Below are positions 1 to 64,000 of a stretch of DNA of 64,000 nt, piece by piece (the stretch's first letter is position 1; every line of letters begins with the position of its first letter). Source of the stretch: Plasmodiophora brassicae (taxonomy: Eukaryota); NCBI GenBank assembly GCA_036867785.1, contig CP145424.1, forward strand, positions 62,001-126,000, given 5' to 3'. The notes beneath the pieces are model-generated. The model made no database searches. It saw only the letters and a list, made by a program, of their open reading frames with translations, and was not told the origin of the DNA. Made by a program: the position numbers and the translations under genes.

Positions 1-3000
1 TTCCGGGCGACGCGGCGCATCATGTCCCGCCAGGACCGGTCGGCGTCGGCGAACCGTCGCGCCTCGTTCGGCAGCTGTTTGAGGATGTCGGGCGACGTGA
101 AGATGGGCTCGAGCTCCGTCCACGTGGTCTGGCACGTCGCCCAGCTGTCCAGGACGTTGCCGACCAGGGTCAGCCGGCGGACCCAGTCGTCGACCTCGTC
201 CTTGAAGTTCGCCACGAACCGCGACGACTGCATCGTCTGCAACGTCAGCTGGCTGTCCTCGAGGTTGGCGATCAGGCCGTCGAGCTGTACGAGCACGAAC
301 GCGTCGTTGCTGTCCCGGTAGGGCGCCAGCGACAGGTCCAGGGCCTCCCATGTGGAGCGCGTGCTGGCCAGCGCCGTCGAGATGGCGTGCTCGCCGACGG
401 CCGTGGCGACCGTGTCGGCGATGAGGTCCTTGTGCCCAAGCAGGTTGATGGCGCGGATCTTGACCAGGTCCAGCGGGTCGCCCTGGACGAACACGTGGCC
501 GACGTAGGCGAACATGGCCTCCCAGTGCTTGGTGCGCATGGATTTGTTGCCGAGGTCCAGGATCACGGGCATCGTCGCCTTCCATTCGTCGATCTGCGCG
601 CGCACCAGCGACGTCAGGGGCGACGGGTCCTTCTTGGCGACCCGGGCAATGTCGCGAGCGAATCGGTTGACGCTGTTGTTCATGGCCTCAACGTCGAGCG
701 TCAGGAACGGCGCCGTTTCCCATTGGGCCACGCTCGCCAGCCAGTCCCGGTACAGGGTCCAGAACTCGCGCCGCGTCTCGAACTTGGCCTTCGCGTCGGC
801 CAGCGAGGCGAACGGGTACAGGTCGATGTCGAACGTCGCCTGGAACGTGTTTAGCGTCGACGCCTGCTCCGCTAACGCGTTCAGCGCCGTCCCGATACGG
901 TCGACTTCGACGAGGACGTCGCCGGGGCCGGCCTGCACGTCCGTGAAGATGCCTTGCGACAGGGCGGCATCCACCAGGGTGACCTCGCTGTTCAGCTTCG
1001 AGATGCCCGAGTCGACCTGCTCCCGCATGGCCGGCATCCGCATCGCCGACCTGTCCATCTCGACGATGATGCGCTCGGCGAACGTCTTCTTCGCCGACCG
1101 CAGCTCGTCGAGCAGGACGGCGTCCTGCGACGGCAGCGCCAGCTTGTGCACCGAGTTCGTCAGCAGGTCGTACATCAGCTCGACCTGGTCGTTCAGCTTC
1201 AGCATGTTGGCCATGTCCTGCTTGAACTTCTTCTGGATGGCGATGTGCTCGGCGAACGCCTTCAGCGTCGTCGGCTCGACGCCGAGCGCCGCCGTCCTCG
1301 ACGTGAACAGCCGCAGGACGCTGTCGCACTTGTCGTGGAACGACTCGAGCAGCAGCTCCTCCATCTCCACGATCGCCTTGTCGACGAGCGGCAGCATCTG
1401 GTTCTTCAGCTTGCGCGACTCGATGTGGAAGATGCCGACCGGGTACCCGGGGCGCATGTTCCGGTCGATGTCGGTGTGCCACGCCGTCTGCTTCGACATG
1501 CAGGCCTGGATCTCCTCGACGGACGGCTGCTGCGCCCGGAACCTGGCAATGTCCCAGCGCTCGCCGAAGTCGAACACCTCGCGCCACTGCTCGAACACCT
1601 GCGCGATCTGCGTCGCCGACTCGAAATCGCGACGAACGCGCTGCTCGATCGCCGCGCACGTCTCGCTGAACAGGGCGCTGTCGCGTATCGTCCCGGCGAC
1701 GTTCGGTTCGGCAGCGCCGGCGACCATGCCCTTGAAGGTCGGCATCTGCAGCAGCCGAGGCACGGATTCCACCGTCGATATCGTGCCGTCGATCGTCTTG
1801 CTGACGATCGACACGACGTCGGCGTCGTTGAGGCCGAACGCCAGGGCGCCATCGGATCCGTACGAGACGGTCGTCTGGAACAGGCCGGTTTTGCGCGGCG
1901 CCTGGAGCACCTCCAGGAACTCGCTGTTGGTCGACAGCGTCAGCTGGACGAGGTTCTCGACGGCCATGTAGTCGATCAGGCGCACGAACGTGCCGAGCAT
2001 GTCGGCCTCGTGGGTCGCCCAGCGCATGTGCTTCAGGCGGGCGGCGCGCTCTTCCTTCATCTTGACCAGCGACACGTTCTTCTGCTGCGCCGGGAACATG
2101 ACCGTCAGCATGTTCTTCGCGTCGCCGCCGACAATGCCCTCGGTGCTGGCGCGGGCCCGCTCCTTCACGTCGGCGCAGACGCGCCCGACCAGCGCCTGCA
2201 GCTTCTCGAGTATCTCCTCGAACTTCTTGGCCGCCCGGCCGCGCTGCTCGACCTGGTCCTTGACGAACTCCTTGGCCAGGTACGTTTGCGACTTGACGTT
2301 CAGCAGGCGGATCGCCTGCAGCTCGTAGATGAGCTTGTTGATCTCCATGAGCGACGGGCAGAACGACTTCTTCGCCAGGAACAGGCTGGCGGTCAGCGCG
2401 GCGCGCTGCTTCCTGTACAGGTTGTACCGAACGTTCGTGCGCCACAGGCGGAACGCCTTCGCCGGGATGTAGTGCTTGAAGAACCGGATCGTCGTCAGCA
2501 CGTTGAAGTTCGTGCTCTCGCGGATCCAGTCGACCAGCGGCATGAACGTGGTCGGCTGGCCGGGCGCGATGTGGACCACGCCGGACGCCGAGATCGTGAA
2601 GTACTCGGCGGCGGCCTGCTTCCGCGGGACGACGTCCAGGTCGTACGGTCGGAACTGGTCGCCCGCATCGCGACGATTGCAGTAGACGAACTTGATGTGC
2701 GACGTGTTGCCGTGCAGGGCGAAGAAGGCGACGGCGTCCTCGCCGGTTCGCAGCGACGCCGCCGACACTTTGGCGCGTTGCAGCGCGGTGAAGGCGTTGT
2801 CTTCGCGTTCCTGCTCGCCGGACAGGAACACCTGACGCAGGACGGGCAGGTGCAGCGGCACAGAACGACGAGACGCGGCGGCGGCCGGCGCCGCTTTCGA
2901 CTGCTCGTTCCCGAACGTCGACGGTAGGTGAAGGACGTCGTCGGCGACGGCATCGGACGCAGCGTTCAGGTTGTCGGATTCCGCATTCAGCTCAAGATGG

Positions 3001-3323
3001 TCCGGGCGACGCTTCGCCGTCCTGGAATTTCGCTGGTGGGTCGCCCTCGACGAGGGCACCTTCCTGTCAAGCCCTTTGATCTGGACGTCGGGCAGGTCGA
3101 ACTGCATGGCGTCGGCGACGACGTCATCCTTGGGGATCGGCGACGCCGGGTCCAGTGATCGCTTGTTGGGGGACAGCCGGTGCCGCTTGGACGGCGACGT
3201 CGCCGGCGATGCGTGCCGCTTGGCGTCCATGACCGACGACCGACTATTATGTGGAGCGTGCAGGTCAGTCACAGGGTTCGACGCCCCATGCTCTGACGCT
3301 AGCGCTGGGTCGCCAACAGGCAT
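1..3323 (-). CDS. Axonemal dynein heavy chain, N-terminal part (DNAH6-like inner arm); continues beyond the window's left edge
   Basis: Open frame from ATG at 3323 (MPVGDPAL...) to the window edge. Contains QFRPYDLDVV...EYFTISASGVVH (DNAH6-type N-terminus) and DHC_N2-type sequence MRTKHWEAM...LEDSQLTLQTMQSSRF...WATCQTTWTELEPIFTSPDILKQLPNEARRF. Confidence 0.9.
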   Translation of the reverse strand, partial: MPVGDPALASEHGASNPVTDLHAPHNSRSSVMDAKRHASPATSPSKRHRLSPNKRSLDPASPIPKDDVVADAMQFDLPDVQIKGLDRKVPSSRATHQRNSRTAKRRPDHLELNAESDNLNAASDAVADDVLHLPSTFGNEQSKAAPAAAASRRSVPLHLPVLRQVFLSGEQEREDNAFTALQRAKVSAASLRTGEDAVAFFALHGNTSHIKFVYCNRRDAGDQFRPYDLDVVPRKQAAAEYFTISASGVVHIAPGQPTTFMPLVDWIRESTNFNVLTTIRFFKHYIPAKAFRLWRTNVRYNLYRKQRAALTASLFLAKKSFCPSLMEINKLIYELQAIRLLNVKSQTYLAKEFVKDQVEQRGRAAKKFEEILEKLQALVGRVCADVKERARASTEGIVGGDAKNMLTVMFPAQQKNVSLVKMKEERAARLKHMRWATHEADMLGTFVRLIDYMAVENLVQLTLSTNSEFLEVLQAPRKTGLFQTTVSYGSDGALAFGLNDADVVSIVSKTIDGTISTVESVPRLLQMPTFKGMVAGAAEPNVAGTIRDSALFSETCAAIEQRVRRDFESATQIAQVFEQWREVFDFGERWDIARFRAQQPSVEEIQACMSKQTAWHTDIDRNMRPGYPVGIFHIESRKLKNQMLPLVDKAIVEMEELLLESFHDKCDSVLRLFTSRTAALGVEPTTLKAFAEHIAIQKKFKQDMANMLKLNDQVELMYDLLTNSVHKLALPSQDAVLLDELRSAKKTFAERIIVEMDRSAMRMPAMREQVDSGISKLNSEVTLVDAALSQGIFTDVQAGPGDVLVEVDRIGTALNALAEQASTLNTFQATFDIDLYPFASLADAKAKFETRREFWTLYRDWLASVAQWETAPFLTLDVEAMNNSVNRFARDIARVAKKDPSPLTSLVRAQIDEWKATMPVILDLGNKSMRTKHWEAMFAYVGHVFVQGDPLDLVKIRAINLLGHKDLIADTVATAVGEHAISTALASTRSTWEALDLSLAPYRDSNDAFVLVQLDGLIANLEDSQLTLQTMQSSRFVANFKDEVDDWVRRLTLVGNVLDSWATCQTTWTELEPIFTSPDILKQLPNEARRFADADRSWRDMMRRVAR

Positions 3324-3684
3324 GGCGGTGACGGGGCCACCCTATCGCTGCAGGGCGCATATACGGACAGCGCGGTCGGAGAGGCTCCGACGTGACCATG
3401 GAGCGCCGACTCCGGACTTGCTGGGGCCGTTCCGGGGGGGGGCGGACACGGCCCGGCGGCTCTACCGGGCCGCGTGCACGCCAGCCCGGACAGGCGCACA
3501 AAGAAAGAGTTGCGTTGCGTGACTGCGCGTTCGGCCACGGGCAATCGCGGCTCGTGCGCGCCGACGTCACCAGTCGCGGGAAAGGACGTCGTCCGTCCGT
3601 CCGTCTGTCCGTCCCGGGTGCTGCACTGGCCATTTTGCAAACGTGACTGCCGCCGCTGCGACGGTAGTGGTCGCCACGTCGGGG

Positions 3685-6600
3685 ATGGACGCGCGCGTGC
3701 GGCGCTGGATGGCGGCGTCCGGGGCGCCGATCGGGCACACGACGCCGGCGCAGCGCGACGCGATGCCCGAGGACGACCTGCACCGGCGCAACGTCGAGAT
3801 TGCCGCGCGCCAACAGCAGCTGGACGAGGTCATGCTCGACGACGACGCCGATTTCGACGCCATCGACGACGAGATGGACGACCTGCTGGCCGAGTCCGAT
3901 GAGATCGAGGCGCTCCTCGAGGATCGCTTCCGCGTGGTCGGCGGCGGGCGCCTCTGGCTGCAGCCCGCCATCGCCGAGGCGTCGGCCATCGCCCGACAAC
4001 TGGCGCCGCCGCCACCCGACGCCCTGGTCCGTCCTGCAACCTTTCGCTGCGGTGGTATCGATTCGTCTGACACCTGTTGTTGTTCACGTTCTAGGCAGGC
4101 AGCAGGGCGTCCGTGGCGACAACGTGGGCGGCTCGCCTCGAGGAGGCTCTGGCGGCTCGATCGGCACCGGCAGTGTATGCATCCGGCGTGCTGAAAGGCG
4201 CCCACGACGAGTTCGAACGACGTGAACGGGAGGGGGAGGAACGCGCGCGGAAGCGCCCGCGGAAGGCAAAGGCCCAGGCGCGTGCGCCGCCCGCCGCCTC
4301 GTACACGTGGCGCGTCGGCGCGATCTGGGTGCGCCTGCCCGATCGCGTGACGCCCGGCCCGGTCCGGGTCGACTTTGGCAGCGCCGTCGTCGTCCTGGAG
4401 CAGGACGGCGACACGCGGTCGCTGAACGCGCCCGATGCCGACCGTGGGTGGGGCGTCCACACGCCGTTCGGCGCGATTCACGTCCTGTGCCGCGAGCGGG
4501 TCGCCCGCGTCGACACGGAAGTGTTCGCGTCGTCCGACAACGACGACGCGTCGTCGTCGTCGCTGCTCCGCGTCCAGCTGGCGTTCCACCCGCGCGTCTT
4601 CACGCAGCGGTCGTCGCGGCCCGTCCTGCGCCTGGCCATCCACAACGCGCTGGCCGCCTGCGACGCCATCGACCCGTTCGACGTGCACGATCGCGTCGCG
4701 GACGACGACGACGACCACATCGCGATGACGATCGCCGGCCTGTACGGCGCCCTGCAGCCGTCGTCGTCGGCGCCGGTCTACCCGTCGGCGCTGTTGCCGT
4801 CGACGGTGACGGCGATCCCGTCGCGGTACCAGTTGCAGGCCGTCGCCTGGATGGTCGATCGCGAAGGGCGCGCCGTCGACGTCGACGACCCGTGCTGCGC
4901 CCGGTTCAACGTCGCGTCGCCGGACGGCCTGCACGACAGCGTCTGGTTCGACCGGGTCACGGGGCGCTTCGCCGTCGACCCACCCGCCCGCGTTCGCGCG
5001 CCCTGCGGCGGCATCCTCGCCGACGAGATGGGCCTGGGGAAATCGCTCGAAACGCTGCTGCTGATCAGCGCGCGGCGTCGCGATCCCGGCGAATGCGGCC
5101 GGGTGCTGCTGTCGCCCTGGGACGGCCGGCCCGTCACGACGTGCGCCACGACGCTGATCGTCGCGCCGAGGAGCCTGCTCGCCCAGTGGCGCTGCGAGCT
5201 CGAACGTCACTGCCCGCACCTGTCGTCGCTGACGTATCTGTCGTCGTCGTCGTCGGTCACCGCCAAGGACATGTCGTCCGTCGACGTCGTCCTGACGTCG
5301 TTCGACGTCCTGCGACAGGAGGTGCACTACTCCAAGGCGGTCCCGTACGGGTTGCGCGGCGAGAAGGTGCACCGCATCCCGACGACGCCGCTCCTGGAGT
5401 TGCAATTCCACCGCCTGGTCTGCGACGAGGCGCAGCAGGTCGACAACACGGTGACGGGCGCGGCGCAGATGGCGCTGCGCATCGAGGCGCGCGCGCGCTG
5501 GTGCGTCACCGGCACGCCGCTCGGCCGGCACGGCCTGGACGACTTCAGGGCGCTGTTCACCATGATCGCGTACGACCCGTTCCAGGCGGCCGGCGCCTTC
5601 TCGACGCTGCTGCTGGCGCCCTGGTACGCTGGCGACCCGCGGCCGATGCTCGCGGCGGTCGGCGCCGTCTTCTGGAGGAACTCGAAGGCGTCGGTCGCGC
5701 GCGAATTGCACCTGCCGCCGCTGACCACAACGGACGTGCGCCTGTCGTTCAACACGGTCGAGGCGGAATGCTACCGTCGCCTACGCGCCGAGACGCGAAC
5801 CCTCGTGATGGACGACGATCGGCGAGGGGCGCTCCCGTACGGCAACAAGGACGAAGACGTGTTCCTGCATCGGCGCCTGGAGCAGTTGCGGCAGGCCTGT
5901 TGCCATCCGCAGGTACGGCGCGAGCACACCGTGTACGTCCACGCCGCCTGCTGAACGGTGGCGTTTGGGTCGTGTGGCGCAGGTTCAGAACGGGCACAGC
6001 GGATTCGACACGTGCCGCGGCCACAGGATGATGTCGATGGATCAGATCAGCGAGACGCTCTGCCGCGCCGCCCAGGACGACGTGTCCGGCGCCGAGCGCG
6101 ACCTGTGCCGCGCGCTGAACCGCCTCGGCGCGCTCCACATTGCTGCTGGGGATGACCGGCGCGCCTGGTCGGCGCTGGCGCAGGCCTGGCGCATCGCCGA
6201 GAGCGGCTACGAGCACGCGACGTCGTCGTCCGAGTTCGCGCTCGTCCCGACGGAATCGATCGTGACGGCCAACAGCCAGCACCGCGCCTGGCAGCAGGTG
6301 CTGATCGTGACGCTGACCCTGCTGGACGGCGTCGCCACGCGCCTGCTCGCGTCCGACGAGGCGGCCGCCGACGATCCGGACCTGGTGTCCAGCGCCGACC
6401 TGGTCGCCAGGCAGCGCAAGACGACGCTGGACGAGCACCTGGTCGTCCTGCTCGAACGGGTGCGCGACATCCGCGACCTGATTGGCGACTACGTCGGCAG
6501 CGTCCTGGACCTGCACATGCCAGCGTGCGGGGCGGACGCGCGCCGCCTGGCCGAGCGAATCCGGCGGGAGGCGCCAGCGCTCTCGCCCGACCTACTGGAC

Positions 6601-8220
6601 GCGGCGGTGACCCTTCAGGTAGGCTCGGGGCGGCGGCTCTCTGGAATCGGAACGTTAATCGCCATGACGATGTGTGTACAGGGCCGCCTGGCCGCAGAGC
6701 GGAACGCGATCGACGTTCGCCTGCGAGCGCAGCGCCTGCACGACGTGAACGAGCTGATCGGCCTGTGCGAAGGTCCCGCCGGGCGCCTGAAGCAGCGCTG
6801 CCTGGCCGAGCTGTGCGGCCCATCGGTCGTCGGCACGTCGTCGCGTCTGTCGTTCCGCTCGCTGCTGGTCAGGGAGCGGGCGTCGCTGCTCAAGTCTCTG
6901 GGCGACAACGCCGACCCGGTGGCGACCCGGGACGACTGCCTGGCGCTGACGGCGCAGCGCGTCCAGGTCGACAGCGGCCTGCTGATCACGAAGATCGCGC
7001 GCGAGGTCGAGAAGCAGCGCGGGCGCCTCGACGAGGCCGAACGGGCCCTGGACGACGAGCGACGGTGCATCGCCGGCTGGTGCGCCATCCCCGACACGTC
7101 GGCCGAGGCGGACCGGTCGCGGCTCCTGGCCCAGGTGATGTGATCCCGTTGCGCAACGGAGCGTCGTCTTCTCGGCTGACACCACCCTCGGCTTCTGCAG
7201 GTGTCCAACCTGCGGGTGACGTGCCAGCGCGCCCTGTCGCACGTGCGGTACCTGAGGTACCGGTTCAGCGCGGGCGGCCACGAGACGACGTGCGCCATCT
7301 GCCTGGCCGTCGCCGACCAGCCCGTCATCACCGTCTGCTTCCACCTGTTCTGCCGCAACTGCATCGTCAACATCCTCGACAGGAAGGGCAACGGCAAGTG
7401 CCCGTCGTGTCGCCATGCCCTGTCGACGACCACGATGTACGTCGCGTGTTCCCCGCTGTGGCAGCACAGTGACGCGATACGCGTGCGCCCAGGTACACGG
7501 TCGTGTCGCATGCCGACGATCGTCAGAGCGGGGCGGCGGCGGCACCGTCGCCGTCGGAAGCGGCGATGCTGTCGCAGGAGATGGTCGGTGCCCAGCAGTT
7601 CTCGACGAAGATCGGCGCCGTCGTCCGGTCCATCCTGTGGGCGTGCCGGCAATCGCCGGGCGCCAAGGTCCTCGTGTTCTCCCAGTTCAGGCCGATCCTG
7701 TCGATCGTCAGCCGGGCGCTGGCGGCGAACGGCGTCGAGCACCGGCACCTGGATGGGAACCTGCGGGAGCGGGCGTCCGCCCTGGAGCTGTTCCAGGACC
7801 CGGGCAGCCGCGTGCGCGCCCTGCTCATGTCGTTGCGCCACGACGCCAGCGGCCTGACGCTGCATGCCGCCCAGTACGTCGTGCTGGTGGAACCGTCGCT
7901 GAACCCGGCCATCGAGGACCAGGCCATCAGTCGCGTGCACCGGCGGGGCCAGACGCGCAGTACGTTCGTGTACAGGTACGCGGCACCTGCATCCCGCCTG
8001 GTCCTGCCGTCTGTGCCCACCACCCCCTCGCCTGTGCAGGTTCCTGGTCGACCGGTCGATCGAGGAGAAGATTATCGAGATCCAGCGTCATCGACGGGAG
8101 CTGATGCGGCGGCAGCAGGATGAGGGTGACGGCGCACCGGACAGTGTTCCCGCGCGAGTCGCCATGCGCGAGCACGTGTCCATGCCCGAGCTGCTGCGGT
8201 GCCTCGACGACGACACGTAG
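3685..8220 (+). CDS. SNF2-family helicase / RING E3 ligase (SHPRH/IRC20-like), spliced
   Basis: Motifs GGILADEMGLGKS, DEAQ and RWCVTGTP; RING finger CAIC...CFHLFCRNC...CPSC; helicase-C motif GLTLHAAQYVVLVEPSLNPAIEDQAISRVHRRGQ. GT-AG introns near 4027-4094, 5913-5982, 6619-6681, 7135-7200, 7437-7492 and 7976-8039. Stop TAG at 8220. Assignment of the first exon is less certain. Confidence 0.85.
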
Positions 8221-8343
8221 GGCGCTGGATGCGCTCGTCCGACCCTTCCCCCGAATCGCTATCTATTATTGTACGTTCCCCACACGCCGATGATGACGCA
8301 TTACTGCTGGAATGTATTGGGAGGGCGTGCGCCAGGCACAGGA

Positions 8344-8808
8344 TTAAATGATGCCGATACGGTTGGCAACGTCCAGTGCGTCGACGTCGGCGGTCAGGCG
8401 CACGTACGCCTTCTTCTGCCCGTCGGGGCGGATCAGCGTGTTGACCTTCTGGACGCTGACGTCGTACATGCCCTTGACGCTGTCGCTGATCTTGACCTTA
8501 TTGGCGCGGATGTCCACGATGAACGTCAGCGTGTTGGACTCCTCGATCTTCTTCATGGCGCTTTCCGTCGTCAGCGGGAACTTGATGACGGCGTACTTGT
8601 CCATCTTGTCGCGGGACGGCGCCGATTTGCGCGCGTACCGCGGCGCCCTCGGCAGACGGAGCGTCTTCGGGCGGCGGAACGTCGTGTTGGTTCGCACCTT
8701 CACGACATTCTTCGTGTAGCTGCCCTTCTTAACGGCCTTGGCCGACTCCTTGGCCTTGGCCGCGCCCGATGACGGCTTCGAGGCCACCTTCGACGACGCC
8801 TTCTTCAT
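8344..8808 (-). CDS. RPL23A: 60S ribosomal protein L23a (uL23), intronless
   Basis: [39 protein letters not shown] and [17 protein letters not shown]...[12 protein letters not shown]. Confidence 0.98.
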
Positions 8809-8921
8809 CGTGTAAGCGATCTGACCGCTACGGACTCCGTCACGGACTTAATCACAGCGATCTATGGCGCCCGCCCTAATAACGGCACACCGCGGGCCGT
8901 GCCTGCGAACTCGGGAACAGC

Positions 8922-9685
8922 GAGGTTTGGTACGCGCAGGCATCCAGTGGGATGCGCGACCTGCGGGTGGTGGTGGAGTTCCCGTCAGCAAACGTCGCGA
9001 TCTCGTGCTCCAGACACGATCTGTAGTCTGGTCGAAGCCGCATCATCTAGCATTCTCGTGCCCAGTGCGACGTCCTGTCTCCTCATAGACTGCATCCGCT
9101 GTCGGATCTGGGCCGTTTGGGCATTGCATCGAGAGCCAAACCAAGGGTGATGACGCTGATTCGAAGGATGTCATCGAGGCTGGGCGTCGTACGACCAGCT
9201 GTGCCGCCAGGGTCACCCGCCTGAACGGCCGTCTGGCTGCCGTACGTCCTGCGCAGCCGATCATGGCACTGTGATGCACCCCGAGCCGTGGAGCTGGACA
9301 TGAAGTTTGGATGTCAACTACAGGACGAGCAGGACCGCCAGATTGATTCTCCACCCACACGACGCCACTGAGTCAAGCGACAATGCTGTCATCGACGATA
9401 AAGAGCTCGCACGTCTGCATCAAGAGGCGGCAGACCAGCGTGCACGTGCCGTCACCGATGACGACCGCGCCGCAAGGCGCCTCCCAGACGAAGAGGACCG
9501 TCGTCTGCATGCGGAATTGCCAGAACCAGGATAGGGACCTATGGACACAGCAGGCGCGCCTCCTCATCACGATATCGGCGCCGATCGATGCCGAGCTGGC
9601 GCGTTCGCTCGACCGCATGTTGTCACCTGCTCGACTACTAATACAACCAGGAGTCTCCGTCAGGCTTACTAGAATTTTCGGGTGA
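8922..9685 (+). pseudogene. Frameshifted paralog of the secreted MIU-motif protein family (relative of 9909-10988 and 30982-31938)
   Basis: Frame from 9122 reads HCIESQTKGDDADSKDVIEA (compare NCIESQT...DWKTVI and ECIETEIKG...NWKVV). A different frame at 9261 reads SWHCDA (compare SWHCDP, TWHCDS). C-terminal pieces DDKELARLHQE, DDRAARRLPDEE and DAELARSLD follow, separated by stops and frameshifts. Confidence 0.75.
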
Positions 9686-9908
9686 GACGATGACGCTATG
9701 CTCGCCGTGGGCACGCCCAATCTCAAACAGTAATCGATTCGCTCCGCTTGGCATCGCGTGATTTCAACAATGAAACGGACAAGACGGGCCCTGCAACCGC
9801 GCCCCGTGTCAGCCACGACATACAACTTCATACCAGCGTTGGGTAGCGCCATAGCTGATCGAATGTTGAGGATCCATATAGTACGTATAAGTCGGACAGA
9901 GTCGCCAG

Positions 9909-10988
9909 TTATGGGAGAGCACCGCTCTGGGTACCCCATTCCTCCTGCTGTAGCTGGCGAGCGTAGAGCTCATCGTCCCTTGCCGCTTCGTTGTGGTATT
10001 CCTGCTGCAACACGCGGGCCAAGCCCGCATCGTTCGCCGTCGCGTCGTTCTGAGCTTCTTGCTGTGCTTGGAGGGCCTCCGGATACAGGTGAAACGCGTT
10101 TTCCTCGCCATCATCCTGCACTGTCGTTGCTGGCCAGGTAGGCTCTAACGAAACAGGCTGCCCCGCCAGCTCCCCGGCCGCCTCTATGGCACACACCTGC
10201 TGCAGCAACTGATCCAACAATTCACCGTCGATAACAATACTGCAGCCATGCATCATCGACGTCTGAGCACGTGGTTCACGTCGCGGCGCTGGTCCGGAGG
10301 ACCGCATGAGCCAGTCTTGATCACCTCGGGCAGGTAGACGCCGGGCGCCGGCTGCCAACCCCAGCGTATCGTCGACGATATCAGAACCGGAGCTTGCATA
10401 GGACGCCAGTGAAATCGTCGCATCGTCTTCATCGTCTGTGGCTGCGTTGGAGCTTGCGGCACTTGCTTCCGACTGGTCTGATTCTTCAGCCTGGGTGGAG
10501 TGGTGGCGCCACCAGAATCTGTCCATCGTGACATCGTCGCTGTCATCTTCCTTCGGGCGCCGGTGACCCATCGCAGGAGCAAGGCTCGCTAATTGTTCAT
10601 CCTCTGAAGCGTATTTCCTCCCTTTGTCGTCGGCGACGGCATTGGACGCTATTGCGCTTGCGTCCGATGTGCCCGGTTGGTCTGGATCGCAATGCCAGGA
10701 TCGTTTGCCCCGGAGCGCGGGGCTCAGACGAGGTTTCAAATGAGGGATCCGGACTTCATCGATTGATCTCGTTAGACAGGACACGATAACCGTCTTCCAG
10801 TCAGTGGAGCTTCCGGCCGACGTGGACGTTTGGCTCTCAATGCAATTGATGACGCTCTCGCGTAAACCGGAAGACAAGCTGGCGGGGATATGTAGGCCTG
10901 CAATGATGTCATCCACGTCCAACATCACCGTTGGCGACACACCAGCATACGCGGCAACCGCCATCAGGAACCCGATCGTCCAGATCAT
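9909..10988 (-). CDS. Secreted effector-like protein, copy A: signal peptide, Cys/Trp N-domain, acidic linker, C-terminal MIU-like helices
   Basis: Intronless 359-aa ORF with signal-like start MIWTIGFLMAVAAYAG. N- and C-terminal blocks align with the ORF at 30982-31938. Ends NDAGLARVLQQEY...DDELYARQLQQEEW. Confidence 0.8.
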   Translation of the reverse strand: MIWTIGFLMAVAAYAGVSPTVMLDVDDIIAGLHIPASLSSGLRESVINCIESQTSTSAGSSTDWKTVIVSCLTRSIDEVRIPHLKPRLSPALRGKRSWHCDPDQPGTSDASAIASNAVADDKGRKYASEDEQLASLAPAMGHRRPKEDDSDDVTMDRFWWRHHSTQAEESDQSEASAASSNAATDDEDDATISLASYASSGSDIVDDTLGLAAGARRLPARGDQDWLMRSSGPAPRREPRAQTSMMHGCSIVIDGELLDQLLQQVCAIEAAGELAGQPVSLEPTWPATTVQDDGEENAFHLYPEALQAQQEAQNDATANDAGLARVLQQEYHNEAARDDELYARQLQQEEWGTQSGALP

Positions 10989-11661
10989 TTTACGCTGCGT
11001 TGAAGAAACGCAACTGACCGTGGGAGGTCCGCGATGACCCGATAGGAGGCCACAGACTCCCAGTGGGCTCGGGAAACTGCGTCAGTGGCTTCCCTGCCGA
11101 CAACGCGGATCCAACGGAAGTTAGTGCGTTCGTGAAAAGGGTCGACAGCATCGTTACAGTGTACTTCCCAGACAGCGTCATCCAACAGAAACAAACTGGG
11201 CGTAGCGTTAGCGGCTGCATGGCACCCCAAGCGCGCAGGAAGCGGCCCTAAGCATTAGCTGTTGGCATTGGAGAGCCAATTCTATTGCAAAGAATGTAGG
11301 GGCAGGGGCATCTCTGTTCACACGCTCGACAGTTGCACCGGTGCTGGGCGTGTCGAGGGAGCAGCATCTGCAAGCACAACAAGTATAAATACGACTGTGG
11401 GGGCAAGAGCCTTTGCCTACACCGACGTCGAAAATGCCAATACCGATTGTGTCTAGCAGCCGAACGCCTCGTGTCCTGAGTTTGTTGGCCACAGGCGGCA
11501 TCGTCGCACCTGAATGCCTGTCTGCACAGGCAGACAGGGCGGCGGCTTGGCTGTGGCCCCCGAACCGTCGTCACAGAGCCGGGGTGCCCCAGTGCTGCCG
11601 GCGCTATTATTGTCAGCACCGCCACTGCGCAATTGCGCCGGGCCCCTGACGCAGTCCATCC

Positions 11662-12774
11662 ATGGACCGCCCTGCAGCGGGTCCCACCATGGATACCGTT
11701 GGAGGGGAGCGAACGTACCCCGTTCGATCCATTAGCGAGGCGAAGATGGCGGCGGTCGATGTCCAGGAGGTCCTTCTACGCATGCGGATCGAGCTGAGCA
11801 AGCGCGGCACCGCCTGCATGCTCTTCGTCAAGGAGGCGCTGCACGACCGGGACCCGACCGGCGAGGGGTACCTGAGCTATGCGGTATCGCAGTCACTGAC
11901 GAGGGAGCACTCGTCGGTTGTACATGCTAACACGTCGGCGCCGTGATCTGCAGGAATTCGAGCAGGTGCTGGCTCGCGTTGGCATCTTCCTGCCGCTTCC
12001 CCAGCTGGCCGTGCTGTGCCGCCGGTACGACACGAACGCGAACCGGAGCGTCTGCATTGCTGTCATTGTCGACGACCTCGTCGCCGACCTGAACGATGCG
12101 CGGCGCGGCATCGTCGACGACCTGTTCTCCGGCCTGTCGCAGGGTGCGGAATCGATCGCGACCGCCACGCTCCTGTCCAGCTTCTTCGCCGGCCAGCACC
12201 CGAAAGTCGCCGCTGGCGACTGGCCTGCGTCCAAGGTCAGCGACGACTTCGCCGACCTGGTCCGCGCGTTTTCCAGCTCGGGGACGACGATATCCCGGGC
12301 GGAATTCGTCCACCTGTTCAGGTTCATCAGCGCGTCCATGCCGCTGGACGACCGGCGGTTCGTGGAGACGGTCCAGGCGACCTTTACGCGCCCGGGTGCC
12401 AACCTGGACGCGGAGGGCGAGCCGCCGGTGAACGCCGTGTACCTCGAATCGGTCGGGCACGTCCTCAAGGAGAAGGTTCGGCAGAAGACACGCGGGCAGG
12501 AATCCGAGGCCAACACGCTGACCCGGGTCTTCCACCACTTCGACCTCGAGGATTCCGGCACCGTCACCTGGGACGAATGGCAACGCGCTCTGGAGCGCTT
12601 CGGCATCATCATGTCAGTCGTTCGTAATTGTCGTCCGTACGCTTCGCTGGATGACGGGCGGCGTCGTGCAGGCCCGAGAAAGAGAGCTACGCGCTGTTCG
12701 AGGAGCACGATCGGCACCACGAGGGGCGCATCCACTACGCCGACTTTGTCGACCGCCTGTACAGCCAGCACTAA
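11662..12774 (+). CDS. EF-hand protein (calcyphosin-like), spliced
   Basis: EF-hand-like loops DPTGEGYLSYAEF, YDTNANRSV, FDLEDSGTVTWDEW and HDRHHEGRIHYADF. Introns at about 11884-11953 and 12613-12671; stop TAA at 12774. The start could be any of several upstream ATGs. Confidence 0.8.
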
Positions 12775-12896
12775 CGCGCGACGGTCCGACAAATGAACGC
12801 CACGCTCGGGATCCCAAATCGTTCCGCAGCGCCTCCCCCCTGCGCACGACGTCCTATCCACCAGACCTGGTATTCCAGCACGCGTAGGCAGGGCGG

Positions 12897-14696
12897 TTAC
12901 GTGTCTAAAGACGACGCATGACGAACGAGGGTCATGCCGTCGGCGAACGGGAGCAGGACCTGTGTGGATCGCGGATCGCCTGCAACGTACGCGTTGAAAT
13001 CGGCGATGGCGGCTGCGATCCGGTTGTTGCCGTCGCCCGGCGGCGGCGAGTCCTGCGCAACGAGCCCCTTGAACAGGACGTTGTCGAACACCATGACGCC
13101 CGACCGGCGCAGCAGCGCGCTGGACATGATCGTGTCGTAGTACTGGCGGTACTGGCGTTTGTTGGCGTCGACAAAGATGAGGTCGAACGCGGACCCGTCG
13201 GCGACCAGCCTGGCCAGCAGGTCGTCCGCCCTGCACAGCTCGATCCGGACACGGGCGTCGGCAGGCAGGCATCGGGTCGCCACCCGGACGCACGATTCGT
13301 CAATGTCGCAGGTGGTGACCGCGACGTCGGCGCCCGCCTCGGCCATCGCCAGCGCCGAGTACCCGGTGAAGCACCCGAGTTCCAGCACGTCCTTCGCGCC
13401 GATCGCCCTGATCAGGAACTGTAGGAACGCCGCCTGCACCTCGCTGATCGACATGTGCGCCCTGGGCATCGCTCGGGCCGTCTCCTTCCTCAGCGCGTCC
13501 AGCGCGGGCGACGACGGCACCGTCGTCATTCGCGTCGCGTACGTACAGCAAGGGCGGGCGTAGGCGTTGCGCGGGCCACGAACCGCGAACGGCTTGTACC
13601 GGTGGATGACGTTCGGGTTCGGGTGCCGCCACGCCCGGGAGTGCCGTTTCCGGTGGGCGCGCGCCTCCTCGTCGGGCATGGCGTCGAGCGCGCGCTTCTC
13701 GGCCTGGCACTCGGCGCAGCAGGCGCCGTCGTAGGTGGTGGAGCAGGACGGGCACTGGATCATCAGCGCGTGGCACATGTCGTTGCGACAGTTGGCGTAC
13801 GAGTCGCAGGGCGCCTTGCATTGGTAGCACGCGCCCAGGACGTCGTCGGTAACGGCGTGTTGCATGCGCGCGTCGAACACGAAGTTCTTGCCCTGGAACA
13901 GGGACGGCTCGCCGGGGCGCCCCTGGACGTACCTGAGGTAGTGGACGATGCCGCCCCTCAGGCGGTCGACGTTGGTGAACCCTTTGGCGTGCAGGTACGC
14001 GCCGACCTTCTCGCAGCGTATCCCGCCCGTGCAGTAGATCATGACGTGCGTGTCCTGCGGGTGCCGGCCGGCGACGAGCGCGTCGACCTCGGCGAACGTG
14101 TCCTTGAAGACGTCGACCATGACGCGTTCGGCGCCCTGGAACCGCCCGATCTCGTGCTCGTAGAAGTTGCGGCAGTCGAGCAGCAGCGACGAATCGGGGG
14201 ATCGATTGGCGAGGCGCGCCTGCCATTCCCCGGGTTCGACCTCGTTGCCGCGCTGGCGCATGTCGAGGCGCTGCTGTAGCCCGTCGCGAACGATATGAGG
14301 ACGGACGACGACGCGGAGCTTGTCGAACGGGGGGTCGTCGAGGACGGCGCCCGCGTTGAGGAAGACATCGGCGAACGGGGGCGGCGTGACGTCCAGCCCG
14401 GGACCAGGGGGGCGCAGGTCGCGTAGGTCGCGCGCGAACGCGTCGTAGTGGTCGACGGGGACCGTCATCTGCGCGTTGATGCCTTCGGCGGCGATGTAGA
14501 TCCGCCCGGTGGCCCGCAGGGCCGACCAGCGCTCGTGCAGGTCGTGCTGCAGACGCGGCAGGTTCGTCAGCGCCACGTACTTGTAGAAGCTAACGTACTG
14601 GAGGAGCGCGCTGGAGAAGCACCGCCCGGTCGCCCGTCGGACGCCACGCTGCGGGCGGGTCGCTGCGAACCGCCATGACGACCCGCACCACCTCAT
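12897..14696 (-). CDS. trhO: TrhO/YceA (UPF0176) rhodanese-domain protein fused to a caffeoyl-CoA-type (Methyltransf_3) O-methyltransferase, with a mitochondrial-type presequence
   Basis: Single 599-aa ORF. TrhO motifs: SFYKY, GRIYIAAEGINAQ, LLDCRNFYEHEIGRF, YCTGGIRCEK, LRGGIVHY, FQGKNFVFDARM and a Cys-rich Rhodanese_C region. OMT motifs: VLELGCFTGYSALAMA, FDLIFVDANKRQY, DNVLFKG and LPFADGMTLVR. The N-terminus is Arg-rich with no acidic residues. Confidence 0.9.
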   Translation of the reverse strand: MRWCGSSWRFAATRPQRGVRRATGRCFSSALLQYVSFYKYVALTNLPRLQHDLHERWSALRATGRIYIAAEGINAQMTVPVDHYDAFARDLRDLRPPGPGLDVTPPPFADVFLNAGAVLDDPPFDKLRVVVRPHIVRDGLQQRLDMRQRGNEVEPGEWQARLANRSPDSSLLLDCRNFYEHEIGRFQGAERVMVDVFKDTFAEVDALVAGRHPQDTHVMIYCTGGIRCEKVGAYLHAKGFTNVDRLRGGIVHYLRYVQGRPGEPSLFQGKNFVFDARMQHAVTDDVLGACYQCKAPCDSYANCRNDMCHALMIQCPSCSTTYDGACCAECQAEKRALDAMPDEEARAHRKRHSRAWRHPNPNVIHRYKPFAVRGPRNAYARPCCTYATRMTTVPSSPALDALRKETARAMPRAHMSISEVQAAFLQFLIRAIGAKDVLELGCFTGYSALAMAEAGADVAVTTCDIDESCVRVATRCLPADARVRIELCRADDLLARLVADGSAFDLIFVDANKRQYRQYYDTIMSSALLRRSGVMVFDNVLFKGLVAQDSPPPGDGNNRIAAAIADFNAYVAGDPRSTQVLLPFADGMTLVRHASSLDT

Positions 14697-14836
14697 ATGC
14701 GGTTGTTACTGTTGCCGTTGCGGACGCCGAATCGGGCCACGAAGGCAGCCGTCGTTCGCGGAGCGATACGATCGCAGGGTTGTCCGGAGTTGCCGCCCCC
14801 ATTATTGTCTTCGTTGCGGCGCCTGCGGTCGCTGTC

Positions 14837-15471
14837 ATGATGTTGCCGCGCCTCATGCTTGTCGGGGGTACAGCTGTTCTGATTCTGTTCAGCTTGACCG
14901 GCGTCGTTGCCGTACACGACGATGAGGACCAGTTGGTGACGCGCGTGCCGAACGATATGATCGAGAACGCCGATGAAGGTGCGCCCCTGGCCAGAAACCA
15001 TCGCGCTCAGCATTGGTTCCGCCAACGCCCGTTGCTGTCGCGATACCTACCCGTCGTGATGAAGCTTGTCGTTGTGGTCTACATTATCGCCGCCGCTATA
15101 GCCATTGGCTCCACACTGTATCTCTCTGCAGACCGGCATCATCCACGTCGGGACTTGCAGTCGTCGACGAACCCACCGGTCGATTCGGAACACTGCGTCA
15201 GCAGCAAGAAGCAGTTGGTGGCGGTCCTGTTCGCATGGCTGCTCGGAATCCTCGGTGTCGATCGTTTCTACACAGGTGCGCATCGCTGATTTACCAATCG
15301 TTGTCGGTATCGGTTCATGTTTAGCAGTGAGCCGCAGGGTACGTTGCATTGGGAGTGATCAAGCTTCTGACGGGAGGCGGGCTGGGCATTTGGTATCTGG
15401 TCGACGGCATCCTGTACTCGATGAACAAAATCCGGGAGCACGGCACCGGATGCACATTGCAACCAATCTGA
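14837..15471 (+). CDS. TM2-domain membrane protein, one intron
   Basis: Signal-like N-terminus, one extra TM segment, then the spliced TM2 signature SKKQLVAVLFAWLLGILGVDRFYTG|YVALGVIKLLTGGGLGIWYLVD (intron about 15276-15338). Stop TGA at 15471. Confidence 0.85.
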
Positions 15472-15550
15472 CATGGAGCGCCATACGTCCTGCAACTGTT
15501 TGTCGACGTTTCTCGAATTGCCAAGGCGCTGCATCTACAAATACAATCGA

Positions 15551-15859
15551 CTATCCACCGCGCACGACCATCGTGATCAGTTTGTCAGGGCAGCGTTCAT
15601 CGGAGACAGCGCGTGGCCGCATCCAAATGATCGACACCTGCGGCCATGCTTCAGCGACGGCAACCTGGACTTCTCGGCGCCGAACGTTCCTACACAGGTG
15701 CAGCACCACTTCGTATGCAGTCATCGGTGCTGACAGGCCGTAGCAGTGATTGCACTCTGCTTGATCCATAGCGCAACCGGCAGGTTTCGGAATCAATTTG
15801 AACTGCTCGTGAATGCTATCTCGCGGGCGCCCCGAACGGACTCCCTCTCCGCTTGGCCC
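15551..15859 (-). mobile_element. BED-zinc-finger remnant, probable decayed hAT-type element; part of it recurs at about 20183-20340 and 22864-23020
   Basis: The frame reads GRPRDSIHEQF...AECNHCYG...VVLHLCRNV with no ATG upstream of the finger before an in-frame stop. 15581-15735 matches the two downstream copies at DNA level. Confidence 0.5.
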
Positions 15860-16817
15860 TCATTTGACACACTGTCTGGGGCGTCTGCTAACTCAGGGGA
15901 TACTTTCCCCGTTGCGCTTGGCAGATTATCGTCGCTGTAGCAATTCGAACGAACCTGGTCAGCCCGCCGACTCCATCAACGCGCCAATCGACAGGCAACG
16001 CTTAGGTATTGACGCGACGCCTGCCAGGCAGACCAGCCGATTCCGCATGTAACCGAAGGACAAGCGATGCGAGATCAAATAAGCCCAACCACGACAAGGT
16101 GCCCGCATCGTTGCTGGTTGACACGACGTCGTCGCTCGCGCGCGAAAGCATATTGTGCTGTCTGTCGATGAGCCTGATGCGGTGCGCCCCCATGCACGAC
16201 CGTAAACGGACGCTCTGATCGGAGGCTCAGCCAAGTCACAAATCCGGCCTGTTCGTTTACAATCCAGCAAAGTGGTTCAGCTGTCCTGTCGTTCGACGAT
16301 GGCGATCATATTGAGAACCGGACACTGTCCGGGTCACGCCCCATGAACTGTTTGACGACGGCGACGGCCTCACGAGAGGTCGGCCCGTGGTCAACCGGGC
16401 CCTTCTTGCGCTCGTCGACGTCGTCGGACGGGACTGCCATTTCGCCGCATGACATGAACATGCTCTATGCACGCACTCGTTTCCGCTGCCTCACGCGCGT
16501 ATCGCCAGGCTTGTCGCTGAGATCTGGCCCCCCTTTCCGGCGAATGAAGACGGACGCCCTGAACCAGAAGAAGGCTGACGGTCTTTTCAGCTCCCGCGCC
16601 GATGGCCAATGTCATCCAGGTTTGCCTCGTGATGCACAACGTCTTGGGAGTTGCTGTAGTTGGGCTCTGCCGCCGTCAAATCGCCCTCCTCTGGATACCG
16701 GGTCGTTAGCTGGGCGGCCATGACCCGAGTTGATCCCCGCTGACGACCCGCCGCAGCAGCTCACCTGCCACAGCGGGCGCCGTCCAGCATTTATTCATCA
16801 CGAATAAACGAGAATCG

Positions 16818-17050
16818 CCATCCGCAACGGCTCATTGTCGATCGTGATGGGATGTCCCATTACGGCTAGGCCTGCACTACTGGCTCTCGTTCGGACGTCA
16901 AGTTCACGAGCCTTCGCCCACAGACGGTCGGAGAGACGCTCCATCTGTGGGCGAAGGCTCGTGAACTTGACGTCCGAACGAGAGACAGTAGTGCTGGGCT
17001 AGCGGTAATGCGACGTCCGATCACGTTCGACGACGACCCGTCGCGGATGG
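16818..17050. repeat. Long inverted repeat, 107-bp arms, 19-nt spacer
   Basis: 16818-16924 is the reverse complement of 16944-17050. The inner 41 bp are perfect; about 12 mismatches overall and no indels. Confidence 0.95.
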
Positions 17051-17765
17051 AGCGGCGCCAGGCATCCCGCCCGGACGCCGCGCCTTCGTTGACGACGCCG
17101 CCCTCTGCCGATCGAGATCCGCCCGCGGGTCCCGCGTCAGAGCCAGCGACGCCGGGGGCGAGTTCGCCAGCGACGCCGGGGGGCGAGTTCGCCAGCGGAT
17201 GGGCGTCAGTCGCCTGCCGAAGTCGGAACGTGCGTCGGGACGTCGGTCGTCGGCGAATTCTTCGTCGTCGACATCGGCCGGCACGCCCGCGCCCGACCGC
17301 CGCTCACGGTGACGGAAGCAACACGTCGATGCAAGAGATGCCGTACGGACACCGTGAACAGGCGGCATGGAGAATATTATATGGGGCGTGCTCTAACTCG
17401 CTTCGCCCACTTCTCCGGCAAGTTCGTATGTTCCAAACCTGGGGCTGGAGCCCGGCCATGCCATGGCATTGTGCCGGGCGTCCTATTCGTTGACCCGGTA
17501 TCATCCATTGAGGGCGCCCCCGCTCTGCCGCCGTCTGCGGCCGTGCCCCCGTCTACTGTCGCGCTATCGGCCGGCAGTACTGCTGTGCCGGCGAACCGCC
17601 GCCGCCGGTCCTGCCCGATCCAGAGACAATATTCGCAAGGCGGGTTAGGAACGGGTCATCGCGTTTCTTATGCAGTACACGTTCCAGTTGGCCAGCGTTG
17701 AAAGCAATTTGCGACGTGCCTCGGGAACGCGTTCGGGTATCGTGATCATCAGAAGCTATGACTGA
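17008..17765 (+). mobile_element. Possible decayed hAT-like transposase 5' remnant
   Basis: Broken frames read RCKRC...RFAHFSG...ARPCHGIVP (BED-like) and ERVIAFLMQYTFQLASVES. Includes a 24-25-bp tandem repeat at 17142-17197. Confidence 0.35.
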
Positions 17766-17890
17766 GGCGACTGGTCCACTAGGCATCATACCAATCCGTC
17801 ATGGGAACTGAAAACATCGTTTAGAAGCGTATTAGCCACGCTGACGGCTCGCCAAGTGAAGCTATATACCTGTTTGCACTGACTCACATG

Positions 17891-18165
17891 CGCTCCATTG
17901 TCGCACCGGACAGGGAGCCCGGGTTGTTCGCCCCGTATATCAGGTCGTACGACCACTCCTGGCCAAAACCCCGAAGTAGCCAGACACTCTGGTGTATTTT
18001 ATTCCCAAAGGTTATCACACAACTGGGTAATCAATGGCATCGAGCAGGGCGTCTCCCGCTAGATACAGCGACCCTGCCAGGAGGTCAACCACAGCATCGG
18101 ACGTGACGCGATTGCCGGCATACCCGTCATCAGGACACAGTAGTGGACACCGGCTGACTTGGATG
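17891..18165 (-). pseudogene. Duplicated 3' end of the FPGS gene (last intron, last exon and 3' flank)
   Basis: Diverged DNA match to about 23030-23278. Retains the intron and the region corresponding to GSLYLAGDALDAIDYPVV*. Confidence 0.85.
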
Positions 18166-19280
18166 TAGGGGTCGGCGCGGTTTGGTTTCGAACCAGAAAC
18201 CGTGAACCAAACCGAAACTGCGCGGTTTCGGTTCCAGGGGGACCCAGTTGGTTTGGTTTGGTTTAGTTTGGTTCGAGGTCAGCACAAAACCGGTTTGGCT
18301 CCGGTGGAACCGGTTTGAACCGTGGTTTGCACTGGGGACTGTGGTCGGTGCGCTGCGGGAGCGTGGACACTGTTCGGTGACTGCGCACGCGCGCCGCACG
18401 GGTTCCTGATTACTAGCGCATCTGTCATATATAGAGTCACCCAGTGCAAACCACGGTTCAAACCGGTTCCACCGGAGCCGAGCGAACGTCAGCGACCACG
18501 ATCTGTCGTCATCGTCTGAGACTGGTGTCGAGTTTATTCCCCCAAGCATTCGCTCTGGGACCGCCCTGACCGATTCTTCCGCTGCTCGTGGCAGCTCCGA
18601 AGCAATCCAAAGCGCCACCGTTGTCGCTTCTGTTGTCGAATCAGGCACCGTCGTTCAATCGCGGAGGCGTCGTCGCTCGCTCCCACAGGAGAAATGGCAT
18701 CAAAGCCATTGGTGCGAATCGAATGATGGGACGAGGCGCAAATGTAAGCATCGTGCCCTGACTTGGTCCATGTCGACGTCGACTGGCACGATTTTGAAAC
18801 ATCTGCAGCAGAAGCACAGTATCCTCGAGGATGGTGTAAAGACCAGTACATCTCGTCAGACTCTCATCACGTCGACAACGTTGCCGTCGCATCGCGTGGC
18901 GACAAACGATGCGGCTGTCGTGAAGTATATCGTCCGTCGTGGAGACGTTCGTACTCTATCGGAAGACGAGAAGACGAATCGTTCCGCGAGTACTCTCGCA
19001 CACTCTGTCCTGGATTCGAACCGAAGTCAGCCCGCACTGTCAAGCGGGGGATTCTTAAACTGTATTTCATTCTTCGTGCCATGTTGATCGAATATTTTGC
19101 GACCCTGTCTTCGAAGATCAGCGCAACATTCGATGGATGGTCGAATCCCAGGTTGCAGGGCTTGTATCCTCTCACATGCCACTGGATAGACACTTACCGT
19201 GGTCTTCTTCTGACTTGCCTTCTTGATTTTGCTTACATCGATCCTGGGAAAGGGGCGGGTAAACGGATTGGCACTGCGAT
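18166..19280 (+). mobile_element. hAT DNA transposon, left end plus truncated, frameshifted transposase
   Basis: Starts TAGGGGTCGGCGCGGTTTGG followed by many GGTTT/AAACC subterminal repeats. BED finger KCKHR...STGTILKHLQQKH, then EDESFREY...PGFEPKSARTVKRGILKLY...KISATFDGWS...LTCHWID (first catalytic Asp). No right end found. Confidence 0.85.
18297..18479. repeat. Perfect 40-bp inverted repeat inside the hAT subterminal region
   Basis: ggctccggtggaaccggtttgaaccgtggtttgcactggg (18297-18336) is the exact reverse complement of 18440-18479. Confidence 0.95.
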
Positions 19281-19383
19281 ACGTGGTCCTCATGATATCC
19301 AAGTTCATGGATGTAAGCCCGTCGTCGTGTGCGAACGTTTGCGGCGCGAGGCGGTAACGACGACCGGCCTGCAGATCCCGCTG
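19281..19383 (+). pseudogene. Copied exon-intron-exon fragment of the UVRAG/Vps38 gene
   Basis: acgtggtcctcatgatatccaagttcatgga.gtaagcccgtcgtcgtgtgcgaacgtttgcggcg...gaccggcctgcagatccc matches 26030-26133, including the GT-AG intron. Confidence 0.9.
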
Positions 19384-19422
19384 TAAATAGACCCGTGGCA
19401 GGGACCTCTCATTGCCCATGGC

Positions 19423-20639
19423 CCATGGGCGACGCATGCAGGCTGCCGCATGGCGTGATTGTGGCCATGAATGATGTGGAGTGGGCACTCCTGTGGACGG
19501 GAATCGGAGGTTCGGACTATCCATTATGAAATTCTGGATCTATCCATTAATCGCTCTATCGATAGTTGGGACCTCCCTCATCGTCTCGTTGACGATTCTC
19601 TTCCTGCAGTCCGGGCGCAACGACCGGCAGCACCGAGAGCTCGTGACTATTCTCCAGCGAATGGAAGCACATATCCAGGGAATGGAAGCACATATCCAGG
19701 GAATGGAAGCACGTATTATCGAAGCTGTTCGCGATCTGCGTTGCAGCTGACAGGAAATAGGGCTGTTGCTGTGATTCTGTAGAATTACATGGATCAGTTC
19801 GTCATATATATCATCTGCTAGGCGCCGACTCTTGCTTCCGACCGCCTCCGCAGACGTGGGCATCGGCGGGCGTTAGCACAGAAGCTTCGATAGCGCAAAG
19901 AGCCCTCTTTCAAACAAGCTCGCGTCCCGAATTCGATCCTGGGACGTAATGGCGGGAGGTGACCACGTTATGTCTTTCTTTGGATGACTCCAATGACGAT
20001 CCCAACTGTATCCGATGGGCGAGTTGGGTTCCGCTTGGGCGCCGCTGTGACCGGGTTGCCAGGTAGATCAGGGGCACTATAGAAGTAGTTGGCACTTCGG
20101 TCTACACTCTACACAACGGTGGCCGGTTGCGCTCGCGGCGGCTCCCACCTCATGTTTGGATCGACCCGTTTGAATTCCCAAAGTTTGTCAGGGCATCGTC
20201 ATCGGAGACAGCGAGTGGCCGTATCCAAACGAGAACACCTGCGGCCATGCTTCAGCGACGGCAGCCCTGTATTCTCACGGCCGTTTGGACTTCTCTGCGC
20301 CGAACGTTCCAACACAGGTCATCGGTGGTGACAAGCCATATGCAACGTCTCCATTGTCGCACCGGACAGGGAACCCGTGTTGATCGCCCCGTATATCAGG
20401 TCGTACCAATGAGCAAACACCGATGTCATCGGCGACACTGGTGTATCACACAACTGGGTAATCAATGGCATCGAGGGCGTCTCCCGCCAGGTACAGCGAC
20501 CCTGCCAGGAGGTCAAACCACAGCATCGGACGTGACGTGATTGCCGACACACCCGTCATCAGGACACAATAGTGGACACCGGCTGACTTGGATGCCAGAC
20601 TGCGAAGGTCGCCAACGACGGAGACCACGTCCGGCAGCA
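19423..20639. repeat. About 1.2-kb direct duplication, copy 1 (copy 2 at about 22084-23323)
   Basis: Near-identical over most of its length; the ORF track gives identical translations for 19910/22592 and 20089/22771. Includes the micro-ORF, the BED fragment and the FPGS 3' end. Confidence 0.97.
19526..19750 (+). CDS. Putative 74-aa signal-anchor/secreted micro-protein with heptad repeats, copy 1
   Basis: MKFWIYPLIALSIVGTSLIVSLTILFL hydrophobic segment followed by MEAHIQG x2 and MEARII, encoded by a 21-bp tandem repeat. The frame is intact in both duplicates. Confidence 0.5.
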   Translation: MKFWIYPLIALSIVGTSLIVSLTILFLQSGRNDRQHRELVTILQRMEAHIQGMEAHIQGMEARIIEAVRDLRCS

Positions 20640-21235
20640 TTGCCGTTGCGGACGCCGAATCGGGCTACCACGAAGCCAGCCGACGTTCGCGGAGCCAAAC
20701 TGTCGCGTCGACAGATTATACTCAAGATTACCGCGCGACGTTTGGTTATGGCTCCGTACTCGATAATCGGCGGGATATGGTGACGGGGGACCCCCGATCA
20801 TGACGATGTGTTGTGCGCGGTTCACGTGCCGAGCGACATGACAGCTAGCGCCGACGCAGTGGAAGTGCCCCTAGGCCTGCTGCAGAATGTTTGTGATCCA
20901 GAGCCAGGCGCGCATGCCCGCGACCGCGTGGGCTCCACATTACTGCACCACGACGGTAACGTCCGCCACCCTCATCATATCAGGTGATGCCTCAGAGCAG
21001 GGGCACACACATGTGCATGAGCGGAAAGTCACAACGGATCGGACAGCGGTCCTGCTTTCATGGCTGCTTTGGAGCTTTCGGACATGACGGGTGCAGCTTC
21101 CTGCATCCAGTTTGCCATTTACCTGCTGTGCTTAATCTCTCGGTTGCTCTGAACACAGGGTACACTGGGCTGGGCGTGTAGAAGTTCTTGTTAAACCTGC
21201 TTGGATAGGTATCATCTGGTAGTAACAGCAATAGG
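20640..21235 (+). pseudogene. Degenerate paralog of the TM2-domain gene
   Basis: 20640-20695 matches 14712-14764 (upstream of the TM2 gene). Broken frames give CMSGKSQR, TAVLLSWLL, GAFGHD and, after a CAG acceptor, GYTGLGV*KFLL, i.e. the TM2 signature with stops. Confidence 0.7.
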
Positions 21236-21564
21236 AAACAATTCGGCTTCTTAAAGGTTGCACTAAAGCAGCCGCCATAGGGGCCATCGTGTGCTTGTCG
21301 GAATGTGATGTCCGTTTTGATGCTCTCCTGGCCTGGTTGGGCGGTCCGGTCTACAAGCCCGACAAGCGCAGGTCACGTCGGTCCTTCTTCGCCCAGGGGA
21401 TGTCGACGGGTGTTGTGCTGCCTGCCATCGTTGGCGGACGGATTGGACGGCGGGTCTCAGGGCTCTGAAGGTGGCGCCAGCGTCTCGTAATCGAACCCAG
21501 CGTCGTCGTCTCGACTGGCAGGGCGGCCATATATGCGCTGCGCCAACGCGTGAGTATCGATACT

Positions 21565-21618
21565 CAAGTCAGACGAGGACAAGGTCCCGATATCGGGACT
21601 TTGTCCTCGTCTGACTTG
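21565..21618. repeat. 54-bp spacerless palindrome
   Basis: caagtcagacgaggacaaggtcccgat|atcgggactttgtcctcgtctgacttg; 27-bp arms with a single G:T mismatch. Confidence 0.95.
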
Positions 21619-22083
21619 CCCACATGGTTAGGACGTGGAATCAAAACTTTGAGCGACCGCATGCAGTTCGAGTACGGCCAGGAGGACGGTAATGAGAGTG
21701 GGTGTTGTACGTAATGAGACTGGTACGCTTCGGATACTGTGGCGGGGTTCGGAATGATATGTGTTTAGGCGCCCTAAGATTGCTGGGATGAGATGTTGAC
21801 TCACTGGAGAGACGACTGGCTGGCTGGCCGTGATAGACAACCCAGCCAGGTCCATGTGCTATTTTGGTGATGGCGCACATTCCTGGTTTAGACGGTACGT
21901 CGTACACTTTACCGTCTGCGCCATTAAGTTTGCCCAGGGCAAATTGCAGACATCAGCCGAGAATTTCGGGAGAACAGCGAATCCGCAGCTGGCAACGACA
22001 GAGGGTCAAGATCACTCGATTAGAACTGGTCCTGCAATGCGGGTCTTCAATATGACTGTCAACATTGCTCAGTTTTACGCAGT

Positions 22084-23323
22084 CCATGGGCGACGCATGC
22101 GGGCTGCCGCATTACGTGATTGTGGCCATGAATGATGTGGAGTGGGGACTCCTGTGGACGGGAATCGGAGGTTCGGACTATCCATTATGAAATTCTGGAT
22201 CTATCCATTAATCGCTCTATCGATAGTTGGGACCTCCCTCATCGTCTCGTTGACGATTCTCTTCCTGCAGTCCGGGCGCAACGACCGGCAGCACCGAGAG
22301 CTCGTGACTATTCTCCAGCGAATGGAAGCACATATCCAGGGAATGGAAGCACATATCCAGGGAATGGAAGCACATAACCAGGGAATGGAAGCACGTATTA
22401 TCGAAGCTGTTCGCGATCTGCGTTGCAGCTGACAGGAAATAGGGCTGTTGCTGTGATTCTGTAGAATTACATGGATCAGTTCGTCATATATATCATCTGC
22501 TAGGCGCCGACTCTTGCTTCCGACCGCCTCCGCAGACGTGGGCATCGGCGGGCGTTAGCACAGAAGCTTCGATAGCGCAAAGAGCCCTCTTTCAAACAAG
22601 CTCACGTCCCGAATTCGATCCTGGGACGTAATGGCGGGAGGTGACCACGTTATGTCTTTCTTTGGATGACTCCAATGACGATCCCAACTGTATCCGATGG
22701 GCGAGTTGGGTTCCGCTTGGGCGCCGCTGTGACCGGGTTGCCAGGTAGATCAGGGGCACTATAGAAGTAGTTGGCACTTCGGTCTACACTCTACACAACG
22801 GTGGCCGGTTGCGCTCGCGGCGGCTCCCACCTCATGTTTGGATCGACCCGTTTGAATTCCCAAAGTTTGTCAGGGCATCGTCATCGGAGACAGCGAGTGG
22901 CCGTATCCAAACGAGAACACCTGCGGCCATGCTTCAGCGACGGCAGCCCTGTATTCTCACGGCCGTTTGGACTTCTCTGCGCCGAACGTTCCAACACAGG
23001 TCATCGGTGGTGACAAGCCATATGCAACGTCTCCATTGTCGCACCGGACAGGGAACCCGTGTTGATCGCCCCGTATATCAGGTCGTACCAATGAGCAAAC
23101 ACCGATGTCATCGGCGACACTGGTGTATCACACAACTGGGTAATCAATGGCATCGAGGGCGTCTCCCGCCAGGTACAGCGACCCTGCCAGGAGGTCAACC
23201 ACAGCATCGGACGTGACGTGATTAATGCCGACCCACCCGTCATCAGGACACAATAGTGGACACCGGCTGACTTGGATGCCAGCCGGCGAAGGTCGCCCAC
23301 GACGGCGACCATGTCCGGTAGCA
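22084..23323. repeat. About 1.2-kb direct duplication, copy 2 (overlaps the real FPGS 3' end)
   Basis: Matches 19423-20639 and has one extra 21-bp repeat unit. Confidence 0.97.
22187..22432 (+). CDS. Putative 81-aa signal-anchor/secreted micro-protein with heptad repeats, copy 2
   Basis: Same as 19526-19750 with an additional in-frame heptad MEAHNQG. Confidence 0.5.
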   Translation: MKFWIYPLIALSIVGTSLIVSLTILFLQSGRNDRQHRELVTILQRMEAHIQGMEAHIQGMEAHNQGMEARIIEAVRDLRCS

Positions 23324-25030
23324 CAGCCGCGGAACACGCACCTGCCCTGGCGACAGATTTCCACACCTGGACGAGGACGTCCTGCCAGGTAGCGCCGTCG
23401 TCATCCACGCCAGCGTCCCCGAGCACGCCAGACGCCTTCGGGAACCACCCTTTCCGCCATAACTGTTCTTCCTTGAACGGGCAGCTGATGAATGCGGAGA
23501 AATCCTAACAGCAACGATAAGTCAGGTGCCGGTCGTCATCCGTTGCTGGGCACAGGGTCCGTAACCTGGACGACGTCACTGAGGGCCGTCAGCAATTTCA
23601 CAGGGTCTCTGGTCGTACTGCAATTGAACACAACGATAGGACAATGTGGTGACGCGGGCCGCTGTGAAGCAAACCATCGCGCGCAGGACGACATGCTGTC
23701 GACCGTGTGTGCCCCATCGACAAACAGAGTCAGGTTTTCATCTAGCGCGATTCGCTGGCACCGTCCAGGCCATCGGCAGTCTCGAAGTGCCATCTGCACG
23801 CTGGGAAGCGCCAGGCAACCGGCGTGGTCAACACCAGGCTCGATATCGTCCAGCGCCGCAGCAGCCAGCGATAGCGCCAAGGACGCATTCTGCCGCTGAT
23901 GCTGACCCTCCAAGCCTGGGAAAGGAATGAGCAAGCCCGAACGAATTCAACAGGCAACTCCCATACCGATCAGGACAGTGTCTGGAAGAGGTCCGACGAC
24001 GGTCAACCGAGACTCACAGCGGGCGGCTTCGTTTCGGATGACGTTGAGGACGCCAGCGTCCTCGTGCATAATCGTGCAGACCGGGACGCCCTGTTTGATG
24101 ATACCGGCCTTCTGGGCCGCGATGCTCTCCAGTGTGTTGCCCAGGATCTCGCAGTGGTCGTACCCGATCGACGTGATCCCGCAGACGACAGGCCTCGGCA
24201 CACAGTTCGTCGGGTCACACAGCCCGCCAATGCCAACCTTGAACATGCGTTCATCATCGAGCGGGGTACACCATATGACCGGCGGCCATGGACCGACCTC
24301 GACGACGGCAACATCAACGCGTTTGGCGAGAAACACTTTGAACGCCAGCAGTGTCATGAACCGGAAATAGGCAGGCATGGGCGGGTTCGGTCCGCACCGA
24401 TCCTGCATAGGTAGGCGCCGGCATCACCGAATTGAAACGGCAGCGGGAACGCGCAACGAACATACCTGGGTGTCGTATAGGCGATCGAAGAGGGACCAGA
24501 AGAACCCGTCGAATTCCTCGCTGGACAGGGCGGCGCCGTCGACACGGATCCGCTCCCTGACGTTCCGAAGGTGCGGCGACGTGAACAGGCCGGTGCTGAC
24601 GGGACGGCCCTGCCGGACCCAGACAACGGTGAGGCCGAGTGGCGCACGCGAACGCGGATAGGTTCGCCTACGTCACGGTCGAGTCGATAGTGGCGCAGAA
24701 TGGAGTCGGTCAACGCGCAGACCGACCCTTTGCCCTTCGTTCCTGCGACGTGGACGACTTTCAGCGCTCGAATCTGGAACGCAACGATATCACGGGTGTT
24801 TGTAGAGGTCCAGGTCATCGCGCACGACTCACGTTGATGCCGGCGCGACCCAGGTACGATTCCATTTCCGCGACGGCGGTGCGCCGCTCCACATGTCGGA
24901 CGGCGCGCTCCACGTGCTTCGACTGCAGCGACCGCAGGGCCTCATCGACGCTCTGCGACGCTGGTTCAGCCAGCGCATCGTGCCGAACGATGAACGCGGC
25001 GGGACGCACCTGGAAGCCGTGGGCGGTCAT
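23128..25030 (-). CDS. FPGS: Folylpolyglutamate synthase, spliced
   Basis: VVHVAGTKGKGSVCA, GLFTSPHL..VRERIR, VDVAVVE|VGIGGLCDPTN, GYDHCEILGNTLESIAAQKAGI, WPGRCQ, FVDGAHT and C-terminal VLMTG|SLYLAGD. First in-frame ATG at 25030. Confidence 0.93.
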
Positions 25031-25112
25031 GGTCAGGTGCCGGGCGCGATCCGCGTCTGGGCAAAATTGGGCCACGGCGACGCGGCGCAGGAGGCGGCGG
25101 ACGGGTGAGCGG

Positions 25113-26516
25113 ATGGACGCGGCGGGTGCCACCGTCGGACTGCAGTCGCCGGCGCGCCACAAGTCGCGATCCGCCAGTGAGCTGCACAGCGCGCGTGCCG
25201 AACTGCGGGCCGCCCTGTCCGATGCTGAACGCGCCGGTGTGGCACAGGGTCCGCCGACCGGTCGCAGGCGCAGCACCGCCCAGTAACGCTGCACGAGTAC
25301 GCCACGGGTCTCAGAAGGTGCACACGCACCACCGTTTCTGTGCTGCCGTTCGCCCAATGAAGACGCCCCCGGTACAGGTTGCTGGCGAATCAGGTCGTCA
25401 TCCGGCGGCTCGAGCAGCAGTGTGACGCGGTCTATGCGCAGCTGGACGAGGTCGTCGTCAGGCTGGCCGAGATGTCGGTCGTGGAACGGAAGACACAGCA
25501 CCTGTCGCACACGACGACGTCGTTGGTGAGACGGCTTTCGGTACGGATCGCGCCATTGTCTCTACCCTTGGTCGCCTGACGGGTCCCTTCCCCGGTAGGA
25601 ACAGTCCTGGCATTCGGATGCCATACGGAACGCCGTCGCACAACGACGAGATCACATCGTCGCCCGTCTGGATCGCCTGCTGGACGCCACGCAGGCCATG
25701 CTGGCGTGCGCCTCCGAGGACCACCGCACCGCGTCTGCGCTGAACGCCGACGCCCAGAGGTATGCTCGGTTCATGGCGGAAGCCACCGGGCCGGCACCGT
25801 GACCGTTGCGTTGCAAGGGAGCGGATCAGTGATATCACGTTGCGGTTGGAGACGCGCCGTGCCAAATTGCTGTTTCAGCTTCAGACACTGTACCCGATTG
25901 AGATGCCGAGCGCAAACGTCCCGCTGCAGTCGCGTTGTTACGTCATCCGGGGGGTCCAGGTGCCCGTCGTCGATTCGATCGCGCTGCTGGACGACGACAC
26001 CATGTCGGCCGCGCTGGGCTACGTGTGTCACGTGGTCCTCATGATATCCAAGTTCATGGACGTAAGCCCGTCGTCGTGTGCGAACGTTTGCGGCGCCAGG
26101 CGGTTAACGAAGACCGGCCTGCAGATCCCCTTGCGGTACAAAATCCACTACCGCTGCTCGAGATCGTTCGTGACCGACGAGGTGTCGCCAATCCCGGGCC
26201 ACAACGAGTACCCATTGTACATGAAAGGCGTGGAGCGCGCCAAATTCGAATGCGGCGTCATCCTCCTGAACCGGGTCGTCGACCAGGTACGCCGTCGCCC
26301 ACCGAGACCGTCACCCGTGCGCTCGTTCACCCGCCCGCCCGTGCAGATCCTGCGCAACCGGAACCTCGACACGGCCTGCTGCCAGACGCGAGGCGAGAAC
26401 CCAGCCAGGTACGGTGGCGCGCGTTGGACCGATCGACCTGCCGCGCCTGACCCAACGCTGCCTCCCCCAGGCTGCTCGAGAACCTGTCCCGGCTGTTTGC
26501 CAGCGAGCTCCCATAA
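25113..26516 (+). CDS. UVRAG: UVRAG/Vps38-like PI3K complex subunit, spliced
   Basis: Coiled-coil exons followed by LLFQLQTLYPIE, SAALGYVCHVVLMISKFMD|IPLRYKIHYRCSRS, EYPLY and FECGVILLNRVVDQ. Stop TAA at 26516. Confidence 0.8.
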
Positions 26517-26666
26517 ACCTATCTATTGCCTGCTGCCTACGTACGTACGTTACCTTCGTGTACTGCGATCGTTCCGCGCCATGCAGTCCCGGGGTTTGTT
26601 GTCCGTCGTGCCGACGACGTCGACCCGATCAGGGACCGTCATTTTGGGGACGGCGGCTCTCTCGGG

Positions 26667-28092
26667 ATGGCGTTCGAGGGTTGCCAGCCGCTCGTCGTCG
26701 ACAATGGCACCGGCGTGGTCAAGGCGGGGTTCGCCGGCGCCGACCGCCCCAGGCTGGTGCTGGACAACGTGGTCGGGCGGCCCAAGCACGCCAAGGTCAT
26801 GGCGGGGGGCGCCGCCGCCGCCGCCGCCTCCGTCTTTGTCGGCGACGACTGCCGGCGCCTGCGCGGTGTGCTGCGCCTGCGACCGCCGATGCGCCATGGC
26901 GTCGTTCACGATTGGGACGACATGTGCACTGTCTGGGCGCACATGTACCACGCCTTACAGGTCGGGTCCATCGCGCGTCCTGCCTGCCACCACACCGTCC
27001 ATTGACGTTGCGCTGCTCTGGTAAGGCCGTCCCAGACGAACACCCTGTGCTGCTGACCGAGGCGCCGTTGAACCCGGTATCGAATCGCGCCAGGTCCATG
27101 CAGGTGTCTGAGCACGTCAATGCCCGCTGTCTGTCTGTCTGTGGTCGCCTGACGCGTCGCGGCAGGTGTTCTTCGAGCAGTTCCGCGCCCCTGCCCTGTA
27201 TATCGGGTCGCAGGCTATACTGAGCCTGTACGCTTCTGGGCGGACGACTGGCGTCGTGCTCGATTCCGGCGATGGCGTAACGCACGCCGTTCCCGTGTTC
27301 GAAGGTGTGACGATGTGCCTCGTGCGGAATGTCTGTTGCCGACCGTTCCGTTCAGGGTTCTCTGTTCCGCATGCGATCACGAGGATGGACCTGGCCGGGC
27401 AGGACCTCACCGAGCACCTGCAGGTCGAGCTTCGCAAGGCCGGGTGTCGCCTGACAACGTCGGCCGAGATGGCGATCGTCCGCGCCATCAAGGAGGCGAC
27501 ATGTTTCGTCGCACGCCGTCCGGACGAGGTTGACCGGGAGCATACGGATTGGTACACGTTGCCCGATGGCAACGTGGTCGATGTGGGTACGGCCGCGTTC
27601 AGGGTCCCGGAATTGCTGTTCCAGCCGGAGCAGTACGGGTATGAGTGCCCCGGCGTGCCACAAAGCCTCACCGACGCGATCGAGAAATCCGACATGGACC
27701 TGCGGATCGGCCTGTACGAAAACATTGTGCTCGCGGGCGGCACGACCCTGTTGCGAGGGTTCCCTCAGCGACTTCTCGACGAGGTACTGCGGAAGGGTGT
27801 CTCTCAGTGGCAGCAATTTGATCTCTGACTGTGCACATGTTCTGCTGCAGGTACAGCGTCGAGCCCCGCGGAACGTCCGGGTTCGAATATACGCACCGGC
27901 AGATCGGATGTCGGTGCTCGTTGCAATTACTAGCGTAACGTACAGTTCAACGTCCGTTGTCTCTGCAGGTACTCATGCTGGATCGGCGGCTCGATCTTCT
28001 CCAGCCTCGCGACGTTCGAACGTATGTGGATCTCGAGAGCGCAGTTCGAAGAATCCGGTGAAAGCGCCTTGTTCAGGAGCAGGTCCTCCTGA
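26667..28092 (+). CDS. Actin-related protein, ARP1/centractin-like, spliced
   Basis: VVDNGTGVVKAGFAG, VGRPKHAKVMAG, HPVLLTEAPLNP, LYASGRTTGVVLDSGDGVTHAVP, YTLPDG and IYAPADRM|YSCWIGGSI. Confidence 0.88.
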
Positions 28093-28252
28093 CATGGACG
28101 GACGACAAGCGCGTTCCGTATTCATCAAGAGCCTTCTTTCCTCTACAGATAATAAACACGTTCCGCCATCAATCTCACGAGACACTGACGAGGTACGACA
28201 ATGCTGTCTGATTTAGTGGACTGTCATATCGGGTGCAATGTTTTCGTATGAA

Positions 28253-28647
28253 TTAGTCGATCTTCTTCCGGAAAGAGCATCCTTCTGTCAGTCGGGCCTT
28301 GCCACCAGTGGGCTGGCAGAGGATCGTCGAGCAGGCCGTGCAGAACACCACCGTGGACGCGTGCGAGAACACAGTTGTTCTAGAAAGCAGCACGACAGCA
28401 GTTCAGCATGGTTGACACCAACGTAGGTAAATACGGGAAGCGCATACATGTTGAAGCATCCAGGGCATTTGACGTCCATGAAGAACGAGTCCGGGCTCTG
28501 GACGAGGCGCTTAAGTTTGTGTTTGCGGGCCTCCGACTCGGCCGATGGGAACAACAGGTCCTGAGCGAGCTGCGATAGAGGAACAAGCGCCCGTCAATGC
28601 AAGGCCCTGTACATCAATCACGAAGACGCCAGGCCACTCACCACCAT
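28253..28647 (-). CDS. RPS27: 40S ribosomal protein S27 (eS27), two introns
   Basis: [11 protein letters not shown]...[67 protein letters not shown]. First intron at 28570-28641. Confidence 0.97.
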
Positions 28648-29810
28648 CGCTGATCACACCGGGCTCCAACGCCAACGAAATGGCCGCGATTGCCGTCGCG
28701 GACTCCGTGGCCGGCAGCAACCCGTCCTCCGTGATTAGCGCGCCCCGCCATATATACTGACGGCGGCAAAACCCAGTGGCTGGTGCTGGCGCGAGCCAAT
28801 ACTACCACCGCTGCCCCCCACGCCTCAGCGACAATGGTCGACACCTGATGGCTTACCGACCTGGCATGTAATCCGGCAGGTAACCGGTCAATAGGCCACG
28901 GGAACGGCTAAGTAGCGCGATCCACATCGCGAGCAAGTGGTCGCCGATTTCAGCAAGTAATGAGGTCTGAACCGTATACCGCGCGGCCCGACGCAAGAGT
29001 CGGCGCCTGATGATATAGTTATTAACGAACCGAATGCTTCTGAAGTCATCAGGTTGATTCGGCCACGATGCCTTCAGAAGCATAGGTGCATTAGTATATA
29101 TCTGCTGCCTATCTGTGGACGGCTCGTCCTGCTCTGCTTGCTGCAGTGGAGGCATGCATTCCAACTAGTGACGCTGGCTGTTGCGACCGAAGTCCTATCA
29201 TCTGCGGCAGATTCGCAGGAGAATGCTGCTTAGCTCCGGAATGGAATGGAATTTATTGGGTTGAATCCTTTTCAGATAGCTGGGCGTCCCGTCACGGTAC
29301 CGGGAACCGTTGGAGTGCCGCAGTACGCACGTGAGTTCCGCAAATCTGAGCATTCGTTCACACCCTTTGGACCTGGCACGCGACAGTTTGGACGATTGCA
29401 AGATAGTGTGGGACTCGCCATATCAAATTGGACGTTAGGACAATGCATCACAGTGATTACCCACTGGCCATACTCACTAATAAGCACCGAACCACATGCG
29501 AGACAGGTGAACAATCCTTCTAACGGGCACCCTGCGGCCAATCCAAGTCGCTTCATCTATATCCATCATTGTGGCCGTTTGTATAGCAGGCCACCCACCT
29601 AGCCCAACCTGTTTCGTCGGAGGGGTACGCCAGCTGACATTTCTAGGCTCGCTGGCAGCCCGTTCCACAGCATCCATAAAGGTCGTGCTTACCATATCTA
29701 CCTCTACAGGTATTGATCAGTCCGGGTTCCAATTTGCGCTGCGCAAGGTGCTTGCTCACCCGTTTCAGTGCCAATCTCGAGCCAACATGGGGTCAAGCGG
29801 CTGTCGGAAA

Positions 29811-29953
29811 TTGACGGCATCTTGGTCCCAGAATTGAGCACATAGCATTACCGTCAAAGCAGTCGTCACAGAGCTGCCTTGCTGTTGGCCATCCAGTTGA
29901 CGGCCGCTTGGCTCCAGAATTGAATGCATACTGACAGCCAGTCGTCACAGAGC
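29811..29953. repeat. Imperfect direct repeat of about 60 bp
   Basis: ttgacggc..cttgg..ccagaattga...cagtcgtcacagagc occurs at 29811-29874 and 29897-29953. Confidence 0.8.
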
Positions 29954-30163
29954 ACGACGCGCCGTTGAACCAAAGCTGAGCACGTTCTGGAGGCATCGAC
30001 AGTGCTGCAACGTGTTTGGTCCTCCACCACCTATGTATAAGCACGTTGTAGAGAATTCCAGCGGTGAACAGCACTTACACGTCGAACGTCGGCGCAGGTG
30101 ATGTAGTCTCCCTGGGTGTTTGACGACGGAAGACGCTCGAACACAGCGTGTCCGCCAGCGCCT

Positions 30164-30339
30164 TGTCCTGCAGGACGAGCTATGCTTGTGAGGCGAGAGC
30201 CACTCCCTTATCACCTGCAAGAACGTGAAGAGATGATCTTTGCCGGCCGGCTCAGACGGCAAAGATCATCTCTTCACGTTCTTGCAGGTGATAAGGGAGT
30301 GGCTCTCGCCTCACAAGCATAGCTCCGTCCTGCAAGACA
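30164..30339. repeat. Hairpin with a perfect 69-bp stem and 11-nt loop
   Basis: 30177-30245 is the exact reverse complement of 30257-30325. Pairing extends outward by about 13 bp with one indel and one mismatch. Confidence 0.97.
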
Positions 30340-30429
30340 GAGCGCACATGTGCGCACTGGCGACTCCTCTCGACGACGTATTGTATCGCGACCGTCGCCG
30401 ACCCCACCATCGCACGGACCTGTCACGGA

Positions 30430-30720
30430 GGGTCAAGCTGAAATGGCCCTCAGAGTTCGAAATCCATGCCCATCCGAGTCCAACATGGCTCCTCCGCATT
30501 CACGTGTCGATCGGGAAAAGCGATTGTCAGCGCGGCAACCTCGGACGGCTGCAACATATCGATATCCCCTCAACCCCCCAATTCCCCGACCTGAATATTC
30601 CTGATCTTCGGTTGCTTGCGGTTATTCAGGCGTGCCAGCTTCGGACGCCGGCCAAATCAATTGATGACGTGGCCGCGAATATCGAAGAAGCGTTTGGCAA
30701 ACAATCGATGAGTTATTCCG
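30430..30720 (+). mobile_element. Decayed Tc1/mariner transposase C-terminal remnant
   Basis: KWP, a frameshifted IRVQHGSS (compare IxxQQDNA) and PQFPDLNIPDLRLLAVIQACQLRTPAKSIDDVAANIEEAF, resembling the PPNSPDLNxLDLGFFxxIQxxQ...SIDELI motif of plant/oomycete-type mariners. Confidence 0.65.
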
Positions 30721-30981
30721 ATCCTGTGCCTACAGAAGACAATGGAAAGTTTGCATGGTCCTTGGGGTTGGGAAGCAGAATAGCGAGTACTGTTGCGGCG
30801 ACAGTACTTGACGTCCGACGAGGGACGCTTCAGCCCGTACGCAGCCCCCCGCTTTGACTAGGCCAGTAGCACGTTCTGTCTGGTGCTGAGCTGTTTGTTC
30901 TCTTATTTCCCCATATTCCCATCGACTGACATATCACTGCTGATGGCACTGCTGTATTGACGGACCTGGACACCATCCCTG

Positions 30982-31938
30982 CTACAGGAAAGCAGAACGC
31001 TGGGCGTCCCATTCCTCCTGTTGTAAGTGGCGAGCGAGGACTTCGTCACTCGCCATTGCCGCGTCCTGGTCACCCGCCTGCATTTGTCGCGCCATATCCA
31101 GATCGTTTGCCGTTGCGATGCGGTGGGCTTCCTGTTGGTCTTGGAATGCCTCCATATATAGTTGAAACGCAATCTCTTCGTCATCCATAACGTTCTGCAT
31201 CGTCGCTGCTGGCCAACCGGGTTGCGACGTCGACGTCGACTGCGGCGACCGTCCATCTTCCACCATGTACATCTGCTGCAGCATTTGAGCCAGCAATTCG
31301 TCGTTCGTAGCACGGCCTCGGGCGTTTGATGACGTCTGAACGGGTTCTCGTGGTGCTGCCGTTCCCGACTGAGGCTGTGCCGTTCCCGAAGGCGCGTGTG
31401 CATCCTCTTCCTCCTCCAGGTGCAGCCTCTTGTGCACCAGTGCTGCAGTACCCTCGATGCCAGCGCTAGGACTTGCTTGGTCATGTGCCTTCGAGGCAGG
31501 TTCCAGCTCTTCCTCGAAGGTGTCCGCATTGGATCCAGATGGGTCTGGCCGACCAGCACGGTGGCCTGAACTGCGCCTGCGCGAGGGCCGTGTGCTGGTC
31601 ATCGACGCCTCAGATACCGTTACGGAATCGCAATGCCAGGTTCCTTTGTTCAGGATCACGGTGAGCAGCCCACCACTCAAGAGGTCGATCCCTGCGGCAG
31701 CGAATGACGTCGTGAAACACGACACAACGACAACTTTCCAATTCGCCGTGGCACCCTTGATCTCGGTCTCAATGCATTCGATGACATTTCCGAGCAAACT
31801 TCGGACAGCCATATTGCTCATACCGACGTCTCGAAAAGGAAATCGTGCAAAGATGTCGTTCACATCCTCCATCACGGCAGACGGCAACTCGCCGCCATAC
31901 GCGACGGTCATTGCCAGCAACCCGAACGTCCAAATCAT
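30982..31938 (-). CDS. Secreted effector-like protein, copy B (paralog of 9909-10988)
   Basis: The start MIWTFGLLAMTVAYGG aligns with the start of copy A. Shares CIE, WK.V.VSC and WHCD, plus C-terminal WPA.T.Q...EE.AF.LY.EA.Q.QQEA...ATAND...AR..Q...DE..AR.LQQEEW. Intronless, 318 aa. Confidence 0.8.
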   Translation of the reverse strand: MIWTFGLLAMTVAYGGELPSAVMEDVNDIFARFPFRDVGMSNMAVRSLLGNVIECIETEIKGATANWKVVVVSCFTTSFAAAGIDLLSGGLLTVILNKGTWHCDSVTVSEASMTSTRPSRRRSSGHRAGRPDPSGSNADTFEEELEPASKAHDQASPSAGIEGTAALVHKRLHLEEEEDAHAPSGTAQPQSGTAAPREPVQTSSNARGRATNDELLAQMLQQMYMVEDGRSPQSTSTSQPGWPAATMQNVMDDEEIAFQLYMEAFQDQQEAHRIATANDLDMARQMQAGDQDAAMASDEVLARHLQQEEWDAQRSAFL

Positions 31939-32205
31939 GTGAAGGTGCATTCCGACGACACTCAGCCTGCAATCCAAATGACCTTGCGGCGGGAGCCCGC
32001 GCACGCCGCAGTTGCTCCAGGACGCACTCGCGCGCGCGCACCAGAATTAGCAGATCTGCGCACGGCAAATCCCCATCCGCAGGAAGTCCGCGTGGCTTGC
32101 ATCTGAAGAGTGCGTACAGGGCTCGGATGCCGCGCAGGATTCCGCGATATCAGGGCTCCCCACCCGTTCTGTCTCCGACACGGTGTATATTAAAAGTGGA
32201 AGTCG

Positions 32206-34007
32206 TTAGGGGTTGTCCTCAGACGTCGGAGGTTGTCCTGAGTACAACGAGCGAATCAGATATAGGTGCTGCGCTGCCTCGCCGTGAGTACGGTCGACCG
32301 TTTCGGCGACGTTGATGCCGACAGTCGCCAGCGATGTCCACGTGCTCACGTACGCGTCGTAGTCGAGGTTGTCGCTCCAAGCCAGCAGCTCAGCTGCCTC
32401 ATCTTCCAGCTCCACCAGGACCTTGACCGGCACTTGCTCCCTGCCGATATGATCGGACCAGTGTTCAGACATCGACGCTCAGTACTGTTACGGAGCGCGA
32501 TGGACGGCATCGATCCTGGACATCAAGTAGTCGACCTCATACGCCTCGGGACCGCGATCCTCATTGACTGAACGTGCAGCGGACAGGAATCAGGACCGCG
32601 TCATCCGTCCTGCATGATGCAGCATACAGGTTGTATCCGTCGACTTCGCGATTCCGTACATCTTCCTCAGCCAGGCCAGCTTCTTCATCTTCTTACGCCG
32701 CTGCACGTCCGCCCTCCTTCGGACCTTACTGAAATGGAACGCGGTGGCCGACTGATCGCCCTCCCCGGGGACCCATTCCTGTCGACCCCTCAATCCCAGC
32801 CACGGGGCGCGACGTCAAGCGGTGTCGTCACCCTGCTGAGGACGCTGTGCTGGACCGGCCTCCACCCGTTATTCTCGATGCGCTCGTACCACTTGTCCTT
32901 GGGGGAGGGGTCGTCATCCGGCGCGGCGACCACCCATAACCGGCGCCGCCTCGTACGTGCCGTCGCCTCCAGGTCGTACGGGCGCGGCGCGAACGCCCCG
33001 ATATCCGACACGTTTATGTGCGTGAAGATCTGCGGCCGCCAACGCGTTACAGGACGCTGCGCAGCGAACGTTCGCACCCGCACCGGCGCACACCTTATAG
33101 AAAATCGTGGGCGGGAACGTGCTCCCACCGAGGCGTAGCCGAACGTGCAGGCCGGCCGCCGCATCCAGCAGGCCGGCCTCCGCCGGGTTCACCGCTCGAA
33201 GAATCACGCGTGCGTCATCCGCTTCCTTCGACTTGATTAGGTCCCTGGACGGTCCCGTTCGCTTCAGTCACCGACAACGACGCGCGACGAGCGGCTGGTG
33301 GCGGCGGTACCTGTAGAACGCGTACACTTTCCTCTGCATGTACGCCCGGAACACGCGCTGGATGCGGGCAGCTGATTTGAACTGCATGGTGTAGGCGGCG
33401 CGGGAGTAGGCATTGGCGATACCGGGGGCGGCTTCCGATTCCAGCTGGACTAGCAGCTGGGCCCGCCGGATCGCACGACGTTCCCTCCAACGTCTCTGCA
33501 GGACGCGAGCCGCTGTCCGGAACACGACCGATATCTTTGAACGGCAGAATTTAGTCGAGGCCGTTGCCACCTGAGACGCAGGGATCGTACGCGTCTCTGG
33601 TACTCGCGTCTGGCCAGGATTCGTCGCCACCATCGCTGGAGCTTGATGGCGACCCAGGAGAAGTAGTCGGTGCCTTTGTTGGGCGATATCGTCCGACTGT
33701 CCTCGTCGTTCTTCTCGAGGAGGTACTTGGCGACCAAGTTGATGGGCACGGGCGTCTTGGGTCGCGGCGGGGCCGGTTTCCGCCTCGGGCCCGGGTCGCG
33801 AAGCCGCCTCCGTGCCAGGAACCCGCGGTACACCCGCTGGATCTGCAGCCCCAGAACACCTCGTCAGCGCTGGACGCAAGTGCAGGCAGTGCCGCGGGCG
33901 ATGCCGACCTCGATAGCGGCCGCCCGGAGCGTCCCCAGCGGCGAGGGCCCTTTGGGCCACTGCCGGATCAGGTCCCGGCGCTCGCGCCTGTTCGTGGGCG
34001 GCGCCAT
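32206..34007 (-). CDS. IQ-motif protein with MFI/C11orf65-like C-terminal region, spliced
   Basis: IQ motifs IQRVYRGFLARR and IQRVFRAYMQRK; VNPAEAGLLDAAAGLHVRLRLGGSTFPPTIFYK|IFTH, WYERIENNGWRPV, FHFSKVRRRADVQRRKKMKKLAWLRKMY and LLAWSDNLDYDAYVSTWTSLAT. Confidence 0.8.
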
Positions 34008-34207
34008 CGCCGCGGCCGGCCGGATCGAATCGGGGTACCTGTACGTAACCGGATTCGCCAGCAAGGCGTCTCCATGCAGCGCTGGCAGGGTTGTTTGCGC
34101 CCTGTGCGTCCTGGGCTCCTGTTTGATTCGACCGTAGTGGGACGGCGCGCGGGAAAAAGGCCGCCGCCGCCGCCGAGGAGTGCAGCAGTCCGTCTGTTTT
34201 GGACGCG

Positions 34208-34798
34208 ATGACATCGGATGACGGCGAATCCGATGGCGACCGGTCGGCGTCGCCGACGGCGCCGTCGGCGGCCCCGACCGACCGCGACTTTATGTCCATC
34301 AGGAACCTGCAGTTCCCGGTATCCAGGATCAAGAAGATCATGAAGTCCGACGAGGATGTCGCGGTACGCGCCCACCGTTTTCGCCATGGCCGACGTCCGC
34401 CAAAGTCTGATCGGGCGTTCGCAGATGATCAGTGGTGAAGTGCCCATCCTGTTTTCCAAGGCTTGCGAACTCTTCATCCAGGACGTCACCAGAAAGGCGT
34501 ATGAGCACACGCGCCGATGTAAACGCCGAACATTGAACAAGTCAGCGCTGGCGTGTGTGCCTCGCCTACGCTGTCACCCGTTGATCTCAGGTTGAACCAC
34601 AGGAGCGACATTGCTGCTGCCGTAGCGAGTTGCAGCCTGTTCGATTTCCTGGTCGACATCGTCCCGCAGACGGCGGCGGACCGGGAAAACGAGCTCGCCA
34701 CGTCCGGCGAGCCGCGCATGGCCTACCAGGCCGCCGGCCCCATCCCCCTCGACTGCAACGGCGCCAGGCAGACCCTGCCGCCGCCGTTCGCCGAATAA
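34208..34798 (+). CDS. NFYC: NF-YC/HAP5-like histone-fold protein, two introns
   Basis: FPVSRIKKIMKSDEDVA|MISGEVPILFSKACELFI...KRRTLN|...SDIAAAV...FDFLVDIVP. Confidence 0.9.
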
Positions 34799-35170
34799 TA
34801 TTTGTATATCGCTGGGTGCCCGCCGCCCCTCACTCTACATTCATCGTCGATATATTCTTCTCGCTGCCCGCTTCTGCGTCCCCCATTCCATGCACTGCAG
34901 TACGTCACGTGCTATGTACGTAGCAGGCGTTGAGGTGCCGTGACTTGGCCCGGTTGGACCTGCTCAGTGCCGCAGTGCGGCCACGGCAGATCCGCCGCTG
35001 GGTCATACGCGCCACAGTGCCCCCCAAAAACATTTGTGGTGGGCGCAAAAAAATCGAGGGACATGGCCAGGCGCCAGTCGGTGCGTAGCCCTCGGCTCGA
35101 CTGTAACGATTGAGTTGTGTGTGGACGGACGTCAATTTGGTAGCGGGTCGGTTGGCGTCGTGGGTCGACG

Positions 35171-38100
35171 ATGGCGGAGGTCGTCCCGATCCGTCTCGCC
35201 GAGGTGCTCAATGTAGGTGCCGGGGCGGCGGAGCGTGCAGCGCAGTGCCTGACGCGCGTCGACAGGTGACGCAGCTGGGGATCAGCCCGGAGCACATCAA
35301 GTTCAAAAATGTCGCGATGGAGTCGGACAAGTTCGTCTCGATCCTGGAGGAAGGGCTCGCGTCGGTTGCCATTGTAGATACGGTCACCAAGAAGGTGACG
35401 AAACTGCCGGCCAAGGTCGACTCGGCGATCATGAACCCGGTCTCGATGGTGGTCGGATTCAGAGGTTCGTGGCGCCCTCTCTCGCGATCGTGCACATTTG
35501 TTGCCCTAACACGCGGCCATTTTTTAGCCGCCAACAACCTGCAAATCTACAACCTCGAAATGCAGACGAGAATGAAGGTTGCTACTATGACAGAGAATGT
35601 CGTGTTCTGGAAATGGTGTGTTCGGGGCGCTCGCCGTCCGTCCGCGTGGTATTGACCGTTCTGCAGGGTGGACCAGAGGACCATTGGGATCGTGACCGAG
35701 AGATCGGTGTACCACTGGTCGATGAGCGGGGACGCTGCTCCTGATAAAATTTTCGACCGTGCCCCCTACGACGGCGCCGTTCAGATCTTGAACTACAAGT
35801 CGTCTTCGGATGGCAAATGGCTCATTCTTGGTGGCCTTGCCGCGCGCCCGACTGGAGGTACACCGGTTGATCTCGCGTTTCTGTCTGGGAACTTGACGCG
35901 CGCTACGTACCAGGCGTCGCTGGTGTCCTCCAGTTGTACTCTGTCGAGCGCAAGGTGTCGCAGCCCACGTTGGATGCACATGCCGGCACGTTCGCCAACG
36001 TGAAGCTCGACGGGCGCGATGCCCCGTCCACGCTGTTCTGCTTCGTGACGAACTCGCCCCAAGGCCCCAAGCTGTCAGTCATTGAAGTCGGTGGTCCCAA
36101 GGACAACGTTTTCAAGATCATGGCGGATGTTCGTTTCCAGTCTGAACAGGTTCGACTTCGCCTCGCAAACGTGATGCCTAGAATCGTGTCTCAATCGACA
36201 TTGCGCAGGACTTTGCCGTGTCAATGATTTGCGATGAGAAGCACGGGACGCTGTTCATGTTGACGAAAGCAGGGTATCTTTACCTGTTCGAGATTCAGTC
36301 TGGCAAGTGCCTGTTCGCCAAGAGAATATCCCAGGCCACGATGTTCGCTTCGGTAACAACCGCCAGTCCATCGTTATGGACGCGCGTTGCTTACGAGGGC
36401 GAACGTTAGGTACAACATGCGGAGACGGGTGGAATCGTTGCCCTCGATCAAACTGGCCGGCTCGTCCTATTCGCCCTAGATGAAAGCAAGATTGTTCCCT
36501 ATGTCACAGGCGTCCTGAAGGTACAGCAGGCGTGCACGTGACGCGTTCTCGCTTTGCTCATTTGTTCGTCGTCAGGACATGGAACTTGGCGTTCGTATGG
36601 CAGCGAGGTATGATCTGCCAGGAGCCGACAACATTTTCAAGGCGCAGTTCGAGAAGCTGATGGCGGCTGGCCAAGTTGCAGCTGCTGCCCGTATTGCCGT
36701 CGAAGCTCCGCAGAACATTCTCCGCACGAATGAAACCATTGCTGCGTTCAAGCGCATTCCTCCAGTTCAGGGTCAGCCAGCGCCTATCCTTCAGTATTTC
36801 TCGCTGCTGTTACAAAAAGGTCAGTTGATAGTCAACCCTTAACGTGGCTTGCTCTAACACCCGTATAGGGAAACTGAATGCGGTCGAATCCATTGAACTT
36901 GCGCGACCAGTTCTGGCATCGGGAGCGCCAGCAGGCAAAGAGCACCTGCGGGGGTGGATTACGGACGGAAAGCTCGAGTTCAGCGAAGAACTTGGAGACC
37001 TTCTTCGTCAGGCCGACATCAAACTTGCGTGCTCAGTGTATCTTCGCGCAAACTGTCCAGAGAAGGCCATCTTGTGCTTCCTGCAGCTGGGCGAATTCGA
37101 CAAGATCGTCGCGTACGCGAAGAGCGTCAACTACACGCCGAACTATCAGCTTCTTCTGCAGCAGATCCATCGAATCAACCGCGAACAGGCGCTGGCTTTC
37201 GCCCAGAAACTGTTCTCCAACGATACCGGTCCGCTTCTCTCCGTCGACGAAATTGTGGACATTTTCATGGCCTCTCAAGATGCTAAGTCGACCACCGGTT
37301 TCCTTCTGGACGTGCTGCAAGCGCGAGGCGATCGTCCGGAGGACGCCGAACTCCAGACAAAGTTGCTTGAAATCAACCTGATGTACAACCCTCAAGTTGC
37401 CGTCGCCATCATGGAGTCGACTCAGTTCAAGCTGACGCACTTTGACCAACCTCGGATAGCGCAACTGTGCGAACGGGCGCAGCTGTACACGCGCGCCCTG
37501 AACTTCTACACCGACATGAGCGATATCAAGCGCGTCATGCTGATGGGATTGAACTCCAACCTTATTCCTGCGGACGCTGTCATTGCGTACTTTGGGCGCC
37601 ACACCCCTGAGGACTGTGTCGACATCCTGCGCGAGCTGCTCAAGTTCAACGTGAACCAGCACATTCGTCTTGTCGTCGAAGTCGCCAAAACCTATTCGAA
37701 GGAGTTGTCCCCCGATGCCCTCGTCAAGATGTTCGAGGACTTTGACTCCTACCAGGGCCTGTTCTACTACCTGGGCTCGTTCGTTAACTACTCCGAGGAC
37801 CCGAGTGTTGTCTTCAAGTACATCGAGTCTGCCGTGAAGTTGAACCAGATCAAAGAAGTCGAGCGAATCTGCCGCGATCACGGTTTCTATGATCCAAACC
37901 AGGTCAAGGACTACCTGATATCGCAAGAGCTACAAGATCCGCGACCGCTCATCCACGTCTGCGATCGTCACGACTTCGTCGACGAACTGACGCGTTATTT
38001 GTTCGCCAAGAACATGTTCCCATTCCTGGAAGCCTATTGCACCAAGATGAACAGCGCGTCGACCCCGAAGGTGATCGGGGCACTACTCGATCTGTCGTGT

Positions 38101-41100
38101 GAAGACAACCGAATCCGAGACTTGGTTAACGGTGTGCGCCCGCCCGCTTGTCCCATTGATGCCCTGTGCGAGGAAGTTGGCAAGCGGAACCGCCTGCGCC
38201 TGCTTTTGCCATGGTTGGAAGCCCGTCGTCAAGAAGGATCCACCGATGTTGCACTTCACAACGCGCTCGGGAAGATCTACGTTGAAACCAACAACAACCC
38301 CAAGCATTTCCTTCTGAACAACGAGTACTACGACAGCAAGGTCTGTCTGCTCCCGCTCGTTCTGAACGTGACAACAATATCTGATTTGTGTGCTGTTCCA
38401 GGTTCTTGGTCAGTTCTGCGAGAGCCGGGATCCGCACCTGTCGTTTCTGGCGTACAGTCGGGCTCGTGGCCCGTGCGATGCGGAACTGCTTGCCGTCTCG
38501 AACAAGCACGGGTTCTACAAGGACCTGTCTCGGTACCTCGTTGAGCGCCAGGACGCAGCTCTGTGGGAGATGGCCCTGGCACCTTCCAATGAGCATCGGC
38601 GGGCGCTGATCGACCAGGTTGTCGCGACTGCTCTTCCTGAATCTCGTATTCCGGAAGAAGTATCTGCTACCGTCAAGGCGTTCATGGCGGCCGACCTGCC
38701 AAAGGAACTGATTGAGCTGCTTGAGCGAATCGTTTTGCACGGCCCTGCAGACAGCGAATTTCACACGAACCGCAACCTGCAGAATCTGCTCATTCTGACG
38801 GCGATCAAAGCGGATCCGGCACGCGTTTCGGATTACCTTAATCGCATGGACAACTACGATGGGCCTGACATTGCCCGGATCGCGATCTCCGATCAGTACA
38901 AGATGTACGAGGAAGCGTTTTTCATCTACAAGAAGTTCAACCTCGGCGAGGAGGCCATCCGCGTCCTGCTCGACAACATTGTATCGGTCGAACGTGCTGT
39001 CGAGTTTGCTGCGTACTGGGACAAGCCACCTGTCTGGTCGATCCTGGGACGGTCGCTGCTTGAGCACAATCGTACCAAGGAAGCCATCGCCGCGTTCCTC
39101 AAGGCGTCCGACCCCACTGCCTATGAAGACGTCATCACCGCCGCGGCCAAGGACGGTCTGTGGGCTGAGCTGATCACGTTCCTCAAGATGGCGCGAACCA
39201 AGCTCCGTAAGTTATGACAATCCTCTACCTCCGGATGCATTCTAACGTTTTCGAATCGGCAGGTGAGGCCACGCTCGACAATGAACTGCTGTATGCTATC
39301 GCCCACGTTGGCGACCTGTCCGACCTGGAGGACTTCCTGGCCACCCCCAACATTGCCAAGGTCGAGCTGATTGGTGACCGACTGTTTAGCGAAGGTGCAT
39401 CCGTCATTTGCTTCTGCCGGGTTCATAGAGTCATTGTGTGACCAGGCCTTTACGAACCGGCGCGTGTTCTGTACGCGCACTTGAACAACTATGCCAAACT
39501 GGCGCTATGCTACGTGCATTTGCACGAGTTCCAGCAAGCGGTTGACGCCGCTCGCAAGGCGAACTCTATACCGACCTGGAAAGCAGTCTGCTATGCCTGC
39601 GTTGACGCGCACGAGTTCAGGCTCGCCCAGGCCTGCGGTGTTCACATCATTGTCTTCATGGACCACCTTAGCGATCTCGTTCAGCACTACGAACTCGGTT
39701 GCCACTTCGAGCACATCATCGCCCTTCTGGAGCAAGGTTCTCGCGTCGCACCATTTACATGCTTTCGTTTCGGCTGACGCGCGGCGCAGGCATCAACCTT
39801 GATCGTGCACACCAGGGTATCTTCACCACTCTGGGTGTGCTGTACGCCAAGTACAAGGGCGAGAAGCTCATGGAGCACATCAAACTGTTCTGGTCCCGTC
39901 TCAACATCCCGACGCTGCTTGGCGCGTGCTTGACCAACTTGCACTTCACGGAAGCCGTCTTCCTGTACAGCCACTACGACCAGTACGAGAATGCCGTGGA
40001 CCTGCTGATCGACAATTCCGGCGCATGCTTCCAGCACGATTTGTTCAAGGCCACCATCATCCAGTGTGCCAACACGGAAGGTCGGGTGCTCAACCAGCAT
40101 GCGAATACTGGATAGCTGTTGTCTGACGCTGCCGCGTAATGCAGTGTTTTACCGGTCGATTGGGTTCTATCTGCGCGAGCACCCGCTGCTGCTGAACGAC
40201 CTGCTGATCGAGATCAGCCCAAAGATCGACCACAGCCGCGCCGTCCACCTGATCCGCTCCGAGAAGGCGTTGCCACTGGTCCTGAAGTACCTGCTGCACG
40301 TCCAACGCGACAACATTGTCGCTGTCAACGAGGCCGTCAACGGCCTGTTCGTCGAGGCGGAGGACTACAAAGCGCTCCGGGAATCCATTGACAGCTACGA
40401 TCAGTTCGACCAGATCGCCCTGGCGCAACGTCTTGAGCATCACGACCTGCTCGAGATGCGACGGATATCCGCCTACCTGTACAAGATCAACAAGCGGTAC
40501 AAGGTCGCCATTGACATCTCGAAGAAGGACGTCCTGTACGAGGACGTCATCTCGACGGCGTCGGTGTCGAAGGACACCGCCATCGCCGAGGAGCTCATCC
40601 GGTTCTTCGTCGAGGAGAAGGAGATGGCCTGTTTCACGGTAACCATTGACGATGCCGCGTTTGCGCATACCGGCCTGACAGCGCGGCGGCCCTAGGCGAT
40701 GCTGTACGCTTGTTACGCGGAGATTCGCGCCGACGTCGTCCTCGAACTGGCCTGGCGGAACAACATCATCGACAACGTCATGCCGTTCATGATCCAGACG
40801 TTCCGCGAGTACGACGACAAGCTCCAGTCGATTCTGGGCAAGTTCGAGGCGCAGACGCAGGCGGCCAAGGAGGCCGAGACCGAGGAGAAGAAGAAGCAGG
40901 AGGCGGACAACGCCAAAGCGGCGCAGTTCGTCGGCATCCCGAACCTGGGCCCGTCGATCCAGGCGCCGCTGGCCATCATGCCGCCGCCCATGCCCGGCAT
41001 GGCCAACCCGATGATGTACCCGGGGGCCGGCCCGCCCCCCATGATGAACAGCGGGCCGGCGCCGCCCCTGGGCTACGCCGGCCACCACCAGCTCGGCGGC

Positions 41101-41124
41101 GGGTACGGCGCCCACGGGTTCTAG
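35171..41124 (+). CDS. CLTC: Clathrin heavy chain, multi-exon
   Basis: MESDKFV, DSAIMNP, LQIYNLE, VVFWKW, APQNILRT, PILQYF, SEELGDL, DPRPLIHVCDR, KRNRLRLLLPWLE, NRNLQNLLILTAIKAD, LDRAHQGIFT and DQIALAQRLEHHDLLEMRRI; Pro-rich tail; stop TAG at 41124. Confidence 0.98.
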
Positions 41125-41363
41125 GCAGCGGCAACACCTCTGCCCGCCGATCGCCCTCAGCATAACATACACGACATCGTCGTCCGGGTGTTCAATGGGC
41201 CTGCGCCTGTAGCAGTCGACCGGGGGCCGTCCACCACCTTTTATTGGTTAGACGCAAGGCAGAGGTCGCTGCCCGGCCAGACGGTGACATGTCTGGCGCG
41301 CACGAACATACAACGGGGCAGAGCCGGAGCAGGCAGGTGCGGCGTGGGGGTCCCGACGAACAT

Positions 41364-42458
41364 TCAGCGTGCAGGGCGGTCCGCATCGTCCGACCCGAAC
41401 AGCACGTCGTCGACCATGCGGACGAGCAGCGACGACGACGGCGCCGGGTGCAGCAGCAGCTGGTCGTGCAGGGCGCCAATGACGCGCTCGGCGACGTCGT
41501 CGACAATGGGCCGGCCGTACGGGGCGGAGAACGCCTCCAGCACGACGACGATGTCGACGTGGGCGAACAGGCTGCGCCCGGGGCGTACGGCCAGGCGTTG
41601 CCAGTCGAGCCGCTCCAGGTTGCCGACCATCTCGTTGACGTGGGCGTTCCTCGGGCGCCGGTCGCCGTTGTCGTGCTTGTCCTCGACGACGACCCACGGG
41701 GCCGCCGGCGCCGCCCCGTCGAACGGGTTGAACCTGCGCACCGTCGACGTCGCGTAGTGCACGATGCCGTCGCCGTGCACGTTGCCGTACGCGACCCGCT
41801 TCTGGAACAGGGCCAGGCCCGTGATGAACGGCGGCCTGGCCAGGCGGACCAGCAGCGGCGGCCCGGCGTCGTCGTCGTCCAGCATCAGCTGGCGGCCGGT
41901 CGTGCCGAACAGCGACGCGGACGCCCACGAGGGCGCCCAGGTGCCCAGCAGGTGCCGGTGCTGCCTGGAGCCCAGGTGCGGCGTCGCGAACGTCACGTAG
42001 GCGACGGGCGTGACCCGGTCTGGGATGACGTGCCGGTCGGCCAGCATGCCGATCAGGCAGCGCGCGTACAGGCCGCCCAGGCTGTGCCCGATGACCGACA
42101 GGTACCTGGCGGACGCCAGCTCGGGCAGCAGCCACTGGAGGAGCCGGGCGGCGCCCGCCTCGATGCCGTCGTGCGTGCGCCCCTCGTTGCAGGTCGGCAG
42201 CAGGACGCGCACGCCGTCGTCGTCGTCGACGCAACGCTGACGCAGGACGCCGGCCATGTACGCCAGGTCGCCGGCGGCGCCGTGCAGGCCATGGATCAGC
42301 ACGATCACGTGCTGCCCTGGCCGACGACGGTCGCCGGCGCCCGGTCCCGGACGACCGGCATCGCCACCACCGCCGCCCAGCAGCACGCGCATCGCGCGCG
42401 CCGACGCGCTCAGCAATCCGGCCACAACGCCGTCGACGCCGATCTCCACCGACGTCAT
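41364..42458 (-). CDS. DUF676 putative serine esterase/lipase (alpha/beta hydrolase)
   Basis: HVIVLIHGLHG, nucleophile motif GHSLGG, TFATPHLG, YGNVHGDGIV and AHVDI. Confidence 0.88.
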   Translation of the reverse strand: MTSVEIGVDGVVAGLLSASARAMRVLLGGGGGDAGRPGPGAGDRRRPGQHVIVLIHGLHGAAGDLAYMAGVLRQRCVDDDDGVRVLLPTCNEGRTHDGIEAGAARLLQWLLPELASARYLSVIGHSLGGLYARCLIGMLADRHVIPDRVTPVAYVTFATPHLGSRQHRHLLGTWAPSWASASLFGTTGRQLMLDDDDAGPPLLVRLARPPFITGLALFQKRVAYGNVHGDGIVHYATSTVRRFNPFDGAAPAAPWVVVEDKHDNGDRRPRNAHVNEMVGNLERLDWQRLAVRPGRSLFAHVDIVVVLEAFSAPYGRPIVDDVAERVIGALHDQLLLHPAPSSSLLVRMVDDVLFGSDDADRPAR

Positions 42459-42700
42459 GAGGGCCCTGTTGCTGTTGTTGTTGTCTGGGCGGCGGGTCCC
42501 GAAAGTGCCCGTGACTGCCCACGTGCGTGCCTATATTTGGCACCCGTCCGACAGGAGCCGACCTTGCGGCGGTCTCCGACGTGTTTGTACTGTTTTGCGG
42601 ATGTCAACCGCGCGGCGATCCTCGTCACATGCGCAGGCGCGTTTCGGCAGACGGGGCGGGGGGCGGTATATATCAATAACAGAAGACGTCTACCGGTCTG

Positions 42701-45700
42701 TCAGCGGGGCGCGTGCAGGTCCTGCTGGGCGACGAGTTCGCGGTACAGGCCGCCCTTGTCGAGCAGCTGCTTGTGCGTGCCCTGTTCGTGGACGGCGCCG
42801 TCCTTGAGCACGTAGATCACGTCGGCGTTCTGGATCGTGCTCAGGCGGTGCGCCACGGCGATCGTGGTGCGCCCTTTCGCCGCCCGGTCCAGGGCGTCCT
42901 GCACGACCCGCTCGGACGTGGCGTCCAGCGCCGACCTGTGTCACATGCATTGAATACCCCCCGCGCGCGAACGACAACATCGGCGCGATAGCCCCCCTGC
43001 CGTACGTCGCCTCATCCAGCAGCAGGAGTTTGGGCTGGCGGATCAGGGCGCGGGCAATGGCGATCCTCTACGGGGGCGCCCGTCAGGTGGCGCCCGCCGC
43101 AGCAGATCGATGATGGGCGGACCTGTTTCTGCCCGCCGGACAGCTGGGCGCCCTTCGTCCCGACCGCTGTCTGGTACCCGTCCGGCAGCGACATGATGAA
43201 GTCGTGGGCGTTGGCCTGCGTGGCGGCGCCCTCGACCTGTTCGTCGGTGACGGGGCCGGCGCAGCCCAGGGCGATGTTGTCTTGGATCGTCATGCCGAAC
43301 AGGTTCGGCTCCTGCGACACGACCCCGATCACGTCGCGGTACGACCCGACGTCGACCGCGTCGATCGGGCGCCCGTCGAGCAGGATCGCGCCGCCCGTCA
43401 GCGCGTAGAAGCGCTCCAGCAGCCCGATCATCGTGCTCTTCCCGCATCCACCTGCGGCGAACCGGACGTCAGCGATGACGGCGAGCGCGCGCTGTCTCGA
43501 CGGCAGAGACTCGGCCCGACGAGGGCGACGAACTGCCCGGGCGCCGCCCGGATGCTGACGCCGCGCAGGACCGGGACGCCCGGGCGCGTCGGGTAATGGA
43601 AGCGTGCGTCGCGGAACTCAACGTCGCCGGCCACGCGCTGCCCGTCGAGGCGCTCCCCGCCGGCGCCCTCGATCGCCGGCGCCGCCTCCAGCAGCCGGAT
43701 GATCGACGCGCCCGCGTCCTTCGCCTTCGCCAGGTCCGGCGTGCTGGAGAAGATGCGCCCGACGCTCATCGCGCCGAACACGATCGCCTGCGGCGCGCAC
43801 GCACGCACACACACACAACGATATCAGCGACACGTCGTCGACGGGTGCATGTCCCTACGACGAAGACGGTGTACAGCTGCTTGATGCTGTAGCCCTCGTA
43901 GGCGATCAGGCGGCCGCCGTACCTGCAGGCGGCGACGCGCACGCGTCAGCAGCAGCTGTCCATGAGCTGGCCCGGCCCGGCCCCTCAGCGCCGGCCGCGC
44001 CAGAAAAACCGCGCGACTGCATCACGGCCCGGCGGCGGGTTTTTGGGCGCGGGGGCCAGGCGGCGGAGCGGCGCACCCACCAGAAGATCAGGGCGATGAT
44101 GACGAAGCTGACCGACTGCGTGAACGCGTACAGGAGCGTGTTGAGCCGGGCGTTCCGGTAGCCGTCGCGCAGGGCGGGCCGCAGCACCGCCTCGTACTGC
44201 CGGTGGACGTGCGCCTCGGCGCAGAGCGACTGGACCGTGCGGATGCCGGCGACGGCCTCGCAGGCGACCTGCGACGAGCGCTCGTAGGTCGCCCTGGTCC
44301 GGTCGGCGAAGTACGTGATGATCCGGTGGCGGAAGTAGTTGGCCAGCAGCAGGAGCGGCAGGCAGGCGGTGGCGACGAGCGCCAGCTTCCACCCGTAGAC
44401 CAGCGAGACGACGATGCCGCCGACCAGCGTCGTCGACACCTGCAGCAGCGTCGCCATCGTCGACCCGGACGCGCCCTGCACACGCTGCGCGTCGCTGGAC
44501 AGGTTGGCGGTCAGCGCCCCGGTCGTGTTCGCCGCCCGGTCGAAGAACGCCATGTCCTGGCGCAGGACGGCGGCGAACACGCGCCGCCGGATGCGCTCGG
44601 TCAGGTTCTCGCTCGCGTACCCGAACATGGCGTTCTGGACGACGCAGGCCAGGAACACGCCGGCGGCCAGCAGCAGGAAGCAGAGGGACCACAGCTTGGA
44701 GTCGCGGGCCAGCGCCGGGCCCACCTCGGCGAACGTCTCGATCACGCTGCTGAATCTGACGAGGCGCGCGCGCGATCAGGGCTTCGCCCAATCGACCGCC
44801 GGCGGACGTACATGATGGCGAACACCGGGTGCACCATGCCAGACGCGACGGCGGCGAGCGTGCCGACGATCATGTACCGCCGCTCGGGGGCGTTAAGCCG
44901 CATGATGTACTTGAAGACGGCCCAGGACGACAGCGGCGCCCGTTTGCCGTCGCCATCGGCCTGCTGCACGATGCTGGACGGCGACGACGACGCCGACGCC
45001 GGATGCGTCGATTCCTCGTCGTCGTTGCCAGACGGCGACCCAGGCGCCGCCGGTCGTGGCGGTGGCACCTGATGATCGTCCTGGGCGTTCCGCAGGCGCT
45101 GCGCCTCGACGAGGTGGAAGTAGGGGCCGCCGCGCGCGATCAGGTCGGCGTGCCGCCCCTGCTCGACGATGCGGCCCCGGTCCAGGACGACGATGCTGTC
45201 GGCGTTGCGGATCGTGGCGAGGCGGTGCGCGATCGTGATCGTCGTGCGCGACCGGGACACGCGGTCCAGCGCGTCCTGGACGACGCTCTCGGACGCGCTG
45301 TCCAGCGCCGACGTCGCCTCGTCCAGCAGCAGGACCTGCGGGTTCTTGATGATGGCCCTGGCGATCGCGATCCGCTGCTTCTGCCCGCCGGACAGCAGCG
45401 CGCCTCGCTCGCCGACGCTCGTCGCGTACCCGTCCGGCAGCCTCGTGATGAAGTCGTGCGCGTTCGCCTGCTGGCACGCGTCGACGATCAGCCCCTGGAG
45501 GTGGTCGCCGGCGGCGCCCTCCAGCTCGGTGCCGAGCAGGCCCATGGCCACGTTCTGCGAGACGGTCCCCTCTGCGCGGGTCACGTCAGGCGCGGGCACA
45601 CACCGGTGCACACAGGCGCGCGCGCGCTCTCTCCCCACCGAACAGGACGGGTTCCTGGGCGACGAGCCCGACGTGCCGGCGCAGCGACGCCAGGTCCAGC

Positions 45701-47418
45701 TCGGTCATCGGGATGCCATCGACCTCGACGCTGCCCTCGACCGGGTCGTAGAACCGCTCGACGAGTTGCACGATGGTCGACTTGCCTGTGGGGGCGTGCG
45801 TGCGTCAGATCATCGTCCTTGGCCCAGGGGGACAGAGCGGACCCGATCCGGACGGGCCGACCAGGGCGACCGTCGTCCCCGGTTCAATCGTCAGCGACAC
45901 GCCGTTCAGGACGGGGACGTCGGGGCGCGCCGGGTACCGGAACGTGACGTCGCGCAGGGCGATACGCCCGAGGAACCCGCTCGTGCCGATCGGGCGGGCG
46001 GCCCGGCCGCACGAGTCGATCGGCGGGACGCGGTCGATCGTCTCGAACAGCTTGGCGCCGGCGCTCCTGCCCAGGGCGAACGCCTGCAGGTCGGGGGCGA
46101 TGTGCCCGAGCGCGAACGCCCCGATGATGACGGAGAAGAACACGTTGACGACTTTGCCTATGTACGTCGCTGGGTCAGCTGACAGCACAGCGCTGGAGCA
46201 CCCCCGCACCGCACCGGCATCGGTCTCGTGGTTGTCCAGCAGGATGTACCCGTAGTAGAACGCCAGCGAGTAGCAGCAGTACACGAGGAAGTACATGACG
46301 CCGAGGCCGACGCCGATGGCCGTCGCCTTCCTGATGCCCTGGGCGCGCGCCGCCTGGATCAGCGATCCGTACCGGGTCGACATGCGCGCCTGGGCGCCGA
46401 ACGCGGCGACGGTTCGCACGGCGGCGATCGTCTCCTCGGCGGTCGACCCGGCCGACGAGTACAGCGCCAGGATGCGCACCTGCAGGCGCCCGGCCAACAC
46501 GTTCATGACGCCGGCGCTGACAACGACGAACGGGATGACCTGTTCGCACCACCAAACGATCAGGCGCCCGGCGGTGCGTTGGCACACAGCACGTACCGTC
46601 ATCAGGATGAGCGTCAGCTTCCACGATTTGACGAACGCGATGACTAACAGCGGCACACGGTTCAGCGCGTCAACGCCAACGTGTGTGTGTGTGGGGGGTT
46701 CCCTTACCGAACCCGGACACGAACGTGGCGACCTGCGAGACGCAGAGCGGGACCTTGTCGCCGATGGCGTCCTGGATCAGCAGCGTGTCCGTCGTGATGC
46801 GGGTGGCGACCTCGCCGGCGCCGACCTTGTCGAACCAGGCAATGTCCTGGCGGAGGACGCCCTTCAGGTACCGCTGACGCGCCTCGTGCGCCTGCCGTTC
46901 GCTGGCGTAGACGAACGGCGCCATGTAGAAGTACGTGCAGACGAACGTCAGCGCTGTACGCGGCCGACGATCAGCAACCGGCAATGTGGAATCGGAGGGC
47001 GGCCCCCGACGTATACCTCCTAGGTAGAGGAAGTACAGGGTCTTGTCCGCCGTCTCCTGGGCGAGGTTGTCGGCCTGGGCGACAGTATGGCGCCCTTCGG
47101 TCGCCTGCCACACGGCCAGCGTGTTGAGGATGTCGCCGAACACGACCGTCATGTACGGGTACGCCGCCCCGGCAACGCAAGCGTTCGTGACGCCGAACGC
47201 CAGCAACAGCCGGTCGAACGTCGTGCTGTATCGGAACAGTTGCTGAGTAGGCGCCGGATACACCTCCCCCGTTAGCTGTGGCAAGGACGATGCGGTAGAC
47301 GTGTCGGCCGTACCTTGTAGCTGACCGGGACGGGCCCAGCAGCGCCCCTCCCGTCTCGCTGGGCAGGGGCGGCGCCTACCTCGACTGCGACGTGATCATG
47401 GTGCACTACGTCGGCCAT
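42701..47418 (-). CDS. Full-length ABCB (MDR/P-glycoprotein-type) transporter, multi-exon
   Basis: Two TMD-NBD halves: [35 protein letters not shown] and [11 protein letters not shown]; then [16 protein letters not shown] and [16 protein letters not shown]. Confidence 0.95.
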
Positions 47419-47580
47419 CAGGTCGTCGGAATGCGACGCTGGCAATAAACAACGGCAGTCACAGGATCAACCATCCCAGAGGCGGGTTACGCACAGAGTC
47501 GCCCAAAGGTCGCACCAGGCAGCGCCGGCGGTCGTGGAAAGCCATCATGCCGTTTACTAGGGGCGCCCATCTCGGTTCAC

Positions 47581-48250
47581 CTAGAATGGCAGATCGACGA
47601 CCGTGCCCGGGTCGCTCTTCAGCGCCGACTTCTGCTGCAGGACGGCGCGGAGGACATTCTCGACGTTGGTGAACGAGAACGGCCCGACGACCTGTTCGAA
47701 CACACCCACACACACGCGACTGAGACGGGCACACCCGCTTGCAATGCCGGGCGACGTACAACTGACGAGACCGGCCAATCCGGGCGACGGAACCGAACCT
47801 CGCTTCCAGCGTACCACACGAGAACCGATGGCGACCCCACTGGGCCGCGGGTTAGACGGCGCGTGTACCGGTTCCCAGCGCCCCCTACCGACGATATCCT
47901 TCGAGTGGCAGAACGTCCTCTGTGCACAGCGGTTCAGAAACGACGAGGCACGAGCGGCGCGGAGCGAATCCGGTTACGTCGTCGTCTTCGTCGACGAGGA
48001 GCAACGCGACCTGGTCGGCGAACAGCGTGCTGACGGCGTCGCACACCTGCCTGGTGCTGGCCACGCTGGCGTACAGCCACTGGACGCCCAGGCACGCGAC
48101 CACAACCCTAAGCAGGCTCCGTCAGTGGGTCCGTTCCCCTCCAAACAGTCTGCGCCTCGCGTACTTCCCGGTCAGGTCGGCTTTGGCGAACCTCAGCACG
48201 GTGTCCATGGATTCATGTCGGGCAATGCCCTCGTCGACCTGGTCGCCCAT
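47581..48250 (-). CDS. Hypothetical small spliced protein (about 140 aa), possibly a redox-inactive thioredoxin-like fold
   Basis: Exons can be joined through four canonical GT-AG introns into MGDQVDEG...GKVVVACLGVQWLYAS...VALLLVDEDD...VGSPSVLVWYAGSEV...VVGPFSFTNVENVLR...VDLPF*. No recognised motif. Confidence 0.5.
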
Positions 48251-48435
48251 CGCGCTTGGCGTCACAACTGAGGGGGGGTCGGCGGGACCTTCCACACCCC
48301 CGCCTCCGGATATTCGCCATGGGTCGATCACGGGCGCCAGATGGTCACGCGTCCACCTGGGCAGATTCCGCCGCTCCCTGCAACGTGATCGTATCGTGGT
48401 GCCAGCCGCGCTGAATCAGTGAACGACTGGAAACG

Positions 48436-49038
48436 ATGCCGCACGACAACGCCCCGCACCAGCGAGTGTACAGCGACCCGTCCGGGTCTCAGCCTGCACA
48501 GCCAAGTCAGACGTCACGTCGACCGCAGCGCAGCGGGCTGACATACCTCGTGCAGGAGAGCAGTCGACGACCAAGGCCATGAAGTTGCTGGGCGCACAGA
48601 ACCGGGCCGAGATCGCCAGGAGTCGAGGCCTGCGGAAGCTGGGCGTCAACGAGACCGACTACCAGCAGGGCCTTGCGGGTTGGGATCGCGCCGCTCGGGG
48701 TCGGACACGCCTGCGCGTGTGACAGATGATCTTTAGTGGTTAGGATCTTTGACGCGATGGAGTCCGCCCGGGAGATGACGTCGCTGATGGACGAGCGGGG
48801 CGTCGAGCATCGATCGTGCCCGGCAATGAAACCGTACCGGTTCATGGGCGTCGACAGCGACGACCTGGATGTGGACCGCATGCGGGCGCTGGCCGTTATC
48901 GGGCAGCAGCAGCAGCAGCACGACGACATCGCGCCTGCACACAGACGACCCCGTTCCGCGTCCTGCGATTCGGCGTGGCTCATGACCGTCCAGCGCTTGT
49001 CATGCTACACCTGCTCAGGGCAGCAGGAACCCAGGTGA
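48436..49038 (+). CDS. Hypothetical small spliced protein
   Basis: ATG at 48436; two GT-AG introns keep the frame (…KAMKLLGAQ…RGLRKLGVNE…KPYRFMGVDS…RALAVIGQ). No recognised family. Confidence 0.45.
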
Positions 49039-49155
49039 CCACGGCCCTATGCCCATTACACGCTCTACCTGTTGGGCCTACACCAGTAACTGTCGTCGCT
49101 GTCGGAAATGGGTCTGTAGTGGAATCGTGACGACAGGGGCGGGTGGGCATGCGCA

Positions 49156-50334
49156 TCATGCAGACGGCGCCTCGAACAGGGACGACATGAGGTCGGAGAT
49201 CATTCCGCCCGGGCCATTGCCGGCCACCTGCAGGTTGAAGTACGTGGCGCCGATGTGGTCGAGGTACTACAAGGACGGCAGTGAGGGAAGGCGCCGGGGA
49301 CGACGACGCGTGCGCACACATACGTTCTTGAACGATGCGTCTCTGTCGACGGACGCGGCGTACTTTGACCTGAGCATCTGGAACAGTGGGGACGCGTCAC
49401 GTCGCAGGGTTTCCAGCACTGTCGTGCACGTCAGTCGCTGCGGCGTTCCTCGTGGGGATGCGGACGCGAATAGTACGGAATTGGCAGAAGCGAATGAGGG
49501 GCGTGTCGAGACGGGACGCCCACCGGTCATCGTTGACGAGTTTGTCGAGGATGTGGCGCGCGCCCTCGAAGTTCTCCAGGCACAGGTACTGCAGGACAGC
49601 CCTGGCGACCAGAAGGTCCACCTCGCTGGGGAACACCTTCTCGGCCCATCGCGCCAGGACGGCACAGTGCCCGTCGTAGTCCCCCGATTTCACATGATGC
49701 TTGCTGGCGTCGCCATATTGCCCTGCGTCCGCGTAGTGCTCGGCCAGCGCCAGATGGAACGACGGTTCGCCGAGCGATGACTTCGACCCGTGCCCAATGG
49801 ACCACCTGGCGAAGGAGAGACGATTTAGCAAATGGGGAAGGAACCGGCGATCGTCGTACTTGATGGCAGACTTCATGAAGGAAACCTTGGCCTGCGGGTC
49901 CGAGTGAGCCCGGAACGTGTCGATGATGAGTTCTGAGGGGTACGCCGTTGAATCAGACAGGAGCACGGCGCGCCTGGTGTGTGTGTTGACCATGGGACAT
50001 ACGTTTGTAGTGGTCGTCCAGGGCGAGTTTGCCCTGGTCCAACAGCCGGACGACCTGGGCGGCCAGTTTGACGCCGGCCTGGCCCTGGTTCAACTGCAGG
50101 AGGCGTCTGGAGCCGTCGGCGGCGACCTGGATCGCATCCGCAAACCTGGCGGCGGTCGCATGCCGCGAACAGACGGTCGCGTATCTGCAGCGGTGGGGGA
50201 CGACGCGTCAGACGCGCGGCACGTGGGCCGGGGGCGCACGCGATACCGCACAACTGCTCGGCCTCGTAGTACTTCCCGTCGGCCATGTACGATTCGATCT
50301 TCGTCTCCAGGCGGCCCAGGCGCGATCCCGACAT
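49156..50334 (-). CDS. GET4: Golgi-to-ER traffic protein 4 (GET4/TRC35), spliced
   Basis: GKYYEAEQL, FMKSAIK|WS...LGEPSFH, EVDLLVARAVLQYLCL, TPLIRFCQF, FQMLRSKYAASVDRDASF and a C-terminal GGMISDLMSSLF. Confidence 0.9.
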
Positions 50335-50704
50335 GGCCACGAATCGGCGCACTCGGCGAGCCCCGTTGCGGTCGGTCTGCAGCGTCTGGCAATAATAGTC
50401 CGCCGGGGGGGCCCAGACCCACCCCAAAACAGTAGCGAACCATGCGGCGCCGGGGATTGCGCCCTCCCCACAACACGCGATCGCCTGTAATTGCGACATG
50501 TTAAGTCGTACGTCCTATATCATTCATGGCGAGGAACGCCCGGATTCTCATTCGACCACGTGCCCCGATCCGGTCCAACGTACCCCGGTACCAGGCGCAA
50601 GGGCGGCCAGTCGCGAGAAAGTCCGTGGCGGGGTGCGCAGGCGGCCAACACGCCACGGGGCACACAGCGCCATCCAGCGTTGCGTGCTTCCTGCCGCCAG
50701 CGCC

Positions 50705-51809
50705 ATGGCGATGAACGCGGCCGCCGTCTACGACCTGCACTGTCTCAGCGATGGTGATGACAACGTTGGCGACAGCAGCGTCGGCTCCTGCGATGCTGGC
50801 GGTGCTGATGTCTTGCCTGCACCTGTCGGCCTGATCCGGGCAGCAACTGCACCTGTTGGCAGCGGGGCAGAGTCGCCGGCGACGACGGCCACCCCGGAAT
50901 CATCCACGCTTCCCAGTCCAGGTGCATTTGTCGGTGCTGCTTCCCCAGATAGGACGTTTATACGTACATGCTCTGCATAGATTCGCCTGTCGTTGAGGAC
51001 GGTTCGCGGTCGCCCCGTGTCGTCGCAGCAGAGTCGACACCGTCGGTCACTCCTGGACGACTCGGCAATCGTCTTAGCAGAGGTACCCGAAGCGCCAGCC
51101 GCTCCTGCGACCGGCCGTCTGAACCGCCGCCTCCCTAGGTTCTGCGGGTCGTTATTTCTGCCCGATCGACATCACAGTCAAGTGTCACAATTGCAACGAG
51201 GTCGGGCACATGCGCGCGCAGTGCACCGCCGGGCGCCCGACTCTGCCCTGCTTCCTGTGCGGTCTGACGACACACAAGGCGAACCGCTGCCCGACGACAT
51301 CCGACAAGGCGGTCGCCATGTTCACGACCTGCTGGATCTGCGGCCAGGCCAAGCACCCGTACTTCAGGTGCTCGCGGGCCGACTCCGTTGACGCGAACCA
51401 TGCCCGCCTGCATTGCTACGTCTGTGGCGCGCATGGCCACATGAACTGCGGCAAGACCGCCGTCGCCGTCCAACGCCGGCCCTCGTGCTCGAACTGTGCC
51501 AGCACCGACCATGCGACACAGTCGTGCCGTCGTCCGGACGTCACCCAGAGCATCCACCGTAGCGACCTGCTCGGCTACGACATTCGTTCCGTCAAGCAGG
51601 AGGACCGGCGGTACAGCGACCGGGCGACGGTCGCCAAGCGGCACCGAACGGAACCGAAGATGAGGAAGCAGACCGAACCGAAGCGGGGGAAGCAGACCGA
51701 GCCGAAGCAGAAGGCGCACGTGGGCGGCAAGTTCAAGCGCAAGCGGCAACAGCAGCAGCAGCAGGGTTCGTCCAGCAAGACGACATCGAAGAAGAGGAGA
51801 CGCGAATGA
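50705..51809 (+). CDS. Multi zinc-knuckle (CCHC) protein, AIR1/2 / ZCCHC7-like, spliced
   Basis: GRYF followed by CHNCNEVGHMRAQC, CFLCGLTTHKANRC, CWICGQAKHPYFRC, CYVCGAHGHMNC and CSNCASTDHATQSC; Lys-rich tail with TEPK x3. Confidence 0.75.
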
Positions 51810-51834
51810 ACTGTTGCCCCCTGTGTCCCTGCGT

Positions 51835-53115
51835 TTACGTATTATGGGGCAGGATCCCGATGCGGTAGGCCTTGCTGACGACCCGTTCGACGACGTTCGT
51901 CACGGGATCCTGGACGCGAAACGCGGCAACCTCCGCGAACCGCATGACGACCGAACACGTGACCGTGGCCAGGTACGCGAACCAGCACACGACGAACCTG
52001 GCGGACACGTCGATGCAGGCGGCCAGGGCCAGGTCGGACGCGATCAGCAGGACGCCAAAGCACCCGCAACGTACGACGCGCCTGGCGAACCCCATGGCGG
52101 ACGCGTTCGCCGCGCCCGACTCCATCAAGATGCCGACCGTACGACGCCCATACCGGATGAAGAACCCGGACGCGACGGCGAGCAGCACAGCGCTGGCGTT
52201 GCCGAACACGCTGGCGGCCAGCAGCAGCGCCTGCTCGGCGTACTGCAGGAACAGGAACACCTGGTAGGCGACCAGGAACACTGTCAGCGTCGCTGGCAGG
52301 GCGCGGTCCCAGAGCAGGGATCGCTGCTGGCCCCAGGACGAACAATCGCGCAGGGTCAGCCCCAGCAGGGTCGTGGCCGCGATCGACAACGGCACGACGG
52401 TGCTGGACACGATCAGGTACGCGCCGTACGAGATGCATCGGAACGAGCAGACGACGATCGGCGCCATCCAGGACGTTTGCAGGAGCGACGCCGCCGCCTG
52501 CGTCGCCATGATAGCCATGACTTTCGCCGGCGCCTCCCTGGTCGAAACGATGTGCACCAGACGGGAGAAGCTGACCGTGAACAGGGCGACCTCGCCGAGC
52601 AACGGGATGCACCACAGGGCGCGCGACGCGCTCGACGCGATCACGTCAGTGGCGACCTCGCTCTCGGCCGTCGATAACGTGACGCGTTCCGCATTGGCGA
52701 CGTTCGAGCGCAGCGACGCGGACGACGCCGTCGTCAGGACGACGACGGGTACGCGACGGGCGTCGACGTAGGCGAGCCAGGAGAAGTAGGCGTTGGACGG
52801 CGCGTCGCAGTTGAGCACGACGACGGCCTGGCATTCGGGGCGGCCGGCGCAGACGCCCGTCCACGCCTGCGCGTTGTACGTCGCCGCGAAATCGACGAAC
52901 AGCAGGCTGCTGCTGCTGCTGCTGGAAGCGTCCACGTCGTCCCACACGCTCGCTGAGACGGTCCGCCCCGGGACGCTCACCGTGAACGTCGTGTTCCCGT
53001 GCGCCAGCGCCGTGCATGGCAGCGACAGGGTCGACCCGGTCGCCAGCTCCAGCACGACCTGCGCGCTCGAGCAGGCAGCGAGAACGACCAGCGCCGACGG
53101 CGTCGTTGTAAACAT
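51835..53115 (-). CDS. Signal peptide + extracellular domain + about seven TM helices (GPCR-like topology), intronless
   Basis: N-terminal ALVVLAACSSA; seven hydrophobic segments from LWCIPLLGEVALFTVSF to RFVVCWFAYLATVTCSVVM, counted by eye. Confidence 0.65.
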   Translation of the reverse strand: MFTTTPSALVVLAACSSAQVVLELATGSTLSLPCTALAHGNTTFTVSVPGRTVSASVWDDVDASSSSSSSLLFVDFAATYNAQAWTGVCAGRPECQAVVVLNCDAPSNAYFSWLAYVDARRVPVVVLTTASSASLRSNVANAERVTLSTAESEVATDVIASSASRALWCIPLLGEVALFTVSFSRLVHIVSTREAPAKVMAIMATQAAASLLQTSWMAPIVVCSFRCISYGAYLIVSSTVVPLSIAATTLLGLTLRDCSSWGQQRSLLWDRALPATLTVFLVAYQVFLFLQYAEQALLLAASVFGNASAVLLAVASGFFIRYGRRTVGILMESGAANASAMGFARRVVRCGCFGVLLIASDLALAACIDVSARFVVCWFAYLATVTCSVVMRFAEVAAFRVQDPVTNVVERVVSKAYRIGILPHNT

Positions 53116-53229
53116 CGTCGCCGGCTCTCACTGCTTACGCCACCATGGTTTGCTGCAGGGGAGGGAGGGGTACACCTCGACCCCGATCACCTACTGGACC
53201 TTCGATAATTCACCGCGTGGTGTACTGAA

Positions 53230-54052
53230 TCAGGCAACTCTTCGTCTCCGGCCGAATAGGGACGACAGCGAGCGGATCACGCTGTTGATCACCGACGGTG
53301 TCGCTGGCCGGGCCTGCACGCGTCGTTGCCGCCGAACGCCCGCGCCTTTGCCGGGCTTGGCGGCCTTCGACACCTTCCGGCACGGGGCCGGGCGCGACGC
53401 CAGGTTCCCGTCCTTGTACACGACCTGGTACGCGACGCCGCCCTTCATGATCAGGCCATTGCCGTGCTTCCGGTTGTTCAGCCACCCGCCGCAGTACTTC
53501 CTGCCGTCGGCAAACGTGAACCTGTGCGGCATCGGTCACGCGGGTGCCCGCCGGGGGGAGCGACTCGGGTCCCGCTGACTAACGTGCCATGGCCGGACAT
53601 GGAATTATCGACCCACTGGCCCGTGTACGAGCGCAGGCCGTCCGCGAACAGGTACGTCCCGTTCCCGTTCCGTCTACCATGCTCCCATTCCCTGTCGGCG
53701 ATCACGGCGGATAGGTTAGGCCGGCGAACGCCAAACGGCGAGTTAGTACGCTTGCGTACCCGAAATAGCGGTCGCTGTTCGGGTACGTGTGGCACCCGAA
53801 CCCATGCCGCTTCTCGCCGTCGAAATCGCCAACGTACGTCTCAATGCTATCCCCGCCACGTGCGAAGCAGCCGTGGACCGGCTCGCCGTTGTCCACCTCG
53901 CCGAAGAACAGATCGCCGTCGTCGAACACGACCAGATCCGACGACGCCCCGACGGCAGACCCGTCGTCCTTCCCGGCGCCGCCGCCGCCGCCGCCCTCCA
54001 GCTCGTCCGGAAGCGTCAGCAGGACCTCGTCGTCGCGCGGCTCGCTGCTCAT
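53230..54052 (-). CDS. MORN-repeat protein, spliced
   Basis: YVGDFDGEKRHGFGCHTYPNSDRYFG, WEHGRRNGNGTYLFADG, YTGQWVDNSMSGHG and YCGGWLNNRKHGNG. Confidence 0.88.
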
Positions 54053-54388
54053 CAGCGGACCGCCGCTCGCTCGGTCGCTCTCGAATATCAATACTATACG
54101 CACCTCGTCACAGCCGCGCGCAGAGCCCAGGCCCGTCGACCCCATTGCCGACTGAAACATGGGCCCGGCGACCGCGACAGATCATCAAAAACCGTGTCGC
54201 CCGCGTCAGCCATGCGCAGCGGGTGCAGCTCCCACGGGCAGCCCCGGTCGCGCAAAAATGTGTGCGCCAGTCAGTGCCTGCCCAAGCCGGATGCGCCCCG
54301 GGGCCGGGGGGCTGACTGACGCCGTTGGCGGCGGGCGGCGGAGTCATCACGATTTTGGCGTTGTTGGGTCGACTTGCGCCTCCCGTCG

Positions 54389-57300
54389 ATGCCGTTGTCG
54401 TTCCCGGCGGACAGCGGCGGCGGCGGCGATGGCGGCGACGGCGGCAGCGGCAGGGTGACACGCCGGTCGCTGCAGCGGTCGACGCGGTACTCGTCCGGTG
54501 GGAAGCCGCGCGTGTCGTACGAGGAGCCGCCCGACGAATGGTCGTCGGGCGACGATGACGGGCAGACAACGCCCGAGCCGAAGCGCAGGCGTGTCGCGTC
54601 GTCGTCGTCCAAGTCGGACAACAAGGAGAATTCGATTGTCAGGACGCGCATGAGTCGGTACAAGGTGGACGGGTTCGTGAACGGCAATCGGCGCTCCGTG
54701 AAGATCGTCGCGAATCGTCGCCATCGGGATGACGATGACGACGAGGAGCGCCAGTCGAGGTACCCGTTCCGACGTCGACATATGGGGGACGACGGCGACG
54801 TCCGCCAGGAGCAATCGTCCGCGGACGAACGCCAGGCCGAAGGCAACGACGCGGACGACAGCGACGATGTGCCCGTCCGCCGATCCACTCGCCGACGATT
54901 CTCTGTTGACCGATTCGAAAACGGGACGCCCATCTCCTCCCTGAGGTCGCTCCGATTGTCCGCTCGTCGCCAGCAGGACTCGCAGGTGACGCCACGCGTC
55001 TCTTCCTCACACGCTGTCAGCATCGCGTTACTCATGCCGTTGCAGGTGTTCGACGGGTATGGCGAATCGAATGGCTCGAAGCGGGCAGCGATGGCAGCGG
55101 CGCGGTCGGAACGCGCCCGCCGTCGTAGCGCGCTGCTCAGCGGGGAGAACGACGAGGACAAGAGCGACGACGACGATGAGGAGGAGGACGAGGAGAACGG
55201 CCTGATACTTCGCCGCAGCAGTCGCAATCGGCAGAAGGTCCAGAGGTTCCATCCAGCGCAGCAGGCGTCCAGCCTGCATAACGAACATTCGCGTCCGACG
55301 GTTCGCACTCGGTCGTCGCGGGCGCTGTACGCGCACGAAGTGGTCCGTTCGCGCAGGTACTACGACGCCGGCCCGGCGTCCGATCGGCGGCCGGGTCGGG
55401 CGCGGACCGTACCGAGGGCCGCCGCCTACGGTCAGGACGGCGACGACAATGAGTTCGACGACTCCGACTTTGGCGAGTCCATGACGACTGGGATCCACCC
55501 TACGGCCATGTTTGACATCGAGGACAAACGCAAGGCGTCGTCGACGTTCCTGGCGGACGTCGACCCGATGCAGGTCGACTCGGGCGTCAACTTTGAATCG
55601 ATCGGCGGCCTCGACGTCCATATCGACTCGCTGAAGGAAATGGTCGTTCTCCCGCTGCTGTACCCCGACCTCTTCAAGCGATTCAAAGTGCAACCGCCTA
55701 GGGGTCATCGTACGTTCCTCGCCTGGTTGTCGTCCATTCTGATGCGGTGTGTAGGCGTATTGTTCTTCGGGCCTCCCGGCACCGGCAAGACGTTGACCGC
55801 CAGGGCATTGGCGAATGCGTGCACAGCGAACGGGCAGAAGGTCACGTTCTTCATGCGTAAGGGTGCCGACTGCCTATCCAAATGGGTTGGCGAGGCCGAA
55901 AGGCAACTACGGCTTCTGTTCAAGGAGGCGTACGATAAGCGTCCGTCAATTATCTTCTTTGACGAGATCGACGGCCTTGCTCCGGTTCGGTCATCGCGCC
56001 AGGATCAGATCCATTCGTCCATCGTCTCGACGCTGCTCGCGCTGATGGATGGCCTTGATGATCGGGGCCAGGTCATCGTGATTGGCGCGACGAACAGAAT
56101 CGGTACCCTGGTCCCTGCACTGATTATATCGCACGTCGTTGCTGACACTGCCCCTGTCCAGATGCGATTGATCCTGCGCTCAGGAGGCCGGGCCGTTTCG
56201 ACCGCGAACTGAACTTTTCATTGCCATCGCATGACGCCCGCAGGAAGATCCTGGAAATCCATACCCGCCAATGGTACGGTAGTTCCACCCCCTGCTCGGA
56301 ACGCTGCGTTAAACGGGTTTGCAACCGCGCAGGGATCCCCCTCTCGACGCCGCCTTTGTCGACCGTATTGCGTCGCGTACTGCAGGATTCTGTGGAGCCG
56401 ACCTGAAGGCCCTGTGTACGGAGGCCTGCCTCGTGGCCATTCGTCGGCGTTACCCGCAGATTTATGCCTCCACTGCAAAGCTCGCTGTCGATGCTTCGTC
56501 TATTGTCGTGGACGACCAAGATTTCAGCGCTGCCTTGATGGGCATGACCCCTGCCAGTCACCGAACTGTCGCGTCGAATGCTCGACCCCTTCCCGCGGAG
56601 GTCATCCCATTGCTGCAACCCCAGCTGGATTCGATCCTGACGCGGCAACGATGCATTTTCCCCTTATCGGCGATCACGAACAGCATGCGTGCCCAGAAAC
56701 GCGGCCTGCCTAGGACGGACGGTTTGATCCCGCTGCGCCCTCGAATTCTCCTGCATGCGCCCCCTGGTTATGGACAATCGCATCTCGCCGCTGCTGTTCT
56801 TCATGCGCTGGAGGAGTTCCCCGTGTACTCGCTGGGCCTGCCGGCGCTCGTCGCCGATCCCCAAACGCAGACCCCTGAGGTGTGTCGTTGTTTCGCACAT
56901 GGATCGATCAAGATTGACAGAGTCGTCGTTGCAGGAGAGTTGCGTCCATGCGGTCACGGAGGCGAGGCGTTGCGCGCCATCGATACTCTACTGGCCACGT
57001 GCTGATACATGGTGGGAAACGGGGTCCTCCTCGCTGCAGACAACGCTCCTGATGCTTCTGGACGACATCCCGTCATCGTGTCCCGTCCTGGTTCTCGCTA
57101 CGGCCGACGCGCCTTGGCCCGACCTTCCCGATCAGGTCCAGGGGATCTTCAACAGGGCTCTCGCGACATCCATCGACTTGTCCTTGCCGACCGGTCCACA
57201 ACGTCGGGAGTACTTCTCCGTGCTTGGCGACAAGATTTGTATCCGCTCTCCGGAGCCCGACCAGCCGCCGCTGGAGCGGTTAGAGCCCCTACCGGTCGTG

Positions 57301-58302
57301 GAACCTGCCAAGTCGAGTCCGGGCGTGGAGCCGTCGACGTCGACTGATAACGAGCAGGAGAAATGCCTGCGAGCGCTGCGCCTGTTCCTGAGGGCGCTTA
57401 CAACGAGGTTAATGTCCGAATTCCGGGTACGAGCGCTGGCGGACATGTGTGGCCTGTTTCCTTTCTAACGCGTGCCCCACCGGTGGTGACAGGTGTTTGC
57501 GTTCTTTAGCGAGAGCAGTGTTCTGCATGGGGTCCAGTCCAGGAGCCTGGATGGTATCCGGATGGCGATCAACGACGGCGACGTCCTGTCCATTGACGAA
57601 TACCTCGCCGAGGTGGACCGCCTGGTCGTCGCCGTCCGCGCGTTCCAATCGCAACCTGATGGCGGCATCCGTCCGCCGGAGGCGCACAGCCTGGTGAACA
57701 AGGCGTGCCAACTTCAGGATTACGCCCTGGCCCGCGTTGCCAGTTTCAACCCTGAGACGGCTGCGAAGTGCCGATCCATCGCTATGGAAAGGCGGCGCGC
57801 TCAGGACGCCGCTCGTCAAGCCCAACGCCGGGCGCGCTCCACGGAACGACGCCTGGGCGACGACAACGACGACCACATCAGCCCGGAACGGGAGGCAGTA
57901 CCGGAACGGGTTCGCGACGATGAGGACCACGCCAGCGTCGACGAGGATGCTGTTTATGGCGATCAGGAACCGGACGCCCGTCCCGATGCGGTGGCGGTTG
58001 ATGAACCTGAAGCCCTGGTCGATGCCGTGAACGAGGACGAGCAGGGCATCATGGAGGTTGACGCTGCGACGGCAGCGCGGGCCCGTGCCGAGCGGGAATG
58101 GGTCGTCGACCACGTTCGAGTCCAGGCCCTGATCGACCGTCTGGTCGAGGTCACGGATGGGCAATCAGTCGACGAGCTGGAGATGACCCTGTTCCGCGTC
58201 AGCGCCATCGTCCAGCGGTATCGGGGCGAGCCCAGACGCGACGTTGTCGTCGACGACGTTGAGCGCGCCCTCGTGCACCTATTTAACACCAGCACTCATT
58301 GA
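54389..58302 (+). CDS. ATAD2: ATAD2/Yta7-type AAA+ ATPase histone chaperone, spliced
   Basis: Acidic N-terminus; [93 protein letters not shown]; second AAA domain RPRILL...[17 protein letters not shown] helix before a degenerate bromodomain. Confidence 0.95.
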
Positions 58303-58659
58303 GGAGGTTGCCATCCATACAGTCGTTGGGAGAATGTCATCGTTTGTAGTCCTGGCCACAGGCACCCGAAGGAGGAGAGCACTACCTGTGTAGCAGGTCA
58401 GACCCGATCTTCAGGCCGCACATCATGCCCTAGACAGGGGTTTCGCGCCGAACCAGGCCCGATACACACTCCAGAACCATTTCTACGATTCTGGAACGTT
58501 CCAGAGATTACTGGCGGGCGCGGTTTCGCTGGCCGTATACGAGCCAGGGGGGTCTCGTCAGTGACGTCCGTCCGCAGGGCATTGAACATATCGCACCCGC
58601 GGCAGGCGATTGCACGCCCGATAGTTGCCCGTTGTGGCACGGCCGTCGGCGTTCTGGCC

Positions 58660-59862
58660 ATGCTGTCCCCACGAGGCGGGAGTCCTGCCGGATATGGTGC
58701 GGCCTGGGTGCGACCGGCCGCCTACGCGGCGCTGGGATCCGCGCTCCTCGTATCCTCCGTTGTGTCCATTGCCCTGTTCGGCGCCGTCTTCATCGGCGTT
58801 GCCACCACTCTGGCGTCATGTGCGCTGCTCGGATACGCCTGGCACGAACACACCGAGCGTCGGGCGCATCAGAACGGCCACGAAACGTTTAAACCCATGG
58901 GTGCCCCTGTCGCTGCCGCCATCGTACTGGGACATCCTGCCAAGGGCGTCGCCGCCGCCGACGACGAGTCTGACGCACCGCCTGTCAGCACCCCCGATAT
59001 TCCCGACGTCGCCATCATCGTCGACCTGGATCTACCCGTCCCGGTCCCTAACCTGCCGGTACAGATTCGGATGGAACCTTTCGGCGAGTGCTCATTGCCG
59101 AACGTTCCCCGTGATGTTAAGAAGCAGACACGTCATGCGCTCGGCTTGGCTCACAGAGGGTTCCTGCTGAAACGGAGCGGCACGAAGGGGACGAGATTCC
59201 AGCGCCGGTTCTTCATCGCCCATGGCCGGTACCTGTCGTACTTCAAGGAGGCGACGGATTCGATCCCGGCGGGTTGCATCGACCTGTCGCAGGCAACGGC
59301 CCATGTGCCCGACGAGTCCACCCGCCTGCGCCCGTTCGAGTTCGTCGTCGTCGTCCACAACGGCAAGGCGTACCATCTGGTGGGGAACGATGCCGGCGAT
59401 ACGCAGCGGTGGACGACGGTGATATCGTCAGGGATCGCAGCATACGCCGGCCGGGCGCTCCCAGCAGACCAGCCGCCGCCGCCTCACCCGACAAGCTCAC
59501 TAGCCGCCGATGTGGAACGCTGCCGGCATCGAGGCGCTCTGATGAAAACGGGCGGCAACCATCAGACCTGGCACAAACGGTACGGCGTCCTCCTCAGTGA
59601 CAACTTGTCGTACTTCAAGAAAGAGCCCTCGAAGCGCACCGCAACCGGGAAGCGCCGGGGAGCGATTCCGCTGGTGGGCGCGTACCTGCTGGAAACGGTA
59701 GCGGCAGACAGGCCGCACGCGTTCGCGATCATGACCAGGGATCGACAGTACCTGATGGTGGCGCCCAGCGACAAGGAGCGCGCCGCTTGGTGTCAGGCGA
59801 TCCTGAGGGTTCTCGGAGAGCTGCGCGCCACCGTCGGCGACGGCAGAGCAGGGCGCAATTGA
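58660..59862 (+). CDS. Protein with an N-terminal hydrophobic segment and two PH domains
   Basis: PH1 HRGFLLKRS...FQRRFF...LSYFK...GCIDL...QRWTTVI; PH2 HRGALMKTGG...WHKRYGVL...LSYFK...RGAIPL...ERAAWCQAI. Confidence 0.85.
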   Translation: MLSPRGGSPAGYGAAWVRPAAYAALGSALLVSSVVSIALFGAVFIGVATTLASCALLGYAWHEHTERRAHQNGHETFKPMGAPVAAAIVLGHPAKGVAAADDESDAPPVSTPDIPDVAIIVDLDLPVPVPNLPVQIRMEPFGECSLPNVPRDVKKQTRHALGLAHRGFLLKRSGTKGTRFQRRFFIAHGRYLSYFKEATDSIPAGCIDLSQATAHVPDESTRLRPFEFVVVVHNGKAYHLVGNDAGDTQRWTTVISSGIAAYAGRALPADQPPPPHPTSSLAADVERCRHRGALMKTGGNHQTWHKRYGVLLSDNLSYFKKEPSKRTATGKRRGAIPLVGAYLLETVAADRPHAFAIMTRDRQYLMVAPSDKERAAWCQAILRVLGELRATVGDGRAGRN

Positions 59863-60029
59863 TGGGAGAGGCACCGGTTCCCTGCAGCCCTAACGATGAG
59901 TAAAACCGATATACGAACAAGTGGCGGCTGCCGTTGAGAGCCTCCGCCGCCAATTTGAAGCTTGAGATATTACACACAATGGCGGCAGGGATGTGTCTGT
60001 ACTGTGGTGTTGTAATTGTCGTGCGTTAT

Positions 60030-60398
60030 CTACTCTTCGTCTTCGACGTTGACCGTCTGCATCTTTTTGAAGTCGTCGCACTTGACGTACGTGACGAGCG
60101 TGTACAGCTTCTGTTTGGCATCCTCGTCCTCGTTGCGTTTGCGGTGCAGGCGAACGCGGACACGGTAGTGCACGTTGCGGATGCCCTTGGACCAGACGTG
60201 CTTGTTGAGGTCGGCGTCGATGCGCACGTCATCCGTCTTCATCATCTGCTTGGCGAACTTGCGGATCTCATCGACCGCGCGCGGCGCCCGCTTCTTAAAC
60301 GACACGCCATACAGGCGTTTGTGCAGGTTGATCGTGTACTCACGAGTCACGATTTCGCTAGCGCGCGTCGTCTTGCGCTCGGCGCCCGCCTTCACCAT
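60030..60398 (-). CDS. RPL31: 60S ribosomal protein L31 (eL31), intronless
   Basis: [33 protein letters not shown]...[20 protein letters not shown]. Confidence 0.98.
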
Positions 60399-61020
60399 CG
60401 CTTCGTAACTGTCCCTGACGCCACGGACTCCGTGACGGACCACGCCCAGACCTATATGACGCCGCCCTAAGACTGGCGACCCCCCGACAGGTAGACACCG
60501 AGCTACTGCAGATTCATCGGTACCTGGCGCCGGGATGCCAGCTTGAATATACGAGATGCCGGCTGGCAGCACGTACATGAGGGCCGTGGGCGCCGTGGTT
60601 CTCTTGTGCTCTAGTCGTCGACCCGATACGGTTCGTCTTGCATCGCGTGCATGGCGCTGGCATGCTTCCTGCTCGAAGGCGAGGGGGCGACGGAGATGAA
60701 TTGATGGTCCGCTGTTTGTGGCACTCATGCACGCGCTGCGATACAATACGAACTACAACGTCTAACTGAAGTGTTGAACGACAATAGTAACGTCAATCTC
60801 GTAGAATGAGTCGTACTGGGCCATGTGGTGCGCGCTGCACAGAACGCAGTCGGTATCCCATTTGACCGGCATCCAAGGTCGACAGCTGCTTTGGTTTGTA
60901 GCCGTCATCAACACGGTGCATGCAAGTGGATTGTCGGCAGCGACCGCCGGATCCAGATACTATAGCAACAGGTGTGATTGTGCAGTTTAGTGGTTATCCG
61001 CGTGTGGCGTGGCAGCGCGG

Positions 61021-61479
61021 TTATGAGCTCATGATCAGCGTGATGTTATCCCCTTTCAGCAGGATGCGCCCGAGCGCCTTCCGGACCTTGGTCTTCTGCG
61101 ATATCTCGATGGCGTCGTCCAGGACGACGTTCATGTACTCGTCGAACCCCTGCACACGACAACGACCCTCAGCGTCCGGCGGTACGCCAGACGCGATCCT
61201 GCGACGTACAATGATCTGTCCCTCCAGGCGCATGTCTGTGTTCTCATACAGCATCAGCTGAACCCGCGATTTCTATACGACATCGAGCGTTAGGGAACAA
61301 AGGTTTGCGTCGCGCGAATCGACCATCATACGCTCTGCAGGAACCTGAAGATCAGCGTCTGCGACAACGTCGGGTCCGTTCAGTCAGCACGAGACACCGC
61401 GAGACCGAACACGACTACGTACGATGGGTTGTACCATGACCTTCTGGACTCGCTGCGGTGGGCGACCTCGACCCGACAT
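61021..61479 (-). CDS. SNRPE: Small nuclear ribonucleoprotein E (SmE), three introns
   Basis: [52 protein letters not shown]...[14 protein letters not shown]. Confidence 0.97.
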
Positions 61480-61654
61480 GGCTGCTGGCCGGGTGGGCAC
61501 GTATCGACACGCACGCACACGCCGCCGCCGCTCGTTTCGATTGTCAACGACGGCGACCCACGGACTCCGTAGCCACTGCTGCAGCTCCCGTTGATCAACC
61601 TATACAGTTGGCCCGCCACCATCATCGCCATGCCGTGCCAACAGTACCGCCGCC

Positions 61655-63373
61655 ATGTGCGGTCGAATGGCGCCGTTTCAGCAGATGCGCCACTTGGAAG
61701 ACGACGACGACGACGCCCTGTGCGCTTCTACAGCGCGGTTCGTTCCGAGTACATCTACGTATATGTTTGCGAAGTGGCTCCAAAGTGGAGCGCACGCGGA
61801 GTCCGCTACGGAGTCCGCCGCTGGGCCTGTGCAGACCAGCGCCATGGCTCTGGGGATCACCGCGGCGTCGAACGTCGTAGCCGTCACCAAGCCGGATTCG
61901 ATCGCGCTGTACTACGATGCCGATGGGTGTGCTGTCAGGCAGTGGACGCTGCCGGCATCGGTCGGGGAGCGTCTGACCGCTCCCGCGGTTGTTTCCGGGC
62001 ACGCCGTTCACGCCGTCGTCGACGCCCGGCAGATCGTGACCTTGACGGACGACCTGTCCAGCTATTCGTCGAGAACGACGGCGTCGCCCGTCGTTTCCCT
62101 GTCGCCGTGCTGCGCCGTCTGCGAGGACGGCGCCGTTGTCCGCCTGTCCGATCACGTGACGCTGACCAAGGTCCCGACGCCGGTCGCCGCCGTCCTGCAC
62201 ACGACCGACCCAGTTCACGTCGCCGTCCAATGCGGCGACGATAACCGGCTGGTCGTCATCGACACGAGCACCGTCCAGACCCGCACGTTCGACCTCGGCC
62301 TTGCACGTCCGGTCCGGTCCGGCGCGATCGACCTCGTCACCATGCAGGCCGCTGTCGTCACCGCCGACGACTCCTCACTGCGCTTCATCGATGTCACCCG
62401 CGGCCAGCAACTGTCGCAGGATGAGATCGCATCTGATGTCGTCGTCGTCCAAGCTGGCGGCGGGTCCGTGTTCTTTGTCGGCACGTGCGCCTGGTCCGGC
62501 GCGTTCGGCGTGCCGCTCCCGGACGTACCTGACGATGCTGTGGCGGTCGCCGCCGTCCACAACGCGACCCATTACGTTGCCCTGCATGCGTCCGGTGACG
62601 TTGCGCGTCACGCCATGCCATCTGCAACGCTGGCGTCCTGTATGCGGCGGCGGCGCGAGAGCATCGGCGAACAGGAGCGCGTCACCGACCTGTCCGCGTA
62701 CCTGGGCCGTCTCGGCGAACGCGGCCCGGCGAGCGCCCAGGAGCACCATCGGGTCGTGCGCGATTGCATCGCCCGCGCCGACTGGGACGCGTTGCGCGCC
62801 ATCGTGCAACGGTACGCGCACGACGTCCCCGACGGATTCTGGGCCGCCCTGCTCGACGCCGGCAGGCACGACGACGTCCTGGCGTTCCTCGGCAGCGTCG
62901 ACGTCGACGAACACGACCTGGTGGGCATCGTCGACCGCGTCGCCCCGCTGGCGTCGCCCGTCGCCGCGCGCATCCTGTCGCGGGCGCTCGCCCTGCCGAC
63001 GACGTCGTCGTTCCTGGTCCCGTCGCTGGCCCGCATGTCGCCCGCGTCGTCCGTCGCCCTGTGCGCGCACCTGACCGGCGCCCTGCGTCGACTGCTACAC
63101 GGGCCGGCGGGCGCCGCGGACCTCGGCCTGCACCTGCAGTGGGTCGCCGACCTGCTGGACGCGCAGGCGCCCCGCTTCATCCAGGACGCGCGGTACCGCC
63201 CCGCCCTGAACGACCTCCACGACCTGGTCCGCCAGGCGACCCGATGCGTGCCCGTCGCCGCCGACCTGCTGTCGCTGCTCGCGGCGACGACCGCCATGAA
63301 GCAGCCGTCAGCGGTGGCAGCGGCGACGCCCGCGCATGGTGGGCCGGCGCGCATCGAATCCGTTGTCTGGTAA
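61655..63373 (+). CDS. NOL11/Utp8-like nucleolar protein (beta-propeller-like N-terminus, helical C-terminus)
   Basis: 572-aa ORF with coding-like codon usage. QWTL...LTAPAV N-terminal motif and C-terminal FLVPSL...QWVADLLDA...LHDLVRQ...RIESV resemble NOL11. Start codon uncertain. Confidence 0.55.
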   Translation: MCGRMAPFQQMRHLEDDDDDALCASTARFVPSTSTYMFAKWLQSGAHAESATESAAGPVQTSAMALGITAASNVVAVTKPDSIALYYDADGCAVRQWTLPASVGERLTAPAVVSGHAVHAVVDARQIVTLTDDLSSYSSRTTASPVVSLSPCCAVCEDGAVVRLSDHVTLTKVPTPVAAVLHTTDPVHVAVQCGDDNRLVVIDTSTVQTRTFDLGLARPVRSGAIDLVTMQAAVVTADDSSLRFIDVTRGQQLSQDEIASDVVVVQAGGGSVFFVGTCAWSGAFGVPLPDVPDDAVAVAAVHNATHYVALHASGDVARHAMPSATLASCMRRRRESIGEQERVTDLSAYLGRLGERGPASAQEHHRVVRDCIARADWDALRAIVQRYAHDVPDGFWAALLDAGRHDDVLAFLGSVDVDEHDLVGIVDRVAPLASPVAARILSRALALPTTSSFLVPSLARMSPASSVALCAHLTGALRRLLHGPAGAADLGLHLQWVADLLDAQAPRFIQDARYRPALNDLHDLVRQATRCVPVAADLLSLLAATTAMKQPSAVAAATPAHGGPARIESVVW

Positions 63374-63421
63374 ATTAAACACGCGCGCCTTGCTGTATGG
63401 GGTCGACCGGGCCAATGCCGT

Positions 63422-64000
63422 CTAGAGCGGGTCGTACGAGTCCAGGTCGTAGACGAAGCGCTGCGCGCCGGCGCCGCAGTTGACCGTCACCGCGTCCGTC
63501 CATTCGTCGTCGTCGTCGTCATCAGCAGCGGCGCCGGGTTCCGGGTCGAGGCCGGCGTGCCGCGACAGGATATGCTTCAGGCTGACGGTCGGGTACCACC
63601 GGGCCGACGACGCCAGCGACGCGTTCGGGAAGGCCGTCCCGACCAGGTCGCCGTTCCTCGTGAAGAAGACGGCGTCCCGGTCCCAGTCGACGCCGCACCC
63701 GACCGTGTCGCCCGGGCCGAACCGACACGCGAACGCCTGCAACGCAGGCGGGTCAGGCACGACCTTCGTCATTACACGAGGGCGGCGTCGTCTCGGCTAC
63801 CGCTCCGCTGCCGTCGTTGTGGAACTTGAACCCGTCGTCGCCGTGGTACCCGAAGCTGGCGCCGCCCGAGGGCCACCCGACAAAGATGCCGGGCAGGCCC
63901 GCCCGGAAGTCGTCGTCGCTGATGCCGACGCCGACCGCGTGCGGCTGGCGCACGACGGTGCACTCAAAGTACGACAGCGCCGGCCGGCGACGACGTCCGG
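63422..64000 (-). CDS. SPRY-domain protein (RanBP9/10/Ssh4-like), 3' part; begins beyond the window's right edge
   Basis: YFECTV...VGVG...VGW...SFGYHGDDGFKF|...FGPGDTVGCGVD...VFFTRNG..VGTAF...WYPTVSL. Confidence 0.85.

Follow-up and report, generated by a model that had tools for sequence, protein, structure and literature searches.

The closest described relatives of the gene reported here are the yceA-trmR fusions of Phytophthora sojae, P. ramorum and Phaeodactylum tricornutum, which were the clue that identified TrhO (PMC6599085). Sakai, Kimura and Suzuki (Nat Commun 2019; PMC6599085) suggested that eukaryotes have modifications of the xo5U type, and in the available parts of their paper the fusion serves only as a genomic clue and no eukaryotic protein is tested. 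According to the same parts, hydroxylation of tRNA U34 is the only activity demonstrated for the TrhO domain, and in E. coli TrhO the residues C200, T201, G203 and R205 are essential, K112A "hardly rescued" and R114A "did not rescue" (PMC6599085); the available part of a preprint reports two bound zinc ions for the E. coli enzyme. Wobble modifications of the xo5U type have been treated as bacterial, and the field's stated view, in the passages available, credits family-box decoding in mitochondria and chloroplasts to unmodified U34. The prediction of organellar mo5U was raised in 2019 (PMC6599085, available parts). In the literature that we searched we found no follow-up to it, no paper looking for mo5U on organelle tRNAs as the predicted product of the fusion, and no measurement of the activity, substrate or location of any eukaryotic fused member.

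Here we describe a gene of this type in a 64-kb stretch of DNA from a protist, analysed as a whole and called the window below. The best overall explanation is that it probably encodes a mitochondrial TrhO-O-methyltransferase (OMT) polypeptide which performs two consecutive wobble-uridine steps and is orthologous to the yceA-trmR fusion; the two enzyme activities, the use of tRNA as the OMT substrate and the compartment are what we infer. The TrhO part would convert U34 to 5-hydroxyuridine using O2; it has an acylphosphatase-like domain, then a rhodanese domain that carries the CTGGIRC loop, and lastly a predicted two-zinc domain rich in Cys. The tethered Mg2+/SAM-dependent class I OMT would then methylate the 5-hydroxyl, giving 5-methoxyuridine. 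The short Arg-rich leader would most likely direct the protein to the mitochondrial matrix, and the substrates would be mitochondrial U34 tRNAs reading four-codon (NYN-type) boxes.

The gene, its TrhO half and the fusion family

The uninterrupted open reading frame (ORF) of 599 aa that the first-pass annotation placed at 12897-14696 is present, and all the strings quoted from it were found: the leader MRWCGSSWRFAATRPQRGVRRATGRCFSS at residues 1-29, YCTGGIRCEK at 221-230, FQGKNFVFDARM at 267-278, LELGCFTGYS at 438-447, DLIFVDANK at 505-513 and FDNVLF at 537-542. The strand, missing from that annotation, is minus; the coding sequence is a single exon with an ATG start and its stop at 12897-12899. 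Without splicing, translation can sensibly begin only at M1, since there is a TAA in frame 12 nt before it and the next Met, residue 77, already belongs to the first domain. The features of the gene are as follows.

12897..14696, minus strand: whole coding sequence, 599 codons and stop (ORF list; contigs X1, X3 and X6)
14604..14696, minus strand: candidate presequence, residues 1-31, Arg-rich and acid-free, ending ...GRCFSS (7 K/R, 0 D/E)
14292..14600, minus strand: UPF0176_N acylphosphatase-like domain, residues 33-135 (Pfam 4.1e-19)
13941..14204, minus strand: Rhodanese domain, residues 165-252 (Pfam 7.9e-10)
14013..14033, minus strand: catalytic loop C222-T-G-G-I-R-C228, corresponding to E. 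coli C200-C206 (conservation)
13704..13895, minus strand: Rhodanese_C, Cys-rich, residues 268-331 (Pfam 2.4e-20)
13515..13685, minus strand: basic linker, residues 338-394 (12 K/R, 4 His, 4 D/E)
12918..13514, minus strand: Methyltransf_3 class I SAM-dependent O-methyltransferase, residues 395-593 (Pfam 6.3e-42)
12443..12896, minus strand: 3' untranslated region, as far as the RNA contigs reach (contig ends)
14697..14720, minus strand: short 5' leader (contig ends of run X16; a hint only)

The matches to UPF0176_N, Rhodanese, Rhodanese_C and Methyltransf_3 each cover nearly the whole Pfam profile, and Pfam gave no match in the linker (residues 338-394). The first three of these domains, together with a score of 186.1 bits against the NCBIfam TrhO equivalog NF001133 (cut-off 170), bear out the complete TrhO/YceA domain that had been claimed. 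In searches of the PDB this half matches TrhO (9j5o) at 7.8e-31 and Legionella lpg2838 (4f67) at 1.4e-26. The CTGGIRC loop is identical in all 20 compared sequences and in E. coli, and the E. coli residues C200, T201, G203, R205 and R114 are all kept. Likewise, eight Cys (290, 293, 303, 308, 315, 318, 326 and 330) are invariant in the 20 sequences and E. coli, so that the Cys-rich domain can be predicted to be a two-zinc domain with its eight Cys intact. Within UPF0176_N, residues 124-133 form the basic beta-strand FDKLRVVVRP, in which R132 corresponds to E. coli R114; the position of E. coli K112 is V130, as against Lys or Arg in all 19 other sequences.

Both domains occur in 79 of the best 150 representatives of clusters at 50% identity, always in the order TrhO then OMT (79/79), and the fused carriers among these representatives include oomycetes, a raphidophyte and a red alga; the fusion is thus widespread. 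Identity to the oomycete fused members is 39-44% over 93-97% of the length, and the TrhO tree gives a support of 86 to the fused eukaryotic grouping. On sequence comparison, both halves are orthologous to the fused proteins of Phytophthora. The reading of the gene as a Rosetta-stone fusion is a reasonable one (U34 to ho5U to mo5U by one polypeptide), but it is not new, since Sakai et al. 2019 drew it earlier.

The methyltransferase half and its substrate

The Methyltransf_3 domain is complete, as the first-pass annotation held, and covers near the whole profile. The OMT half carries the SAM motif E439/G441..S447, the beta-2 acid D464 and the metal ligands D510, D538, N539 and K513, with roles assigned from the available part of the TrmR paper; D510, D538 and N539 stand in invariant columns of the OMT alignment. 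The SAM motif and the D133/D159/N160-type metal ligands are common to the whole OMT class and so do not discriminate within it. The Atlas feature scores of 0.96-0.97 also leave TrmR-named, COMTD1-named and generic OMT clusters unseparated, and the Atlas structure model of the protein has a pLDDT of 0.77 and a pTM of 0.53.

The equation of this half with TrmR turned out weaker than had been claimed. By PDB E-values it is less close to TrmR (5zw3, 4.3e-16; 8k1f, 3.6e-16) than to other Methyltransf_3 enzymes, with 3cbg at 7.3e-29, 3r3h at 1.7e-28, 3tr6 at about 1e-28 and COMTD1 (2avd) at 5e-21, and TrmR ranked about 19th, 40th and 22nd in three PDB searches. When positions are counted from the beta-2 acid (E85 in TrmR, D464 here), TrmR R86 falls on I465 and R90 on C469, a mapping made through offsets and transitive alignments in which the E/D equivalence is backed by printed alignments. 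The same two positions hold Ile and Cys/Ala/Thr, and no Arg, in all ten main-clade fused proteins. An Arg/Lys-rich stretch, NNRIAAAIADFN (KEKxA..FN), lies near the presumed region of TrmR R178. In an OMT tree drawn without B. subtilis TrmR, plant CCoAOMT and human COMTD1, the window OMT belongs to a set of 11 fused proteins and 4 oomycete fragments with an SH-aLRT of 97. We place the half in one clade with the other fused eukaryotic OMTs; by PDB E-values it is not close to B. subtilis TrmR.

These relationships bear on the substrate. It is conceivable that the OMT half acts on a small molecule with a catechol- or cyclitol-type hydroxyl and is coupled to a redox or sulfur function of rhodanese type, in which case the protein would be no tRNA-modification enzyme or would have a tRNA role limited to its TrhO half. 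The nearest solved and bacterial relatives are indeed generic cation-dependent OMTs (3cbg, 3r3h, 3tr6 and 5lhm, whose functions are unknown or concern small molecules), the signature arginines of TrmR appear to be absent and the K112 position has become Val, and the M. tuberculosis authors, in the available part of their paper, consider a non-RNA substrate possible for a TrmR homologue without a partner hydroxylase. The best-scoring standalone relatives, from Nocardioides, Rhodococcus and Nakamurella (42-45% identity), point the same way. They fall in a clade that holds all of the eight loci, among 80 bacterial loci with related OMTs, where the OMT adjoins DHQS-like and/or ATP-grasp genes according to the Pfam matches of the neighbours. 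We take this layout to be that of mycosporine biosynthesis, which would make the neighbouring OMTs small-molecule enzymes.

The window OMT, however, lies outside that clade (20 rows, support 99) in the OMT tree. The median net charge of the OMT core is -3 in the fused proteins and -2 in the TrhO-adjacent ones, against -14 in the DHQS/ATP-grasp clade and -8 in other bacterial OMTs, so that the fused core resembles the TrhO-adjacent type. The TrhO-adjacent OMTs come from three of the 80 bacterial loci (L035, L050 and L070), all Pelagibacterales-like, in which trhO directly follows the OMT gene, with an overlap of 1 nt in L070, an independent bacterial link between the two genes; in the other 77 loci trhO is absent within 6 kb, which counts against the tRNA reading. 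Clustering of the neighbours of the 80 loci gave no dominant partner, the largest cluster being present in nine, and a U32 peptidase was absent among the ten annotated neighbour clusters. Moreover, the OMT is fused in one constant order to a tRNA U34 hydroxylase domain whose active-site and R114 residues are under conservation, and the product of that hydroxylation, a 5-hydroxypyrimidine, offers the type of hydroxyl that B. subtilis TrmR methylates (available part of the TrmR paper). A small-molecule substrate is thus unlikely, and methylation of the hydroxylated wobble uridine is the reading that we prefer.

The leader and the compartment

The N-terminus is Arg-rich and free of acidic residues, as first reported, with 7 Arg and no Asp or Glu in 31 residues; the first acidic residue of the protein is residue 52 (P about 0.002, given its own composition). 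The maximal helical hydrophobic moment of the leader, 0.82, is reached at residues 12-22, which have Pro/Gly inside. At its end, judged by eye, stands what we take to be an R-x-F↓S-S cleavage motif (RCF↓SS), and the N-terminus of the Achlya homologue has ...TRLFSS. Of 30 fused homologues, 16 have presequence-like leaders, non-homologous but compositionally similar, and so do most of the oomycete TrhO paralogues that stand alone. From its composition and these parallels, mitochondrial targeting of the window protein is plausible.

Eukaryotic cytosolic U34 is served by the Elongator xm5U pathway. The fused enzyme might nevertheless make mo5U, or ho5U/mo5U, on cytosolic tRNAs or other RNA, with a basic N-terminus that is no targeting signal. 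The 31 residues of the leader compare with 26 ahead of TISFYKY in E. coli TrhO, five of the 30 homologues have fewer than 20 residues before the first domain, and the signal-peptide-like N-termini of some algal homologues suggest that the compartment varies by lineage; the available part of an oil-palm RNA-MS study also lists ho5U34 on a nuclear-type tRNA-Gln(UUG). Against this stand the 7 Arg and the lack of any acidic residue before position 52, as well as the independent origin of similar leaders among the fused homologues and the majority of oomycete TrhO paralogues that stand alone. The two shortest Phytophthora N-termini begin with MLLR/MLLS, like the long leaders of their relatives, and look like mis-called first introns. 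We therefore regard a cytosolic site of action as improbable and retain the mitochondrial one.

A broader proposal can be put forward more tentatively, and we would not stake as much on it as on the function of the single protein. Organelles may install mo5U at U34 of family-box tRNAs, in the mitochondria of this protist and of oomycetes and in the plastids of algae with signal-peptide-type leaders, by means of an OMT lineage distinct from TrmR which has lost the tRNA-binding arginines and in which the tRNA would be held by the tethered TrhO and the basic linker. If true, organellar mo5U34 would contradict the textbook "superwobble" by unmodified U34. The conserved and expressed fusion with organelle-type leaders in oomycetes, stramenopile algae, a red alga and this protist leads to the testable prediction that mo5U occurs in eukaryotic organelles.

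Transcripts and comparison with known systems

Contigs of RNA origin from runs X1 (12443-15559), X3 (12758-15529) and X6 (12535-15553) span the ORF with no joint and no indel. That the contigs represent RNA follows from the neighbouring TM2 gene, which shows a 62-nt GT..AG joint restoring the TM2 domain in four runs from four studies. In three of these runs a single contig spans the ORF, and in the fourth three overlapping contigs do so together; the proposed check for a single transcript thus found the whole ORF covered unspliced by RNA-origin contigs from three studies. The sole variant within the ORF in these contigs is G>T at 14606 in run X6. One low-depth X1 contig stops following the window at 13658, exactly where TrhO meets the linker, and two loose-end sequences of this run are without a match inside the 64-kb window.

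On the 3' side of the ORF the contigs end at 12443 (X1), 12535 (X6) and 12758 (X3), positions that cannot fix the true RNA ends. In run X16 the contig of the ORF ends at 14720 and that of the divergent TM2 gene starts at 14715. The 3' untranslated region overlaps the 3' end of a convergent EF-hand ORF (11924-12796, plus strand).

The protein is one nuclear-encoded, intronless and expressed polypeptide, and its expression as one unspliced stretch is shown by the contigs. It is very improbable that faulty assembly or annotation has made a single ORF out of two neighbouring genes, or out of a pseudogene that is open by chance in GC-rich DNA: local GC is 55-70% and long chance ORFs do arise here (for example two of 459 and 308 aa that overlap in other frames), the deviating X1 contig leaves at a domain boundary, and the halves are annotated as separate neighbours in some oomycete records (Bremia CCR75_007160/007161), but the domain scores are far beyond chance, the junction is bridged by RNA-origin contigs of three studies and by the overlapping contigs of a fourth, the ORF has no indel and one variant only, an independently assembled 599-aa protein (P0002) is 99% identical, and dozens of full-length fused homologues are known.

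Compared with known systems, the TrhO half shares with E. coli TrhO (YceA), TrhO 9j5o and Legionella lpg2838 (4f67) the domain order, the CTGGIRC loop, R114 and the eight Cys, and the window protein differs from them by its leader, basic linker and C-terminal OMT and by Val at the K112 position. The OMT half shares with B. subtilis TrmR (YrrM, 5zw3/5zw4) the Methyltransf_3 fold, the SAM motif and the D/D/N metal ligands. TrmR is encoded in an operon with trhP1/trhP2 (available part of the TrmR paper), whereas the window OMT is fused to TrhO, so that both are linked to an ho5U-forming enzyme. The two differ in the match to 5zw3 (4e-16, compared with 7e-29 to 3cbg) and in the R86/R90 positions, Ile/Cys as mapped through offsets and transitive alignments. 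The Pelagibacterales OMT-trhO pair resembles the fusion in the broad group to which its Methyltransf_3 OMT belongs, in the direct coupling to trhO and in a near-neutral OMT core; unlike the fusion, it consists of two genes with the OMT first, the OMT is of a different clade and the TrhO is very divergent. In animals the counterparts are separate genes: human COMTD1 (2avd), which matches the OMT half, and human TSTD2, described in the available part of a review as the TrhO orthologue, with no known function. Transfer of a function from the fusion to TSTD2 or COMTD1 is speculation.

The nearest comparison is with the Phytophthora and Phaeodactylum yceA(trhO)-trmR fusions, whose four Pfam domains and their order are those found here. 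The window protein differs from the oomycete fusions by the Val at the K112 position, and Pythium has an adjacent standalone TrhO paralogue, which the window lacks. The lineage is also different from the oomycetes, as the clathrin encoded in the window is nearer to protist transcriptomes (63%) and to a cercozoan (54%) than to oomycetes (49-51%). To the described fusions this gene adds no new principle; what it contributes is one more lineage, support from transcripts and a sharper view of the OMT half.

Architecture, distribution and compartment of the fusion

The uninterrupted 599-aa ORF reported by the first-pass annotation is real, lies on the minus strand and encodes a complete TrhO followed by a complete Methyltransf_3 O-methyltransferase (OMT); every motif quoted in that annotation is found in the protein. 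Four Pfam domains were matched, each with nearly the whole profile covered:

12897-14696, minus strand, TrhO-OMT ORF, 599 aa
Residues 33-135, UPF0176_N
Residues 165-252, Rhodanese
Residues 268-331, Rhodanese_C
Residues 395-593, Methyltransf_3 (E = 6.3e-42)

The NCBIfam TrhO equivalog model gives the protein 186.1 bits, above its cut-off of 170. From its sequence, the protein is probably a bifunctional enzyme, in which the TrhO part would form 5-hydroxyuridine (ho5U34) and the tethered OMT part would convert it to 5-methoxyuridine (mo5U34), with mitochondrial tRNAs as the likeliest substrates. The earlier proposal of a two-step tRNA modification system holds for the gene, its domains and its expression but not as a novelty, because the fusion and its implication were already in print in Sakai et al. 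2019 (PMC6599085) and the architecture is widespread. There, fused yceA-trmR genes of two Phytophthora species and Phaeodactylum served as the clue to TrhO. Passages of the same article describe ho5U34 formation in vitro by E. coli TrhO with O2 and suggest xo5U-type modification in eukaryotes from their trhO homologues. No later literature test of any eukaryotic fusion member was found, supplementary files aside (Supplementary Fig. 6 and Data 2 of Sakai et al., and Supplementary Fig. S8 of Ryu, the TrmR paper, may bear on the distribution or the definition of TrmR). Nothing is known of TSTD2 function according to a passage of a 2023 review, and one in a 2024 paper repeats that U34 is unmodified in mitochondria and chloroplasts. 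What keeps the gene of interest is the prediction that eukaryotic organelles contain mo5U.

The same architecture, which the first-pass annotation had proposed to seek elsewhere, was found in oomycetes and beyond. Besides a 99% identical protein in another assembly (P0002), fused homologues of 39-44% identity occur in Achlya, Saprolegnia, Aphanomyces, Pythium, Phytophthora, Globisporangium and Albugo. An exhaustive search covered 1.84 billion cluster representatives; its best 150 matches, sorted by domain content, comprise 79 proteins with both domains, always in the order TrhO to OMT, 70 with TrhO alone and one with OMT alone. Ten clusters were looked up; among their named members are Lagenidium giganteum, Chattonella subsalsa and a red alga, Rhodosorus marinus. 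A 60-sequence TrhO tree unites the eukaryotic fused and standalone forms (SH-aLRT 86). Standalone oomycete TrhOs branch with the fused protein of their own species and not with each other (P0004/P0031, P0011/P0037, P0010/P0044), which suggests recent, repeated duplication or gene conversion. The standalone gene of Pythium adjoins the fused gene, and the P0010 leader is nearly identical to that of standalone TrhOs. Two JGI proteins initially labelled bacterial were placed among the eukaryotes.

The N-terminus is indeed Arg-rich and acid-free, with seven Arg in the leader and the first acidic residue at number 52 (P about 0.002). The leader ends in ...GRCFSS, similar to ...TRLFSS in Achlya, and this ending presumably resembles an R-3 cleavage site. 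Because M1 is preceded in frame by a TAA 12 nt away and the second Met is residue 77, within the first domain, M1 is the sole start for the whole protein, barring a spliced-on upstream exon. By a crude presequence rule, which asks for 20 or more residues ahead of the first domain and, among the first 25, no fewer than four K/R and no more than one D/E, presequence-like N-termini occur in 16 of 30 fused homologues; five others are short, four long or different, and five not assessable. Standalone oomycete TrhOs are mostly presequence-like too. Several algal-type homologues start instead with a hydrophobic, signal-peptide-like segment, including the Chattonella cluster representative P0363 and P0038, where AAAFAAPF follows. 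Judged by sequence, these starts would be complex-plastid signals, and the compartment may differ between lineages; that the window enzyme itself acts outside mitochondria or on a different RNA is, on the whole, unlikely.

Many fused homologues of 650-950 aa carry an extra ~100-300 residues ahead of UPF0176_N (P0380, P0382, P0384, P0399, P0373, P0374, P0038, P0120, P0412 and P0368), which the window protein lacks. No Pfam match was found in this region in any of these ten, and several share a NIYVDExIRxHLxMK-type motif followed by basic residues. Three fused proteins of 587-596 aa on metagenome contigs of 3.7-18.9 kb (P0387, P0405, P0424) are leaderless and start at the TrhO domain.

Substrate of the methyltransferase half

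In the OMT half the class I SAM motif is present, as are D464, the beta-2 acid, and D510, D538 and N539, the metal ligands. Because the whole class shares these features, they do not identify the substrate. By PDB E-value, TrmR (4e-16) is farther from it than COMTD1 (5e-21) or 3cbg, 3r3h, 3tr6 and 5lhm (7e-29 to 7e-26), and its top standalone matches are actinobacterial (42-45% identity). Among 80 bacterial loci gathered with an OMT profile, no neighbouring gene dominates. The eight loci whose OMTs score best against the window OMT half (L002, L003, L007, L008, L010, L037, L053, L069) adjoin DHQS-like and/or ATP-grasp genes, four of them also with a TauD-family dioxygenase. This layout resembles that of mycosporine-type biosynthetic clusters. 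In mycosporine clusters the OMT substrate is a small molecule, and the window OMT half might likewise take one.

The OMT tree argues against such a substrate. It comprises 116 rows (15 fused OMT halves, the 80 loci and 21 of 120 standalone matches; IQ-TREE quick search, SH-aLRT support only). The window OMT falls within 11 fused proteins and four oomycete fragments (support 97), apart from a clade (99) holding all eight DHQS/ATP-grasp-linked OMTs with the actinobacterial top matches, and also from a clade (99) with TrhO-adjacent OMTs; five further fused forms fall elsewhere in the tree, on branches that are long or unresolved. In this tree, which contains no TrmR, CCoAOMT or COMTD1, the fused eukaryotic set is distinct from both bacterial clades. 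Median net charge of the OMT core is -3 in fused proteins (range -7 to +2) and -2 in TrhO-adjacent ones, -14 in the DHQS/ATP-grasp-linked clade and -8 in 68 other bacterial loci, a group that excludes standalone rows outside that clade. The near-neutral cores point modestly to a nucleic-acid substrate, and a small-molecule substrate appears improbable.

The gene and its transcript

The window, which is nuclear DNA from an intron-bearing eukaryote, also carries a dynein heavy-chain ORF, part of a clathrin heavy-chain gene and an AAA ATPase; an EF-hand ORF converges on the TrhO-OMT gene and a TM2-domain ORF diverges from it. The clathrin is closest to protist transcriptomes (63%), followed by a cercozoan (54%) and then oomycetes (49-51%), by which the organism would not be an oomycete; this points weakly to a rhizarian or another SAR protist.

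14675-15562, plus strand, TM2-domain gene, intron ~15273-15334 (cut possibly 3 nt further right)

A 62-nt GT..AG joint (15272 to 15335) is present in all four public sequencing runs examined, from four studies, and restores a complete TM2 domain, which identifies spliced RNA as the source of the contigs. In three studies a single contig spans the TrhO-OMT ORF (12443-15559, 12758-15529, 12535-15553) with no joint or indel, which makes an artefactual ORF very unlikely; in the fourth, its coverage is made up of three overlapping contigs. The proposal of one transcript across both domains gains support: these data favour an expressed, intronless gene with its halves contiguous in RNA and a 5' leader of ~24 nt, although contigs cannot prove single molecules. 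The annotated-style TM2 start at 14675 would overlap the first 22 nt of the TrhO-OMT gene; since the TM2 gene has its own, deeper contig in run X16 with first base 14715, the two genes lie head to head with hardly any spacer.

Two single contigs of low depth, seen in run X1 alone, leave the window sequence at 13658 (the TrhO/linker boundary) and 14336. They match on the gene-upstream side only, with ~255 nt of other sequence beyond; their foreign 30-mers are absent from the window and neither junction has a GT in gene sense. They could reflect chimeric assembly, a paralogue or an alternative 3' end. An X6 contig shows G>T at 14606, in the leader-coding part, and G>C at 14896, presumably strain variation.

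Comparison with known enzymes

In an alignment of the window TrhO with that of E. coli and 19 further sequences, the C-T-G-G-I-R-C loop (window C222-C228) is the same throughout, E. coli R114 corresponds to R132, and eight Cys in the C-terminal domain never vary, in line with the two zinc ions that a passage of a preprint gives as measured in E. coli TrhO. In contrast, E. coli K112, whose K112A mutant 'hardly rescued' in the published passage, is Val-130 in the window protein and K or R in all 19 others; no read variant at this codon was reported in the four runs.

The signature arginines given for TrmR in part of the TrmR paper, R86 and R90, map to I465 and C469 (placed through their distance from the beta-2 acid and through transitive alignments), and no Arg occupies these positions in 10 main-clade fused proteins or three TrhO-adjacent OMTs. 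We speculate that the tRNA-binding sheet of TrhO and the basic linker, whose 57 residues include 12 K/R and 4 His, make up for them. Only three of the 80 bacterial loci, all Pelagibacterales-like (L035, L050, L070), have trhO within 6 kb of the OMT; there a very divergent trhO immediately follows it, in L070 with a 1-nt overlap (5902-6552 and 6552-7457). This pair is a bacterial counterpart of the eukaryotic fusion, with the gene order reversed, OMT first.
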